Origin: Candidatus Parvarchaeum sp.
Lineage (GTDB): Archaea > Nanobdellota > Nanobdellia > Parvarchaeales > Parvarchaeaceae
Length of the DNA stretch: 64,000 nucleotides
Assembly: GCA_049965555.1 (NCBI GenBank)
Contig: JBMFWF010000002.1
Location: 26,751-90,750, forward strand
Direction of reading: 5' to 3'
A program made the translations under genes and the position numbers. Below the pieces are notes generated by a model. It had not been told where the DNA came from, did no database searches, and was given only the letters and a program-made list of their open reading frames with translations. Shown here in pieces: positions 1-64,000 of this stretch (its first letter is position 1; every line of letters starts with the position of its first letter).

Positions 1-231
1 TTTCTTTCCTTCCTTATCTGTAAGCTCTTCGGTTCCTATTTCAATGCCGGAAATTTTGAGGTCTTTCATGAATTTATGCATAGTGACCTGGGATATGTCG
101 ACTGCAGTAGAAATAGATGAACCCCTTGCCTTTATTATAACCTGATTATTTCCGGAGTTCAAATGGGTAAGTATGGCCATCACATAAGACATTATAGGTT
201 TTTTCCCTACAAAAATTATATCATTTTCCAT
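1..231 (-). CDS. albA: DNA/RNA-binding protein Alba (3' end runs off the window)
   Basis: Manual translation from ATG at 231: MENDIIFVGKKPIMSYVMAILTHLNSGNNQVIIKARGSSISTAVD...IEIGTEEL; IFVGKKP and KARG Alba motifs. Not in the ORF track. Confidence 0.95.
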   Translation of the reverse strand, partial: MENDIIFVGKKPIMSYVMAILTHLNSGNNQVIIKARGSSISTAVDISQVTMHKFMKDLKISGIEIGTEELTDKEGKK

Positions 232-284
232 AATTCTATTTTTTGAATTTATATGTATATAAGCATTTATGTTTTGCTGAAATA

Positions 285-644
285 TTATCTGCTGCTTATT
301 TTCACGGCCCTGCCGTCGAAAGATAACGTCCTTATACCAAGCTTATTTGCCCGCGATCTTAACTCCTTATCTTCCGTAAAAAGAATTTTGTTTTCATGCA
401 AACAAAAATCCAGTAAAGTGTCGTCAGTGCTTTTGCCTTTATCAAATTCTATTGTCTTTAAGCCGTAGGAAATAAAAAAGCTCTTTACATCCTGCCTTTT
501 AATAGTATTTAATTCATCCATACATTTCTTGATAGTTGAAATTGAAAAGCTGCTCTGGAAAAAAGCATCAAGCAAATTTATCAGATCGAGTTTATTGTCA
601 AAGCAATAAACCATAACGTTTGTGTCTATGACAACCTCATTCAT
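285..644 (-). CDS. PIN-domain protein (Fcf1/Utp24-like nuclease)
   Basis: VVIDTN, TDDTLL and LFTEDKELR acidic PIN motifs; usual position downstream of aIF2-gamma. Confidence 0.85.
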   Translation of the reverse strand: MNEVVIDTNVMVYCFDNKLDLINLLDAFFQSSFSISTIKKCMDELNTIKRQDVKSFFISYGLKTIEFDKGKSTDDTLLDFCLHENKILFTEDKELRSRANKLGIRTLSFDGRAVKISSR

Positions 645-1818
645 ATATATTTCCTGATCCTGCTATTGTCCAAACATTGTTGATTTTTCTTGACAAAATG
701 GCCCTTTCGCCGATAAAATACGGCAATGCCGAATTTCCCAAATTTACAATTAGCCCGTTATTTGAATAAGAAACAATAGTTCCAAGAACCTTTGAAGAAA
801 GAACATTTAAAAGAACTGTTTCGTTTTTCTGCGGAGGCTTGCTGAACTTATCTTTTATAGGCTCGTATTTCATTGCTATCCTGTTTTTAAACAATGGAAC
901 AGTATCACTTTTTACAATTAGAGAGCCTGCCAGATTGTCTCTTCTTGCAAGCGAAGGATCTAAATCCGTTTCTAATCCTATCATTAAGCCCCTTGAAACC
1001 TCCTTTTCTGGACCGAATTCACTTTGTATGCTTAAAACCTTGGTCTTTAAAGGCTTCCACGAATTTTTAATATAGACACCTGGATAAACTACCACTGGAT
1101 CATTAATTTTTAATGAACCTGATTTTAATCCTCCTCCTAAAACCCCTCCTTTAAGTTCATTTATGTCCGTGCCTGGCTTGTTGATGTCAAAGCTCCTTAC
1201 AACTACCATCTCTGTTCTTTCTTCCTTTGGACTGTCCGGCACTTCAAACTTGCCTATTTCCTGTATAAGCTCTGTAATGTTTACGTCCTGTGCAGCGAAT
1301 ACCGGTATTATTTTTGCATCGGGATAACCGTTTTTTGACATGAAATCTTTTATTTCATTATAGCTTTCCTTTGCACGATCCTTTCCAACAACATCTATTT
1401 TTGTCTGTGCTACGACTATGTTTTTAACTCCTATTATGCGCAATGCCTCTATATGCTCTTGTGTCTGAGGCTGAGGACACTTTTGATTAGCAGCTATAAC
1501 AAGAACTGCTCCGTCAACTAAAGTTGCCCCGCTTAGCATTATAGTCATCAAGGTTTTATGCCCAGGTGAGTCTATTATTGAAACTCTGTAGTAAAGGCTT
1601 GCATTTGAATTGCATACCTCACATTTTTCATGTCTGCTGAATGAACCGCATGAATCGCACTTGTATATGAGAAAATGAGCATAACCAAGCCTTATTGTTA
1701 TCCCTCTCTTCTTTTCTTCGCTGTGCCTTAAAGTAGATTCGCTAGTAATTGCCCTTACTAAAGTCGTCTTACCATCGGCGAAATTACCAACTACATCTAT
1801 TGTTATATCCTTAACCAT
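637..1818 (-). CDS. eif2g: Translation initiation factor aIF2 gamma subunit
   Basis: HSEEKKRGITIRLGYA, Zn-knuckle CxxC..CxxC, DSPGH, PQPQTQEH, RSFDINKPG; follows rps6e. Confidence 0.95.
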   Translation of the reverse strand: MVKDITIDVVGNFADGKTTLVRAITSESTLRHSEEKKRGITIRLGYAHFLIYKCDSCGSFSRHEKCEVCNSNASLYYRVSIIDSPGHKTLMTIMLSGATLVDGAVLVIAANQKCPQPQTQEHIEALRIIGVKNIVVAQTKIDVVGKDRAKESYNEIKDFMSKNGYPDAKIIPVFAAQDVNITELIQEIGKFEVPDSPKEERTEMVVVRSFDINKPGTDINELKGGVLGGGLKSGSLKINDPVVVYPGVYIKNSWKPLKTKVLSIQSEFGPEKEVSRGLMIGLETDLDPSLARRDNLAGSLIVKSDTVPLFKNRIAMKYEPIKDKFSKPPQKNETVLLNVLSSKVLGTIVSYSNNGLIVNLGNSALPYFIGERAILSRKINNVWTIAGSGNIYE

Positions 1819-2188
1819 TAGAAGGCGTAAATAACTGCTCCAAAGATTTTTCCCCGTACTTTGATATTTTTATGTTAATTTGAGACGTAAACTGACTTAT
1901 AGTATTTCCGGCAATGCTCTTCCTCCTGCGTATGTTCTGTTTATTCCCCAGTCCCTTGCCTATGAGAACTTTTCTAAGGCCTGAGCCGTCTAAGTCCTTT
2001 GACATAGGCATTCCAGTCATATAGCTTCCGCCGGTTATTATTCCAGAGTAGCCGTCCAAACCTAAAACAGAAAGATCCAGTTCCTCGCCTATCTTTTTTC
2101 CGAATAACTGGTCTGCTTTGTCGCTTTCCAGCGTTTTATTAAATGACCTGCCTGTTTTCGAATCGTTTATTACAATCTTCATCTCCAT
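1811..2188 (-). CDS. rps6e: Ribosomal protein eS6
   Basis: KIVINDSKTG, GKKIGEE, ITGGS..G.PM, RRRKSIAGNTI. Confidence 0.93.
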   Translation of the reverse strand: MEMKIVINDSKTGRSFNKTLESDKADQLFGKKIGEELDLSVLGLDGYSGIITGGSYMTGMPMSKDLDGSGLRKVLIGKGLGNKQNIRRRKSIAGNTISQFTSQINIKISKYGEKSLEQLFTPSNG

Positions 2189-2264
2189 AGACTTTATTAG
2201 ATATAACTGTTATTTATAAATAGCTTTGCATTAGAATAAATAACTTATTAAATAGCAAAACTAT

Positions 2265-2963
2265 TTGGTTGAAATGGAAATGATCTTTGTTGAATCTAGA
2301 TTCAAGGGAAAGCTAAGCGAGGAATTTGTAAAAAGGATTTACGATGAAATAAAACCATATAAAAAGATAAACTTGGTAGCTGCAATACAGTTCATAGACC
2401 AAATGAATGATTTTAAGGACAGGATAAAAGACAAGGAATTTGTAGTCAAGCAGTCTCTTTACAGAGCAATGTACCCCGGGCAGATTCTGGGCTGCGATGT
2501 TTATGCTGCCGACTGCAGTGACTGCGATGCAACTTTGGCATTTGAACAGGGCATGTTTCACGTTCTTGGAATACCGCTTAAATATGGGAAAACGGTAATA
2601 ACTGCGGATCCTGAAACTGAGAATATAGAAGTAATAAATGCTGAAGTAGCTGATAAATACAGGAAAAGAATAATGCAGGGCATAGGCGCAGTATTGACTG
2701 CCAAAAAAGTCATGTTTGTAGAGTCTACAAAGGCAGGGCAGACATACGGCTCAAAACTTTTAAAGGAAAAGCTAAGAAAGGACGGCAAGCAGGTTTATTC
2801 TGTAGTTGCAGATGAAATAAACTTTGAGAGATTAAATGAATTCAGGGAAATAGACGTTTTCATAAGCACTGCCTGCCAAAGAATAGCCATAGATGACATG
2901 AACAAGGTCAAAAAACCAATGATAAATGCAGAGGACCTCGAAAGTTATCTTAAAGAGAAATGA
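2265..2963 (+). CDS. dph2: Diphthamide biosynthesis Dph2, C-terminal part (domains 2-3) of a split gene
   Basis: PGQILGC, GMFH, STKAGQ, STACQRIAIDD motifs; lacks the N-terminal QxPxG/GACD domain. Confidence 0.88.
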   Translation: MVEMEMIFVESRFKGKLSEEFVKRIYDEIKPYKKINLVAAIQFIDQMNDFKDRIKDKEFVVKQSLYRAMYPGQILGCDVYAADCSDCDATLAFEQGMFHVLGIPLKYGKTVITADPETENIEVINAEVADKYRKRIMQGIGAVLTAKKVMFVESTKAGQTYGSKLLKEKLRKDGKQVYSVVADEINFERLNEFREIDVFISTACQRIAIDDMNKVKKPMINAEDLESYLKEK

Positions 2964-2996
2964 AATAGATTTAAATAACCAAATTCATAAATCAGT

Positions 2997-3923
2997 ATGA
3001 AGGCAATAGTCACTGGCGGAGCTGGCTTTATAGGCTCACATATTGCTGAAAGCCTTTTAAAGGAAGGCTATTCAGTCTCTGTAATCGATTCTTTAAACAC
3101 AGGCAATAAAAACAACCTAAAAGCAATATCCAGTAAAATAAAGTTCATAAAGGGCAATTCATCGCAGATATCAAAACTTGGAAAAGCCGACATAGTATTC
3201 CATGAAGGGATTTATTCATCGACCCCTATGTACAGAAAAGACAATACTTTGATCGGAAAAGCGATCTCTGAATTTATAGCAGTCTTAAATTACTGTGTAA
3301 AAAACAAATGCAAGCTTGTTTTTGCTTCAAGTTCATCTATATACAACGGTTACCCCCCGCCCCACAAGGAAGACATGCTTCCAAAAGTTAAGGATTTTTA
3401 CACTGAAGCAAGATACCCAATGGAGAGGCTTGCGGAGCTTTTCAGACAGATGTATGGATTGGAGTACTGCGGATTAAGGTATTTCAGTGTGTATGGGGAT
3501 AGAGAAGAGAGTAAAAAAGAATTCGCGAATATGGTTTCCCAGATAATATGGAAGGGCTTATTAGATAAAGAATTAGTAATATATGGAGATGGCACACAGA
3601 GGAGAGATCTTATAAACATTGCAGATGTTGTATATGCCAACCTGCTTGCTGCGAAAAGCAAGGAAAATGGGATTTTCAATGTGGGCACAGGAGTGTCATA
3701 TTCATTTAATGAAATAATAGAAAAAGTAGGAAATGCTATGGGTAAAAAGATAAAGGTAAAGAACATTGAAAACCCGCTCAAAAATTATGTAGAAGTGGTT
3801 CATGCTGACACTGAAAAAAGCAGGGAAAAGCTGGGTTTCTCTGCAAAGATAAAGGCAGAAGAAGGAATAAATATGGCCTTAGATTATTATAAAAAACTCA
3901 AGAAAGTACCTGACATATTTTAA
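2997..3923 (+). CDS. NAD-dependent nucleotide-sugar epimerase/dehydratase (extended SDR, HldD/RfaD-like features)
   Basis: VTGGAGFIGSH, VFHEGIYSST, FASSSSIY, LRYFSVYG, IYGDGTQRRD, FNVGTG. Confidence 0.88.
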   Translation: MKAIVTGGAGFIGSHIAESLLKEGYSVSVIDSLNTGNKNNLKAISSKIKFIKGNSSQISKLGKADIVFHEGIYSSTPMYRKDNTLIGKAISEFIAVLNYCVKNKCKLVFASSSSIYNGYPPPHKEDMLPKVKDFYTEARYPMERLAELFRQMYGLEYCGLRYFSVYGDREESKKEFANMVSQIIWKGLLDKELVIYGDGTQRRDLINIADVVYANLLAAKSKENGIFNVGTGVSYSFNEIIEKVGNAMGKKIKVKNIENPLKNYVEVVHADTEKSREKLGFSAKIKAEEGINMALDYYKKLKKVPDIF

Positions 3924-4832
3924 TTACAAAAACTTTATTTTTCCGACAACTCTGTTTCTACCGACCGATAAACTTGGATCGGCAATAAGGTAAGTCCCTT
4001 TTATTTCAGGTATCTTTCTATTAAAATGTGCATTTACTCTGCTGCCATCTCTTAAAAGATTGAGGCTTAGAGGTTCACCTAAAAAAGAACATGAAAGCTG
4101 TTTAGAGAATGGGTCTTCTTTGTAAAATGGAGAAAGAGTTAACTCTACTTCCAAAGTATCGTTCACTTTATTTATTGACGACAAAGCATAATTGTTTGAA
4201 AGGTCCTGCTCTGAAACATTATTTAACGCAAGGCCTACATGAGAACCAGTTTCTGCAAAATCATTATCAACGTCCATTATCTGTATGCTTTTTACGCTAC
4301 ACTGCTTTAATGAAGGCAAAAGAAATAGCTTTTCCCCTTTCCTAATCTGTTGCCCAATAACAAAACCTATTATAACAGACCCTATGCCCTTGACTATAAA
4401 ATGCTTGTCTATTGAAACGTACTTGAAGTATTTCTCTTTCTGTTTTGTTTTTTCTACAGATATTTGACTTATATCAGATTTGTTGAACTTCCCCACTTTG
4501 TATTTCTCAAAAAACTTGTCAAAAGAATTAATATCAGAGTAATCATCCTTAAGTACCAGCCCATCTTCTATCCCTGAATTTTCAATACAAAGCGCAAGCT
4601 CTGCATCTAATGCATTTATTTCGCTCCCGACAAAAAAATAAACGTAATCTGAAACCGAAAGTATATAAAGAACAGAAAGCAGCGACTTCGGAAAATCGAC
4701 TGAATAAAGGATTAAATTATCGTTCTTGTCTAATGCTATCTGTACACCGTTTATAAGGTCAAGTTTCTTTGATATTATACCCTTCATCTTCTCTTCTTCA
4801 ATTGGCTTTGAAGACATCAATCCAATTATCAT
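3924..4832 (-). CDS. SelB-like / EF-Tu domain II protein with degenerate G domain
   Basis: IDKHFIVKGIGSVIIG...VKSIQIMD...GSHVGLAL matches EF-Tu/SelB domain II; no P-loop in the N-terminus. Confidence 0.8.
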   Translation of the reverse strand: MIIGLMSSKPIEEEKMKGIISKKLDLINGVQIALDKNDNLILYSVDFPKSLLSVLYILSVSDYVYFFVGSEINALDAELALCIENSGIEDGLVLKDDYSDINSFDKFFEKYKVGKFNKSDISQISVEKTKQKEKYFKYVSIDKHFIVKGIGSVIIGFVIGQQIRKGEKLFLLPSLKQCSVKSIQIMDVDNDFAETGSHVGLALNNVSEQDLSNNYALSSINKVNDTLEVELTLSPFYKEDPFSKQLSCSFLGEPLSLNLLRDGSRVNAHFNRKIPEIKGTYLIADPSLSVGRNRVVGKIKFL

Positions 4833-4878
4833 CAGTAGCTTAATTCATTCTATCTTTAAAAATTATACTTTCGCCTGC

Positions 4879-5631
4879 CTATTCTGGCTTCTTAGCGATT
4901 ATTACCATTCTAGATTTGTTAAAGTAGCCGCTCTCCGGATCATATTCAAAAACCTCCTTAAAATAATCAATATTGTCATTTAGTATCTTCTTTGCTTTTC
5001 TGCCTTCTATGCTGTTTTCACTTACCGGCGACAGCCAAGACTGAAAAGTTTCCTTTGTCTCAAAAGTCTTAAAATTATCGACTTCAAAGGCATTTTCTTT
5101 CAATAACTTAAACCAATAATCCAGAGATTCAGAACTTATATAACTTGTATCCCTTGCCTTCTCAAATTTATTGAAGATGTCTTTTTTATCTCCTGTCGGC
5201 TTAAGTAAGTCAGTTATGCCGAATTTCCCTCCTTTTTTAAGAACTCTCCACACTTCTTCTATGAATTTTCTCTTTTCTTTTATATGATGTGCAACTCTTC
5301 TGCAGGTTACTGCATCAAAAACATTGTCTGGAAACGGCATTGACAAGGCATCTCCTCTTACAAAAATAACATTATTATAATCCTCATTTTCGGCCTTTCT
5401 AACGGCTATTTCAAGCATGTGTTCATTGATATCTAAACCTAGAGAGATGGCTACCTTCCCAGAGATTTCAAAAGCAACAAAACCTGGGCCGGTACCTACA
5501 TCCAAAACTTTATAACTTTTCTTTAAATCTAGCATTGAAATAAGTAAATCCAAATCCTTTCCATGCATGTGGCTCTCGCTACTGGCATATTCCTTTGCAT
5601 GCCTACTAAAAAATCCTTGTAGAGACTGCAT
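4879..5631 (-). CDS. Class I SAM-dependent methyltransferase (UbiE/type 11-like)
   Basis: VLDVGTGPG, GDALSMPFPDNVFDAV, RVLKKGG. Confidence 0.9.
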   Translation of the reverse strand: MQSLQGFFSRHAKEYASSESHMHGKDLDLLISMLDLKKSYKVLDVGTGPGFVAFEISGKVAISLGLDINEHMLEIAVRKAENEDYNNVIFVRGDALSMPFPDNVFDAVTCRRVAHHIKEKRKFIEEVWRVLKKGGKFGITDLLKPTGDKKDIFNKFEKARDTSYISSESLDYWFKLLKENAFEVDNFKTFETKETFQSWLSPVSENSIEGRKAKKILNDNIDYFKEVFEYDPESGYFNKSRMVIIAKKPE

Positions 5632-5687
5632 AATATTGAATAAAAGCCAAAGGATTAATAGTTTTGTAAAATAGAATTATTCAAAAA

Positions 5688-5761
5688 TGGGCTCGACGGG
5701 ATTTGAACCCGCAACAATCCGGTTAAGAGCCGGATGCTCTACCGAGTTAAGCTACGAGCCC
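5688..5761 (-). tRNA. tRNA-Lys(CTT)
   Basis: GGGCTCG acceptor stem, anticodon arm TCCGG-CT-CTT-AA-CCGGA, T arm GGTTCAAATCC. Confidence 0.96.
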
Positions 5762-5810
5762 ACTGACAAATCATTTAATTGTGCAAACAATAAAAATGTT
5801 TATTTTGTGC

Positions 5811-6395
5811 TTAATGGCCAATATACTTCAAGATAGAATGGTCTACTAGGTAAAAATCAACGTTTTCCGGTTTCAAATTTTGTATTATATAGCGTATATT
5901 TTCCTCTTTATCTTCAAATAAAACTAAGTGATCGTATCTTTTACTTAGTTTTTCCGTCTCCAATTTTTTCCATTCTTCATCGCGTAATTCGTGATTCTCC
6001 GGCAGTATTACCTGCTTATAAGTTAAGCCGTATTTATTTAATAGTTCTTCAGTCTCTTTCCTAAACTCTTCTCCGCGAGCGCTCATAATTATGAGTTCGT
6101 TTCCTTCTTTGATATTCTCTTTTAAATAATCGATAAGCGGTTGATTAGGCAAAAGCCTGCTGCTGTACGTAGTGTAGGCAAGAGTATACAAATTGTCTTT
6201 CCATTTTCTGTTGAAGTCTTTAGGGATCTTGCCTTCTCCTATTATAATCTCAAGATTATTCAAAATTCCGCAGTAATTCTCTGCTTTTTCCTTAAATGCG
6301 GTATCATACAAATCTTTTGCCGCTGATATAATCGCATCTTTATTGAAAAAAAGAGTATCATCGAAATCGGAGACTAGTACTGATAACTTTCCCAT
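5811..6395 (-). CDS. HAD-superfamily phosphatase
   Basis: Motif I SDFDDTLF, motif II MSAR, motif IV LFEDKEEN. Confidence 0.75.
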   Translation of the reverse strand: MGKLSVLVSDFDDTLFFNKDAIISAAKDLYDTAFKEKAENYCGILNNLEIIIGEGKIPKDFNRKWKDNLYTLAYTTYSSRLLPNQPLIDYLKENIKEGNELIIMSARGEEFRKETEELLNKYGLTYKQVILPENHELRDEEWKKLETEKLSKRYDHLVLFEDKEENIRYIIQNLKPENVDFYLVDHSILKYIGH

Positions 6396-6449
6396 TTTAT
6401 TTTAAGAAACAGAGAATTTAAATAAATGACATTACTTAAAAGTTTGTAA

Positions 6450-6525
6450 GGGCCTATGGTCTAGTGGTTATGACGTCTGCCTTACACGCAGAAGGCCGGG
6501 AGTTCGAACCTCCCTGGGCCCACCA
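6450..6525 (+). tRNA. tRNA-Val(TAC), CCA encoded
   Basis: GGGCCTA/TGGGCCC acceptor stem, TCTGC-CT-TAC-AC-GCAGA, GTTCGAAC, ends ACCA. Confidence 0.96.
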
Positions 6526-6530
6526 TTAAC

Positions 6531-6806
6531 ATGGCAGAGAAGATAAGATGCGCGCATATATTGGTAGAAAAACAGTCTGTTGCATACAGCATACTTGAAA
6601 AAATAAACAAGGGAGAAAGCTTTTCGAAGCTAGCAGAGCAGTTTTCCATTGACAGCTCTAGAAGAAGAGGCGGAGATTTAGGGTATTTTGGCAGAGGTGT
6701 TATGGTAAAGGAATTTGAAAAAGCCGCGTTTTCTCTGAATAAAGGAGAAGTTTCTCAGCCTATAAAAACGCAGTTCGGTTATCACATAATTAAGAGATTA
6801 GATTAA
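6531..6806 (+). CDS. ppiC: Parvulin-type peptidyl-prolyl cis-trans isomerase
   Basis: CAHILV, FSKLAEQFS, GGDLGYFGRGVMVKEFEKAAF, KTQFGYHII. Confidence 0.95.
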   Translation: MAEKIRCAHILVEKQSVAYSILEKINKGESFSKLAEQFSIDSSRRRGGDLGYFGRGVMVKEFEKAAFSLNKGEVSQPIKTQFGYHIIKRLD

Positions 6807-7267
6807 TCGGAATAAAACTTGTTTCCAAGCAAAGTAGACAGCATCCTTTTGTATTCCTCTAAAAGGGCTAAATCAATGTAATCTGTTATAAAATCCAGAT
6901 TATCCTTGCTAGTTTCAATTTCTATTTTTATTATGTTTAAGTTATCAGAAAAAAGCTTGAATTTTTCAATATCTGAGTATTTTATTACATAAAATGATAG
7001 TCTATTCAAGTAATCATAATCGATATTTTTCTGATAATTTTTATCCATCTTTTCTTTAAAATTAGACAATGATGCGGAAGGCGTGCTTGCGTCTATGACT
7101 GCGCCACTTGCCGGCCACATCCCTATTGGAGATTCTGAAAGGATATTATCAACTTTTGAATCATTCACAAGGAATATTTCAGATGAACTAAAAAACATAT
7201 AGATTAGCTCCCTGCCTTTAGATGAAAAGGAAAGATTTGGTATAACCCCTTGTATGAAAGATGCCAT
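6803..7267 (-). CDS. Hypothetical protein
   Basis: 154-aa ORF filling the gap between parvulin and the ABM gene; no recognised motif. Confidence 0.55.
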   Translation of the reverse strand: MASFIQGVIPNLSFSSKGRELIYMFFSSSEIFLVNDSKVDNILSESPIGMWPASGAVIDASTPSASLSNFKEKMDKNYQKNIDYDYLNRLSFYVIKYSDIEKFKLFSDNLNIIKIEIETSKDNLDFITDYIDLALLEEYKRMLSTLLGNKFYSD

Positions 7268-7404
7268 TCATATATTAATCGACTATCGGTAATAAGTTTA
7301 CGCCTGCGTAATAAAACGTTTCATATCTTTTCTTTTTAACACTTTTGTTTCTATAAATTTTATATGATACAAATATTAATAATGTATAAATTACTAAATT
7401 AAAC

Positions 7405-7707
7405 ATGATAAACGTAGGAATGTACTACAATGTAAAGAAAGGACATGAAAAAGAATTTGAAGACACTTTCCAGAAAGTAGTTGACTATCTAAAAAACAAT
7501 GTAAAGGGATTTGAAAAGGCAAGTATATACAAGAAAGTAGGTAATGAAGATAGCACAACTGAGTATATGATATACAGCGAGTGGAAAGACGCAGATTCAT
7601 TCAGAGAGTTCACAACAGCAAAGGCATTCCATGAAACAACAGAATATGGAAAAACCATAATAGAAGGAAGGCCGTATCACAAGATATTCACTGAATTAAA
7701 GGAATAG
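7405..7707 (+). CDS. Antibiotic biosynthesis monooxygenase (ABM/IsdG-like) domain protein
   Basis: YNVKKGHEKEFE, GF, YMIYSEWKDADSF..FTTAKAFH pattern. Confidence 0.85.
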   Translation: MINVGMYYNVKKGHEKEFEDTFQKVVDYLKNNVKGFEKASIYKKVGNEDSTTEYMIYSEWKDADSFREFTTAKAFHETTEYGKTIIEGRPYHKIFTELKE

Positions 7708-7709
7708 AA

Positions 7710-8333
7710 TTAAAATGATTCTACTTTTCTTCCTACAAATACAGGACTCTCAACGATTATCCACTTTCTAGCTTCTGCTTTCCTCAGATTTCTTGCTATC
7801 TTCATCCATTTTGTAAGTGATTCGACTTCATAAAGAACAAGAAATTCATTGTCGTCAATCGCAAATGAGTAAGTTGTATATGACCTTATGTTTTCATTGT
7901 TTGGATCATTTATAGCCATGTTTACATGCTCTTTCGTTATCCTATTCTGTTCTTTTTCCCCCAGAAGGTACCATTTCGGATCTTTTTTAACAGGGTATGC
8001 TACTAGATACTTTAGCCTGTTATCTTCCTTCAGATAATTGGCATTTGGATGTTCATAGATTGAAAGATAACTGTATGTTTCATTCAGTTTATTGGCAAAA
8101 CGCCCCATCAATTCAGATTTAAATGAAAGCAGAGTGTCAAATGAATCCGCTATATTGAAAAGTATCAAATCGGCACTATGCTTTATAGAAAGATACTGCC
8201 TAGATATAAAGATCCCTTTTCCAGATATTTTTGAGGCAAGTTCATTTATACTTTTTACTAACTCTTTTTTGTTTATCTTGCCTTTACTGAAATCAAGCTT
8301 GAAGCAGTGCATCGAAACGAACAATTCTTCCAT
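7710..8333 (-). CDS. Chlorite dismutase / coproheme decarboxylase (ChdC/HemQ) family heme-binding protein
   Basis: YPVKKDPKWYLL..EQNRITKEH (proximal His), YSFAIDDNEF, LRKAEAR. Confidence 0.85.
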   Translation of the reverse strand: MEELFVSMHCFKLDFSKGKINKKELVKSINELASKISGKGIFISRQYLSIKHSADLILFNIADSFDTLLSFKSELMGRFANKLNETYSYLSIYEHPNANYLKEDNRLKYLVAYPVKKDPKWYLLGEKEQNRITKEHVNMAINDPNNENIRSYTTYSFAIDDNEFLVLYEVESLTKWMKIARNLRKAEARKWIIVESPVFVGRKVESF

Positions 8334-8334
8334 C

Positions 8335-8865
8335 TTACGGTTTTAAACCTTCGATCTTTTTGCAATTGCTGTAAAAAAGCAAAGCAAGCATTGTTTTTGT
8401 GTCCTTAATTTTACCAGCATACACTTTTTTAATTGCGTCATTAAACTTTATTTTTACAGGTGTTATAACTTCGTTTTCATCCAAATTCCTTTCCTTTTTG
8501 ATAAGATCATAAGCGACATAATAGTATTCGAAATAATCCATCAATGCAGGGTTATTCCAAGTTTTAAAAAGGAACTTGATTTTATTAGGATAATACCCTG
8601 TTTCTTCAGCAAGTTCCCTTCTTACAGCATTTTCTTTGCTTTCGCCTTTGTCTATTGAACCTGCAGGTATTTCAAGTATTGTTTTGTTCACTGCAAATCG
8701 AAACTGCTTTTCCATGATTATCGTATTTTTATCAAGAAAGGGCAGTATAACAACTGCATCATTTTTAATTATTCTGAAGTCTTTTAATCTTTTCCCACGT
8801 ATCTTTGAGTAGCCCTCTTCGATTCTAAGTGTATTAAATGGAGAGTTATACACTATAATTCCCAT
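8335..8865 (-). CDS. NUDIX hydrolase (ADP-ribose pyrophosphatase-like)
   Basis: QFR, EIPAGSIDKGESKENAVRRELAEETGY Nudix box, LDENE, IKDTKT. Confidence 0.92.
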   Translation of the reverse strand: MGIIVYNSPFNTLRIEEGYSKIRGKRLKDFRIIKNDAVVILPFLDKNTIIMEKQFRFAVNKTILEIPAGSIDKGESKENAVRRELAEETGYYPNKIKFLFKTWNNPALMDYFEYYYVAYDLIKKERNLDENEVITPVKIKFNDAIKKVYAGKIKDTKTMLALLFYSNCKKIEGLKP

Positions 8866-8883
8866 GTATAAACTAAAAAATTC

Positions 8884-9351
8884 TTATATTATAATCTTTA
8901 AAACCGGAATGTAGGTTCCATTTACAATTTCGCTGTAACTTGACATGAAACTTTTCATCATGTGATTAAATTCCGTCTCTGCAAAATAAAATGACCGCAA
9001 GGAACTTTCTATTTTTATAGCATTCATAAAATCCTCCGCCATCCCATGATATAATCTATCCACATAATCAATCGAATTGAAATATGCTTTTTCTATGGCA
9101 ATTTGATCATGGTATTTATACTCTATTTTTATATTTGAAAGCATTTTACTGTTTTTTCTTAAGCTTAATAATCTTTCCGCAACCTTTGTAACTATTTCAT
9201 AATTTTCTATACAAACACCAAGGTTTGATTCTAATACTTCTTTCTCTTTAAAAGAATCTTCATTAATTAGTTCTTCAAGTCTTTTTCTAGAAAATGAAAC
9301 AAAATAATCATAGAAACTATATAATCCCGAAGAGCTTTCTTCATTCTTCAT
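8884..9351 (-). CDS. Hypothetical protein
   Basis: 155-aa ORF co-oriented with the NUDIX gene; no motif recognised. Confidence 0.6.
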   Translation of the reverse strand: MKNEESSSGLYSFYDYFVSFSRKRLEELINEDSFKEKEVLESNLGVCIENYEIVTKVAERLLSLRKNSKMLSNIKIEYKYHDQIAIEKAYFNSIDYVDRLYHGMAEDFMNAIKIESSLRSFYFAETEFNHMMKSFMSSYSEIVNGTYIPVLKIII

Positions 9352-9401
9352 ATCTTAATAATCCATTAAGTATATAAAAATAATAACCTCTTAATAGAAT
9401 T

Positions 9402-9695
9402 ATGACAAAAGATGGCTGCGATATGCGGGGTATGCTTTCCTTTCAAATACTTAATATGCTTAAGAAAAATAGACTGTGCGGAGAAGAAATAGCTAGGAAA
9501 ATCGAAAAATATAGGGGTAAAAAACCTGTAGCAAGTACCATTTACCCTGCGCTTAAAAGGCTGTCAAATAGCGGCTTGATATGTGGAAAAAGAATGGGAA
9601 AAAGAAAAATTTATTCTATTACCAAAAAAGGTCTTTCTGAAGAGAAGAAAGCACTTAATTACTTTGAAAAGTTATATTCAGAAATCCAAAAATAG
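9402..9695 (+). CDS. PadR-family transcriptional regulator
   Basis: GEEIARKI, STIYPALKRL..SGLI, RKIYSITKKG. Confidence 0.9.
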   Translation: MTKDGCDMRGMLSFQILNMLKKNRLCGEEIARKIEKYRGKKPVASTIYPALKRLSNSGLICGKRMGKRKIYSITKKGLSEEKKALNYFEKLYSEIQK

Positions 9696-9699
9696 GGGG

Positions 9700-9729
9700 A
9701 CGGGGGCTTTTAAACCCCCGTTTGTTTTT
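9700..9729 (+). terminator. Hairpin plus T-tract terminator candidate after padR
   Basis: ACGGGGG-(8 nt)-CCCCCGT followed by TTGTTTTT. Confidence 0.6.
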
Positions 9730-9762
9730 GAGGAAATTTTGATAAATATAATAAAGTAATAA

Positions 9763-9779
9763 TGGCCCCAAAGGGGCCA
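9763..9779 (-). terminator. Hairpin terminator candidate after ftsZ
   Basis: TGGCCCC-AAA-GGGGCCA 7 nt past the ftsZ stop, followed on the minus strand by TTATTACTTT. Confidence 0.55.
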
Positions 9780-9786
9780 AAACTAA

Positions 9787-10887
9787 TTACTTTAGAATCT
9801 CTATGCCGAGTTCCTGGTTTATTGCACCAGTAGTCTTAGATAGAGTGTTTATCTCTTCAGGCCCCAATAAATAAGGAGAGCTTACTCCCGTTATTATTGT
9901 CATGACCCTTAATTTTCCAGACAGAGACTCATCCACCTTTGCACCCCATATAACTACTGCATCTGGGTCTAAGGACTGAGTTGCCATCTCACCTATCTGA
10001 TTCACTTCTGCAAGTGTTAAATCAGGTCCTCCTGAGATGTGTATTAAAGCTCCCTTTGCGCCTTTGTAGCTCACGTCCAAAAGCGGATTGTTAAGTGCTC
10101 TTCTAACTACTTCGGTTACCCTTGAGTCAGAAGCGTCTGTTTCGCCGATTCCTATTACGGAAACGCCGCCTTTATTCATTATTGCCTTTATGTCTGCGAA
10201 GTCAAGGTGCACTAATGCACTTGCGTCTGATATGGTTTCAACTATTCCCTTTATCATTGTTGCAACCACTTCATTTGCTACATTAAATGCCTGGTCTATC
10301 GGCAAATTTCCAGCCATGCTCACCAGTCTGTTATTATCTATTACAATAACAGTATCGGAACTGTTTCTCAATTCCTCTAATCCTGCTTCTGCGGATTCTA
10401 CCCTCTTCCTTTCAGTCTTAAAAGGCATCGTTACAGTGCTTATTACGATTGAACCCATATCCTTTGCAAGCTTTGCAATTACAGGTGCTGCACCAGTACC
10501 TGTTCCGCCGCCAAGGCCTGCGCATACGAAAACTAAGTCTGCCCCTCTCAAAGCATCTTTAAGTTCCCTTGAAGATTCCTCTGCGGCCATTTTTCCCTTT
10601 TCAGGAAAACCGCCGGCTCCTAGTCCCTTAGTCAATTCCTTTCCAATAAGAATCTTTTTATCCCCATTTCTTGCATTTAACTGTATTTGATCTGTGTTAG
10701 CTAGAATTACTTCCGCGCCCTTGACTCCTTTTTTAAAGAGCCAATTGCCCATGTTATTTCCGCCGCCGCCGACTCCTACTACTTTTATCAAAGCCTGATT
10801 GAATAAAGGTTCGTTCATACCTTCTTCTCTGCTGGCTTTCAATGCGCTTTCAACAAGCAAATCCATTACCATTTTCCCCTCCATCAC
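9787..10887 (-). CDS. ftsZ: Cell division protein FtsZ (true start probably ATG 10872 after GGAGGGG)
   Basis: VGVGGGGNN, NTD, GLGAGG.PE.G, GLGGGTGTG tubulin signature, LDFADIK. Confidence 0.97.
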   Translation of the reverse strand: MMEGKMVMDLLVESALKASREEGMNEPLFNQALIKVVGVGGGGNNMGNWLFKKGVKGAEVILANTDQIQLNARNGDKKILIGKELTKGLGAGGFPEKGKMAAEESSRELKDALRGADLVFVCAGLGGGTGTGAAPVIAKLAKDMGSIVISTVTMPFKTERKRVESAEAGLEELRNSSDTVIVIDNNRLVSMAGNLPIDQAFNVANEVVATMIKGIVETISDASALVHLDFADIKAIMNKGGVSVIGIGETDASDSRVTEVVRRALNNPLLDVSYKGAKGALIHISGGPDLTLAEVNQIGEMATQSLDPDAVVIWGAKVDESLSGKLRVMTIITGVSSPYLLGPEEINTLSKTTGAINQELGIEILK

Positions 10888-10983
10888 ATTAGAAACAAAA
10901 GCGAAAGCTTTATATTCCCAATGCGTCTATATTTTATTAAGAAAAACAAGTAAGTGACCCCAAAACTTACAATGTTGCGATTA

Positions 10984-11013
10984 AAATTTGAATGTTCCCC
11001 AACATTCAAATTT
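10984..11013. repeat. Perfect 13-bp inverted repeat in the ftsZ/gatD divergent intergenic region
   Basis: AAATTTGAATGTT-CCCC-AACATTCAAATTT. Confidence 0.85.
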
Positions 11014-11163
11014 CTATTTTATTTAAATAACTATAATAATTGTTATTCATTTAAAAAGTTTATTGTCATTTAGTATACACTTTCTTTTGTGACTATTAAA
11101 ACTCTAGGCTGTGCAAAAATAAGAAATGAAAAGAGTTAAAACATTATAGCGGTAATTATTGTA

Positions 11164-12462
11164 ATGAATGCAAGGAAGATAGAACCAAAAAACCTGTCAT
11201 TTGGAGATTTAATTGAGCTAAAAGTAAGCGATCAAACATTTAACGGTGAATTCATAAGGGAAGAAGAAAACCTTATAATAATCAAACTAAAATCTGGATA
11301 TGATATAGCCCTGCCAAAAGAGACTATTGACAGTATATCTACTATAGAGAAAGCGAAAAGCAAAGAAAGCGAAGAAGAGAAAGAGAATAAAACGAAAGTT
11401 GAAAATCCGGACATAACAATGATAACAACTGGCGGAACCATATCTTCAAAGATAGACTATAAAACAGGGGGTGTTTCGCCTTCTGTAGACAGCAACTATT
11501 ATTTCCAGATATCACCCGGCCTAAAAAACCAGGGAAAAATAGCAGTAGTCAACTTAATGAGAAAGCTATCTGAGAACATGTTGCCTTTAGACTGGGTCAA
11601 AATCGCAAAGGAAGCTTATGCAAGCATAAGAAACGGCAGCAAAGGCATAATAGTCACAAGCGGTACAGATACCATGCATTTTGCTTCAGCCGCCCTCTCT
11701 TTTCTATTGAACCCGCTTTCCGTTCCTGTAGTTTTTACAGGCTCTCAAAGGAGCACTGATAGAGGATCTACAGATGCATCCACTAACTTGCTTTTGTCGG
11801 CATTTACAGCAAAAAACTTTCCTGGCGGCGAATCGGTAATTTGCATGCATGCAAATCTAAACGATGAGTATAATTATATATTAAGAGGAAACAAGGCTAG
11901 AAAAATGCATACTGAAAGAAGAGATGCCTTTAGGCCAATAAACATTAAACCTCTTGGAAAAGTTTATACTGATGGAAAAATAGACGAACTTTCTTCCGAG
12001 ATAATACCTAAAAAAGAAGATACAAAGTTAAACGACAAAATCGATGACAAGGTAAAATTAATATACGGATACCCCTCCATGGGCGGGGGTGTAATAGATT
12101 ATTATATCGAAAACAAAGTACATGGAATCGTAATCGCCGCAACCGGTTTTGGCAACATACCATTAGAAGACAAAACAGTTGTAAGTGCATTAAAAAAAGC
12201 GGAAAAAGAGGAGATACCTATAGTTATTACATCCCAAACAATCTACGGTTCAACTAACAAGTTCGTATACAGTACTTTGCGTAAAATTTCTGGATTTAAG
12301 AATATAATATATGTGGGGGATATGACAACCGAAACTGCATTCGTAAAACTCATGTTCGCACTTGGAAACAGCAAAAAAATCGATGGAGTAAAAGAGATTA
12401 TGTCAAGTAACTTAGCTGGTGAAATGAAGGAAAGGAGAGAGATAGACGAGTTTTTGATATGA
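11164..12462 (+). CDS. gatD: Glu-tRNA(Gln) amidotransferase subunit D
   Basis: IKLKSGYDI, TTGGTISSKIDYKTGGV, GTDTM, GSQRSTDRGSTD, RKMHT.RRDAF. Confidence 0.96.
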   Translation: MNARKIEPKNLSFGDLIELKVSDQTFNGEFIREEENLIIIKLKSGYDIALPKETIDSISTIEKAKSKESEEEKENKTKVENPDITMITTGGTISSKIDYKTGGVSPSVDSNYYFQISPGLKNQGKIAVVNLMRKLSENMLPLDWVKIAKEAYASIRNGSKGIIVTSGTDTMHFASAALSFLLNPLSVPVVFTGSQRSTDRGSTDASTNLLLSAFTAKNFPGGESVICMHANLNDEYNYILRGNKARKMHTERRDAFRPINIKPLGKVYTDGKIDELSSEIIPKKEDTKLNDKIDDKVKLIYGYPSMGGGVIDYYIENKVHGIVIAATGFGNIPLEDKTVVSALKKAEKEEIPIVITSQTIYGSTNKFVYSTLRKISGFKNIIYVGDMTTETAFVKLMFALGNSKKIDGVKEIMSSNLAGEMKERREIDEFLI

Positions 12463-14282
12463 AAATAAGATGTGGCTTTGAATGGCATATACAAATCGAT
12501 TCCGGCAAGCTTTTCTGCCGCTGTAAATCGGAGATAAAGGAAAATAAAGATTACTTTGAAATAAAGAGGCTAATAAGGCCCTCTTTTGGTGAAAGCGGCA
12601 AAATAGACATAAGTGCAGAATTTGAGGGTCAAAAAACAAAAAAGATAGTTTATAAGGTTTTTAATGATACTGACTGCTTAGTAGACATAGATGAGGAACC
12701 TCCCCATAATATAGACAGGGATGCTCTTTCTACTGGAGTTAATCTTTCTTATGCTCTGAACGCGTATTTGTTAGACAACTTAATATTTATGAGAAAGACG
12801 ATAGTTGATGGATCTAATACAACCGGCTTTCAGAGAACGGCGATTTTAGCGTTAAACGGCGAATTCCCATTCAAGGAAAAAAGGATAAAAATTGATACCA
12901 TTTCCATAGAAGAAGACTCTGCCAGAAAGGAAACAGAGAACAAAGAAGAAACCACCTATTTCCTAGACAGGATAGGAATACCTTTAATAGAAATTGCAAC
13001 GGGCATAATAGAAACTGATGAAAATGAAGCAAAGGAGATAGCAATGCAATTTGGAAAGTTTACGAGGCTGTTCAATGTTAAAAGAGGGATAGGCACAATA
13101 AGACAGGATGTAAATCTCTCTATTGAAGGGGGAAAAAGAGTAGAACTAAAAGGATTTCAGAATATAAGAGAGATGGATAAGGTTATATTAAATGAAGCAA
13201 AAAGGCAGGAAAATCTAATAAAAATAAAGAATGACTTTGGATATGTTACAAAAGAGATTGAAAACTGGCATTTTGAAGATATAAAAGGGGTATTCGAAAG
13301 CACAGAATCAAACATTATAAAGACTGCTGTAAAAAGCGGAAAAAGCATAATAGGCATTAGGTTACAAGGACTGAAAGGGCTTCTCGGGACATACATTTGC
13401 GAAAACAAGAGGTTTGGAAGTGAAATAAGCGATTATCTGAAGATTAAACTAGGCTACGGGATAATGCATTCTGATGAACTACCTGCATATGGCATAAGCG
13501 AAAATGAGAAAAATAAAATAGCAGAAAGATTAAATTGCGGTGAAAACGACTCATTTCTATTTTCAATATGCGACAATGGATATGAAAACCCCGCTATGGG
13601 AGCAATAAAAGAAAGACTTTCTTCTTTGCTTGAAGATGTGCCATCAGAAGTAAGACTTGTACAGGATGATAATACAACTAGATTTTTAAGGCCGATGGGA
13701 GGAAAAGACAGGATGTATGTTGAAACTGATTTACCCATAATAAAAATAGATGAAGATATTTTAAAGGAGGGAAAAGAGTATATCGGGAGAAGCGTAGATT
13801 CATTGAAATCATCGCTTAACATATCTGATGAGTTTCTTGATCAACTGATATCATCAAGGAAACTCAGCGAAGCGATATACCTGAAAAATAAAACTGGGAT
13901 CGACTTTAATGCAATAATACAAATTGCAGTAGAGGACTGGAAATATATCAGAAGAAAATTTGGAAAGGAGATAGATAAAAAGGATGTAGAAGAGATATTG
14001 AAGAAAATAAAAGGAAATGAGATAGTAAGAGATTCCGCAAGAATCATAATGGAAGGAATTGCGTTGACAGGCAAAAGCGTTGAAGAGATAATAAAAGAAA
14101 AAGGTCTTAAAAAGAAAAGCGATGAGGAACTAAGGAATGAAATAGAAAAACTCATAAAAGATAAAAAACTGGATAAAGTCGATTCGCTCATAGTAAATCT
14201 AAAAGACAGGATAGGCACTACTTTTGAGGCTAAAGAAGCATATAAAATAGCACTAGAACTGATAAAAGATGAAAAAGATTGA
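12459..14282 (+). CDS. gatE: Glu-tRNA(Gln) amidotransferase subunit E
   Basis: KLFCRC, DEEPPH, MRKTIVDGSNTTGFQRT, GIGTIRQDVNLSI, HSDELPAYGI, RMYVETD; overlaps gatD by ATGA. Confidence 0.96.
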   Translation: MKIRCGFEWHIQIDSGKLFCRCKSEIKENKDYFEIKRLIRPSFGESGKIDISAEFEGQKTKKIVYKVFNDTDCLVDIDEEPPHNIDRDALSTGVNLSYALNAYLLDNLIFMRKTIVDGSNTTGFQRTAILALNGEFPFKEKRIKIDTISIEEDSARKETENKEETTYFLDRIGIPLIEIATGIIETDENEAKEIAMQFGKFTRLFNVKRGIGTIRQDVNLSIEGGKRVELKGFQNIREMDKVILNEAKRQENLIKIKNDFGYVTKEIENWHFEDIKGVFESTESNIIKTAVKSGKSIIGIRLQGLKGLLGTYICENKRFGSEISDYLKIKLGYGIMHSDELPAYGISENEKNKIAERLNCGENDSFLFSICDNGYENPAMGAIKERLSSLLEDVPSEVRLVQDDNTTRFLRPMGGKDRMYVETDLPIIKIDEDILKEGKEYIGRSVDSLKSSLNISDEFLDQLISSRKLSEAIYLKNKTGIDFNAIIQIAVEDWKYIRRKFGKEIDKKDVEEILKKIKGNEIVRDSARIIMEGIALTGKSVEEIIKEKGLKKKSDEELRNEIEKLIKDKKLDKVDSLIVNLKDRIGTTFEAKEAYKIALELIKDEKD

Positions 14283-14865
14283 TTTTTACAGAGAGCTATC
14301 TAAGTTGGATAAAACAGAAAAAAACAGCCTTAAATTGGAGCAGTATTCAACGGATATAGATACTGCCTATCGGTTCATATATTTTGTTGATTACAATGTT
14401 AGCATAGCTGGAAAAACCGTAGCAGATTTGGGCTGCGGAAATGGGATACTTGGAATAGCTGCATCATTGCTTGGTGCAGCGGAAGTTGATCTTTATGATA
14501 TAGATGAAAAAGCAGTTTGCTCTACTAAACAAAACATTGAAAAACTGCATATTAAGAATGCAAAACCTATTCACATGGATATATTTGATGCAGATAAAAA
14601 ATACGAAATTGCAGTATCAAATCCGCCTTTTGGTTTTCAAAGCAATTTCAGTCTAAATGCATTTATAAAAAAAGCAAACTCATTAGCAGAGAACATATTC
14701 TTTATCTACAAAGATAATAAAGAGATAAGGAAAATCGCAGATATTCTTGGCTTTTCAGTATATAAGATAGAAGATATAACGCTTGAAAATACGCTGCCAT
14801 TCCACAAAAAAAGCTATTATAGTTTGCCGGTTGTTATAGTTTATAAAATAACAAATAAAGTATGA
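14269..14865 (+). CDS. METTL5-like N6-adenine RNA methyltransferase
   Basis: LEQYST, VADLGCGNGILGI, NPPFG, PFHKK. Confidence 0.88.
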   Translation: MKKIDFYRELSKLDKTEKNSLKLEQYSTDIDTAYRFIYFVDYNVSIAGKTVADLGCGNGILGIAASLLGAAEVDLYDIDEKAVCSTKQNIEKLHIKNAKPIHMDIFDADKKYEIAVSNPPFGFQSNFSLNAFIKKANSLAENIFFIYKDNKEIRKIADILGFSVYKIEDITLENTLPFHKKSYYSLPVVIVYKITNKV

Positions 14866-15305
14866 AAGGACAAGTAAACTTTGGAGCTTGGGTTCTTATA
14901 ATCGCGATAGTTGCAATTATAATACTGCTGATATTTGATTCAACTATAAGAAGTTACATACTTACAAACCTTAGTAGCCTGGTAAGCGGGATAAAATCTG
15001 CTAGCCCGGGAGCCTTATCCGAAGTTACAACAAATTTCACTGCATATAACTGCAGTTCCGCATGTTCACTCTTTCCAAGCTCAATCTATTACTGGACAAT
15101 AAACTTCAACGGCCAAAATTACACTTATTACCTGAATAATAGCATAAGCGTTACCTCCTCTCCAGGTAATTATTCTTTAGAGGTATACCCAGTATTAACA
15201 TCTAGCGGTGAATTATGCTCAAACGCGACTAACTCCGGCAAGCAGACGAAAATATTAAACATTCCGGCAGGCAAAAACTACAAATTATATTATTTGCCAT
15301 GCTGA
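14862..15305 (+). CDS. Pilin-like surface protein with class III signal peptide
   Basis: MKG|QVNF followed by a hydrophobic helix; S/T/N-rich body with Cys pairs and NxS/T sequons. Confidence 0.65.
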   Translation: MKGQVNFGAWVLIIAIVAIIILLIFDSTIRSYILTNLSSLVSGIKSASPGALSEVTTNFTAYNCSSACSLFPSSIYYWTINFNGQNYTYYLNNSISVTSSPGNYSLEVYPVLTSSGELCSNATNSGKQTKILNIPAGKNYKLYYLPC

Positions 15306-15321
15306 GTTCAATAAGCTAAAC

Positions 15322-16169
15322 CTATTTCTTCTTGGAAACTATTATGGATGAAGATGCTACATCTATTTTATTCTTTTTAAGATAATCAAGTATACCTGAG
15401 CTAATCTCGCTCTGAGTTTTCTTTCTTTCCCACAAGTTTGTTATGTACCTTAAATTAATTTTTATGTAGTTATCATTAAATGAAATGAAAACTGTGGGGT
15501 GTATGTCCCCTCTAGATATAAAATAAGCTTTCTTTAGCTTTTCATAGTCTCTTTGTGCACCTTCAAAGAACTTTTTCGTTTTATTATCTGCTATTTTTCT
15601 TATTTCTTTTGCTATCTTATTATAGTCTGAATCAAATAGTATAGGTATGGTTATATTGTCCCAGATATACTCAAAGCCCTTTGAGAAGTTTATAACATCT
15701 TGACTCATTATCCTATTGTTTGGTATCTCAACTATTCTACCGGTGTAAAGATCTCCCTCTACCCAGTCATTTATCTCCATTATGGTTATGAAAAACATGT
15801 TTATGTCTATTATGTCCCCTTCCTCTGTCCCTATTTTTATCCTGTCCCCTACTTTAATCGGCCTCATAAAGAGTATTATTATCCATGCGAGGAAGCTTGT
15901 AATCGGGTCACGCAATGAAAAAGCTACCCCTGCAGAAAAAAGACCGGCAGACAAGGCTACTATGCTGCTATCATTTACAAATAAAGATATGACTATAACA
16001 AAGTCTATAAACAGAATGACTATTGCAACTATTTTCTTCAAGTTATATCTTTGCTTGATATCGCTTATCTTAGTTATCAACTTTGATAGAAAGTATAGAT
16101 AGCATATGACACTAAAGTTATCGCCAGCAATTCAAAAATTGTATATAATAGGTTTAGTGATATAATCAT
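15322..16169 (-). CDS. mscS: Small-conductance mechanosensitive channel, frameshifted near the 5' end (error or pseudogene)
   Basis: AGLFSAGVAFSLRDPI, RPIKVGDRI..G..GDIIDI, IPNN; a 30-aa hydrophobic ORF from ATG 16169 lies in another frame to the main body (15322-16080). Confidence 0.85.
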
Positions 16170-16214
16170 ATGTAGTTGTAAAAGAGCTATTAATATTTAT
16201 ATATTAAACTAAAA

Positions 16215-16406
16215 TCAAGGTAAACTATTATTTATTGAGCTGCTATTTGGAGCAGAATGAATAAGACCTGTCAATGGCGAGAATATGCCACTCTTTAAAA
16301 GAAAAAGCAGAATTACCAACAATGCCAGAGCTATCACTATAATGATTATTATAGTTATACCCAATTCCATTCCTTTATTGTTAATGTGCATAAATTTCAA
16401 TGTCAT
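16215..16406 (-). CDS. Small pilin-like protein with class III signal peptide
   Basis: NKG|MELGITIIIIIVIALALLVILLFLL. Confidence 0.65.
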   Translation of the reverse strand: MTLKFMHINNKGMELGITIIIIIVIALALLVILLFLLKSGIFSPLTGLIHSAPNSSSINNSLP

Positions 16407-16543
16407 TTAATACATTAATATTTTAATTACTTTATATAAACTCAAAAAAGTTAGTTTATTAAGGCATTTTAAAGAGTTATTTCTTACAGAATTGCAAAGT
16501 TTGTCTAAAATAGTTATTAATATACAAAAAACCAAAAAAAATA

Positions 16544-18451
16544 ATGAAAATTATATACAACGGAAAGGAAAGAGAGTTCAAGGACGGAGAAAAAGCTGCA
16601 GATATCGCAAAGGAATTAAACGCTCCTAAAGATATAATTGTGGCAGAGATAAATAACCGGCTAATAGATTTGTCTGCAGAAGTAAAAGAAGATGGCGAAA
16701 TAAAATTCTTCACTTTCAACGATGATATTGGGAAGAAGGTCTTCTGGCACTCATCCGCACATATTCTTGCAGCTGCGGTAAAAAGACTCTATCCAGAAGC
16801 AGTGCTTGGCATAGGTCCTGCAATAGATGAGGGTTTCTACTATGACATTTATAACCTTAAAGCGGGAGACAACGACCTAGAAGATATAGAGAAGGAGATG
16901 TATAAAATAATAAAAGAAAACCAAGCTTTTGAAAGGAGAGATATATCAAAAAAAGAAGCGAAGGAACTTCTAAAGGACAACAAATTCAAACTGGAAATAA
17001 TCGAAGAAGTAAACGGAAATCTAAGCATATACAAAAACGGAGAATTCTATGACCTGTGCAGAGGGCCTCATATCCCTTCTACTGGATATATAGGCGCAGT
17101 AAAACTTTTGAAAACTTCTGGAGCTTATTGGAGAGGAGACAGCAAAAGAGAGGTGATGACTAGAATATATGGTATTTCATTTCCTTCCAAGAAAGAACTT
17201 GATGAATACATAAAATTCTTAGAAGAAAAGGATAAACATGATAATAAAAGGATAGGCAAAGAATTAGAGTTATTTGAATTCATGGACGTTTCACCAGGTT
17301 CTCCTTTTATGCTTCCAAAAGGGACCATAATTTATAATGAACTTATAAAGCTTGCTAGAGAATACGATACGAAATATGATTATAAAGAAATCATAACTCC
17401 TATGATAGCAAAGATAGATTTATGGAAAATAAGCGGGCATTTTGATAAATACAAGCAAAATATGTTTGAAGTCAAGCCATTTGAGTCTGATGAAGAATAT
17501 GCACTTAAACCAATGAGCTGCCCATTTCACGTTCTTGTATTTAAATCAAAAACTAGAAGCTATAAAGAGCTTCCTTTAAGATTTGCAGAGCATGGCTTGG
17601 TACATAGATATGAATTAGAGGGCACATTAAACGGCCTTATGCGCACGAGATTACTGCAGCAAAATGATTCTCACATTTTTGTAACAGGAGAGCAAATAGA
17701 AGATGAAATAATATTTGAACTTAAAGAACTTAAAGAAATCTATGATATATTTAATCTTTCCCCGATATTCACAGTTGCAACTAGGCCAGATGAAAGAATC
17801 GGAGAAGATGAACTTTGGGACAAAGCAGAAACTGCGTTATTTAACGCATTGAAAAAAGGAGGATATAAATATACTATAAAGCCTAAGGATGGTGCATTCT
17901 ACGGCCCGAAAATAGACGTTTATGTCCTAGACTTCACTGGAAAACCGGAATCGGCTTATGCTGTCTCGACTATACAAGTCGATTTTAATTTAGCAAGAAG
18001 ATTTGATGCAACGTATGTGGGCCCAGACAATAAGGAGCATATACCAGTCGTTCTGCATAGGTCTATATTAGGTTCATTTGGTAGATTTATGGGTATAATC
18101 CTTGAGAATTCAGAGGGCAAATTGCCGGTATGGCTTTCACCTGTACAGGTTAAAGTGCTTACTATAACCGAGAGAAACAACAAATATGCAGATGAAATAA
18201 TAAGAAAACTTAAAGATAACGGCATAAGAGTAGAAAGTGACACTGAAAATGGCACGCTTGATTATAGAATAAGGAAAGCTCAGCTTGAAAAAGTTCCGTT
18301 CATGATCATTATAGGAGATAAAGAAGAAGAAAAGAAAACAATCGCAGTGAGAAATAGAAATGGGAAAACAAGATATAACGTAGACATAAATGAATTCATA
18401 AATGACATTTTAAATAATATAAAAAATAGAACAAAGTATGAAGAAGAATGA
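16544..18451 (+). CDS. thrS: Threonyl-tRNA synthetase, bacterial-type domain architecture
   Basis: TGS-like N-terminus, FWHSSAH and DLCRGPH editing motifs, LKPMSCP, GAFYGPKID, TIQVDF, HRSILGS, WLSPVQV. Confidence 0.97.
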   Translation: MKIIYNGKEREFKDGEKAADIAKELNAPKDIIVAEINNRLIDLSAEVKEDGEIKFFTFNDDIGKKVFWHSSAHILAAAVKRLYPEAVLGIGPAIDEGFYYDIYNLKAGDNDLEDIEKEMYKIIKENQAFERRDISKKEAKELLKDNKFKLEIIEEVNGNLSIYKNGEFYDLCRGPHIPSTGYIGAVKLLKTSGAYWRGDSKREVMTRIYGISFPSKKELDEYIKFLEEKDKHDNKRIGKELELFEFMDVSPGSPFMLPKGTIIYNELIKLAREYDTKYDYKEIITPMIAKIDLWKISGHFDKYKQNMFEVKPFESDEEYALKPMSCPFHVLVFKSKTRSYKELPLRFAEHGLVHRYELEGTLNGLMRTRLLQQNDSHIFVTGEQIEDEIIFELKELKEIYDIFNLSPIFTVATRPDERIGEDELWDKAETALFNALKKGGYKYTIKPKDGAFYGPKIDVYVLDFTGKPESAYAVSTIQVDFNLARRFDATYVGPDNKEHIPVVLHRSILGSFGRFMGIILENSEGKLPVWLSPVQVKVLTITERNNKYADEIIRKLKDNGIRVESDTENGTLDYRIRKAQLEKVPFMIIIGDKEEEKKTIAVRNRNGKTRYNVDINEFINDILNNIKNRTKYEEE

Positions 18452-18980
18452 GCTAAGCCACAGAGAATACAGAAAATTAAAACATAAGTTTAACAGAAAC
18501 AACATCTTAATACCGCTAATTGCAACTTCTTTTGTAGTTGTGTTTCTGATTTTTGTGTTACATGAAATAAATTTTGACATAAGAGAGATAAGCGGAGCTT
18601 CTGCACTGATATTCACTTCTTTCGCAAGCAGCGCATTTATATTGTTTCTAATGCCATATTCCAAGGCTGCAAAGAAAACAAGATTTGTCAAAAGTTACTT
18701 AATTGCAGGCTTTTTCGGCTATCTTGGCTTTCTTCTCTCTAGTTTTATAAATTTCTATATTATTGCAGGGACAGTAATCTTTATAGTGTCATTTTTACTG
18801 TTCGAAACCGATAGCGAACACCCTCCTGCAATCGGTATAGCAGTAGCTTTTATGATATTTAGAATTCCGATATACGGGATATTAAGCCTTCTAACAGGAG
18901 TAATTATTTTAGTTGCGGCCAAATACATAATGCAAAAAATTGGCATACTGTCCAAGGCAAGCGAGTTTAAAGTCAGGTAA
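18438..18980 (+). CDS. HPP-family membrane protein
   Basis: SFASSAFILFLMP, EHPPAIGIA, multiple TM helices. Confidence 0.85.
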   Translation: MKKNELSHREYRKLKHKFNRNNILIPLIATSFVVVFLIFVLHEINFDIREISGASALIFTSFASSAFILFLMPYSKAAKKTRFVKSYLIAGFFGYLGFLLSSFINFYIIAGTVIFIVSFLLFETDSEHPPAIGIAVAFMIFRIPIYGILSLLTGVIILVAAKYIMQKIGILSKASEFKVR

Positions 18981-19043
18981 AATAAAGCTCAACAGGATAT
19001 TATTAATTTAATAATCAAACAAAGAAAATATCCTTTAGAAAAT

Positions 19044-19274
19044 TTAATTTTTTATCAAAATAATATAAGCAGGTTTAACATCTATGTGCATCTCCAAAGA
19101 AAACCCTCTCTCTTTGGCAACAGATTTTATAGAATCCGCCAGAGACGGATCAAAATCGTTAAATAAGATTTTTACTGCTTCGCCGCTTTTCAATTCCTTA
19201 GAAAAATTATAAGCCATTAATAAGACAAAGTAATAAGAAGAACCGACAGAAAGGACTGTTCTAATAATATTCAT
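19044..19274 (-). CDS. TusA/SirA-like small protein lacking the CPxP cysteine
   Basis: ELKSGEAVKILFND.DPS.ADSIKSVAKERGFS...YIILIK resembles the TusA fold; overlaps the DsrE-like gene. Confidence 0.55.
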   Translation of the reverse strand: MNIIRTVLSVGSSYYFVLLMAYNFSKELKSGEAVKILFNDFDPSLADSIKSVAKERGFSLEMHIDVKPAYIILIKN

Positions 19275-19693
19275 ACAGTCAGGAAAAGATAATCTTTATC
19301 ATTTTTAAGCTTATTGAATATCTCAACGCCATTGACCTTTCCATCAACTATATCTAAAAATTCAAGTTCTCCGAACTTCTTTTTAAATATTTCTACACAG
19401 GGCTGGCAAAGATACACTTTCAATTTGCCTGCTTGTTTTGCCATATTAATTACTTTTAACCAGTCAGGGAACTCGCCAGAATCCCATATATCTAATATTG
19501 CTTTAGCGTATTCATTTTCTATATCAGATTTTGGAAATTTATTGTAAAAATTTTTAGTTATAGCTAGAACAGAAGCCCCATTAAAGATAATCTCCGTATC
19601 AATATTGGTATTACTTGAACCAGTTAGTATGGCCTGCATGCTGTAAAAAGATTCAACAGAATACTTCGTTACGAAAATTATTACCTTTTCCAT
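19271..19693 (-). CDS. DsrE/DsrF-like protein
   Basis: EIIFNGASVLAITK, AKQAGKLKVYLCQPC, LDIVDGKVNG pattern. Confidence 0.7.
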   Translation of the reverse strand: MEKVIIFVTKYSVESFYSMQAILTGSSNTNIDTEIIFNGASVLAITKNFYNKFPKSDIENEYAKAILDIWDSGEFPDWLKVINMAKQAGKLKVYLCQPCVEIFKKKFGELEFLDIVDGKVNGVEIFNKLKNDKDYLFLTV

Positions 19694-19796
19694 TTAAAGT
19701 TAAGGATTTTTTTGTATTTAAACATAACAACAATATTAAAAGAAATCCTAACTAGAACGTTTTTGATATGTCTTTTGGGTCTTCTTAAAAATAAAG

Positions 19797-19880
19797 CGCT
19801 CAGGGAGGGATTCGGACCCTCAAGGGATTGCTCCCATAAGCTCTCCAGGCTTACGCGATGCCAGGTTACGCAACCTGAGC
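19797..19880 (-). tRNA. tRNA-Ser(GGA)
   Basis: GCTCAGG/CCTGAGC acceptor stem, TAAGC-CT-GGA-GA-GCTTA, long variable arm GGGAGCAATCCC, discriminator G. Confidence 0.92.
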
Positions 19881-19960
19881 TTAAAGCATTATATATAATT
19901 TAGAATAACTTATAAATACCTATCACAAGATATTTAACCTCCGGAATCTAATAACAAATT

Positions 19961-20239
19961 ATGGAAGAATGGTATAAACATCAGCAAGGCAAAGTTATAA
20001 AAGAAGTAAAATTTAACGGCTATGAAGTAAAATATGTAAAGAAAGAAGAACATGAAGATTTTCAGCCAAGAAACGAAAAATTACCTGTAAACATAGACAA
20101 AGAACAACTAAAAATAACAAAAAATGGGGAAAAGATAAAGGTAAGGAAAAAGGACAAGCTTGCGATAATAGATGCAATAAAACAAGACAACATAGACAAG
20201 GTTGATGAGATACTTAAAACATTGAAAACCAATAATTAG
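19961..20239 (+). CDS. Hypothetical protein (charged, 92 aa)
   Basis: ORF with typical composition and upstream AT-rich promoter-like sequence; no motif. Confidence 0.6.
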   Translation: MEEWYKHQQGKVIKEVKFNGYEVKYVKKEEHEDFQPRNEKLPVNIDKEQLKITKNGEKIKVRKKDKLAIIDAIKQDNIDKVDEILKTLKTNN

Positions 20240-20244
20240 TTGTT

Positions 20245-20652
20245 TTATTGACTGTCCAGCATAGAAATTAACTCTTTTACCTTAGCATAGATAGTTTCAA
20301 TTATTTTGGTTTTGTCCTCAACCGAAAGTCCTTCCAATGTAGGTATATACCAGTGCTCAGCCTTTTTTATATACTCATCAGGTATAAGTATACAGTCATT
20401 TGGATCACAAACAATTATTATTTTATCAGCCATTTTTAACATTTCATTGTTGGGTGCTTTGGGAAATTGATTACTCATATCTACATCAAATTTTTCCCGC
20501 ATTAATTTTATATCTGAACTGTCTATCCCTGTACCAACAGAACTCCCTGCGGCACTTATTGCTTTATGCTTTTTCGTAAGCTTATTAAATAAAGCTTCCG
20601 CGATCTGGCTTCTGCTATTGTTATATTTACAGATAAAAAGCACAACAGACAT
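20245..20652 (-). CDS. arsC: Low-molecular-weight phosphatase / thioredoxin-type arsenate reductase family protein
   Basis: VLFICKYNNSRSQIAEA (Cx5R), SAAG, ADKIIIVCDPNDC, EHW. Confidence 0.8.
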   Translation of the reverse strand: MSVVLFICKYNNSRSQIAEALFNKLTKKHKAISAAGSSVGTGIDSSDIKLMREKFDVDMSNQFPKAPNNEMLKMADKIIIVCDPNDCILIPDEYIKKAEHWYIPTLEGLSVEDKTKIIETIYAKVKELISMLDSQ

Positions 20653-20664
20653 AAAGAGACTTAT

Positions 20665-21039
20665 TCACTGCTTCATTATGCCGGCAATTTCACTTGAAGC
20701 TTTAGAAGACTCCAAAAGAATTAAACCATAATTTGTGTTAGGATCGATCATTATTGTAAGTATTGCATCGGTTCCTGCTTGTACTGCTACAACCCTTATG
20801 TCCTTTGACTCTGCAACTACCCTTTCTAAAGTATTTTTAGCACCAAGAGACTTAATGGCCGTTTCTGCTGAACCTACCATTGAAGCCAGCATCGCAGCAA
20901 AAGTGTTCGGATCTACATCTTCAGGCATCAAAGAGACCATAGGTAAACCATTAGCAGATATAACAGCAGATGCCTTTATTCCGCCGACAGTACTTAATCT
21001 TTGTAAAACACTTTTTAATTGTTCCGATTTTGTAGCCAT
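20665..21039 (-). CDS. Roadblock/LC7 (MglB-like) protein
   Basis: GIKASAVISANGLPMVS, FAAMLASMVGSAE, LERVVAES, NYGLILLE. Confidence 0.92.
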   Translation of the reverse strand: MATKSEQLKSVLQRLSTVGGIKASAVISANGLPMVSLMPEDVDPNTFAAMLASMVGSAETAIKSLGAKNTLERVVAESKDIRVVAVQAGTDAILTIMIDPNTNYGLILLESSKASSEIAGIMKQ

Positions 21040-21069
21040 ATTTAATTTACGATTTCTTTATTTAAATAA

Positions 21070-22314
21070 TTATGTTAACTGCTTAAACAAAGCAGATAAA
21101 GCCTCGTCTATTCCCGCCTCCTTTAATTTTGTTGGCTCGTTTGGATCTACTTTTGATAGGTCCTCAGCAACTGTCTGCACTAGTGCTATTGCAGAATCCA
21201 AGTGCAACTTTTCTCTTATTTCTTCTTTTTTAAGTGCTCCCTGGAGATCAGCTTTATTTGCAATAACTACTACTGGCAAACCATAAGTTTCTGTCTTCCT
21301 AAGCATTTCAACTGCTCTTGGGAACTGTTCTGGCTTGGTTGAGTCTACTACTAGGAATACACCGATTGCTTCTCCGCCTAGCATTTTAAGTAATGGATCA
21401 AATCTTTCCTGTCCAGGCGTTCCAAACAAATCTGCACGATAACCCTGAAAATCTACTGTTCCATGATCCAAAGCTATCGTTCCGCCAAGCTTATCTACAC
21501 TTACAGCATTCTTAGAGGCACTGTGTATGAATGAACTTTTTCCAGCATCTGTCGGCCCAGTAACTAGAATCTTGGGGAAGTAAACCTTTATTCCTCCCGG
21601 CTTTATTGCTTTGAACAGCACAGATGAAAATGTCTGTTGCTTTTCTTCAACCCAATCGCACTTTAATACCGCAAAATACTGCCCGAAAATCACGCGTTTT
21701 TCTATTCCCTTGACCTCTATAGTTGAATTTACATTTGAAAGCAGTTTATCTACATTTTGTTTTTCGTAGCCCCAATCTGTGAAAAGAAGCACTGCTGCAG
21801 AGTCCTTGCTTACAACCTCTTGTTTTACATCATTCATAAATGAAGTAGCAAATGAAAAATTAAAGAAATCAGCAAGCAGTGAAAATGAATCTATTACAAG
21901 CAGTCCGTACCCATTACCAATCTCTTTGAGGACTTTTGTCTTTACTTCTTCCTTATCATAAGGATTGCTTATAACCTTTATATGATCCGTTTCATCTGAT
22001 TTTATGCCGGTAATCCCACTGTAAGCATCTATTATAAATAAATTGTCATTGGCTGGAAAGTCATATTCTTTCATGTCTGTAAGATAAGACTGTGGAGATG
22101 TTCTGTTAAGAAATACGAGAACTTTTACTCCAGAGGTTATATTCTTATGTATTATTTGATATCCAAACACTTCATTTCCCACGGAGGGCGAAGCAGATAT
22201 CAATACAACCTTTTTAGAAGGTATTCCCTTAAGCTGCTCATCTAACTTAGCTATTCCAAAATAAGGATCAAAATCCTTATCTGGCACACCGTCTAATCCT
22301 TTAAACTCTACCAT
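21070..22314 (-). CDS. Fusion: degenerate KaiC/RAD55-like domain plus C-terminal MglA-like small GTPase
   Basis: N-term FGIAKLDEQLKGIP..VVLISASPSVGNE and LLVIDSFS; C-term G1 GPTDAGKS, G2 TIALD, G3 FGTPGQERF, G4 NKAD. Confidence 0.88.
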   Translation of the reverse strand: MVEFKGLDGVPDKDFDPYFGIAKLDEQLKGIPSKKVVLISASPSVGNEVFGYQIIHKNITSGVKVLVFLNRTSPQSYLTDMKEYDFPANDNLFIIDAYSGITGIKSDETDHIKVISNPYDKEEVKTKVLKEIGNGYGLLVIDSFSLLADFFNFSFATSFMNDVKQEVVSKDSAAVLLFTDWGYEKQNVDKLLSNVNSTIEVKGIEKRVIFGQYFAVLKCDWVEEKQQTFSSVLFKAIKPGGIKVYFPKILVTGPTDAGKSSFIHSASKNAVSVDKLGGTIALDHGTVDFQGYRADLFGTPGQERFDPLLKMLGGEAIGVFLVVDSTKPEQFPRAVEMLRKTETYGLPVVVIANKADLQGALKKEEIREKLHLDSAIALVQTVAEDLSKVDPNEPTKLKEAGIDEALSALFKQLT

Positions 22315-22350
22315 ATAGTAAAATTATATCAATTATCGCTTTTAAATATA

Positions 22351-23019
22351 TCATTCGAGCTCCTTAAAATCAAGTACTTCCTTGCTTGTGCCTGAAAGCC
22401 TGAAATACCTTTTTCCTCCATCAAGCTTTAAATCGATTATTGCGTCAGAAAGATTTTTTATGGTTTCTATAACTTCAGGAGGATGCATCGCTATGTCAAT
22501 TGAAAATATTATGGTAACTCCTGCTAATTTGGCTTTACCACAAACGAACTGTAGAAAGCGGTACACTGTTACTGGATTATTATATATCAATAGATTTGAA
22601 AGATTGTCAAAGATGTTTATTACCGGCTTTGCATCCTTTACAAAATCGCTATTCGTACTTGATAATGAAACTGATAAACCTGTCAAATCCAATGGCCCGT
22701 TTAATATTTTTGCATAGGAATTGTCAGTAGCACTGGGTGAGTTCGTCCTGCTAAAATCATCCAATATCTTAAAATTTTCTCCAAGGTAAGGATTTATGTT
22801 TATTCCTCTGGAGTTGAATTCATTTATCAAGTCGGAGTAAGACTTGGAAGTCAGCACATAAACTATTGCATTTTTTGACGCAAGAGCGGATTGAACGACT
22901 TTATATATAAACAGCTCTTTTCCTGATTCTTTATTTCCAAAAATAGAGTATACCTTCCTGTAATCCAAGCCATTAGTAAGCTCATCAAAGTTCTTAAAAC
23001 CAGTTTTTATTCCTTCCAT
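22351..23019 (-). CDS. KaiC/RAD55-like RecA-fold protein with altered Walker A
   Basis: IKTGFKNFDELTNGL, GNKESGKE, IFDNLSNLL, LSDAIIDL. Confidence 0.85.
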   Translation of the reverse strand: MEGIKTGFKNFDELTNGLDYRKVYSIFGNKESGKELFIYKVVQSALASKNAIVYVLTSKSYSDLINEFNSRGININPYLGENFKILDDFSRTNSPSATDNSYAKILNGPLDLTGLSVSLSSTNSDFVKDAKPVINIFDNLSNLLIYNNPVTVYRFLQFVCGKAKLAGVTIIFSIDIAMHPPEVIETIKNLSDAIIDLKLDGGKRYFRLSGTSKEVLDFKELE

Positions 23020-23020
23020 A

Positions 23021-23632
23021 TCAAACCAACTTTACCTTCTTTGATTTTATTCCCATAGGGGAACCATCAACCTTCATTAATATATCAACGGTCAATTGAT
23101 CATCTTGCTTTAAAAAGGTTATCTCCTCAAGCAAAGACTCATTTGCCGGCATATTAACGAATGGAAAAAGATAATTTGAAAGACTTTTAAAAAGCTCTTT
23201 CTTACCGTTCTTTTTCAACATTATAGACAAATTATCACTCATATCTTCGGTTTCAACTATCTTAAAGTAATCGGTGTCAATCACTATATCTGTTATGCTG
23301 TCATGCGGCAAGCCCTTAAGATCTTCTATTACTGGGTCAATGTTTTCATCAGCGCCGAATTGTTTTGAAACGGATTTCTGCTGGTTGTTCTCTATAAAAT
23401 CAATGGTTAACTTCACAGCCTTCACAAGGAAAAGCCTCAGCAGGATATTGTATATCTTATATACCTTTATGCTTAGCGGATGCTGCGCTTTTATCTTTAT
23501 AACACCTTCTTTGTATTCAAGGCTTATCGATACTTTTTTGTAGGCTATCAAACCACTTATCTTTGAAAGTGGTGCGTTCTCGTCATAAAAGCTCTTTAGT
23601 TCATTTATTGCGTCAAAAATATCGATTTCCAT
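23021..23632 (-). CDS. Hypothetical protein, first gene of the KaiC-GTPase-Roadblock operon
   Basis: 203-aa ORF; stop codon 1 nt before the start of the KaiC-like gene. Confidence 0.7.
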   Translation of the reverse strand: MEIDIFDAINELKSFYDENAPLSKISGLIAYKKVSISLEYKEGVIKIKAQHPLSIKVYKIYNILLRLFLVKAVKLTIDFIENNQQKSVSKQFGADENIDPVIEDLKGLPHDSITDIVIDTDYFKIVETEDMSDNLSIMLKKNGKKELFKSLSNYLFPFVNMPANESLLEEITFLKQDDQLTVDILMKVDGSPMGIKSKKVKLV

Positions 23633-23670
23633 GCTATATAATATACATTAAAGAATTTAAAATTGACATT

Positions 23671-24306
23671 TTAACCTGCGCACGCCCCAGTTGGTGAACT
23701 TGCAGGGTCATAAAGTATTTTTTCATCCGGCGAAATGGTAACAGCACTTCCTGAAACCGCTTCTATAATTGCAACATACCCTGCGCAACCTGTACTTTCA
23801 TTAAACCAGAATGAAATATTTTTACCAGTTTCTAAAGCTACATAATCATGATTAAGGTCTTTTGTGTTTACCCAGTTAACGTACTGCTGATTGGTCATAA
23901 CGACGAAATTAGTAACCGTAGATGCATTATATACCATGTGCACTTTGAAAGTGTCTGGTATTGTAAGAAAGGAGTAAGAATCCGGGCCTAAAACTGTTGG
24001 CTCGTTCCATATAGTTATCAATGGTTTACCGTCAAAAAAGGAGAATGGCAAAGCAGAAACATTCTGATTGTGTATAGCTAAAGTAGAATTTGGATAATAT
24101 GATAGTATAGAACGGTTTATTATTATGTTTACCCCATTATTCGGAAGGCAGAATGGCCCTGAATTATTCACTGCCAAAGTGTCATTTGAAAAATAGCATG
24201 AATTAAATAAAACTATGTGCATTTTAAAGCCATAGAATATTGCTACAAGAATTATTATCAAAAGAATGGCCGTCAATACATTTATTGCAATAGATCTTTT
24301 CTTCAT
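23671..24306 (-). CDS. Membrane-anchored or secreted surface protein
   Basis: MKKRS plus hydrophobic helix; N/S/T-rich extracellular domain with four Cys. Confidence 0.7.
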   Translation of the reverse strand: MKKRSIAINVLTAILLIIILVAIFYGFKMHIVLFNSCYFSNDTLAVNNSGPFCLPNNGVNIIINRSILSYYPNSTLAIHNQNVSALPFSFFDGKPLITIWNEPTVLGPDSYSFLTIPDTFKVHMVYNASTVTNFVVMTNQQYVNWVNTKDLNHDYVALETGKNISFWFNESTGCAGYVAIIEAVSGSAVTISPDEKILYDPASSPTGACAG

Positions 24307-24342
24307 TTACTAAAAACAATGTTGATAAATAAAAAGCTTTGT

Positions 24343-24711
24343 TTAAGAATAACCTGCAGTTACGCAATTGCTGTAACCCATAGTAGTTCCATTTGATAAA
24401 ACTACCGTAGTAGTATTAGTTCCAGGTGGAACTGCTAAATCTGAATAACAATGATAGACACCTGGACCGGAGGGATTAGCAACAGTCTGAGAGCACCATT
24501 GCTGGAAACCTAAACTTGCTGGTACGGTAGTAGAGTAAGTTGAGCATGTCGAAGAAAATGCTGATAACGTAGAACTGGATGGAGAGGCTGCACCCAAGCC
24601 CTTGAAGCCACCTAATACAAATGTGATTAATAAGACAAGTATAAGCAAGCCCACAGCAATAAGTATTATTGTATTGATGGGCAGGCCCTGTGCTCTTTTA
24701 TTTGAAATCAT
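24343..24711 (-). CDS. Type IV pilin-like protein with class III signal peptide
   Basis: NKRA|QGLPINTIILIAVGLLILVLLITF; S/T-rich body with four Cys. Confidence 0.75.
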   Translation of the reverse strand: MISNKRAQGLPINTIILIAVGLLILVLLITFVLGGFKGLGAASPSSSTLSAFSSTCSTYSTTVPASLGFQQWCSQTVANPSGPGVYHCYSDLAVPPGTNTTTVVLSNGTTMGYSNCVTAGYS

Positions 24712-24850
24712 ATTTACATACTAAAATTTATACTATTTAAATATTTCTTTTTAGGTGTAAATTTACGAATTCAATTACAAATTCAAAGTTAAACGCCTTT
24801 TCTATAAATTAAAGATTTATTAATATAAACGGACATAAAATAAGCGTTAT

Positions 24851-25123
24851 ATGTATTTGAGCAGGCTAGTTATAGATGCAGTAAAACCTATCGGTGAATA
24901 TAGTATAATCGACCTTGCAAACGATATAGCCAAACACGTAAGAAACGGAGAGGTTTTCATAAAGGTTGTAGAAGTGGATATTCATACAGAAGGCTTAAAA
25001 GTGGTCATTGAAGGCTCAAAAATAAACTTCGAAGGCATACAAAAAGCCTTGAAGGATAGGGGTGCAGTGATAAACAGTCTAGATGAAGCCACAGTAAGTT
25101 CTAATGGAAAGAGCAAAAAGTAG
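24851..25123 (+). CDS. DUF211-family protein
   Basis: RLVIDAVKP, VVEVD..TE, IEG..INF, GAVINSLDE. Confidence 0.85.
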   Translation: MYLSRLVIDAVKPIGEYSIIDLANDIAKHVRNGEVFIKVVEVDIHTEGLKVVIEGSKINFEGIQKALKDRGAVINSLDEATVSSNGKSKK

Positions 25124-25655
25124 GTATGTAATACTGGGCCTAAGCGACGGATTATTCCTTGGCTTAGGCATATCACTAGGTATTTCAGTTTTCCACAGCT
25201 ATCAGCTTACATTTGCATCCATCTTATTAGTAGGCGTGAGCGGTTCTCTTTCCAATTTCTTTTCCGCTTATAATGCTGAAAATTTTGTGTTGGGTCAGCA
25301 AATGAAGGAATATCGAAAAATACTTTTTGCAAAGGAATATGACCCAAAAAAGATCACAAAACTAAAAAAAGCTAAAAACCTTAAATATGCTGAAATAGGT
25401 TTTCTTTCAACATTACTTGGCAGTATTATAGTACTTTTGCCTTATTTGGTTTACTATTCATTAAATGAGAAGCAAAGCGTTACCACTAGCATCATTTCAC
25501 TTATTCTAAGTTTGATAATACTTGCATTTATAGGAAGCTACTCGCAGGAAGAAAATGCGCAAAAAATAAAGGAGGGACTAAAAACGGCAGGTATAGGACT
25601 TCTTATCGCTGTGATAAGCGCCTTTTTAGGCGTATTGATAAATTTGTTTATTTAG
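25104..25655 (+). CDS. VIT1/CCC1-like membrane protein (TIGR00267-like)
   Basis: RYVILGLSDG, SNFFSAYNAE, five TM helices; usual partner of DUF211. Confidence 0.75.
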   Translation: MERAKSRYVILGLSDGLFLGLGISLGISVFHSYQLTFASILLVGVSGSLSNFFSAYNAENFVLGQQMKEYRKILFAKEYDPKKITKLKKAKNLKYAEIGFLSTLLGSIIVLLPYLVYYSLNEKQSVTTSIISLILSLIILAFIGSYSQEENAQKIKEGLKTAGIGLLIAVISAFLGVLINLFI

Positions 25656-26433
25656 ATTTTGCAAGGTCTGCCATCTTTGAATTGAACTCTACTCCTTTTA
25701 TGATTATTTCCTGGGCCTTTTCGCCGCTTATTTCTATTTTTTCGCCATGAAATAATTTTTTACCCAATGAGAATATCTCATTAAAATCACTGATCTGTTT
25801 CTTGTTAACTAATCCTCTTTCTTCTAGCTTCAAAAGCATTTCAGGGATTACCTCCGGTGATGGCGGTATGTCTCCCTGCCTCATTATTGCAGCCTGCGCG
25901 GAATTCACAACAGCCCAGTACATATCTGTGACCACAGAAGCAAGTTTAAGCTTTGCCGAATTAGTGTAGAGCTCGCTTCTTGTCAAAGAAGCGTATATTG
26001 ATTCTTCCGTAGGCTTTATTTCGCCCATGTTAAGCAGTGCCTGCAAAGGCTCGAAATAACCGGTATCTATCAAAGGGACGCCGTATTTTAGAACATTAAC
26101 TGAAACAGGATCTGCAGCTATTACTCCGCGCCAGAAAGCGGTCAATGTAACGAAGTTTATGTGTAATTTGGCTTGGCTTTCCTTTACAAGCTTGTCAACG
26201 TCTGAAAATATCAACGACTGAACGTTTTCATCTAGCTTATTCAAAACGTCGTCCATTACCACCATTATATCTACATCGCTGTCCTCTGTTTCTTTGCCTT
26301 TGCTATAAGAACCAAATAGAACGATTGTTTTCATTACTTTCGGGTATTTTTCAAATATCCCCTTTGCGAATTTATAAGCCGCATCGTATCCTTTTAATTC
26401 CAAATGCCCTTTTTCATTGTTTTCTTCCATCAT
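25648..26433 (-). CDS. Minimal nucleotidyltransferase fused to a HEPN-like helical domain
   Basis: IVLFGSYSKG...SDVDIMVVMDD; C-terminal YWAVVNSAQAAI..G..PPSP..KKLFHG. Confidence 0.8.
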   Translation of the reverse strand: MMEENNEKGHLELKGYDAAYKFAKGIFEKYPKVMKTIVLFGSYSKGKETEDSDVDIMVVMDDVLNKLDENVQSLIFSDVDKLVKESQAKLHINFVTLTAFWRGVIAADPVSVNVLKYGVPLIDTGYFEPLQALLNMGEIKPTEESIYASLTRSELYTNSAKLKLASVVTDMYWAVVNSAQAAIMRQGDIPPSPEVIPEMLLKLEERGLVNKKQISDFNEIFSLGKKLFHGEKIEISGEKAQEIIIKGVEFNSKMADLAKSK

Positions 26434-28154
26434 ACCATCGGTGTCCCCGAAAAGCTTGAATTGCCTTTATTCTCCATGTAACCTCCGCCCGCTGCCGGGA
26501 ATATCCCTGAAAAACCGCCATAGGGGAACATGTCCTGCTTCAATCCAAGATTAGAATAAGAGGAATAATCTCCTACTATAGAAGAATAAGGCTGGCCAAG
26601 ATAAGAAGGCAAAGATACATAAGGAGTGTTACCATACAAAGGCGCACCCATATACTGAAGAGATTGAATAGTTCCGCTTTCAAGCCCACCTAACCCTCCA
26701 AAAACCTCCATTATAGCAGGAACATCAAGCCCCTTTTCCATCATTGCATCGTAAACCTCTTTTATTGGAGCATTTCCCTGCCCTAAAGGAAGGTGGCTAT
26801 CCTTATTTCCCATATTATCATTTAAATGATATCTTTTCAAATAATCTCCGGCAGCCTTTGCCATTTCAACTATGTCCTTATCGGAATATGGCTGCCCGGT
26901 CTTTGGATTTATGTAGGATTTAAAAACGTTTATGTGCCCGATATCGAGATTTATGCCGATAAGATCGCTGCTTATCTTTTCTGCTTCTCTAAGAGATAAA
27001 TGCTGTTTTTCATGCAGCTCTTTTGCAAATTCTTCCCTAGCTATACGTACTGCCTCTGCAGTGTCCTTAGGATCGCTTAATGACATCGTTGGTGACATAG
27101 GATTTTCAACAAGTATCATTGGCTTTGATTCTGTATTTTTGTAAGAAAACATTGCCGCTTTAACTATACCTTCTGCAGCAAGTTCAGGTGCTTTTTTATC
27201 ATAAGGAATAAACCTATTGGAAAGGCTTTTTTCATCTATTTCAAGCTCTGTATACTTCTGATTTAAATTTTTAACCATATCCTGTATGTTTTCAAGTTCT
27301 TTCTTTGCTTTTTCAAATTCATTTTGATTGGACTTCGACTTAGCAGCGCTCATCTTGGCCAAAATATCTGCCTCTTGATATTCTAGGTTCCTTAAGCTTA
27401 TATTAAGACTTGCTCTTTCTTGATTTATCTGTTGTAATATGCCTTTTTTCTGGAATTCAACTGACCCTTCTGGGCTAAGTATTACCTTGCCATCATCAGA
27501 AACGAAACCAAGTTTTTTATCTTTATTTTCAAATATATTTTTGTAGAAATTTTCGCCGTACATCTCCCTAAATTTCTGCATTGCCAGTCTTTTCCTTTCT
27601 TCAGGATTGCTTACAGTATTTTTGTCGATTCCCAAGTCGATCTCCTGTTTTGTCACTTGAATTACCTTTTCGTCCTTCTGATCATAAACGGAATAAACTA
27701 TACTTTTATCTGGATCTGAAAATTGATCTGCAGAAGCATGGAATATCACAGGCATGTTTTGCCTGCCCATCTTCTTGCTTATATCATCGGCAAACTCCAA
27801 AGCAGTACCTATCTCCCTTTCAACGGAATGTTCATATATTTCCGCTTTCTTTCCTGACTGCGGATCTATACCTGAAAAGTTTATTGCCCAAGGAGCATGA
27901 ACGCTTAAATCAACGTCATTTGTTTTTGCAAGATTTGCTATCGCTTCTCTTTCTGTTTTACCAATAGTATCCGCTGCATTCCCTTGTTCTCCGCCAAGGC
28001 CATATACGCTTGCTACATCTATTTCGACCATCCTTGCACCGCTTCTAAGAACTTTGGCAAACTCCTCTAACTGATTTCTCTCCCCTATAGAAACGCCAAA
28101 TTGGACCTTATTGAACGGGTCGTTGAACTTGCTGTTTAACATGTAGTCTGTCAT
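26430..28154 (-). CDS. AP endonuclease 2 / xylose-isomerase-like metal TIM-barrel protein with coiled-coil insertion
   Basis: SVHAPW, IFHAS, LVENP, INLDIGH, HLNDN.G..DSHLPLGQGN, IMEV; heptad-rich insert. Confidence 0.8.
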   Translation of the reverse strand: MTDYMLNSKFNDPFNKVQFGVSIGERNQLEEFAKVLRSGARMVEIDVASVYGLGGEQGNAADTIGKTEREAIANLAKTNDVDLSVHAPWAINFSGIDPQSGKKAEIYEHSVEREIGTALEFADDISKKMGRQNMPVIFHASADQFSDPDKSIVYSVYDQKDEKVIQVTKQEIDLGIDKNTVSNPEERKRLAMQKFREMYGENFYKNIFENKDKKLGFVSDDGKVILSPEGSVEFQKKGILQQINQERASLNISLRNLEYQEADILAKMSAAKSKSNQNEFEKAKKELENIQDMVKNLNQKYTELEIDEKSLSNRFIPYDKKAPELAAEGIVKAAMFSYKNTESKPMILVENPMSPTMSLSDPKDTAEAVRIAREEFAKELHEKQHLSLREAEKISSDLIGINLDIGHINVFKSYINPKTGQPYSDKDIVEMAKAAGDYLKRYHLNDNMGNKDSHLPLGQGNAPIKEVYDAMMEKGLDVPAIMEVFGGLGGLESGTIQSLQYMGAPLYGNTPYVSLPSYLGQPYSSIVGDYSSYSNLGLKQDMFPYGGFSGIFPAAGGGYMENKGNSSFSGTPMV

Positions 28155-28288
28155 AGATTAGTATTGATAGTCATAAGATAAATGCTTTTTTATTCCATTA
28201 ATAAAAATCAGCTTAAATTGTAAAAAGTACTGTGCTTGTACGCCAGTCCGCAAATAAATGTAATATTTCAGTTAAAATTGCCTATTTA

Positions 28289-28762
28289 TTAATCCCCAAA
28301 CAATCTAACATGTTCCTTCATCATACACCTATTAAATATCACGATTATGCCTCTTTCTTCTGCAAGTTTCTTTGCTTCATCGTTTGAAATTCCTTCCTGC
28401 ATCCATATGACCTTTGGATTTTTATTTATTGCTGCCTGAACAACCGGCAAAACCTTGTCAGATGGCCTAAAAATATCAACTATCTCGACTGTTCCAGGCA
28501 CATCTAAAATAGATGGGTAAGATTTTCTATTTAATATAGAATCGGCATTGGGGTTTACAGGAATTACATCATACCCTTTACCTATTAGATATTTTGGTAT
28601 TTCATGGCTTTCTTTTCCTTCTTCCCTGGACATGCCGACAACTGCTACCTTTTTGTATTTTGAAAGGATGCCCTTTATTTCCTGGTCGCTGTGACTGTCT
28701 TTTGGCATTTGCTGTATTTTTTCATGTTCTTCAATAGAACATTCCGGATCGTTGCTTTCCAT
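28289..28762 (-). CDS. CoA-binding protein (YccU-like)
   Basis: VAVVGMS, GYDVIPVNP, IVDIFRPS, IWMQEG, NRCMMKEH. Confidence 0.92.
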   Translation of the reverse strand: MESNDPECSIEEHEKIQQMPKDSHSDQEIKGILSKYKKVAVVGMSREEGKESHEIPKYLIGKGYDVIPVNPNADSILNRKSYPSILDVPGTVEIVDIFRPSDKVLPVVQAAINKNPKVIWMQEGISNDEAKKLAEERGIIVIFNRCMMKEHVRLFGD

Positions 28763-28804
28763 TTAAATTCAATACTTTACAAATATAAAAAGTATTTATA
28801 GTGC

Positions 28805-29467
28805 TTGTATTCATACAAAGGAATGAAAAATGGCTACGAATATAAAAAAGCCCTTGAAGATATACACAAGCTAGAGAATATAATAGGAACTTGCTGTGAA
28901 GATGCAAAGGATTATAAATTTGTACCTTTGTCACTTTCTTGTAACCTGAATAGCTATGACGAAAAATTGATAGGTATAGATCAAAAGCTTTTATCGGAGG
29001 TTGAAAAGCTAAGTAAATATGATAAAAAGTATTTGTCAGCACTGAAAATGACGGTTTACCATGAGATAGGCCACACTAAAACCTATAAAAAAGACCAGGA
29101 ATACTCATTCAACGAAGCAATCGCAGAGCTTTATGCCCTAAGCAAGGGAAGCATTGATGATTATATTATTGAAATAGCAGTAATGTCCAACATCATGGGA
29201 AATGAGCTTTCTGAGTTCAATCAAACGCTCAGAGAACCCAAAGATGTAGTGGATTATCTTTTAAAACACGACAGTGCTGATAGATGGGAAGACAAGGAAT
29301 TCGCTTCTAAATTTCATGAGTACGAATTTGCAAAAAATGCACTTGATAAAATAAAGTTGACATACGAAGAAATAGTAGACAGAGTATTAAAAGAAAGAGA
29401 GAACATAGATAGTTTAAAAAGGAAGAACAACCTATTTATTGATAAAGATATGATATCAAGAAAATGA
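28805..29467 (+). CDS. Hypothetical protein with HExxH zinc-metallopeptidase motif
   Basis: TVYHEIGH followed by NEAIAE; probable start ATG 28823. Confidence 0.65.
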   Translation: MYSYKGMKNGYEYKKALEDIHKLENIIGTCCEDAKDYKFVPLSLSCNLNSYDEKLIGIDQKLLSEVEKLSKYDKKYLSALKMTVYHEIGHTKTYKKDQEYSFNEAIAELYALSKGSIDDYIIEIAVMSNIMGNELSEFNQTLREPKDVVDYLLKHDSADRWEDKEFASKFHEYEFAKNALDKIKLTYEEIVDRVLKERENIDSLKRKNNLFIDKDMISRK

Positions 29468-31182
29468 GAATTGCCGTAATAAAGGAATCTGAATGCGAAG
29501 CGCCGGATAATTGCAATTACATCTGCACAGAAGTTTGCCCAAGAGTAAGACAAGGGGCAAAAGAAACGGTTTATGCAAGGGAAAACGGCAAAGCCGCGAT
29601 AACTGAAAGCCTTTGCATATCCTGCGGCATATGTGTAAAAAGATGCCCTTTTGATGCAATAAGGATAATAAACCTGCCAGATGAAATGGCAAAGGAGATT
29701 ACATTTCAATATGGTATAAACACATTTAGAACATTCAATATAGCGACGCCTATAGAAGGCAAGGTGGTAGGTTTGATAGGTAGAAATGGAATAGGAAAAA
29801 CAACAAACATAAAACTTATATCAAACGAGCTCGTCCCAAATTTTGGCAACTTTAAAAAAGAGTATTCCTATGAAGAAATAATAAAGGAATTTAGGGGAAA
29901 GGACATACAGCCTTACCTCACAAAGCTTTACAGCAACAACCTTAAAATAGCTAAAAAAGCACAGTCATTCACGCAAGAAGGAAAAGTTAGAGATATAGTA
30001 AAAAGAAACCGCTTTAAACTTGTAACAGAAGATATCTTGGATAGAGACGCGGAAACTTTATCAGGTGGCGAAGCACAGATTGTTGAAATAGCCAAAACAT
30101 TGGATGAAGAAGCGGATGTTTACATATTTGACGAGCCTATGAATTACTTAGATATAAACGCAAGGATAAAAGTAGCTACACAGATAAAAGAAGCGCTTGA
30201 AAACAAAACTGTAGTTGTAGTTGAGCATGACTTAGTAATGCTTGATTATCTCACAGAATTCATACAAGTTTTATACGGCTCGGAATCAAACTATGGGATA
30301 GCTTCGCACATTATGCCTTCCAGAAATGGTATAAACACTTATTTAGAGGGTTATCTTCCTACTGAAAACGTCAGATTCAGAGATTACAGTATAAAAATAA
30401 AAAAGACGCTGCCGCCTGTTACTAACGAGCCATTTATTTCGTGGCCGGAATTCATTGTTGATTTAAAGGATTTCAAGCTAGATACAAAAGGGGGAAAACT
30501 TTACAGAGGAGATATAATAGGAATAATTGGTGAAAACGGGATAGGGAAAAGTACGTTTATAAAGGCGCTTGCAGGCCTAATTGAAACTAACATAGGCAAA
30601 CTTGATTTGGGTATAAAGATATCTTATAAACCACAGATACTAAAGCCTTTTGATATGATTGTTAGCGATGCTCTGTTGAGCGTAAATCCGGAATATGAAA
30701 AGGATTTGGGTATTTTATCTGCTATTAACAAACTTGGGATAAATAAATTGATGAACAAGAATGTAAACACGCTTTCGGGCGGAGAGCTTCAAAAACTTGC
30801 AATAATAACTACCCTTATGAAAGCTGCTGATGTTTACCTTATAGATGAACCGTCCGCAAACTTAGACATAGAAGACAGACTTGAATGCATGGGCATAATA
30901 TCCTCATTTATCTCCTCAAGAAACAAGTGTGCTATAGTAGTTGATCATGATCTTGCTTTTCTTGATTCTACCTGCCCTAAAAGCATATTATTCAGCGGTA
31001 AAAAGGGAGTAAAAGGTATGACTGATCAAATAGAAAGCACTAACAAAGCAATAAACAATTTCCTTAAAAGTATAGATGTCACTATCAGAAGGGACAAAGA
31101 CAGCGGACGACCCAGGATAAATCAAAGAGGCAGCAGGCTGGATACAGAGCAAAAGGCCGCTGGCGTTTACTTTGCTGAATAA
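29464..31182 (+). CDS. rli: Ribosome recycling ATPase ABCE1 (Rli1)
   Basis: MRIAVI, Fe-S domain CISCGICVKRCPF, two NBDs (GRNGIGKT, GENGIGKS, LSGGE), GRPRIN. Confidence 0.96.
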   Translation: MRIAVIKESECEAPDNCNYICTEVCPRVRQGAKETVYARENGKAAITESLCISCGICVKRCPFDAIRIINLPDEMAKEITFQYGINTFRTFNIATPIEGKVVGLIGRNGIGKTTNIKLISNELVPNFGNFKKEYSYEEIIKEFRGKDIQPYLTKLYSNNLKIAKKAQSFTQEGKVRDIVKRNRFKLVTEDILDRDAETLSGGEAQIVEIAKTLDEEADVYIFDEPMNYLDINARIKVATQIKEALENKTVVVVEHDLVMLDYLTEFIQVLYGSESNYGIASHIMPSRNGINTYLEGYLPTENVRFRDYSIKIKKTLPPVTNEPFISWPEFIVDLKDFKLDTKGGKLYRGDIIGIIGENGIGKSTFIKALAGLIETNIGKLDLGIKISYKPQILKPFDMIVSDALLSVNPEYEKDLGILSAINKLGINKLMNKNVNTLSGGELQKLAIITTLMKAADVYLIDEPSANLDIEDRLECMGIISSFISSRNKCAIVVDHDLAFLDSTCPKSILFSGKKGVKGMTDQIESTNKAINNFLKSIDVTIRRDKDSGRPRINQRGSRLDTEQKAAGVYFAE

Positions 31183-31286
31183 CCACAATGCAGTTAATAA
31201 TAAAGTTATTTCAATAATATAGAAGTAATACAAAACAGCCCTTTTTATTTGGAATATTTCTAAAATAGTTATGAGGGGGGATAAAA

Positions 31287-31529
31287 ATGGAAAGGATGGA
31301 GGAAACAGGAAGTTTATATGAAAAGTTATTACAGCAGATAACTTTGTACAACCAATACAAAAACAACATAGATTTCGAAAAAGCCCAAAAACTAAGCAGG
31401 CTTCTAATGAATATAAACAACCTTGCCATAAAATTGGGTGTTTATAGAGGAGATGTTGAATCGGAATTAAACAGCATGGAAACAAAGCTTAGAAACGAAG
31501 AAAGAAATAAGTCCATAATATTCATATAG
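31287..31529 (+). CDS. Hypothetical small helical protein
   Basis: 80-aa ORF preceded by SD-like GAGGGGGG. Confidence 0.6.
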   Translation: MERMEETGSLYEKLLQQITLYNQYKNNIDFEKAQKLSRLLMNINNLAIKLGVYRGDVESELNSMETKLRNEERNKSIIFI

Positions 31530-31530
31530 A

Positions 31531-32247
31531 TTACTTCTGGACCTCAAATTTTAAAAGATCAATAGCAAGAATATGCAAAGTAGCTGAGCCGGTTGAAACT
31601 CCTGTTGAAGAAGAGGTTACTACATCATAACTATTCGGATCTGCATATGAAGGCACAAAAATTGTGCAGTACCCTGACGGAGTATCATTTAAGGTTGTCC
31701 ACCCCGTTACTGTTCCATTTATATAAAGCACATTGCAATCCGGGGCATTTATAGTATCATTGTAAGAGGGAAAAACGCTTTTTATCGATAAAGAAGAATT
31801 GCATGATGAGCCGCATGCGCTGCTGTAATTCGTCACAAGCAGCGGCTCATAAAAAGTAGAGTAGGAAGAAGAAGGAGAGAACCTGGAATCATATGAAAAT
31901 ATTAGATCTGAGGGGGTATCATTATTAGAATAATTAGATTTTGTAAATACCTGCAAAAGAAAAGGACTGGATATTTCAGAGTTTAAAACTGATGAAATGT
32001 AAGAATTCAAAGTCGAGGCAGAACCTCCATTCTGAAATATCAAAAGCTGATTTGTTGTGGAAGAAACAACGGAGAATGAAGACACTGCAGAGTATATCTG
32101 GGAGAGAAAATCGCTGTTGGTGGTTATTGAACTATTCAGGGTGAGGTAATAACTTGTTATTGCATATGCAGAAGCGATGACACCGAGTATTATTATACTG
32201 CCAACAACAAGATCAATAGTAAAAACCTGTCCTTTTTTCATGACCAC
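31531..32247 (-). CDS. Pilin-like surface protein with class III signal peptide
   Basis: KKG|QVFTIDLVVGSIIILGVI; Ser-rich, four Cys. Confidence 0.75.
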   Translation of the reverse strand: MVMKKGQVFTIDLVVGSIIILGVIASAYAITSYYLTLNSSITTNSDFLSQIYSAVSSFSVVSSTTNQLLIFQNGGSASTLNSYISSVLNSEISSPFLLQVFTKSNYSNNDTPSDLIFSYDSRFSPSSSYSTFYEPLLVTNYSSACGSSCNSSLSIKSVFPSYNDTINAPDCNVLYINGTVTGWTTLNDTPSGYCTIFVPSYADPNSYDVVTSSSTGVSTGSATLHILAIDLLKFEVQK

Positions 32248-32765
32248 TCCGTATAAGAAAGCCTAATTATTTCATTTCCAGGGTATAACACAGCAAACCT
32301 TTGTATAGAAGCAACATAGCTAGAGGAATAATCTATTGGAAAGCCAGCGGTTACCGGTTTTCCGTTCAAAACTAATACCGAACCATTTAAATAATAAAAT
32401 GTTATATTAAATGAATCGCCGCTCTTTAAAAGAGAGGATAGACAAGAAACTGGCAATGTTGTTAGATTGTACAGCTTTATAGGGGATACTTCTAAATTAT
32501 TATACAGTACCCCCAGTTGCTTTATTTGACTGCATGAAAAAGAATACCAATTAGACGGGTAACCTTGGGAACCAAGTAGGGAATTGGCTGCTTGAACTGC
32601 AAGGTTATTGATATAACTGGAAGCTATCTGTGAATAATAAGAGGAATAAGAATTGTTTATGTCTGCATTTGAGTAAAGAAAAAGCAAAACAGTTGTAAAT
32701 AAAAGCAGGAATATAAACAAGGCAATAAGCAAATCTATTGTGAATATCTGCCCTTTTTTATCCAT
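32238..32765 (-). CDS. Pilin-like protein with class III signal peptide
   Basis: KKG|QIFTIDLLIALFIFLLLF; G.P.NW motif. Confidence 0.75.
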   Translation of the reverse strand: MDKKGQIFTIDLLIALFIFLLLFTTVLLFLYSNADINNSYSSYYSQIASSYINNLAVQAANSLLGSQGYPSNWYSFSCSQIKQLGVLYNNLEVSPIKLYNLTTLPVSCLSSLLKSGDSFNITFYYLNGSVLVLNGKPVTAGFPIDYSSSYVASIQRFAVLYPGNEIIRLSYTEWS

Positions 32766-32924
32766 AAGTTTATAAATCCGTCATGGTATTAATCCGTAAT
32801 ATGTCTTTATTGCCGGTTAATTGCAATAACGACACATAAACCTGTATCCTTGTTATCATACTTCTTGCTTTATTGTTAAATATTAAATTACAAGATATAA
32901 ATAATATATGGTGGACTGTTAATA

Positions 32925-33716
32925 ATGGAAGACATAAATGAGATTTATGACAAAATAATTGGTAAATTAAATGAAGGCCCCTCTCTTATACTTGAGATAG
33001 CAGAAAGGATAGAAAAGGATACATTGCAGACACAAACTATAGTCGATTATTTTGCAGCAAGGGGAGAGATAAAAAAGACATCAAGGAAATTCGGCTCTTC
33101 TCCAGTGTACTTTCTTGAGAAAGACAGGGAAAAGGCGCTTAACCTGCTAATGCAGACGTTAAACAACCAGGAGAAAGCTTTGGTAGCTAAAATACGCGAT
33201 AAAAAGGTAGTTAATATGGAATCTCTTTCTTCGGCAGAGCGTTACATATCGCAGAACCTTACTGATTTCATGAAGAAAGTCTCTGCACAGGATAACCAGA
33301 CGGGACAGAAGGCAGATTACCTTTATGAGCAAGGCTTGAGCTTGGATGCTGTAAAATCGCTAATAAATTCAAAAGACGAAAAACCTAAACCAGCTCAACG
33401 CGAAGCGAATATCAAAAAAACAAAGGAACACAAAGAGCCTGTAAAACAGGAATTCAATGAAATTCTGATAAAAAATGGGTTTGAAGAGCCAAAGGAAATT
33501 GAAAAGGGGGTTTTCCTGTGTTTTTATGGGCAGCATAGGATAAAAGTAATCGTACAGATATTGAACAAAAAATCTATAGTAAAGAAGGATTTCATAAATG
33601 CAATGGGATACAGCACTGTTTATAAGACAATAGCGTTTATACTTACAAATGCTGAAAAAATAGCCGGAAACAAAAGTTTTGGCAACATGGTGAATGTTAT
33701 AAAAACAGAGATATGA
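32925..33716 (+). CDS. Hypothetical protein with probable N-terminal winged helix
   Basis: KIIGKLNEGPSLILEIAERI...GEIKK..FGSSPVYF. Confidence 0.65.
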   Translation: MEDINEIYDKIIGKLNEGPSLILEIAERIEKDTLQTQTIVDYFAARGEIKKTSRKFGSSPVYFLEKDREKALNLLMQTLNNQEKALVAKIRDKKVVNMESLSSAERYISQNLTDFMKKVSAQDNQTGQKADYLYEQGLSLDAVKSLINSKDEKPKPAQREANIKKTKEHKEPVKQEFNEILIKNGFEEPKEIEKGVFLCFYGQHRIKVIVQILNKKSIVKKDFINAMGYSTVYKTIAFILTNAEKIAGNKSFGNMVNVIKTEI

Positions 33717-34459
33717 AAAAAGACAAGATATTCCTTCTTAATGAAAATTATTCGATAGCGATAGATGGAGATAAAGAAAGCAATACACAATTCGGGATAT
33801 TCAAACCATCCAATATAAAAGGCAAAAAACCCGGCTCCAAGGTAAAAACCCATAATGGAAATACATTTTATGTAGTTGAACCCGGAGCTCCTGATTTAAT
33901 AAAGAAGATAATAAGGCTGCCGCAGATAGTCACATTAAAAGACATTGGTAGCATGACCATGTATCTTGGAGTAAAAAATAATAGTAAGATATTCGATGCA
34001 GGAACAGGCTCTGGAGTTGTCGCATGCTCGCTTGCAAATCTTTCAAAAGATATAAAAGTCTTTTCCTATGAAATAAGAAAGGAATTCATTAAGGTGGCGA
34101 AGAAAAACGCGGAGCTGTTTAAACTTAATAATATAAAGTTCAGCAACTTGGACGTAAAGAATGGAATAAAAGAAAGAAATTTCGACTGCGGAGTTCTTGA
34201 TTTGCCGGATCCCTGGGATGTATTGCCGGTAATAGCAAAAAACTTTAAGGTAGGTGCAAGGATAGTTGCCTATTCCCCATCTATTATACAGGTAGAGAAA
34301 ACCCTTAGATCGCTTCCTAAAAATATGAAAGCAGAAAGATTAATACAGAACAATGAAATAAACTGGAAAAATGAAATAGAAAGGGACATACTAAGACCGG
34401 AAAGCAATGGAATACTGCATACTGCTTTTCTGCTTTTTATAAGAAAAGTTGCTCCTTAA
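33713..34459 (+). CDS. trmI: tRNA (adenine57/58-N1)-methyltransferase
   Basis: R.PQIVTLKD, DAGTGSG, SYEIRKEF, LDLPDPW, YSPSIIQV, HTAFL. Confidence 0.93.
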   Translation: MKKDKIFLLNENYSIAIDGDKESNTQFGIFKPSNIKGKKPGSKVKTHNGNTFYVVEPGAPDLIKKIIRLPQIVTLKDIGSMTMYLGVKNNSKIFDAGTGSGVVACSLANLSKDIKVFSYEIRKEFIKVAKKNAELFKLNNIKFSNLDVKNGIKERNFDCGVLDLPDPWDVLPVIAKNFKVGARIVAYSPSIIQVEKTLRSLPKNMKAERLIQNNEINWKNEIERDILRPESNGILHTAFLLFIRKVAP

Positions 34460-34479
34460 AATTACGGTAAAATTAGAGC

Positions 34480-35109
34480 TTATCTGCTTGAAGCTGCCTG
34501 CCTTTCCGTATCTATTCTTTTTGAGATAGGGAATGCAATATCTTGATTATTCGCTGCCTGTGTAAGTATCTCATACAATGCTCTGTCTGCCTTTTTGCCT
34601 GTTGCAGATAACTGATAGGTTCCTTCTGCGATCCACCTCAAAGCTAAATCGACTCTTCTTATTGGAGCAGTATCAACCTGCTTTGCGAGCCTCTGCCCGC
34701 CTATCAAAAGAGTCATTACCTCCTCTTTTGGTGCCGAGTTCTCTATTGCCTTTACAAGAACCTGCAGAGGATTTAATCCATCCTTGCTTATCATGTCAAA
34801 AGCGCTTTCAACTAAATTAGAAGCGGTATTGAACCTGCCCGACATTAACTTACTAGTCCTTAAATGCTTTTTGCCTCTATGTCCAGGCACCATAAGATGG
34901 CTTATAAGGCGCTCAACAATGCTCATCCTTTCTCTTGCAAGCCTCTGCTGGGAAAGTCTACCGGAAGTCTTGGGCACTATAACGGGTTTTAAAGAGATTA
35001 CATTTTTAAGGCCTAAATCATTTACAGTTACTCCTTCGAAACTGTACTTTCCAAAGAGTTTTATCTCGTTCTCTTTTTTGACGTTTTCCAATGATTTTTC
35101 TTCTTCCAT
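34480..35109 (-). CDS. rps7: Ribosomal protein uS7
   Basis: KLFGKY, NPLQVLVKAIENSAPKEE, VD.AP.RRVDLALR, ERQAASSR. Confidence 0.97.
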   Translation of the reverse strand: MEEEKSLENVKKENEIKLFGKYSFEGVTVNDLGLKNVISLKPVIVPKTSGRLSQQRLARERMSIVERLISHLMVPGHRGKKHLRTSKLMSGRFNTASNLVESAFDMISKDGLNPLQVLVKAIENSAPKEEVMTLLIGGQRLAKQVDTAPIRRVDLALRWIAEGTYQLSATGKKADRALYEILTQAANNQDIAFPISKRIDTERQAASSR

Positions 35110-35110
35110 T

Positions 35111-35548
35111 TTATCTTACAGGTTTCTGCTTTCTTCCTTTAACTAATTCCTTCAATGATATACCGTTGACTTTTGTTATCTTAAACTTTACTCCAGGAAG
35201 GTCTCCGCGTGCTCCTTTCTGTGCACCGCCTATTCTTTCAATTATTACATCATTGTGTTCATCTACAAATGAAACGCCTTTGCTCCAAGGGATATATGCT
35301 GTTATAATCTTACCATTTTTAGTAAGCTGAACCTTACATGATTTTCTTTTTCCGGATGATGGCTTCTTTGGCGTTATTTCTACTTTCTCTAAGACTATCC
35401 CTCTTGCCTGAGGTGCGCCTGCTAGAGGGTCATTCTTTCTCCAGCTTCCGCTGAAGTAGGACTTGCTTTTGTTCTTGCTGAACCTTACTTTCTCCTTTCT
35501 TCTCAGCAACATTTTCCCGTTAAATAATCCGCGTGTCTTGTTTCCCAT
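35111..35548 (-). CDS. rps12: Ribosomal protein uS12
   Basis: GAPQARGIVLEK, VQLTKNGKIITAYIP, GDLPGVKFK. Confidence 0.97.
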   Translation of the reverse strand: MGNKTRGLFNGKMLLRRKEKVRFSKNKSKSYFSGSWRKNDPLAGAPQARGIVLEKVEITPKKPSSGKRKSCKVQLTKNGKIITAYIPWSKGVSFVDEHNDVIIERIGGAQKGARGDLPGVKFKITKVNGISLKELVKGRKQKPVR

Positions 35549-35554
35549 AATTTT

Positions 35555-35965
35555 TTACTTAATATTTATACTAACTATATTAAAATACCTTTGCATTAGC
35601 ATTTTAATAAGTTTTATTTTGTTACTGCTTATCTTACCGTCAACTGAAGCTTCTACTTTCTTGGATTCATCTTCTTTCCCATTAACGGTTATGTATCCAG
35701 ATATAAGTTTGTTTGGCCTTATAACGTTTTCAAAAAGCTTTACAGGGTCATCGGAATACTCTATTACAACAACTTCCTTCTTCAGCATTTCCTGCAGCAT
35801 CTTTATCTTGATTCCATTTTTCCCTATTGCTAAGCCGGCCTGGCCTTGATTTACTACAAAAATTATCTTATCTTCGAAGTTTATGCAGTCTCTAGGCATG
35901 ACGCTTGTAACATCAGAGAATAGATTCATTGATAAGATAATGTCGCTGTCGAATTTTATGTTCAT
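35555..35965 (-). CDS. nusA: Archaeal NusA
   Basis: IFVV..GQAGLAIGKNG KH motif, IEYSDD; conserved operon position. Confidence 0.92.
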   Translation of the reverse strand: MNIKFDSDIILSMNLFSDVTSVMPRDCINFEDKIIFVVNQGQAGLAIGKNGIKIKMLQEMLKKEVVVIEYSDDPVKLFENVIRPNKLISGYITVNGKEDESKKVEASVDGKISSNKIKLIKMLMQRYFNIVSINIK

Positions 35966-35969
35966 ATCT

Positions 35970-36227
35970 TTACTTCTTAATCCCCAAAACAGTTATGCCA
36001 AATGATTTACCGCATGCGATTGAAAGCGCGTCGCTGTCTCCATCATACTTGTATTTTTCGGTTTCAACCTCGTTTAGCTTTTCAAGGATTTTTTCGCTGG
36101 CATTGCTAGCGTATACTATAAAAGAAAGCTCTCCGTTTTTATAGGCCCTCAATGTAGAATTTAAGCCTATAAACACTTTATTGCTCTTTATCTTTTCCTG
36201 AAGTTTCTTCGCTATTTCCTTTTCCAT
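35970..36227 (-). CDS. rpl30e: Ribosomal protein eL30
   Basis: VFIGLNSTLR, YASNA, L..ACGKSF; position after rpoA2. Confidence 0.9.
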   Translation of the reverse strand: MEKEIAKKLQEKIKSNKVFIGLNSTLRAYKNGELSFIVYASNASEKILEKLNEVETEKYKYDGDSDALSIACGKSFGITVLGIKK

Positions 36228-37308
36228 TTTCCTTCACCACTAATTCAACCCCTCCTGTTCCTACGGGTATTACTTGATTTGAAAGTATATTGTTTGCAAC
36301 GTATTTAAATGGATCTGATTCATGATAAAGTCCTGCTTCTATAAGGTGTTTTAATGGCACCTCGAATGATGCTCTTGCCAGGACTGAATCAGCTTCTCCA
36401 CTGAGACCGTATCTTCCTATGCCTCTTACTGTACCATCAAGGCACATTGCATCAGCTATTAAGAATATGTGCCTTAGATCAACCGTTAACCCTACATTTT
36501 GAAGAGTTGAATTTACTTCCTCTACTATCAGGTTCCTTGCTGCCTCTATTCCCAATACCTTTGAAACTTCTATTATATCATTTGATATTGTGTTCCTTTG
36601 ATCGACTTCCTCCATTTTAAGCACTTCTGAAAGATTTGTGCCTATGGTTTTAATCCAGTAATTTCCATTTGAATCCTGGTTCAGTATGGCCCTTGAAACG
36701 CCAGGCAAACCTGAAAGGTTTATATCCACTATTTTATTCCTTAACCTTATCAGCTTTTTAACGCTATCTGCCGATTTGTCAACAACTGAAAGATTATCAC
36801 CTTCCAATGCTGTTGATACCTTTAAATTTGAAAGCTTTGCTGCAACATCTTTTGTTGTAAATCCATATTCCTTCAAAAGCTCTTTATCAAGTACGAATTC
36901 TATGGATTTTTTCCTAGGAGATACTGTATAAGAAGAGGTTATGTCTCCTATCTTTATCTCAATCATTCTGTTAGCTATTTCACTTGCCTTTTGCTTGGAT
37001 TTTGCATATTCCTCTTTCAAGTAAATATCCATAAAGGGGGTAGAAATGTCTTTTTTGGAGTCGAATATCTCAACAAGTCTTGGCAAACCCGTTGTAGTAT
37101 TAATCACTGAAAGACCCGCCGCGTGCTTTGTCCTAAGCGTAAGCTGCGTACTTGCTTCACCTATGCTTTGCGCAGCTATAACCCCAACTGCCTCTCCGGG
37201 CGTAACCAAAGACCTTGTATATATTTTTTCAAGTTCTGATAAGTCTGCATTTTCTCCGTATTTTTCCTTAAATGCTAATATGTATTTTTCAGGTATTTCT
37301 ACTTTCAT
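36178..37308 (-). CDS. rpoA2: RNA polymerase subunit A''
   Basis: PGEAVGVIAAQSIGE, GLPRLVEI, LGIEAARN, SVLARASFE, VGTG. Confidence 0.97.
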   Translation of the reverse strand: MKVEIPEKYILAFKEKYGENADLSELEKIYTRSLVTPGEAVGVIAAQSIGEASTQLTLRTKHAAGLSVINTTTGLPRLVEIFDSKKDISTPFMDIYLKEEYAKSKQKASEIANRMIEIKIGDITSSYTVSPRKKSIEFVLDKELLKEYGFTTKDVAAKLSNLKVSTALEGDNLSVVDKSADSVKKLIRLRNKIVDINLSGLPGVSRAILNQDSNGNYWIKTIGTNLSEVLKMEEVDQRNTISNDIIEVSKVLGIEAARNLIVEEVNSTLQNVGLTVDLRHIFLIADAMCLDGTVRGIGRYGLSGEADSVLARASFEVPLKHLIEAGLYHESDPFKYVANNILSNQVIPVGTGGVELVVKENGKGNSEETSGKDKEQ

Positions 37309-39827
37309 AACTTAAGATCCCCCTTGTCGCTTGCTGACACATCAAGCCCGTCCTCTCCGTATTTAAACTGTACTATTGAACTACCTAATCTTACGGATAG
37401 ATCATCTGCTACTTTAAGGTCGCTCAATGCTGATGACAGCCTTCTCTGCATGTAACCAGAGATAGGAGTACGTATAACATTGTCCATTAGCCCTTCCCTG
37501 CTACTTGCAGCGTGAAGGAAGTATTCGACAGGATTTAATCCTTTTCTGTAGTTTGAGACTATAAATCCACGCGCGATTAAGCCATTGTCTCCTTTTTTAA
37601 AGTGAGATGTAAGTCTATCCGAGAATCCATTGCTGATCCTCACATCTCTAAGCATCTGCTGGCCAACAAGCCCAATGGTCGGTATAAGGTTAGTTATGCT
37701 TCCCTTTGCACCAGTTGTTATCATTGCTTCTACGTTGTTGTTCTTTTTGTCTATGTATGCATCTATTATGTTTCTTACCTTTATTCTTATTCTATTGGCT
37801 ATGCTAAGTATCTTTGCTTCAGCTATATCATCATAATCCTTTAAAAGCTCTGCTACGCTATTTTCTCCCTCCTTAACTGCCTTTTCTATCTCAGTGTATG
37901 CTGCTTTTGGAATGTCAAAATCCCTTATGTTAACGCTCATACCCAGATTGAATATTGTCATAAGCCCAAGTTTGTTGGCCTGGTCTATGAATTTTGCTGT
38001 AACTTCAGAGCCGTACCTTACAAACAGGAACTGAAGCAAACTTCCGCTTTCCCTTCCAATTGTTGCCGCATCTATGACTCCTGAAATTAGTTTACCATTT
38101 TTAATCCTTACGATTGAATCGTCATCCTTGGTTATCTTGTATGTACTGCTTTGACTTTCGAAATTAAGGTCTTCTGGCAAAATCATGCTGAACAGTTCCC
38201 TTCCAGTGTATTTCTTTTTCTTTAAATCCATAACTATGCCTATGTTGGAAAGAAGAAACTCGGCGCTTTCTTTTTCAAATTCTGTATCTTTTGAAGTCAA
38301 CAAAGCGCATCCTGAAACGTAATCCTGTGCAGCTCCGATTAATGGCAGACCATGCCTTGGAGAAACAATGTTGTTCTTTATGTTTATTATCATGTCAGCC
38401 TCTGCAAGTGCTTCTTCATTCTGCAGGACGTGTATGTTCATTTCATCTCCGTCGAAATCAGCATTATATGGAAGGGTAGAGGCTGGATTTATGCCTAAAG
38501 TTTTGTAAGGCAAAACTTTTACCCTGTGCCCCATTATTGAAAGCCTGTGTAATGAAGGCTGCCTATTGAAAAGGATTATGTCACCGTCTTTTATGTGTCT
38601 TTCTACTATGTACCCTGGTTTAAGTTCATCTATAATGTTGTCAACTGTCATTTCGGTTATTTTTCTTTTAATATTGTCAGGGGTTATAATGTAATTCGCT
38701 CCTGGATACGAATTAAAGTTTTTAATCGTGGCCTTTAACCTGTCAATGTTTAATTCTGTAACATATTCAGGGTATGTTACTTCCTTGGCTATTTTTATTG
38801 GAACTCCTACCTCATCAAATCTTAAAAAGGAATCTGGAGAGATAACTGACCTAGCGCTGTAATTCACACGTTTGGCAAGTGCTGACCCTCTAAACCTGCC
38901 TTCTTTTCCTTTTATCCTGTCCTCAAGGCTTTTCAGCTTCTTGTTGGATTTCTGCCTTGCAACAGGCACCTGTGCCGACCCATTTGATATGAAAGTTGTT
39001 ATATGGTACTGAAGCAGATCCCAGAGTTCGTCTATTATTATTTCCGGTGCTCCTGACCTTATGTTCTCGGCGAGCCTCTGATTAGTCCTTACTATATCGG
39101 TAAGCTTATGTGTAAGATCATCTTCACTTCTCTGTCCATTCTCTAGTGTAATAGAAGGCCTTATGGTTATAGGAGGTACTGCGAGTATAGAAACCATCAT
39201 CCATTCTGGCCTTGAATAATCAGGATCTAAACCAAAAAACTGCAAGTCAGAATCCTTTATCTTTTCAAGCCTGTTCAACACATCTATTGGAGTAAGTTTC
39301 TGGTCTCCGTCTATAAACGTATATGGTTTCTCAAGCTTCACTTTTCTCTGTTTAGTCTTACAGAACGGACACACTGTTACATTCTTTGCATGCTTTATTA
39401 GCGCTTTGATAAGCTTTATTTTCTTCTTTTGTCCTTCATTTATTTCTGCGGATATGATGTCTTCACTTAGCTTTTTTAGGTGCTCGTCTGATATTAGTAT
39501 CCTGCCGCAAGAATTACATGTTGAATTTATAAGATTATAAACATAAGGAACAGTTTTTACATTGAATACTGGTCTGGCGAGTTCCAGGTGACCGAAGTGT
39601 CCCGGGCAGTCTCTTATTGTGTTCCCGCAGGTTTTACAAGTCAATCCCGGATCAATAACGCCCATTCTCAGATCAGAAAGTCCGCCGTCTACTGGAAAAC
39701 CGTCAATATCATAAAGTTCAGAGGAGGTTATAGCAACTGCGCTCATCTTTTGTATCATTTTAGGGGACATTATCCCAAATTCCAAGGCATCTATCTTACT
39801 AAAAACAAAGTTCGAATCCAATTTCAT
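37305..39827 (-). CDS. rpoA1: RNA polymerase subunit A'
   Basis: CPGHFGHLELARP, FNRQPSLHR, YNADFDGDEMN catalytic motif, SGYMQRRL. Confidence 0.98.
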   Translation of the reverse strand: MKLDSNFVFSKIDALEFGIMSPKMIQKMSAVAITSSELYDIDGFPVDGGLSDLRMGVIDPGLTCKTCGNTIRDCPGHFGHLELARPVFNVKTVPYVYNLINSTCNSCGRILISDEHLKKLSEDIISAEINEGQKKKIKLIKALIKHAKNVTVCPFCKTKQRKVKLEKPYTFIDGDQKLTPIDVLNRLEKIKDSDLQFFGLDPDYSRPEWMMVSILAVPPITIRPSITLENGQRSEDDLTHKLTDIVRTNQRLAENIRSGAPEIIIDELWDLLQYHITTFISNGSAQVPVARQKSNKKLKSLEDRIKGKEGRFRGSALAKRVNYSARSVISPDSFLRFDEVGVPIKIAKEVTYPEYVTELNIDRLKATIKNFNSYPGANYIITPDNIKRKITEMTVDNIIDELKPGYIVERHIKDGDIILFNRQPSLHRLSIMGHRVKVLPYKTLGINPASTLPYNADFDGDEMNIHVLQNEEALAEADMIINIKNNIVSPRHGLPLIGAAQDYVSGCALLTSKDTEFEKESAEFLLSNIGIVMDLKKKKYTGRELFSMILPEDLNFESQSSTYKITKDDDSIVRIKNGKLISGVIDAATIGRESGSLLQFLFVRYGSEVTAKFIDQANKLGLMTIFNLGMSVNIRDFDIPKAAYTEIEKAVKEGENSVAELLKDYDDIAEAKILSIANRIRIKVRNIIDAYIDKKNNNVEAMITTGAKGSITNLIPTIGLVGQQMLRDVRISNGFSDRLTSHFKKGDNGLIARGFIVSNYRKGLNPVEYFLHAASSREGLMDNVIRTPISGYMQRRLSSALSDLKVADDLSVRLGSSIVQFKYGEDGLDVSASDKGDLKL

Positions 39828-41626
39828 ACTTTACTCCCCAAAACCATCTTTGGATATATTCCTACTGATTTTAACTCATCAAGAAGTATCTTGAACGAAA
39901 CTGATACTTCTATTAGCTTTATCTGTGCATCCTCCCCGTCTATAGGACAATATCCTGTCTTCTTTTTTACATTGTAAACTGCGACCATACCGCACTTTGA
40001 GCATACCGGTATTGTAACTTTATCTGAATCGAACCTCTCCTTTAGTGCCAAAGCAGTTCCATATGCTACGAAGCAGTCCTTCTCCATCTCTCCTAACCTA
40101 AGTCCACCGCGCTTTGACTTTCCTTCAGTAGGCTGCCTATTAAGCAATTGTATTGGACCCCTGGCCCTCCACTGTATTTTGTATTCGACTAAGTGCTTCA
40201 ATCTTATATAAGTCATATCTCCAACAAATATCCTTACTTTCATCTCTTCACCGGTTATACCGTTGTACATTGTCTCTACTCCATTCTCTCTAAACCCGTA
40301 TTCCATTAATTCTTTTCTTAGATCCTCTTCCGTTTCACCTGTGAATGGAGTTCCATCAATGTATCTGCCGCCAAGTGCTCCAACCTTTCCGCCTATTAAT
40401 TCAAGTAAGTAAGACATCGACATCCTCGAAGGTATAGAGTAAGGAGAAAATATTAAATCAGGGATTATTCCTGAGTAAGTGAAAGGCATGTCTTCCTGAT
40501 TTAGAAGCATCCCTACGACTCCTTTCTGTCCACTTCTTGGCCCAAATTTGTCTCCTATTTCAACGGGCCTATCCTCTCTTATTTTTAAAGATACATACTT
40601 ATTTCCTTCTGCTGTCGACGTCACAAATACGTTGTCGACTACTCCGCTTTCCCCGGTTCTACATTCAATTGAAGACTCAACTTGCTTCTGTACACCTAAT
40701 CTAAACTTATCTATTGACGAAACGAACCTGGGAGGCGAAATCCTGCCTATAAGAACATCTCCGCCATTGACATGTGAATTTATTGCGGCAATCCCGTCTT
40801 CATCAAGGTATTTATATGAATCCTCTGATCTGTAACCTGCTACATCTTTATCTGGAACTGTTATAACATCACTTTGTCCCCCAACATACTTTATTTCCTC
40901 TACTTTGTAAGGCCTGAAAAACATCGCTCTGAAAAGCCCTCTTTCTACAGAAGACTTGTTTATTATTATTGCGTCGTCCATATTGTAACCAAGATAAGAA
41001 AGTACGGCAACGACTATATTCTGTCCTGAAAGATGGGACTTAAAGTTCTCATTCTCATACATCTCTGTCTTAACTATAGGCATCTGCTGATCAATCGCTA
41101 TCATTGAGTCGTTATCGTGCCTTATAAGATAATTTGTAGTGTACAAACCTACGCCCTGCTGGACGCTTTTAACTGCAGTAACGTTTCTGTGTGCATTACT
41201 GTGATTTATAAAAGGAAGCAATGAAGCTTGGGTACCGAAAACAGAGAGAGGAGTTATCTCCAGGTGGGTATGAGCAGGAGTCAATTCCTCTTCATTTAAC
41301 GCAGTATATGCGAGCTCTTCTTCGTCTGCATCAAGGTATTCTATCTTTCCTTTATCAACTAAATCCTGCCATGTTATATGGCCCTCAGAAAGCAGTTCTA
41401 CGTCTTCCTTCGTAACCATTGGCTTTCCATTTTTAACCACTATAAGCGCCCTGCGCAGCCTTCCACTGTCAGAATTTATCATTACGCTGTCAGTGTCTTT
41501 TCTGTACCTTACATTTATCTCTTTTGGTATCTTGCTTTGCCTTCTGTCCTCTATTATTTCTTTAACAAGCTTGTCTGGATCATCAGTAACTCCTGAAAGC
41601 ACACCATTTACAAATACAAAACTCAT
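39824..41626 (-). CDS. rpoB1: RNA polymerase subunit B'
   Basis: GYNMDDAII, GDKF..R.GQKG, PSRM, RQPTEG...GGLRLGEMEKD. Confidence 0.97.
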   Translation of the reverse strand: MSFVFVNGVLSGVTDDPDKLVKEIIEDRRQSKIPKEINVRYRKDTDSVMINSDSGRLRRALIVVKNGKPMVTKEDVELLSEGHITWQDLVDKGKIEYLDADEEELAYTALNEEELTPAHTHLEITPLSVFGTQASLLPFINHSNAHRNVTAVKSVQQGVGLYTTNYLIRHDNDSMIAIDQQMPIVKTEMYENENFKSHLSGQNIVVAVLSYLGYNMDDAIIINKSSVERGLFRAMFFRPYKVEEIKYVGGQSDVITVPDKDVAGYRSEDSYKYLDEDGIAAINSHVNGGDVLIGRISPPRFVSSIDKFRLGVQKQVESSIECRTGESGVVDNVFVTSTAEGNKYVSLKIREDRPVEIGDKFGPRSGQKGVVGMLLNQEDMPFTYSGIIPDLIFSPYSIPSRMSMSYLLELIGGKVGALGGRYIDGTPFTGETEEDLRKELMEYGFRENGVETMYNGITGEEMKVRIFVGDMTYIRLKHLVEYKIQWRARGPIQLLNRQPTEGKSKRGGLRLGEMEKDCFVAYGTALALKERFDSDKVTIPVCSKCGMVAVYNVKKKTGYCPIDGEDAQIKLIEVSVSFKILLDELKSVGIYPKMVLGSKV

Positions 41627-43101
41627 ATCTTTTTCACCCCGTAGTTCTTCAGCATATCTTTAACTGTTTCTGTGTCTATGCCCTCCTTTGACATCATGGA
41701 TAAAACAGCAAGATTCTTTGTGAGACCTATCTTTGGACCTTCTGGAGTTTCTACTGCACAGAATCTGCCGAACTGAGTCCCATGAAGGTCTCTTGCTCTA
41801 TAATTCTCTCTATTCGAAGTAAGCAATGACTCTACCTTTCTTAAATGCGATATAGTTGATGGAAAGCTTCTTCTGTCCAGGTGCTGAGTTATACCGACTC
41901 TGCCGCCGACCCACTGGCCTGTTGCAAGCGCTGATCTTAATCTGGCAGTCAATTGATCAGAGGTAAATATGTATTTAGGGTCTGGTACTCTGTCTTTTCG
42001 TATCCCTCTTTCAAAATTATATTTAGCATCGTTTAGTATCTGCTTAAATATAAACCTGAAAAGCATGTCTAAGTTGTAGCTTTCAGCATGCAATCTTTTA
42101 TTTGAGTAATGGTCTTTGTCAACCTCCTTTCCTTCTAATGCACTTTTTATCAAAAGGTTTGAAACATACATAAGGTACTCTGCCTTTATCTTTCTAGAGC
42201 TCTTATCCCTTCCTAAAAATGGGAACAAGAGTGAGTCTATGTTCAACTCTGCAGTTTCTTTGGTATGAATCGAATGAAGCATTTTTCCTATAGTGTCTAG
42301 CGCATCATTTTCTGATTCTATGTTAAAAGCAATAAGGTTCATGTCTACGGTGTTTATTATATCTTCATCGTCTTTTCCTATTTTTTTGATTATTTCATTT
42401 TCATTTGTAACTCCCAATGCTTTTATTAACGTAATGATTGGAACCCTTTTTAACTTACCAAAAGTTATATAGAGAAGATTACTACCAGAAATCTGAAGAG
42501 TATGCGGAACTTTTATTGCGTCTGCGTCTGCAAATATCTTTGCGCTAAATTTGAATCCCTCCTGGTTATCTTTAGAAATCAATATATTATTTGGAGCAAG
42601 GTCCTCTGTCGTTATTATTATCCTTTCAGTGCCGTTTATTATGAAATATCCCCCTGGGTCTGTCGGATCTTCTTTTGCTTCAGTCAATTCGCTTGCTGAT
42701 AGCCCGTAAAGATTACAGTATTTCGATTTTACTACAATTGGCATACGGCCTATAAAAACTTCCTCATTTACAATTTCCCTGCCATCCGCTAGATATGAGA
42801 CAGAAAGCATTAAAGGTGCATCATAAGTAAGGTCTCTGATCCTTGCTTCCATTGGATTAATCAATCTTACTATACTGTCTGCCTCTATTATGTCCGGCTT
42901 CCCAATGGTTATCTTATTTATCTTTATCTTAAAATCTTCAACTCCTGCTGGCTTTATAACTGGCTCTATTAAACCCTCTGTTTCTATTATCTTGTTAAGG
43001 CCTTTCTCTATGAAATATTCAAATGAGGATATATGGTGTGCAGCTAAAGCAGTTGAACCTAACGCAGCTCTAAGCAATGCTTGATATGTATTTTTTTCCA
43101 T
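41623..43101 (-). CDS. rpoB2: RNA polymerase subunit B''
   Basis: PMEARIRDLTY, DPGGYFIINGTER, DKDHYSNKR, ETPEGPKIGL.KNL. Confidence 0.97.
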   Translation of the reverse strand: MEKNTYQALLRAALGSTALAAHHISSFEYFIEKGLNKIIETEGLIEPVIKPAGVEDFKIKINKITIGKPDIIEADSIVRLINPMEARIRDLTYDAPLMLSVSYLADGREIVNEEVFIGRMPIVVKSKYCNLYGLSASELTEAKEDPTDPGGYFIINGTERIIITTEDLAPNNILISKDNQEGFKFSAKIFADADAIKVPHTLQISGSNLLYITFGKLKRVPIITLIKALGVTNENEIIKKIGKDDEDIINTVDMNLIAFNIESENDALDTIGKMLHSIHTKETAELNIDSLLFPFLGRDKSSRKIKAEYLMYVSNLLIKSALEGKEVDKDHYSNKRLHAESYNLDMLFRFIFKQILNDAKYNFERGIRKDRVPDPKYIFTSDQLTARLRSALATGQWVGGRVGITQHLDRRSFPSTISHLRKVESLLTSNRENYRARDLHGTQFGRFCAVETPEGPKIGLTKNLAVLSMMSKEGIDTETVKDMLKNYGVKKI

Positions 43102-43102
43102 T

Positions 43103-43336
43103 TTATTTCACCACCAATCTATAATAATTGTACTGGCCAGCAGTCTTGCTGTTGCGCTTTATTTCCAGAACATCTCCTTCCTTTGCATTCAAAAGCTTAA
43201 CTGCAGGATCATTTGATTTTATCTTTGGCAAGTCCTTTATGACAATGTTGTATTTGCTCAGCAGTTTGTCAAGTTCCTCTTTGAGCATAATTCTATATTG
43301 CGGCGATAAACGGCTATTAAATACATCGATATCCAA
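43103..43336 (-). CDS. rpoH: RNA polymerase subunit H (Rpo5)
   Basis: LPKIKSNDP, GDVLEIKRNSKTAG...YRLVV. Confidence 0.95.
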   Translation of the reverse strand: MDIDVFNSRLSPQYRIMLKEELDKLLSKYNIVIKDLPKIKSNDPAVKLLNAKEGDVLEIKRNSKTAGQYNYYRLVVK

Positions 43337-43465
43337 GGGGGGAACCTCTTAAGTATAATTTATAATTCTATTCTATAATACTTCTAGTATTTAAGCTTTT
43401 CTATTACTAAATTATATGCTATCAATTCACATTCACTACTTTAAAAATATGAATATAGACAGAAA

Positions 43466-44230
43466 TTAACTGTTATTTAATGCACTTTTCATATTTTTAT
43501 ATATTGATGACCTTTCTTTAAGATCATTAACATTTTTGTCTGCTATATTAAAAGCAGTATTGCTATAGCTTATAAGCCAGTATGAAAGCAAGATCGAATA
43601 AAATAATGCGGAGTACAGCTCTGGAAGGTGAGCACTGCTAACTATATAAATGAAAGCAAAGAGCAGGACAAGGTATACAACAAATACAAATAATGATTCA
43701 AAACGAATTTCCTTTGCTAGTCTTCTGCTGTTGAGCATTGCAGAGTGCAAAGTTGAGTTTCTGTATGTTGAGAAAAAATTGAAAAACATTAGTGAACTTC
43801 CATAGTATATTCCAGGTATAACTAATGCGATCAAGCCTATAATGGATACAGCTGCTTGGATGAAAGTCGCTATTAAGAACTTTGGAAAAACATGTAATGA
43901 ACTTTTAATAAAGGAGATTAATCTTAAATTGCTCGAAAATATATAGTACAGCTTGTAATAAAACAAAGCAGTCAAAGAAAAAACAATAAACAGGAATGAA
44001 AATACGAAAGTTGTCTCGCCTGCAATTATAGTAGTAGTTGGTGGAGTAAAAATAAAGCCTCCATTCAAAAATGCCCCTAACCCCAGATACTTAAAAATTA
44101 CAAAAAATCCCAAAAAAAAGATAACAAATGTTATCGAAAGAAATGCAAAAAATGAGCTAAGCTCTGACAATGATTTAAGGCCATAAACTAAACTTGACAA
44201 AGATGAACTAAATCTACTTTGCTCTTTCAT
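43466..44230 (-). CDS. Hypothetical multi-pass membrane protein
   Basis: About 5-6 hydrophobic segments; GLIALVIPGIY motif. Confidence 0.7.
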   Translation of the reverse strand: MKEQSRFSSSLSSLVYGLKSLSELSSFFAFLSITFVIFFLGFFVIFKYLGLGAFLNGGFIFTPPTTTIIAGETTFVFSFLFIVFSLTALFYYKLYYIFSSNLRLISFIKSSLHVFPKFLIATFIQAAVSIIGLIALVIPGIYYGSSLMFFNFFSTYRNSTLHSAMLNSRRLAKEIRFESLFVFVVYLVLLFAFIYIVSSAHLPELYSALFYSILLSYWLISYSNTAFNIADKNVNDLKERSSIYKNMKSALNNS

Positions 44231-44239
44231 TATTATTAG

Positions 44240-44920
44240 TTATACAGCATAATTAATATCCTTATCCTGCGGCATTTTAAGCATTCTTTCTGCGTATTTT
44301 GATTTTAGCTTAAAACCACAATATTTGTAGACGGGGCATATGCCACACTTTGGAGAAACGGGCCTGCAAATCTCCCGTCCAAACTTTACAAAAGAATAAT
44401 TTGTTGAAATTCTAAGATTTGCATCAAGAATGCTTTCAAGTACTTCTTCCGTTTTTGATGGTTTTGTGCCAACAGGAACTATGCCCAATCGCTGTGATAT
44501 CCTGTTTACATGGGTATCCACAGCTATATAGGGCAGGTTAAAACCCCACTCTAATACAAGGCTTGCAACCTTTTCTCCAACACCCGGTATCTTCATCAGG
44601 TCCTTTTTATTAGAAGGAACATTTGAATTGAATTCTGTTATAAGAACCTTGCATGCTCTCTTCAAAAGTTTAGCTTTAACTCGGAAGAAACCAACGGGAT
44701 AGATTAAATGTTCTATCTTTTTTGTCGGTAATTTTGCTATTTTTTCAGGGGTATCTGCGATAGCGAGTAGCCTTTTCTGCGCGGGAAAGGTAGTGGTGTC
44801 CTTTGTCCTAGTAGAAAGTATCCCGTGCACAAGTATCTCAAATGGGCTTGCTTTTCTTTCCTTTGTATAGTACTTTTGGCTTATTATTCTTACTGCCTTT
44901 ACAAAATTTTCTTTTTCCAC
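44240..44920 (-). CDS. nth: Endonuclease III (HhH-GPD, Fe-S)
   Basis: IPGVGEKVA HhH, VDTHVNRI, CRPVSPKCGICPVYKYC. Confidence 0.95.
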   Translation of the reverse strand: MEKENFVKAVRIISQKYYTKERKASPFEILVHGILSTRTKDTTTFPAQKRLLAIADTPEKIAKLPTKKIEHLIYPVGFFRVKAKLLKRACKVLITEFNSNVPSNKKDLMKIPGVGEKVASLVLEWGFNLPYIAVDTHVNRISQRLGIVPVGTKPSKTEEVLESILDANLRISTNYSFVKFGREICRPVSPKCGICPVYKYCGFKLKSKYAERMLKMPQDKDINYAV

Positions 44921-45046
44921 AAATTAAAGGGATGGCCTTGCAAATCCCAATATAATTAATCTGCAATTAACACCATAGACTTCCTTCCTACCCTTATCTA
45001 AACTTACAATAATAAATAATTTAAGCACAAAAAGGATAGGGATTAA

Positions 45047-45367
45047 ATGAAATATCAAATAAAAAATGACGGCTTAAAGTATCTTACTGAGAAATATGAC
45101 ATTGATTTTGACAGTATTATAGATAACATACGTGAAAAAAAATACGATAAAATAGCAATACAAATACCCGATGGCTTTAAATTGCATGCACTAGACATAG
45201 CAGACATAATAAGCGAAAATTCAGGGGCAGAAGTATACATCTGGGGGGGAAGCGCCTATGGCGCATGCGACATCCCGATAGGCCTTGGAAAATTCGGAAT
45301 AAAAGCAATTATACAATTTGGACATGCAAGATTCAGAGCTGATGAACTCAGAAGAAGCAGTGATTAA
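45047..45367 (+). CDS. dph2: Diphthamide biosynthesis Dph2, N-terminal domain of a split gene
   Basis: IAIQIPDGFK, YGACD, IIQFGHA; stops immediately after domain 1. Confidence 0.85.
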   Translation: MKYQIKNDGLKYLTEKYDIDFDSIIDNIREKKYDKIAIQIPDGFKLHALDIADIISENSGAEVYIWGGSAYGACDIPIGLGKFGIKAIIQFGHARFRADELRRSSD

Positions 45368-46024
45368 ATGATAACTATTGGTATAGATGAAGCCGGGAGA
45401 GGTCCTTTAATAGGCCCAATGATAATAGCCGGAATAGGCTTTAATGATGAAGTTGCCAAAAAATTCAAACTCATGGGTGTAAAGGACTCAAAGATGCTAA
45501 GCATTAAAAGGATATACCTTTTAGAAAGAGAGATAATTAAAACATCCAATAATTTTAAAGTGATTAAACTATCTGCCGAACAAATAGACAATAGATTTGC
45601 TGACGGAAAGAACTTAAATTATTTAGAACTTGATAACATGGCAGAAATAGCAAACTCGCTTGAAGGACAAACTGTCATAGTTGATTCCCCGAGCAGAAAT
45701 ACGACTAAAATAAGAGAGTATCTGATGAAAAAAATAAAGGATAAGAAGGTAATAGCAGAAAACTATGCAGACAAAAATCACGTTGAGGTGTCTGCTGCGT
45801 CTATAATAGCGAAGGCAAATCGAGAGAGGGAAGTAGAAAAAATAAAAAAGGGGCTTGGTTATGATTTTGGAAGCGGCTATCCCTCAGATCCAAAGACAAT
45901 GCAATTCATAAAGATTATAACCGAAAATGGCAGGATAACACAAGAGCCTTACAAAAGATTCATAAGGAAGACTTGGAGTACTGTCAAATACACAAATTTT
46001 AACACGCTAAACCTTTTTAGCTAA
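45368..46024 (+). CDS. rnhB: Ribonuclease HII
   Basis: GIDEAGRGPLIGPM, VKDSK, VSAASIIAK, GSGYPSDP, C-terminal PIP-box-like TLNLF. Confidence 0.96.
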   Translation: MITIGIDEAGRGPLIGPMIIAGIGFNDEVAKKFKLMGVKDSKMLSIKRIYLLEREIIKTSNNFKVIKLSAEQIDNRFADGKNLNYLELDNMAEIANSLEGQTVIVDSPSRNTTKIREYLMKKIKDKKVIAENYADKNHVEVSAASIIAKANREREVEKIKKGLGYDFGSGYPSDPKTMQFIKIITENGRITQEPYKRFIRKTWSTVKYTNFNTLNLFS

Positions 46025-46408
46025 ACTATCAATAAAGGCCTGAGGCAATTCCGCGGATTTCCAGAGGTTTTTGTCTATGCATATATGTAAAATATATCCC
46101 TCACATATCTGTTCTTCATTGCGCATTATACTAAAATCAAATCTCAATATCTTTTTTGACACTAAACTGACTTTAAGCAGCGTATTAAGTTTGTCGCCAA
46201 GCCTTGCAGACTTAAGATATTTAGCATTTGATTCCAACACGACCATCCACCTATTTTCATCTATAATTGGAAAACTATACCCTTTAGAATTTACGAATTC
46301 CTGCATTGCATCGGTAAAAAACCGGTAGTAACCTGCGTAATGTACAACGCCCTGCGCGTCTGTATCATAGATCTTTACATCTTCATTAAAAGAATAGTCA
46401 TACTCCAT
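46007..46408 (-). CDS. Acyl-CoA thioesterase (4HBT/YbgC hotdog fold)
   Basis: VKIYDTDAQGVVHYAGY, Y..SARLGD. Confidence 0.9.
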   Translation of the reverse strand: MEYDYSFNEDVKIYDTDAQGVVHYAGYYRFFTDAMQEFVNSKGYSFPIIDENRWMVVLESNAKYLKSARLGDKLNTLLKVSLVSKKILRFDFSIMRNEEQICEGYILHICIDKNLWKSAELPQAFIDSLAKKV

Positions 46409-46410
46409 AT

Positions 46411-47436
46411 TTAGTATGGCATAAAGCTTTCTCCAAGACTTTGAAGAAGATCTGTTTGTCTTTCAAAGTAATCTCTAGCATTTTTGAATCTTTCAATTAA
46501 ATTCCTTGCGACTGCATTTTTTAGATCGAGCGGATGTATTTTCTTTTCTGTGTATAACTTTATCATTTGTTCTGTAGATTCTATTGTTATGTCTCCTCCA
46601 AATTTCTTCTCCCTCTCTATTTTGAACTTACCATCATTCGGAATTATGAAAAAGTTAACTATCTGCACAATGAAATTATCTTCAATCACTCCTTCTGGAC
46701 AGTAGCCATTCATTATTTTCCTCTTTATTGATTCTTCTGAATCGTATATCTTGATATTGCTTTCAGGTACAGATGAAGACATTTTTGTTCCTGGCCCGCG
46801 TATTGATGCTATAAGAGGAGTAAGAACTTCCACTCTTTTTCTGTAGCCCAATTTCTCCAGGTATTCCCTGGCGTATGCAAAGATATGCCTTTGGTCCATC
46901 CCGCCAAGCTGTATATCTACATCCAGATATTCCTCATCTAAAGTCTGCATAAGCGGATAAATAATCTCGCTTACCTTTGGATTTTTCATCCTTGTAACTT
47001 CAGAAGCTGCATGCATTCCTTTCTCAACAGTAGTAAGCGTGGAAAGTTTTAACAGGTCTGAAACATACGGCTGGCTCAATTCAAAATCCGAGCCCCTTAC
47101 AAATTCTGGCATTCTTTCCCAGTCAAATGCAAGCTCTATGCACTTCTTTGTGTAATCAACTCTTTTATCTAACTCTTCCCATTTTGATTTAAGATCATCC
47201 AATGCTGCATGTAAATCCGCTATTAATATTTTTGGATGTACGCCTGCTTTTTCAAAATCAAAAAGTTTGCCCAATGCAACCAGGTGGCCAAGATGTATCG
47301 ATCCAGTAGGAGCCCGGCCTATGTAGACAGAAAGAGGTTTACCATCATCTAATAGATTTTTCAGTTCCTCAACAGTAATTATCTCAAGAGTATTCCTTTT
47401 TATTAAATTCAGGCGCTCTTCAGTGTCCATAAACAT
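46411..47436 (-). CDS. tyrS: Tyrosyl-tRNA synthetase (archaeal type)
   Basis: PTGSIHLGH, ADLHA, YPLMQ.LD, GGMDQR, KMSSS, HPLDLK. Confidence 0.95.
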   Translation of the reverse strand: MFMDTEERLNLIKRNTLEIITVEELKNLLDDGKPLSVYIGRAPTGSIHLGHLVALGKLFDFEKAGVHPKILIADLHAALDDLKSKWEELDKRVDYTKKCIELAFDWERMPEFVRGSDFELSQPYVSDLLKLSTLTTVEKGMHAASEVTRMKNPKVSEIIYPLMQTLDEEYLDVDIQLGGMDQRHIFAYAREYLEKLGYRKRVEVLTPLIASIRGPGTKMSSSVPESNIKIYDSEESIKRKIMNGYCPEGVIEDNFIVQIVNFFIIPNDGKFKIEREKKFGGDITIESTEQMIKLYTEKKIHPLDLKNAVARNLIERFKNARDYFERQTDLLQSLGESFMPY

Positions 47437-47525
47437 ATATAATCAAATTAGGATATATATACATTATCAATAAAGTAATTGGTAATTGAGGTAAACTTTA
47501 ATTTCCCGTAACAACAATAATAAAA

Positions 47526-48704
47526 ATGAAATTCATACATGTTGGAGATACGCATATAGGGCAAGTATACAAGAATGATACAAGAAATAACGACATAAAA
47601 GAAGCATTCACACAGATGATTGATTATGCTGTATCTGAAAAAATAGATTTTATTGTACATTCAGGAGACCTTTTCGACTCTGGCAGCCCCCCTTTAGATT
47701 CGCTTTTGTTTGTAACTGATGAATTAAACCGGTTAAAAAACGCGGGCATACCTATGTTTATAATTCCAGGATCGCACGATGTTGGGATAGGGGAAGAAGA
47801 AAGCATCATAGAACTTTTCCATAGAAACAAACTTCTTACAAATCTAAATTCTAAAAAGTACATCGAATTTGGAGAAAAGGTAGATCTTAAGGGAGAAACA
47901 TATAAAGGAGCGTTTATATGCGGGGTAAAAGGAAAAAGAAGCAAAGTAGAAGATGAAATATTCAAAAAATTAGAAATAGAAATGGACAATTCTGCCATAA
48001 TAAAGATTTTCGCTTTCCACCACACCATCTCTTACCTTGGAGAAAAGTTTAAGGACCTTGAAACGGAAAGTCTGCCAAAAGGATTTGACTATTATGCTGC
48101 AGGTCACTGGCATGGGCACAGGGAGGATATAAAATATGATAAAGGGATAATACAATACCCAGGTTCTCTCGAATATTGTGATGAAAAGGAAATTGTAGAC
48201 AATCCGAATAGAGGCTTTTTTGTAGTATCATATGAAAAGGAGGGCATAAGCTCCATAGAATACAAAATAATAAAAACAAGAGCTAAACAAATTTTGAATT
48301 TAAATGCCGATGATAAAAAAGCTTCTGAATTAGAGAGTGAAGTAATTAACCAGCTAAGAAAAAACGATGGAGAAATATTGGTTATAAAACTAGAAGGAAA
48401 ACTAGCCGATAAAGCATCCGAAGTTAATATTATAAAAATTAAAAAAATAGCGTATGAACTTGGATATTCTTATGTAAGCGTAAATAAATCGAAGCTAAAT
48501 GACAAAGACACTGATATACAAGAAAACGAGATAAAAGCAAAGGAGCTATCCACAGTAGAATATGAATTTCTCAAGAAGAAGGGATATAATGAAAAAGAAA
48601 TAAAGATTGCAAGGTATTTAATAGATTCGCTCGGAGAAAATGCTGATAACATAAAAAAGGAGGTTGAAAATTTATTTTATTCATATGATAATCTCGAAAA
48701 TTAA
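47526..48704 (+). CDS. mre11: Mre11 nuclease
   Basis: GDTHIG, SGDLFD, PGSHD, FHH, AGHWH, YPGSLE. Confidence 0.93.
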   Translation: MKFIHVGDTHIGQVYKNDTRNNDIKEAFTQMIDYAVSEKIDFIVHSGDLFDSGSPPLDSLLFVTDELNRLKNAGIPMFIIPGSHDVGIGEEESIIELFHRNKLLTNLNSKKYIEFGEKVDLKGETYKGAFICGVKGKRSKVEDEIFKKLEIEMDNSAIIKIFAFHHTISYLGEKFKDLETESLPKGFDYYAAGHWHGHREDIKYDKGIIQYPGSLEYCDEKEIVDNPNRGFFVVSYEKEGISSIEYKIIKTRAKQILNLNADDKKASELESEVINQLRKNDGEILVIKLEGKLADKASEVNIIKIKKIAYELGYSYVSVNKSKLNDKDTDIQENEIKAKELSTVEYEFLKKKGYNEKEIKIARYLIDSLGENADNIKKEVENLFYSYDNLEN

Positions 48705-51075
48705 GCTTGAAAACATCAGAAGTCATCAAAATACGGAGATATCATTTTCAGAGGGAATAAATGTAATAACTGGTAACACAGGCAGTGGCAAATCTTCAAT
48801 ATTAATGTCAATAGAATATGCACTTTTTGGAAAGATAGGAGAAGGAAAAGAAGAAGGAAAAATGCTACTGAGAAGAAACTCTTCTGAGGGAGAAATCAGT
48901 ATAACAATAAAGAATGGCAGCGATGAATACGAGATAAGCAGAGGCTTAAAGAGGGTTAACGATTCCGTAAGAAACGACGATTCAAAAAACTATATAAACA
49001 AAAACAATCGGCGTGTAGACCTCCAAAACAGGGCTTCTGACTTAAACTACTATGTAAACAAATTATTGAAGATTGAATCAGAAAACCCTCTTGAAACTTT
49101 TGAAACTATAACATACATAAAACAAGATGAATTAAAAACACTGATATTTGAAACGGGCCAGTACAAACAAGAGTATATAGATGGTCTTTTGCAACTTAAC
49201 AAGTATCTAGATGTTTACGATAGCACAAAAGAGGTTATAAACAAAATAAAAAATGAGATAGAAATAGACAAAAAGGAACTAGAATTGAGCGTTGACCAAA
49301 ATGAAATAATAAAGGTAGAAAACAGGATAAATGAAAACCAAAACCGGATAAAGAGTCTAGAAGAAGAAGCAATAAACAACCAAATACTTCTAGATAACAA
49401 AAAGATAGAAAAAACCCAGAAAGAAAGCGAACTGGAATTTGAAAGAGACAAGAAAATAAAATTTGAAAAAACTTTAACAGAAATAAAAATAAAGGAAAAT
49501 GAAAAATCCAAACTTGAACTTGAAAAAACGAGAATAGACGAGAAAATAAATGAAACCCGAAAAAACCTGAAGCAGATAGACAGATTAAAAAAAGATGAAA
49601 TTGAGAAAATGATTAAAGATCTCGAAGAAAGCAAAAAAATACAGGATGAAAACGTTAAAAAACTGTATGAAAACTTCTTTCAAATAGAATATTCTTATAA
49701 AAAAGCACAAGATGAGATTGATGAACTTAAAAAAGAAATAGAAAGCGAGAATAAAAATTTATATAAACTAAATCAAGAGCAAGAGGAATTTGAAAAGCAA
49801 ATTAAAAACATAACTGAAATAGAAAACAAAGAAGAGCTTAATGGGAGAGTTCATGAATTAAACAACCTAATAAAAGACCTAGAAAAAGAATTGGCACAAT
49901 CTATTGAATTAGGTATTTGCATTGTGTGCGGCAGTAAAATAAGTGATCAGACCCATATAAAAAAAGAATACTCAAGTAAGATAGACAGATACAAAAATGA
50001 GATAGAAAGATTAAAAGACATAGCAAGAAGCATAAAATATTCAAAAAGCGATCTTGAAAAAAATATCGGATTAAATAGAATGAAGATTGAAACTACAAGA
50101 AACAACCTACTAAAACTTGAATCAAAACTGGAAGAGAATAAAAAAAGTGAAAAGGAAAAGGAATACTTGGATATAAAGGAAACTTACCAAAAAGAAAAAC
50201 AAAAACTAGAGAACATATCAATAGAACTTAATAAAGCAAGGGAAAGCCTTAAGCTATTACAAGAAGAAGAGAAAAAACTATTTGAAATTGAAAGCTATAC
50301 AAACAGGATAGATGAAATAGATAAAGCAATAAACAATTATAAACAAGAGATAATACAATTGAATGCTAATTTATCCGAAATAAAATTCGATGATAAAAAA
50401 TTAGACGAAACTGAAAGTGAATTCAAGCTTATTTCTGAAGAATTAAACAAACTAAATTATAAGATTAGTGAGATAAAAAAGGAAGCGGAGCTAAGAAAAG
50501 CACAGTTTATAGCCGATAAAAATGAAAGAGAAGAACTGGAAAGAAAGGTCAAGAGAAAGGAAGAACTTTCAAAGATGCTCAGTAAAAAGGAAAGCCTCTT
50601 AAAAACCATATCGAATTTAAGAGAAGATATTCGAGGGATAAGGGAATATGTCCGACTTCGTTTTATAAACGATTTCAGGTCTATTTTCAAAACGCGCTTT
50701 GAGGAACTTAGAAATGAAGTGGATTACGACATAGACATAGACAACAATTATAATGTTATAATTGCTGCTGGAAACGAAAAGATGGATGCAAGGTCTTTAT
50801 CAGGTGGAGAAAAAACTTCGGTAGCGATAGCATACAGACTAGCATTATCATCTCTGGCGTCTGTCCTTGGTGGCGTAGGAAAAAATGAGATTATAATAAT
50901 GGATGAACCGACATCTGGATTAGATAAAGAGGATATAAACGCGCTTACAAATGCAATAACTAAGATAACAGACTTAAAGCAAATAATAATAGTAACCCAT
51001 GAAGACAATATGAAAAACATTGCAGATAACGTGATAAAATTGAAAAAGGAATCGGGAGTGTCTTCTGTTTATTAA
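48685..51075 (+). CDS. rad50: Rad50 ATPase (start placed at ATG 48685)
   Basis: LENIRSH, GNTGSGKSS, central CIVC zinc hook in a coiled coil, LSGGE, MDEPT, VTH. Confidence 0.95.
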   Translation: MIISKIKLENIRSHQNTEISFSEGINVITGNTGSGKSSILMSIEYALFGKIGEGKEEGKMLLRRNSSEGEISITIKNGSDEYEISRGLKRVNDSVRNDDSKNYINKNNRRVDLQNRASDLNYYVNKLLKIESENPLETFETITYIKQDELKTLIFETGQYKQEYIDGLLQLNKYLDVYDSTKEVINKIKNEIEIDKKELELSVDQNEIIKVENRINENQNRIKSLEEEAINNQILLDNKKIEKTQKESELEFERDKKIKFEKTLTEIKIKENEKSKLELEKTRIDEKINETRKNLKQIDRLKKDEIEKMIKDLEESKKIQDENVKKLYENFFQIEYSYKKAQDEIDELKKEIESENKNLYKLNQEQEEFEKQIKNITEIENKEELNGRVHELNNLIKDLEKELAQSIELGICIVCGSKISDQTHIKKEYSSKIDRYKNEIERLKDIARSIKYSKSDLEKNIGLNRMKIETTRNNLLKLESKLEENKKSEKEKEYLDIKETYQKEKQKLENISIELNKARESLKLLQEEEKKLFEIESYTNRIDEIDKAINNYKQEIIQLNANLSEIKFDDKKLDETESEFKLISEELNKLNYKISEIKKEAELRKAQFIADKNEREELERKVKRKEELSKMLSKKESLLKTISNLREDIRGIREYVRLRFINDFRSIFKTRFEELRNEVDYDIDIDNNYNVIIAAGNEKMDARSLSGGEKTSVAIAYRLALSSLASVLGGVGKNEIIIMDEPTSGLDKEDINALTNAITKITDLKQIIIVTHEDNMKNIADNVIKLKKESGVSSVY

Positions 51076-52688
51076 AATAAGGTATCATTAACTGAATCCA
51101 CATTTGCTTTAGGAACTCTAGAATAATCGGTATTTGTTGTCATCCTACCTGAATTGCCCAAGAAGAGTTTTAAATCCTTCAGTATATGTGGGTACCGGTA
51201 CTTTAACTGGTCATACAAAGCAAATGCAATTTTCTTGTATTCTGGATGTGCTTCATCTGTACTTCTATTCTCTGCAATAAAAATAGCCTCTGCTAGGCTC
51301 ATAGACATCTTTAAGTTTACTCTTGTTGCGAAAGGTACCAAAAGTTCAAGCTCGGAATTAAACCCTTTTTGATATAACTTATTAGAATAGTTATTTATTT
51401 CACCTAAAACTTCTTTTGAAGCATGCAAAGCTTCATTGTTTTTATACACCACTGCAGGGAGTATATAATCATTTAGGTGTATTACCAAATTTCTATTCGA
51501 AAGCCTATGCCTCCACAAATCTCTTGCGGTGCCTAAAGAGCAGGTTATATCAACTTGAAGAAATGATGACCTTATAACGCTGTCATTAAGATCATCGAAC
51601 TTACCTTTTCTGCTAGAAGATAAATTTTTAAGGTATTCTGTTACTACTTCTTTTTGCTTATCTTTATCATTATGGGGTAGCTGAGAGTATATTGATTTTA
51701 ACAGCTGCTTCTCGCTTTGAGAACCGTCGGTTAAATTTACAATTACAGACTCCAATGAAGAGAGGCGCATTTCATTTGAAAGATTTGAATAATCAAAACT
51801 AACCCTCTCATTGTAAACCGCTTTATTAAACTCATCAGGAATCATATGCGTAGACAGAGAAGGAACATTATCCAAAACAGTAGAATAGAAGAGTTTGCCT
51901 GCCTGCTGGTTATAAGTATTTTTACTTGAGAGTAATTTTCTACCTATGTTCTCTGCTGTCCTAGCACTTAAAAGCATGACAAGAGAAGTCCTTGCTCCCA
52001 ACGGCAAAAAACTTCTTATGGAATCACGTATAGTTGGAGTTATTATTGTCTTTATTTGCTCATCGTTCGGTGGATTACCGTTCGCTTTTATAAAATCCTG
52101 TTTGTATAATTCCATTAAACTATCAAATAAAGAATTATATAAGCCAGACAATTCTTTATAGCCTTTTGATAAAAATCCCGCTGCTTCTTTATTTGTGCTT
52201 TCCGAAATGTGAGTCTCATCAAACTTAACATAACGTGTAGACCTTTCCTGAGACGAAATGAACACTTCATCTTGTATAGTCAATGCAGTTATCTCAGGTA
52301 CAACCATTGACATCATAAAATTAGATTGTTCGCCTATGTTTCTATGCCCGAGTACAGATTGAATATTATAGAGAGTTTTTCTGATGGAGTCGTCAAGCGA
52401 TGAATAAACCTTGTTGAAAAAATTGTTAACAGCAGCAGGGTCCGATAAATCAAGCTTTTCATCGAATATTCTAGAATACTTATTTGTAATCGAAGCAGAC
52501 TTTGAAACTAGCTTTTCAAGTAGGCTTTCTCCACTCTTTGTGCTCAATCGACTTGATAGTGAAAGATCCTCCAGGGCCAGCATCTCTGTTGTTGGGAAAG
52601 CCCTATAAAAAAGTGCGCCCATCCCATCTAAATAATAAAAACGTATGAAACCATTATCGTTTCTTTTGATTTCTTGCATAAAAATCAA
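51072..52688 (-). CDS. thyX: FAD-dependent thymidylate synthase with tandem ThyX domains
   Basis: LGHRNIGE, QERSTRYV, R.FLP in the first half; RDLWRHR, ENRS...AHPEY in the second half. Confidence 0.85.
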   Translation of the reverse strand: MIFMQEIKRNDNGFIRFYYLDGMGALFYRAFPTTEMLALEDLSLSSRLSTKSGESLLEKLVSKSASITNKYSRIFDEKLDLSDPAAVNNFFNKVYSSLDDSIRKTLYNIQSVLGHRNIGEQSNFMMSMVVPEITALTIQDEVFISSQERSTRYVKFDETHISESTNKEAAGFLSKGYKELSGLYNSLFDSLMELYKQDFIKANGNPPNDEQIKTIITPTIRDSIRSFLPLGARTSLVMLLSARTAENIGRKLLSSKNTYNQQAGKLFYSTVLDNVPSLSTHMIPDEFNKAVYNERVSFDYSNLSNEMRLSSLESVIVNLTDGSQSEKQLLKSIYSQLPHNDKDKQKEVVTEYLKNLSSSRKGKFDDLNDSVIRSSFLQVDITCSLGTARDLWRHRLSNRNLVIHLNDYILPAVVYKNNEALHASKEVLGEINNYSNKLYQKGFNSELELLVPFATRVNLKMSMSLAEAIFIAENRSTDEAHPEYKKIAFALYDQLKYRYPHILKDLKLFLGNSGRMTTNTDYSRVPKANVDSVNDTLF

Positions 52689-52729
52689 ATAAAGAATGAT
52701 TTACAGTACTTAAATACTTATAAAATAAA

Positions 52730-52832
52730 TGCAGGGGAAGGGATTTGAACCCTTGAACTCACAAAGAGAGCAGATAGCTCAAACGCGCACTTCTTGAGTC
52801 TGCCGCGTTTGGCCAGGCTTCGCTACCCCTGC
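52730..52832 (-). tRNA. tRNA-Leu(CAA) with 17-nt intron at 37/38 (52776-52792)
   Basis: GCAGA-CT-CAA-G[intron]A-TCTGC; BHB with central helix CTCA/TGAG and bulges AGA and CTA; long variable arm. Confidence 0.93.
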
Positions 52833-52917
52833 AAAACCATCCGAAACCTAATATATCCCGGTATTCAAAATATTAATAACAATTAAGCTTAAATAAGTTT
52901 ATTTAGATTTCAGCTAT

Positions 52918-53154
52918 TCATTGACTTTTGTTTTCAACATTGGATTTGTTTAGGTCATTAAATATATTTTCAAAAGATTCATGTATACTTTTTAAATCAG
53001 AAGAAAGATTAGAAATTAAATTCTCATATTTGTCAGCATCCATTTTGAACTTATTGAAAGAATCAGAAGCACGATCGATTAACTTTTTAAGTTCTTCATA
53101 CTGTAGTTTAGCAGAGTATGAAACGCCAACAAACACATCCTCTTCATTTACCAT
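52918..53154 (-). CDS. Hypothetical small coiled-coil protein
   Basis: 78-aa ORF with heptad pattern. Confidence 0.55.
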   Translation of the reverse strand: MVNEEDVFVGVSYSAKLQYEELKKLIDRASDSFNKFKMDADKYENLISNLSSDLKSIHESFENIFNDLNKSNVENKSQ

Positions 53155-53191
53155 TATAATAATAACAGAATAAAGAATTTAAGCGTTTAAA

Positions 53192-53889
<698 letters not shown>

Positions 53890-53923
53890 AAAAATTAAAG
53901 AATATATAACAATATAAATAAAT

Positions 53924-54433
53924 ATGATAAAATATTACATTTCAAAAAACCCTGCTATTTTATTCGTCGGAATAAATCCGCATTTTGGCTCTTATCATAG
54001 AGGTGTGCCTTTCTCAAACAACAAAATGTTCTGGTATCTGCTTTCGGAAGCAGGGATAATAAAAGAAACTAGAGAATTTCTAAGAGATGATGCTAAACTG
54101 AAAAATCTTTACACCACGATTTCAAAAAAATACAAGATCAATTTTATAAATATAATAGACAAACCAACAAAAAATGTATCACAGTTGAAAAAAGGGGAAG
54201 AAAATAAAGGAGTAAAAAGACTTGCTAAAATAATAGAAAATAAAAAGCCAAAGGTGGTGTGCTTTATTGGAAAGGTTACATTCAGCAATTTCAAAGGAAA
54301 CAATAAAATCAGATTTGGATTGCAAGGGAAAATATTCGATTCAATAGTATATGTTATGCATTTCCCGATACGTGGCTATGCAAGCGTAAGAGTAAAAGAG
54401 CTGAAGACAGTTAAAAAACTAGCTGGACTTTGA
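53924..54433 (+). CDS. mug: Mismatch-specific uracil-DNA glycosylase (MUG/TDG family)
   Basis: ILFVGINP..GS...G.PF..N.MFWYLL..AG, PKVVCFIGK. Confidence 0.8.
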   Translation: MIKYYISKNPAILFVGINPHFGSYHRGVPFSNNKMFWYLLSEAGIIKETREFLRDDAKLKNLYTTISKKYKINFINIIDKPTKNVSQLKKGEENKGVKRLAKIIENKKPKVVCFIGKVTFSNFKGNNKIRFGLQGKIFDSIVYVMHFPIRGYASVRVKELKTVKKLAGL

Positions 54434-54721
54434 TTTTAGCAAATCCTTCTTGTATCTAGACCAGAAAAATATTATCAAATAAACCGAGGAAAAAACTGCT
54501 ATAAAATCTATAAATATTAATAAAATCACAGGCCCACTGTAAAATATAACAGATATTATAGAAAAGGCTATGATTATTGTTAGAAGTATAAAAAGCAAAG
54601 ATATCGCAGTAAATAAAACATGCAAGTCCTTTAATATGCGATAATTGGCATTTTTATCCTGCAAATATTCTTTAAAGCTTTTCTTTACTGTCTTTCCATT
54701 TTTGTATTCGTATATTTTCAT
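54419..54721 (-). CDS. Hypothetical membrane protein (two TM helices)
   Basis: 100-aa ORF with two hydrophobic segments. Confidence 0.6.
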   Translation of the reverse strand: MKIYEYKNGKTVKKSFKEYLQDKNANYRILKDLHVLFTAISLLFILLTIIIAFSIISVIFYSGPVILLIFIDFIAVFSSVYLIIFFWSRYKKDLLKSKSS

Positions 54722-54726
54722 ATAAT

Positions 54727-54848
54727 TGCAGAGGGAGGGATTTGAACCCTCGAGGGCGCTAAGCCACAGGATATCTTATTCTTTGTAAACACAAAGACAG
54801 ATAAGGACCTTAAGTCCTGCACGTTGGGCCAAACTTCGCTACCTCTGC
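54727..54848 (-). tRNA. tRNA-Leu(TAA) with 36-nt intron at 37/38 (54773-54808)
   Basis: CAGGA-CT-TAA-G[intron]A-TCCTG; central helix CTTA/TAAG with bulges AGG and ATA; T arm GGTTCAAATCC. Confidence 0.92.
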
Positions 54849-54881
54849 TTTCAATAGATAAGCCCGACTGATTATTTATAA

Positions 54882-54998
54882 CTAAGCACTCTTTTCACGC
54901 AGAAGCCTTCTCTTTCGTTTTCTGTCCAACATCTTCTTCTTTCTAGTTTTCCACCTGTCTTTATGGTACTTTTTCCAATTTTTTGAACTTCTTTTCAT
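54882..54998 (-). CDS. rpl41e: Ribosomal protein eL41 (eS32)-like, 38 aa
   Basis: Manual translation MKRSSKNWKKYHKDRWKTRKKKMLDRKRKRRLLREKSA; MKR...WKK...RWK pattern of archaeal eL41; below the ORF-track cutoff. Confidence 0.75.
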   Translation of the reverse strand: MKRSSKNWKKYHKDRWKTRKKKMLDRKRKRRLLREKSA

Positions 54999-55022
54999 AT
55001 ACTAATTACATTTTCACCCCAT

Positions 55023-55544
55023 TTATATCTTGGCACCGGTAACACCAGAACTTTGATGATAGTTTCCGGAATATGGCTTTTGTACTTCGCTTAAAGTAGT
55101 GCTTAGCACCAGATGTAGAAATCTAGTGCCTTTTGATATCCTTACAGGCACATTCCCGCCTATCATCATTATTGTAAGATTCCCTTCATAGCCTGCATCT
55201 ACTATTGTTGGAGGTATTGCAAGCCCTAACCTGGCAAATGTTGAACGCACATTGCACATGCCTATTAGATTGTTTGGCATTTTTATCTTTTCATCTATCT
55301 TTATCAAAACTCTTTCTTGAGGAAATATGACGAAGTCCTTCTCTATCTTTTCTTTAGTATAAACTTTTTCAAGTGCAGACTTATCATTTATATCAACGGG
55401 TTCTTTATTATAAATAAAACGCAATAATTCATCTCCTACTCTAAGATCTACTCCATTCTCTCGTATTGTATCATTTGAAAGAGGTTCTATAGAGAACAGT
55501 TTCTTATCCAGGTACTCTCTTATGTCTTTATCGCTTAATATCAT
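55023..55544 (-). CDS. dcd: dCTP deaminase
   Basis: MILSDKDI, VDLRVG, RSTFARLGL, VDAGYEGNLTI, PYSGNY. Confidence 0.93.
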   Translation of the reverse strand: MILSDKDIREYLDKKLFSIEPLSNDTIRENGVDLRVGDELLRFIYNKEPVDINDKSALEKVYTKEKIEKDFVIFPQERVLIKIDEKIKMPNNLIGMCNVRSTFARLGLAIPPTIVDAGYEGNLTIMMIGGNVPVRISKGTRFLHLVLSTTLSEVQKPYSGNYHQSSGVTGAKI

Positions 55545-55628
55545 GTAATGATTAAATTATTACAGTATAAAAATTTATTGTTTTGTGAAAACAAAATAAT
55601 ATTTATCTTAAAAACTTAATAAATTGGT

Positions 55629-56291
55629 ATGATATTTCAAGATGTAGATATAGAATGGCTGCACCATGCATGCTTTAGAGTAAAAGGGAAAAACAAGATA
55701 ATATATACAGATCCGTATAAAGTCAAAAACAATTACAATGATGCAGATTTGATACTTGTAACGCATGACCATTATGATCACCTTGATATAGAAAGCATAA
55801 GGAAGCTAATAAACGAAAGAACGGCAATAGTTGCACCAAAAGACTGCGAAAGCCTACTAAAAGAATTCAAAAACTACAAAGTTTTTGTTTCCCCTAATGA
55901 AGTAAAGATAGTAAAGGAAATAACGATAAAAACAGTTCCATCATATAATACAAATAAATTTAATGACAAAGGAATTGCATTTCATCCGAAAGAGAAAGGG
56001 AATGTAGGTTATATCTTTATAATAGATAATAATAGAATTTACCTTGCAGGAGATACCGACAACATACCTGAAATGCAGAACTTCAAAGCAGACATTGCGC
56101 TTTTGCCGGTTAGCGGGATATACGTTATGACGCCAAAGGAAGCCGCAGAAGCAGCTTTAAGAATAAATCCAAAAATAGCTATACCTATGCATTACGGTTC
56201 GGGCATTGGAACCGAAAAAGAAGCACAGGAATTTAAGAGATTACTGTCAAATAAATTAGATGTAGAGATATTAACCTCTATCGATAAGTAA
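55629..56291 (+). CDS. Metallo-beta-lactamase fold hydrolase
   Basis: HACF, TDPY, THDHYDH, YLAGDT, IPMHYG. Confidence 0.92.
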   Translation: MIFQDVDIEWLHHACFRVKGKNKIIYTDPYKVKNNYNDADLILVTHDHYDHLDIESIRKLINERTAIVAPKDCESLLKEFKNYKVFVSPNEVKIVKEITIKTVPSYNTNKFNDKGIAFHPKEKGNVGYIFIIDNNRIYLAGDTDNIPEMQNFKADIALLPVSGIYVMTPKEAAEAALRINPKIAIPMHYGSGIGTEKEAQEFKRLLSNKLDVEILTSIDK

Positions 56292-56333
56292 ATTAAAAAG
56301 ATTTAAATATAACATATTTTATAAGATAACAAT

Positions 56334-56714
56334 ATGTCTAAAAGCACAGCACCGACTCTTAAGAAAAAAGGAGGAGGATTTAAAGGGAAGAGGAGAGATA
56401 AGAGAAGGAGCGAGTCAAAGAATATATCAGTTCCTTTACAAGTAGGCGAGAGAAAGATAAAAACCTCCAGAACAGTTGGAGGAAACACAAAAATAATACC
56501 ACTAAAAATAGATCAGGGCAATCTTTTTGATCCAAAAAGCAAAAAAACATCAAAAGTAAAAATAGTAAGAGTCTTAGAAAACAAGGCAAACAGGTCTTAC
56601 GCAAGGCGTAATATAATCACAAAAGGGGCAATAGTAGAAACTGACCAGGGTGAAGCAATTGTAACAAATAGGCCCGGTCAAGATGGGCAAGTAACCTTAA
56701 AAAAGCTGGATTGA
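56334..56714 (+). CDS. rps8e: Ribosomal protein eS8
   Basis: RTVGGNTK, VLEN.AN..YARRNIITKGAIVET..G.A.VTNRPGQDG. Confidence 0.96.
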   Translation: MSKSTAPTLKKKGGGFKGKRRDKRRSESKNISVPLQVGERKIKTSRTVGGNTKIIPLKIDQGNLFDPKSKKTSKVKIVRVLENKANRSYARRNIITKGAIVETDQGEAIVTNRPGQDGQVTLKKLD

Positions 56715-56726
56715 TCGTAAGGATCA

Positions 56727-59021
56727 TTGATGGAAATTAACCTAAATAAATTCAGTGATATTATAGATAAACACCATAAAAAGATAATTATTATATGGAT
56801 AGCCATTTTTCTTATCTCCATACCTATAGCAGTTCACCTCTTTAGTGTAGTTTCATATAATGTAACTGGAAATTCCTCTAACAATAATGCAAGCAATGGT
56901 CGAAACCTGCAATTGATCGTAAGTGTAAGCAATAACTCCTACTCAAACAGCACAAAAGAATTTTTTGAAAATATCTCAAACGACTTTGCTTACAAGAATA
57001 TAACGTCTTTGTATTCAATTGAATATGGGCTTTTGAATTCAACATATTATAGTATACAGAAAAATGCGGAACTTGCGCTAGATTCTGTATATATGAAGTA
57101 TAACCTTTCTTCTAAAACCGTACCTAAAAGCTTAAACAACACGATAATAGCAAATGTTGCGGAAAATATAAAAAATCAGCTTAACAATTCAGAAATAATT
57201 GAAAGAAATTCAGCATATAACTTTATAGTGGGAATTATAAAGGGATATTACAACTCCTCTCCTTTATACATAATAAATAATTACAATTTTACCAATTACC
57301 CTATAGTACCAAACGCGAATGAAACTGTAACCCTTATAAATTACAACCACACTACAATGCTTTCAACAGTAAACAATTCTAACTATTCTTTTGTAAATTC
57401 ATATATCGGCAAAATCTCAAAAAATTACGGCGTTACGGCATACGTAACTGGTTCCAGCGGGTTAAGCAGCAACATAGAAAGCGAAACTAACTTTGGCACT
57501 TTTCTTGCAATTGCAATTGGGATCCTAATGGTTATAATAGTAACTGGATTGATATTTCGTTCGCCTATAGCTGCATTTGTGCCGCTTATGGTGTATGGAG
57601 TAGACCTTACAATTGCATTTTCAGTGTTTTATATTATATACCACATAATTCTAAAAAGCACTGTTTCATTTTTTGATCCGGCACTTGCAGCAATACTTAT
57701 GCTTGGGATCTCAACTGATTACTTAGTATACATGCTATACAGATTCAAACAGGAACTAAGAAAAGACCATAGAAAAAGTGTAAAAATCAGCATTGGAGGA
57801 GCAGGTGCAGCAATACTTGTAAGCGGCACTACTGTAGTATTAGCATACAGTATACTGTCGGGATTTAACCTAGCATTTCTTGGATCCACTGGAATCCTAG
57901 ATTCAGTTGGAGTGTTTATAGTTCTTTTGTCAGCACTTACGTTTATGCCTTCTATTTTAATATCTATGGGAAAGAAAGTATTCTACCCAAATTTTAAACC
58001 GGGTTTCTCATTCGAGAATTCATTCACCAGATTAGCGCATTTTAACTACAAAAACAGATATTTTATAATATCAATTTTTATTGTAATAATTGCGATTGCT
58101 GCCTATTTCTTTGTAGTATACCATCCGGGATTAAATTTTCTAGGGTTACTTCCAAACTCGGAATCAAAAACCGCATTTTACATAGCTACAAACAACTTTA
58201 AATTCGACCCGATAGACCCTCTTATAATAACAATAAACAATACACCAAACATAAACGAAACGGGAATTTACAACTCAATAAAAGCAATGAAAGGAGTAAG
58301 CTACACTCAATTAACAAAAGGAAACAATTCCATGAAGATATTAACATACTTAAAACCACTTGGATTCACTACTCCGGCATTAAACGATTACAACAACATA
58401 AACAATTACCTAGAAAAAAGCAATGTAAACTACAGCATTAATGGGTTACAAGTATTCCTAGGCAGTGCAGTCAAAACTATGAATGGTGATGTTCCATTAC
58501 TGATACTCTCCTTGGGAGCCATGGTTTTCGTAGTATTGTTTATCATCCTTTTCTCGATATATACTCCCTTGCGCTTAGTTTTACTCATAATAGCTAATGT
58601 TATAGCTGCAAATGGAGTTACGCTTTTAATATTCCATTATATATTGTCCCTGCCTTTCATTTCAATTGCCCAGGTATTCCTTATAACGAGCATAATGGGG
58701 GTGGGCGTAGACTACGACATATTTTTAGTCATGAGGATAAGAGAGTATGTAAAAGAAGGCAAAAACAACTTCGAAGCTATAAAAATGGGACTTGTGAAAA
58801 GCGGGCCAATAGTTGCTAGCATAGGTATAATCTTTTCAATAGTGTTTCTGTCTCTTTTATCAAGCGGTGTTCCAATAATAGAAGAGGTCGGATTTATAGT
58901 AGCGGTAGGGATTCTGATTGATTCTGTTTTATCAGTATTATTTATAGTTCCTTCTATAATGTTTTTGCTGCAAAGGTATAATTGGTGGCCGGGCCTTAAG
59001 GAATATGAACATAATAAATAA
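56727..59021 (+). CDS. MMPL/RND-family transporter
   Basis: Two repeats of TM + external loop + 5 TM; YVTG, FRSPIAA.VPL, GISTDYLVYM..RF, GVGVDYDIFLV.RIRE. Confidence 0.92.
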   Translation: MMEINLNKFSDIIDKHHKKIIIIWIAIFLISIPIAVHLFSVVSYNVTGNSSNNNASNGRNLQLIVSVSNNSYSNSTKEFFENISNDFAYKNITSLYSIEYGLLNSTYYSIQKNAELALDSVYMKYNLSSKTVPKSLNNTIIANVAENIKNQLNNSEIIERNSAYNFIVGIIKGYYNSSPLYIINNYNFTNYPIVPNANETVTLINYNHTTMLSTVNNSNYSFVNSYIGKISKNYGVTAYVTGSSGLSSNIESETNFGTFLAIAIGILMVIIVTGLIFRSPIAAFVPLMVYGVDLTIAFSVFYIIYHIILKSTVSFFDPALAAILMLGISTDYLVYMLYRFKQELRKDHRKSVKISIGGAGAAILVSGTTVVLAYSILSGFNLAFLGSTGILDSVGVFIVLLSALTFMPSILISMGKKVFYPNFKPGFSFENSFTRLAHFNYKNRYFIISIFIVIIAIAAYFFVVYHPGLNFLGLLPNSESKTAFYIATNNFKFDPIDPLIITINNTPNINETGIYNSIKAMKGVSYTQLTKGNNSMKILTYLKPLGFTTPALNDYNNINNYLEKSNVNYSINGLQVFLGSAVKTMNGDVPLLILSLGAMVFVVLFIILFSIYTPLRLVLLIIANVIAANGVTLLIFHYILSLPFISIAQVFLITSIMGVGVDYDIFLVMRIREYVKEGKNNFEAIKMGLVKSGPIVASIGIIFSIVFLSLLSSGVPIIEEVGFIVAVGILIDSVLSVLFIVPSIMFLLQRYNWWPGLKEYEHNK

Positions 59022-59769
59022 GATGATCGAAAAAATAAAGAGAGAAAGAATAATAAAAACAGAGAAAGATGATAAAAAAACCTTAACATTAACAAGAGGC
59101 CCTGAAGGGATAAGCGTCAAATTTAATGGGATAACATATTCGAGGAGGGCTGAGAAAGGGATATTTACAGGTTCTTACTGGGACTACTTCACCCCATTGC
59201 CTTTGCTCTATGATAAACCAAATATACTTATGATAGGTTTGGGCGGTGGAACAATTGTTTACCAGATAAACAGGCTGTATGGCAGAAAAGTAAACATGGA
59301 TGTAGTTGAGATAGATGAGAAGATGGTTAAGCTGGCGAAGGATTTTATACCTGAAGACATAAAGAAAATAAACCTATTTGTAGAAGACGGAATAGAATTC
59401 CTCAAAAAAAGCAAGAAAAAATATGAATTAGTGTTTTTAGATGCTTATGACGGAGATAAAATACCGGATGACTTTCTTGATGAAAAAACCATTTCTTGCA
59501 TAGATAATGTCCTTACCGATAACGGAGTGCTGGCCATAAACTATGCGATGAGCTTCAAGGCCATAGTGTTCTTCCAAAATTATATAAGTAAACTTAAGAA
59601 ACACTTCAAAGTATACCTCGTTAATAATCCCCTAGGGTCGGGAAATACAATAATCCTATGCAGCAAAAAAATGGACAAAACGGAGTTATTGGGAAAGATA
59701 AACAATATGAAAAAGGAAAATGACAATATACACGTAATAAAAGGATATAATAACATGAGCAACGGCTAA
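59005..59769 (+). CDS. Spermidine-synthase-like SAM-dependent transferase
   Basis: ILMIGLGGGT, VVEIDE, EDG.EF, FLDAY, GVLAIN. Confidence 0.8.
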   Translation: MNIINKMIEKIKRERIIKTEKDDKKTLTLTRGPEGISVKFNGITYSRRAEKGIFTGSYWDYFTPLPLLYDKPNILMIGLGGGTIVYQINRLYGRKVNMDVVEIDEKMVKLAKDFIPEDIKKINLFVEDGIEFLKKSKKKYELVFLDAYDGDKIPDDFLDEKTISCIDNVLTDNGVLAINYAMSFKAIVFFQNYISKLKKHFKVYLVNNPLGSGNTIILCSKKMDKTELLGKINNMKKENDNIHVIKGYNNMSNG

Positions 59770-59799
59770 TATTTATCCAATAACCGTTATTAAAGATAA

Positions 59800-61269
59800 A
59801 TGGAAGTACAGGAGATAAGAAATTCATTAAAAGAAACTGATAAGAATACTTGGGAGTCAAAAAAGGCAGGCAATGTCCCTATAAAAGTATACGCAAATAA
59901 AAACCTCTTAAAAAAGATGGAAGATGAGGTGTTTAAACAGGCAGCAAACGCTGCTTCTTTGCCTGGCATATTAAAATATTCTTACTTATTCAGCGATGCT
60001 CATATTGGTTATGGGGTACCAGTAGGCTGGGCCGGTGCCTTTGATTTAAATGAAGGGATAATCTCTCCAGGAGCAATAGGTTTTGATATAAATTGCGGTA
60101 TGCGTCTTATAAAAACTAACTTAACTTTAAAGGAAGTTAAACCACGGATAAAAGAATTAGTTGACAGATTATTTAAAATGGTGCCTGCCGGAGTAGGCTC
60201 TAACTCTCCGAATATGCTTACAGGCTTAAAAGCATTGACTAAATCTGATTTAAAAGAAATATCTGAAGAAGGAGTAGATTGGGCTATAAGAAAGGGATAT
60301 GCTACAAAAAAAGACAAGCAAAGAATTGAAGAACAGGGTAGGGTAAATTCAGCAGATTTTTCAAAGGTAAGTGAAGATGCATTTAAAAGAGGAAAGCAAC
60401 AGCTGGGAACGCTTGGATCTGGAAACCATTACCTTGAAATTCAAGTAGTAAACCAGGATTTCAATAGAGAGATAGCTAATTTACTTGATTTAGATGTAAT
60501 CAAAGAACAAGTAGTTGTGATGTTCCATACCGGTTCAAGAGGCTTTGGCCACCAGATAGCAAGTGATTACATTAAAAAGTTCTTAGAGTACTCCTCTAAA
60601 AACGGAATAGCTTTAAAAGACAGGCAGTTGGCTTATGCCCCTTTTAATTCTGAGGAAGGCCAGGAATACTTCAAGGCAATGTCTTGTGGGATAAATTTTG
60701 CTTTCGTTAACAGACAAATAATAAATTATCAGATAAGAGAAGCATTCAAGGACGTATTTAAAAGAAGCGAGAAAGATCTGGGTTTAGAGGTGGTTTATGA
60801 CGTTTCTCACAATACTGCAAAAATAGAGGAATACACTGTTGAAAACAAAAAAATGAATGTGATAATACACAGGAAAGGAGCAACAAGAAGCTTTGGCTCC
60901 GGAAACAAGGAACTGAAAGGTGTCCTCAAAAGAACAGGCCAGCCGGTAATAGTTGGCGGAAGCATGGAGACTGGCTCTTATCTTTGTATTGGAACAAAAA
61001 AGGCAGAAGAAGAAAGCTTTGGCACTACTTTGCATGGGAGCGGCAGAACAATGAGCAGAGTCGCGGCAAGAAGTTCTATAAACGCTAGTAAACTGCTTGA
61101 AAACATGAAAGCGAAGGAGATATATGTAAAAGGAAATAGTATAACCGGCTTGACAGAGGAAGGAGGTTCAGCATACAAAGATATAAATGAAGTTGTAGAT
61201 TCAATGGATAAAGCAGGTATAAGTCTAAAGGTTCTCAGCTTAAAACCCATAGGGAACATCAAAGGATAA
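59800..61269 (+). CDS. rtcB: tRNA-splicing ligase RtcB
   Basis: DAHIGYG.PVG, GFDINCG, LGSGNHYLE, HTGSRG, HRKGATR, HGSGR, AYKDI. Confidence 0.97.
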   Translation: MEVQEIRNSLKETDKNTWESKKAGNVPIKVYANKNLLKKMEDEVFKQAANAASLPGILKYSYLFSDAHIGYGVPVGWAGAFDLNEGIISPGAIGFDINCGMRLIKTNLTLKEVKPRIKELVDRLFKMVPAGVGSNSPNMLTGLKALTKSDLKEISEEGVDWAIRKGYATKKDKQRIEEQGRVNSADFSKVSEDAFKRGKQQLGTLGSGNHYLEIQVVNQDFNREIANLLDLDVIKEQVVVMFHTGSRGFGHQIASDYIKKFLEYSSKNGIALKDRQLAYAPFNSEEGQEYFKAMSCGINFAFVNRQIINYQIREAFKDVFKRSEKDLGLEVVYDVSHNTAKIEEYTVENKKMNVIIHRKGATRSFGSGNKELKGVLKRTGQPVIVGGSMETGSYLCIGTKKAEEESFGTTLHGSGRTMSRVAARSSINASKLLENMKAKEIYVKGNSITGLTEEGGSAYKDINEVVDSMDKAGISLKVLSLKPIGNIKG

Positions 61270-61691
61270 TGGAAAGATACAGAATGCTTAAAGACGAGGC
61301 AACTGCAGATATAGCATTTATAGCGTACGGCAAAACGCTAAATGAACTTTTTAGGAACATAGCTATAGCGGTATCCAATGTTATGGTTTTAAACGTTAAA
61401 AGGAAGGGGGACAAAAAAATAAAGTTTAGGATACATTCAAAAAATCTGGATTATCTTGTAGTAGACTTCATAAACAAGATAATATTCTACAAAGACTACA
61501 AAAACATACTTATTACCGACGCCAAAGTAGAGATAGACGAAAAACTAAACCTAAAATGCCATGCTACAGGAGAAAAGCTGGAAAAACTGAAAGACAATTT
61601 CTTAGCGGATGTAAAAGCGGCTACTCTTCATGATCTTACAATAAAAAATGAAAAAGGATTAATTAGATGCAAGATAGTCTTAGATGTATGA
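61269..61691 (+). CDS. Archease (RtcB cofactor)
   Basis: TADIAF.AYGKTL.ELF, VKAATLH, C-terminal LDV. Confidence 0.93.
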   Translation: MERYRMLKDEATADIAFIAYGKTLNELFRNIAIAVSNVMVLNVKRKGDKKIKFRIHSKNLDYLVVDFINKIIFYKDYKNILITDAKVEIDEKLNLKCHATGEKLEKLKDNFLADVKAATLHDLTIKNEKGLIRCKIVLDV

Positions 61692-62788
61692 AAAAAATAC
61701 TGTCTGTTCATTATGATGAAATAGCTTTAAAAGGAAAACAAAGAGGATATTTTCAATCTCTTCTTATAAAAAACATAAATGAAAAAATAAATAAACGGAT
61801 CAAAGCAGTTGAAAGTAGGCTTGTTTTGGAGGATTACAACTTAGATGACATAAACAAGCTGAAATTAACTCCTGGTGTAGCATGGATCAGCGAAGCTTAC
61901 AGCATTGACAGAGATGAAGTAGAACTGCTTGAATTAATAGATAAAATAGTGGGAGAAAACAAGAACGTAAACATTGATGTTAAAAGAGTTGACAAAGGGT
62001 ATAATAAAACATCCTTGAAATTAAAGGAAGAACTTGCAAAAAACTTAAAATTAAGATTCGACAAGAATGGTAAAAAGATAAGGATAGAAATAATGAATGA
62101 TTCGTTCATAGTAAATTACAGCATAGAAAGAGGCATAGGAGGTCTTCCAGTAGGCAGCTCTGGAAAACTGCTGTCATTGTTCTCGGGAGGCATAGACTCG
62201 GCTATAGCGCCATTGGAAATGATGAAAAGGGGAGCGAAGGTAGATCTGTTGCATGTTTATGCATTGAATTCGCCCGACTTCGCACTTCAAAGCAAGATAA
62301 AAACAATAGCAGAGAAATTAAGCGGGATAGAATCAGGCTTGACACTTTATCTTGTGCCATTCCATTATTTTAGCGTAGCCGCATTAAAGATAGATAAAAG
62401 ATATGAGCTTGTGCTTTTTAAAAGGTTCTTGTTAAGATTAGCAGAGGAAATAAGCAGTGAAAGAGGATATTTGGCGATAGTAACAGGAGATGCACTGTCG
62501 CAGGTTGCATCTCAAACAATAGAGAACATAAATGCCATAAGCTTTGGCATTCAGTTACCGGTTTTCAGGCCATTCATAGGCTATAATAAAGGTGAGATAA
62601 TAGAGAAATCTATAAGATATGGATTTTATGACATTTCCATAGAGGATTACAAAGACTGCTGCTCGATAGTATCAAACAACCCTGCTACTAAATCAAATCC
62701 TGAAACCATAAAAAAACTGGAAAATGATATAGAAATGGATAAGATAATAAAAGACAGCTTAAAGGAGCTAAAAACCGTCAAACTATAG
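61688..62788 (+). CDS. thiI: tRNA 4-thiouridine synthase ThiI (no rhodanese domain; start placed at ATG 61688)
   Basis: YDEIALKGKQR, GGLPVGSSG, SGGIDS PP-loop, GDALSQVASQT, RPFIG..K.EI, DCC. Confidence 0.93.
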   Translation: MKKILSVHYDEIALKGKQRGYFQSLLIKNINEKINKRIKAVESRLVLEDYNLDDINKLKLTPGVAWISEAYSIDRDEVELLELIDKIVGENKNVNIDVKRVDKGYNKTSLKLKEELAKNLKLRFDKNGKKIRIEIMNDSFIVNYSIERGIGGLPVGSSGKLLSLFSGGIDSAIAPLEMMKRGAKVDLLHVYALNSPDFALQSKIKTIAEKLSGIESGLTLYLVPFHYFSVAALKIDKRYELVLFKRFLLRLAEEISSERGYLAIVTGDALSQVASQTIENINAISFGIQLPVFRPFIGYNKGEIIEKSIRYGFYDISIEDYKDCCSIVSNNPATKSNPETIKKLENDIEMDKIIKDSLKELKTVKL

Positions 62789-63602
62789 TGCGTATTGTAT
62801 TCAACCTAGAATAATCATATATAAACAGCTGAGCATACCCTGCGTATCTTCCAAAATAATCGACCATTGCCTTTCTCTTATCTTTATAGCTTTTTGCCCT
62901 TCCAAGGATATTACTGTAATAAAGCGACAATGTCCGCAAAATCCATACATCCATTGGAAAAGCAGAAAGATTGTGCATACCATAAAGAAATATGCAATCC
63001 AGTACCTTCTCCCCTATGCCGTTTATATTAATTAAGGCCTTACCGATTTCTTCTTCTGCGAAACTTTCGTCCACCTCATTCTTATAGAAGTATTCTGCTG
63101 CTGAAAATACAAACCTGGTTCTAAAGCCAAGATTAAACTGCTTTAGCTTATCATACCCATTTTCGTAGATATTTTCAAACGAAGGGAAACTCTTTATTAT
63201 TTTGCCGTTTATCTCTCCATCTATTCCATAATAATCAGACATTGCCTTTATCCTTCTCAAAATAAGATTAACGTTAGATTGAATTGAAAGGACAAAACCT
63301 AAAGTTGCCGGCCATATTCCGCTTTTTACTACGCGTAAAGAACCCGAGTATTTTATAGCTTTGTCTATAAAGTCATCTTTATCAACTTCTGCCTTTATCT
63401 CATTAATAGGGTCATTAAGCCCTAATAGTTCCTTGACATGGCTTTCATCTAAACCAGAGTACACTAATTTATTACCATCTTGTCTTATTTCCAGAGGTTT
63501 ATCCACAAAGGAATACCAATTATTGCCCTCCTTGAAAAAAGTGAATATCTGCCCAGAATTCAATGTTCTATCCAGGGAAAAATCCTTTACTTCTGTCATC
63601 AT
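62778..63602 (-). CDS. ogg: 8-oxoguanine DNA glycosylase (Ogg1-type HhH-GPD)
   Basis: TLNSGQIF, LGFR, INGIGEKVLDCIFLYG, AFPMDVW, FGRYAGYAQLF. Confidence 0.9.
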   Translation of the reverse strand: MMTEVKDFSLDRTLNSGQIFTFFKEGNNWYSFVDKPLEIRQDGNKLVYSGLDESHVKELLGLNDPINEIKAEVDKDDFIDKAIKYSGSLRVVKSGIWPATLGFVLSIQSNVNLILRRIKAMSDYYGIDGEINGKIIKSFPSFENIYENGYDKLKQFNLGFRTRFVFSAAEYFYKNEVDESFAEEEIGKALININGIGEKVLDCIFLYGMHNLSAFPMDVWILRTLSLYYSNILGRAKSYKDKRKAMVDYFGRYAGYAQLFIYDYSRLNTIRTIV

Positions 63603-63663
63603 AATAGTTATAATTTAAAATAAACATACTTATATTTAACAATAAATTTATAGTTAAATCAAT

Positions 63664-63747
63664 GCTGGGTTGGCTGAGCGGTTAAAGCGCTGGCCTTGAG
63701 AGCCAGTTGGGATTTTCCCTGCGTAGGTTCGAATCCTGCACCCAGCG
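63664..63747 (+). tRNA. tRNA-Ser(TGA)
   Basis: GCTGGGT/ACCCAGC acceptor stem, CTGGC-CT-TGA-GA-GCCAG, variable arm GGGATTTTCCC, GTTCGAATC. Confidence 0.95.
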
Positions 63748-63842
63748 ATTATTAATATAAAAGAACAGGTAATTTAGTAATCAAAATAAAATTTTAAGTT
63801 TTAAACTAAATATAATTTATAGATTGACAAATGCAATTAAAA

Positions 63843-64000
63843 TCAATTAGAAATCGAATATACATAAACAAACTGATTGTTTGGGTCCCCACTTATATAA
63901 ACATCTCCGGTTTTATTACTATAGGATATGCCGTTTGGAGTAAAATTCAAACCAATAGTGTATATAACTTTGTTATCTGCTGTATTAATTACACTCGTAG
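63843..64000 (-). CDS. C-terminal end of a YVTN/YncE-like beta-propeller protein (5' part outside the window)
   Basis: Manual translation ...TSVINTADNKVIYTIGLNFTPNGISYSNKTGDVYISG...stop at 63843; SVI.....V..TI.....P.GI repeat pattern. Confidence 0.65.
   Translation of the reverse strand, partial: TSVINTADNKVIYTIGLNFTPNGISYSNKTGDVYISGDPNNQFVYVYSISN

Follow-up and report, generated by a model that had tools for sequence, protein, structure and literature searches.

We describe a module of three genes that is not peculiar to the genome in which it was noticed but is conserved in many orders of archaea; it links a stand-alone KaiC-like protein (K), a KaiC-like domain fused to a small GTPase (F) and a Roadblock protein (R). 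By analogy with better known G-protein systems, we read the module as a putative G-protein switch, regulated by Roadblock and carried on a pseudo-KaiC scaffold, a reading to which we give a probability of roughly 0.6. The window, by which we mean the whole 64,000-nucleotide stretch of DNA that was analysed, from the tiny acid-mine archaeon Candidatus Parvarchaeum sp., carries the module within four co-directional minus-strand genes, U, K, F and R, separated by intergenic gaps of 1, 36 and 30 nt:

23021..23632, minus strand: U, a 203-aa alpha/beta protein with no assigned family, its stop 1 nt before the K start
22351..23019, minus strand: K, a stand-alone single-domain KaiC-like protein, 222 aa (PF06745, DUF7504)
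21070..22314, minus strand: F, a fusion of a KaiC-like domain and a small GTPase, 414 aa (PF06745 plus Arf/Ras)
21580..22257, minus strand: inactivated KaiC-like domain at the N-terminus of F, residues about 20-245 (PF06745, Foldseek)
21073..21579, minus strand: small GTPase domain at the C-terminus of F, residues 246-414 (Arf, Ras, TIGR00231)
20665..21039, minus strand: R, a Roadblock/LC7 (MglB-like) protein, 124 aa (PF03259)

The preliminary description of this DNA had reported the tight packing of these genes together with the motifs GNKESGKE in K and ASPSVGNE, GPTDAGKS, TIALD, FGTPGQERF and NKAD in F, and the open reading frames and their translations confirm all of them. Its domain assignments (two KaiC-like units, a small GTPase and a Roadblock protein) hold by Pfam, NCBIfam and Foldseek.

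Conservation of the module across archaea

Across 79 module loci from many archaeal orders, R and F share a strand and are no more than 100 nt apart in 71, and the same holds for K and F in 63; R and K are both this close to F in 59 loci, and both are present somewhere in the locus in 69. In the Thermoplasmata and Methanobacterium loci the order of the three genes is shuffled, with the genes still grouped. Because it recurs in this way across archaeal orders, the arrangement is far beyond chance, and the proposal that GTPase and Roadblock genes are paired and that the genes co-occur in relatives is borne out. By tblastn, a relative of F is encoded in the genomes of at least 569 species. Long matches in this search (about 1,800 nt), considered as possible inteins or insertions, were rejected as such, since the match continues into a homologous upstream K and the F reading frames there are 389-395 aa long.

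Within the order Parvarchaeales, F is carried by 35/40 genomes, and by 9 of the 10 high-quality ones, whereas a sample of 301 genomes across the phylum gave 11 matches at E <= 1e-20, 7 of them full length. The earlier argument that the module has been kept in a reduced genome, and hence is important, therefore applies to the order but not to the phylum as a whole. The genome studied here encodes a single Roadblock protein and a single GTPase of the F type. In the searchable literature we found no study of any member of the module, and our literature search, which did not take in Makarova, Galperin and Koonin 2017, the paper closest to the subject, returned no published KaiC-GTPase fusion with a Roadblock protein and no obligate Roadblock pairing.

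The fusion protein F

The N-terminal domain of F matches the KaiC family PF06745 over residues 20-245 (29.8 bits against a cut-off of 26.6). Its P-loop reads ASPSVGNE, and a Lys occupies the Walker A Lys position in none of 80 F sequences; Asn-Arg stands where the catalytic Glu-Glu pair aligns, as judged by eye from the alignment. An AlphaFold2 model of F (pLDDT 82.9, pTM 0.76) gave as its best Foldseek matches FlaH (4yds), PH0284 (2dr3) and SSO2452 (2w0m), with target TM scores of 0.74-0.78, and KaiC was also matched. The N-terminal domain therefore has the RecA/KaiC fold, a point that had been singled out beforehand for checking.

The GTPase domain is matched over residues 248-410 by the Pfam families Arf, at 44.7 bits, and Ras, at 34.8 bits, and by the NCBIfam small_GTP model TIGR00231 at 63.5 bits against a cut-off of 42.5. 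Its motifs are GPTDAGKS (G1), GGT(IALD) (G2), GTPGQ (G3) and NKAD (G4), and the G1, G3 and G4 residues are invariant in 20/20 diverse homologues, those of G3 being G298, T299, P300, G301 and Q302. G2 contains no Arg. It reads G-G-T in the window and in all 8 Parvarchaeota loci, and G-T-T elsewhere, apart from two loci with another residue before T-T. The earlier label MglA-like is only partly upheld: GTPGQ is the G3 motif that, in the available text of Wuichet and Sogaard-Andersen 2014 (PMC4316618), defines MglA Groups 2-5, but among sequences of known structure the GTPase domain comes nearest to Arf, Arl and Rab (E 4e-9 to 1e-6), with no MglA in the best 60 of 474 matches.

The junction between the two domains (KPGGIKVY-PKILVTGP) is nearly invariant, and in the model a single unbroken strand, residues 241-252, spans it, so that the fusion is rigid as modelled. 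Close relatives of the GTPase also exist unfused (P0166 and P0175; 168-173 aa, 55-60% identical, on contigs of 19 and 53 kb), and fusion is therefore not obligatory for this GTPase family.

The stand-alone KaiC-like protein K and the Roadblock protein R

K matches the Pfam KaiC family at 42.4 bits (cut-off 26.6) and also DUF7504, and a profile of the K family matches the structures of KaiC, PH0284 and FlaH with E values of 1e-28 to 1e-11. With one domain in 222 aa, and 28.3 bits against a cut-off of 408 for the NCBIfam KaiC equivalog NF006799, it is not a circadian double-domain KaiC. Its Walker A motif, GNKESGKE, departs from GxxxxGK[ST] in that the Lys is retained and the Ser/Thr is replaced by Glu. 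The Walker B Asp is present in the window's K, where the catalytic Glu-Glu pair has become Ser-Lys, and a motif table of the loci shows the pair to be absent from every K that adjoins F. As an internal control, GK[ST], the Asp and Glu-Glu are all present in 9 unrelated KaiC paralogues encoded at these loci. The K family shows hardly any variation at the Walker A Lys, a DLTG motif and an Arg (R154). Both KaiC-like units had been described as inactive; the catalytic motifs are indeed degenerate in both, but K keeps its P-loop Lys and is not simply inactive. Because of this Lys, K may still bind nucleotide, although the Glu in place of Ser/Thr could block nucleotide or Mg binding instead of permitting it.

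R belongs to the Robl_LC7 family (PF03259, 52.7 bits against a cut-off of 23) and falls far below the MglB equivalog NF052242 (15.5 bits against 200). The nearest solved sequence is a Roadblock protein (9jue_D, 9e-13), with MglB (6h5b_B) at 6e-4. The family motif S-R-D-G-L reads S-A-N-G-L in the window; among 86 family members, the Asp is found in 79, the Gly in all 86 and the preceding Arg in 75. G-T-T in F occurs together with R-D-G in R in 66 of 76 F-R pairs. Judged by these residues, the Parvarchaeales copy of the module is derived, with a Roadblock protein that lacks the family Arg-Asp and a GTPase that lacks the switch-I Thr. Because A-N-G replaces R-D-G in R and Gly replaces Thr in F, the regulatory chemistry between the two proteins may differ or be weakened in this lineage.

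Genes around the module

Upstream of K, the protein U matches no Pfam family above cut-off. It has 35 homologues, of which those with a source-given name are all from Parvarchaeota, forms 10 clusters among 1.84 billion representatives, and is present in 8 of the 79 module loci. Its model (pLDDT 91.7, pTM 0.85) has no clear fold match: the lowest E was 2.7e-3 in the PDB (Foldseek), where TM stayed below 0.2, and 1.7e-3 in BFVD, the ESM Atlas gave no usable match, and the top hit of VIA-align over 48,161 chains was a de novo designed protein at Z 7.0, with none at Z >= 8. The lack of a match is not proof of a new fold. In the preliminary description U was suggested as the input of the module. 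We rejected membership of the module as the default reading: in 5/5 loci from other lineages, U lies beside a thymidylate kinase gene, and K, F and R are all missing from the surrounding 5 kb or so. Because its relatives in those five lineages adjoin thymidylate kinase genes and no module, U is probably not a core part but a lineage-specific neighbour from a small DPANN family. A complex prediction for F, K and U, with U as the partner, scored 0.00 against a mark of 0.32, a value that, with no control runs, counts neither way on binding.

Three further minus-strand genes flank the four:

24343..24711, minus strand: pilin-like protein, 122 aa, with the conserved N-terminus (K/R)(K/R)(A/G)QGLPINTIILIA followed by a hydrophobic helix
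23671..24306, minus strand: 211-aa protein with one N-terminal hydrophobic segment, no Pfam family
20245..20652, minus strand: LMWPc-fold protein, 12 nt downstream of R (PF01451, 46.4 bits)

In the window, and in 7 of the 8 loci from Parvarchaeota, U is preceded on its own strand, two genes upstream, by the pilin-like gene. Its product matches no Pfam or NCBIfam family; the N-terminus, conserved in the window and those 7 loci, may be a class III signal peptide. Among the loci compared, homologues of the 211-aa protein occur only in the window and the 8 Parvarchaeota loci. The LMWPc-fold protein was considered as a phosphatase arm of the module and rejected in this role: it is nearer to the arsenate reductase model ArsC (TIGR02691, 7e-13) than to tyrosine phosphatase models (Wzb, 0.0067), with all scores below cut-offs, and it is kept only in the closest relatives, its homologues coming from five sources, the window and 4 loci.

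In keeping with a part in signalling, 10 loci have PAS/GAF histidine kinases close to the module and 9 have V4R proteins there. The commonest neighbours are not signalling but housekeeping genes (S19e, YhbY, CysRS, TruD, HhH-GPD and RNase HII). One neighbour cluster without a family (cluster 1, 17 loci) includes an open reading frame that runs antisense to Roadblock, as in locus L063, and was treated as an artefact.

A proposed mechanism and its alternatives

In the mechanism that we favour, F would be a GTPase like those of MglA Groups 2-5, having GTPGQ but lacking an arginine finger of its own, and its first strand would run straight on from the last strand of the inactivated KaiC-like domain. 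A dimer of R most likely binds the switch regions of the GTPase and controls GTP hydrolysis or the nucleotide state, by analogy with MglB and CvnB. K most likely binds adenine nucleotide without turnover, having kept the P-loop Lys and lost the glutamate pair, and probably assembles with the dead KaiC-like domain of F into a hetero-oligomer of RecA type, from which the G protein would gain either a scaffold or an input of nucleotide or phosphorylation. These physical contacts, the binding of nucleotide by K, GAP activity and a role in signalling are all inferred by analogy.

One alternative, compatible with this mechanism, concerns its output in Parvarchaeales, which may be a type IV pilus-like filament for host attachment: ArlH docks on ArlI, MglA and SofG act on type IV pili in Myxococcus, and the FlaH-like K and F N-terminal domain could likewise dock on the pilus assembly ATPase while the GTPase gates assembly. 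FlaH is the best Foldseek match of F, and FlaH/ArlH models are the top NCBIfam matches of K and of the F N-terminal domain, but at 19.7-44.5 bits against cut-offs of 194-215. Genes for a prepilin peptidase, two T2SSE ATPases and T2SSF platform proteins are present in the genome, but on contigs C3, C6 and C8, whereas the module lies on C2. The pilin-like gene upstream of U, with its strictly conserved N-terminus, speaks for such an output, but among the other 71 loci no pilus family is shared by 3 or more within 3 kb. A crude screen for pilin-type N-termini flagged 13/79 loci, and pilin-like sequences among these are confined to the 7 from Parvarchaeota. Roadblock proteins have been noted in archaeal type IV pilus loci, according to the available text of Makarova et al. 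2016 (PMC4858521). On balance we regard a pilus output as rather unlikely.

Two further alternatives bear on the activity of K and on the process that the module serves. K could be alive, the acidic residue after its Walker A Lys (GK[E/D]) serving as the Mg ligand in place of Ser/Thr, with a Walker B change from Asp to Asn that compensates in Methanosarcinales; K would then be a slow ATPase or autokinase, a KaiC-style phospho-timer driving the GTPase. Glu or Asp follows the Lys in 54 of 84 rows of the K alignment, 36 of which have a Walker B Asn (K-E-N in 23, K-D-N in 13), all 14 GKS rows have a Walker B Asp or Glu, and the near invariance of the Lys, the DLTG motif and R154 also suits an active protein. 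The pairing is, however, limited to related clades and may represent very few evolutionary events; in the Parvarchaeota K, GKE goes with a Walker B Asp, and the last Glu of the catalytic pair is gone as well (Ser-Lys); and the Glu-Glu of the canonical paralogues is found in no adjacent K, which together make a living K improbable. That the module serves ribosome biogenesis or translation, and not environmental signalling, is suggested by recurrent neighbours (S19e in 18 loci, CysRS in 13, PDCD5-like dsDNA_bind in 10, TruD in 6, ThrRS in 5 and YhbY in 3), ThrRS lying near the module in the window too (16544-18451). Yet these neighbours are clade-specific (S19e and CysRS in Methanoperedens/ANME-2, ThrRS in Parvarchaeota) and swap between orders while K, F and R persist, a pattern of local synteny that leaves such a role very improbable.

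A bolder elaboration, which we hold to be distinctly doubtful, is a hetero-oligomer of the two pseudo-KaiC units that would bind adenine nucleotide, sense energy or phosphorylation state and relay it through the rigid junction to the G domain, as a hybrid of ATP sensing and GTP switching unique to archaea. In Parvarchaeales this hybrid would have been rewired (Roadblock without Arg-Asp, switch I without Thr, K without the last catalytic Glu) and recruited to the pilin cluster for host attachment.

Small GTPase/Roadblock pairs act in polarity and motility in bacteria and in membrane traffic and nutrient signalling in eukaryotes; to our knowledge, almost nothing is known of their roles in archaea. 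As a putative Roadblock-regulated switch on a pseudo-KaiC scaffold, the module joins such a pair to KaiC-like proteins, which have been proposed as archaeal signalling hubs, and one example worked out would illuminate how archaeal G proteins are regulated and what dead KaiC domains do. The Parvarchaeales copy is a natural variant, and the residues missing at its presumed GTPase-Roadblock interface mark positions of interest for mutation.

Comparison with known systems

Among the closest parallels are the MglA/MglB pairs of Myxococcus xanthus and Thermus thermophilus, in which, as here (R lies 30 nt downstream of F), a gene for a Ras-superfamily GTPase stands beside one for a Roadblock-fold partner; the second KaiC-like gene is found only in the archaeal module. 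According to the available text of the MglA census (PMC4316618), Groups 2-5 resemble F in having GTPGQ and no intrinsic Arg finger, whereas the characterised Group 1 proteins combine TVPGQ with an intrinsic Arg finger. In place of the finger, G2 of Groups 2-5 has a conserved Thr, where the window's F has Gly. The MglB partners of Groups 2-5 have an Asp-Gly pair, as does the R family, the window's R having N-G. The same text describes members as single-domain proteins of 150-240 aa, proteins over 240 aa having been left out, unlike the 414-aa, two-domain F with its KaiC-like fusion, and reports no conserved neighbours for archaeal Group 4.

The conservon CvnA-D of Streptomyces and the Mfp system of Mycobacterium, which belong to MglA Group 2 in that text, likewise combine a GTPase of the GTPGQ type with a Roadblock protein, both being part of a conserved signalling cassette of several genes. 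The conservon has the histidine kinase CvnA and CvnC, where the archaeal module instead has two KaiC-like units; a Pfam scan of seven proteins around the window locus found no kinase domain and no CvnA- or CvnC-type protein.

Archaeal KaiC-like proteins such as ArlH/FlaH resemble K and F in being single RecA/KaiC-fold signalling domains, some with inactivated ATPase motifs; the available text of Galperin et al. 2018 (PMC5847659) cites the term iKaiC of Makarova, Galperin and Koonin 2017 for such inactivated KaiC domains. K and F differ from ArlH/FlaH in their scores (25.8 and 19.7 bits against 215 for NF052589; 35.2 and 44.5 against 194 for PRK06067), and no archaellum gene context was found within the window.

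With eukaryotic Arf and Arl, F shares its top Pfam family (Arf, cut-off 22.3 bits) and its nearest solved sequences, and differs in that the Asp of the Arf/Arl G3 motif DxxGQ is Gly in 20/20 F sequences and that the free N-terminal amphipathic helix is absent, the N-terminus being the KaiC-like domain. Roadblock domains also act as GTPase partners in eukaryotes, where Ragulator-Rag provides a Roadblock-domain platform for GTPases.

A conserved gene trio within a four-gene cluster

As the preliminary description had it, the locus consists of four minus-strand genes, with spacings of 1, 36 and 30 nt (U/K, K/F and F/R) in the ORF listing:

23632-23021, minus strand: U, an orphan protein of 203 aa with no family above cut-off (Pfam, NCBIfam)
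23019-22351, minus strand: K, a stand-alone KaiC-like protein of 222 aa (KaiC PF06745, 42.4 bits versus a cut-off of 26.6)
22314-21070, minus strand: F, a KaiC-like::small-GTPase fusion of 414 aa (PF06745 on residues 20-245, 29.8 bits; GTPase on residues 247-410)
21039-20665, minus strand: R, a Roadblock/LC7 protein of 124 aa (52.7 bits)

Residues 247-410 of F score 44.7, 34.8 and 63.5 bits with the Arf, Ras and small_GTP models (Pfam, NCBIfam). Together the Pfam and NCBIfam scores uphold the earlier KaiC-like, small GTPase and Roadblock assignments, and every motif quoted with them was found in the K and F translations. Going by the names that near-identical proteins carry, the host is a Parvarchaeota/ARMAN-type DPANN archaeon. 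Its genome (784 kb in 28 contigs, 92% complete) has a single Roadblock protein, a single GTPase of the F type and, away from this locus, three canonical KaiC paralogues.

To describe linkage, we called ORFs in 79 fetched archaeal loci and ran iterated profile searches on them, defining adjacency as lying within 100 nt of F on the same strand. By this measure R adjoins F in 71/79 loci, K in 63/79 and both in 59/79, while both occur somewhere in the fetched locus in 69/79, confirming the proposed co-occurrence in relatives. Some neighbours are missing because the contig ends (loci L008 and L018); loci of Altiarchaeota and some of those of Woesearchaeota either have no K in the stretch retrieved or have it at a distance of 1.6-4.4 kb, and Thermoplasmata and Methanobacterium loci have the order R, F, K with the genes still clustered.

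TATA-like A/T-rich elements (TTTAAA, TATATTTAAAA or similar), of a kind frequent anyway at the genome's 35% G+C, end ~17-27 nt 5' of the ATG in the spacers preceding R, F and U (inspected spacers: 20653-20664, 21040-21069, 22315-22350, 23633-23670 and 24307-24342). R, F and U may be transcribed singly as leaderless mRNAs instead of as one operon.

F carries a dead KaiC domain and K a crippled one

A protein search (7,999 candidates scored) returned 715 relatives of F at E <= 1e-3, of which the best 120 are almost all 380-426 aa long with 84-100% query coverage; the exceptions among the matches listed are two incomplete sequences, one of 258 aa that covers 62% of the query and one of 346 aa. 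Listed matches come from Parvarchaeota, Altiarchaeales, Nanoarchaeota, Methanoperedens, ANME-2 and Methanosarcinales, and the 79 loci, retained from a scan of species genomes, add Archaeoglobaceae, Methanocellales, Thermoplasmata, Hydrothermarchaeales, Woesearchaeota and Methanobacterium. That scan confirmed at least 569 stretches, some of which may be non-fusions, as its patterns sit in the GTPase domain. F occurs in 35/40 genomes of the order (9/10 of the high-quality ones); among 301 genomes sampled across the phylum only 11 gave matches, 7 of them full length and 4 of those 7 from the window's own genus. Single in-frame stops occur in three relatives' fusion genes (genome:contig:positions G023:C25:19136-20329, TGA; G016:C7:160271-161470, TAA; G185:C1:113137-114351, TAA), which could be pseudogenes or assembly errors.

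Across 20 diverse homologues the GTPase motifs are invariant (G1 GPxxAGKS, G2 Thr, G3 GTPGQERFDP, G4 ANKAD), and the Walker A position of the KaiC-like domain reads xxPGVExx, without Lys; the Lys is present in 0/80 sequences (79 loci plus the window). An AlphaFold2 model of F (pLDDT 82.9, pTM 0.76), whose closest structural matches are FlaH, PH0284, SSO2452 and KaiC, places residues 241-252 in a single continuous strand spanning the domain junction, and the junction sequence is nearly invariant in the same 20 homologues. Judged from these sequences, F is a widespread family carrying a dead KaiC domain.

The K family keeps the Walker A Lys almost without exception, followed by Glu or Asp in 54/84 alignment rows and by Ser in Archaeoglobaceae, Hydrothermarchaeales and Methanobacterium. 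None of the adjacent K proteins has the catalytic Glu-Glu, which is replaced by Arg-Glu, Lys-Asp or Ser-Lys; nine unrelated KaiC paralogues of the same loci all keep GK[ST], Asp and Glu-Glu and therefore serve as an internal control for the motif loss. The window's K is of the most degenerate type (GKE, Walker B Asp, Ser-Lys). By its motifs K is crippled rather than erased, so that the claim of two inactive KaiC domains holds for F and only in part for K.

U is a separate small family

U has 35 homologues, those with a source-given name all from Parvarchaeota, and searching 1.84 billion representatives with a profile yielded just 10 clusters. Structure-database searches with its model (pLDDT 91.7, pTM 0.85) gave no clear match. 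A wider profile detected U-like genes in 12/401 genomes of the phylum. In five fetched loci from other Nanoarchaeota-type lineages, outside Parvarchaeales (L105 5809-6408, L106 5722-6315, L107 7067-7693, L108 324-950, L100 736-1320), K, F and R are absent within ~5 kb, and a thymidylate kinase gene (PF02223, E 1e-36 to 1e-47) adjoins the U-like gene or lies one gene away (5/5). These module-free loci speak against U as a defining part of the module and fail to bear out its proposed role as module input; U thus represents a small DPANN family, one that in Parvarchaeales has ended up next to K.

By eye, three of the five linked kinases lack the P-loop Lys (GAGIS, GAGLS, GAGCE), the remaining two having GCGKG and GSGKT, and U may accordingly be a general companion of P-loop proteins whose Walker A motif is unusual. 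The window's 784-kb genome has its thymidylate kinase genes on contigs other than U's, two in tandem (G000:C7:34675-35828; 146.6 and 102.9 bits) and a third on contig C10.

Gene neighbourhood

Recurrent neighbours of the module in the 79 loci are mostly housekeeping and clade-specific; PAS/GAF histidine kinases recur in 10 loci and V4R proteins in 9. The window and 7/8 Parvarchaeota loci have, upstream, a gene for a pilin-like protein whose N-terminus is strictly conserved; the genes for the pilus ATPase, platform and peptidase lie on contigs other than the module's. A link to the pilus in the Parvarchaeota lineage is possible, on circumstantial grounds.

Two overlapping genes, one for a DUF211 (COG1888) protein and one for a VIT1-family membrane protein (24851-25655), run divergently from the pilin-like gene, and the pair is kept in the closest relatives. 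Downstream of the module, an LMWPc-fold protein with a CX5R motif (20245-20652) matches arsenate reductase (ArsC) models more closely than tyrosine phosphatase models; an ArsC-like role would plausibly fit an acid-mine organism.

A model for the module and its relation to MglA

The K-F-R module is best read as a G-protein switch that sits on a pseudo-KaiC scaffold and is regulated by Roadblock, with contacts and activities that we infer: F would mount the switch on the scaffold, R would contact and regulate its GTPase, and K would be a partner that binds nucleotide without catalysis. A non-exhaustive search of a searchable library found no description of the trio; inactivated KaiC domains are already a published concept, as cited in PMC5847659.

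The R family motif S-R-D-G-L is well kept (R in 75/86 rows, D in 79/86, G in 86/86), and G2 G-T-T occurs together with Roadblock R-D-G in 66/76 F-R pairs. In all 8 Parvarchaeota pairs, that of the window among them, G2 G-G-T goes with a Roadblock A/S/V, then N or D, then G, a combination found in 0/68 other pairs (positions in R, 20665-21039, and the GTPase domain, 21073-21579). Being confined to one clade, these departures probably reflect one event; the departing positions may touch each other, a lead from that clade.

In the MglA census of Wuichet and Sogaard-Andersen (PMC4316618), which left out proteins over 240 aa, Groups 2-5 have G3 GTPGQ and a Thr where Group 1 has the arginine finger, their MglB partners share a conserved Asp-Gly pair, and archaeal Group 4 has no conserved neighbours. 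F matches the G3 definition of Groups 2-5 as given there; however, none of the best 60 of 474 solved-structure sequence matches of its GTPase is an MglA, the sequence-nearest solved relatives being Arf, Arl and Rab instead.
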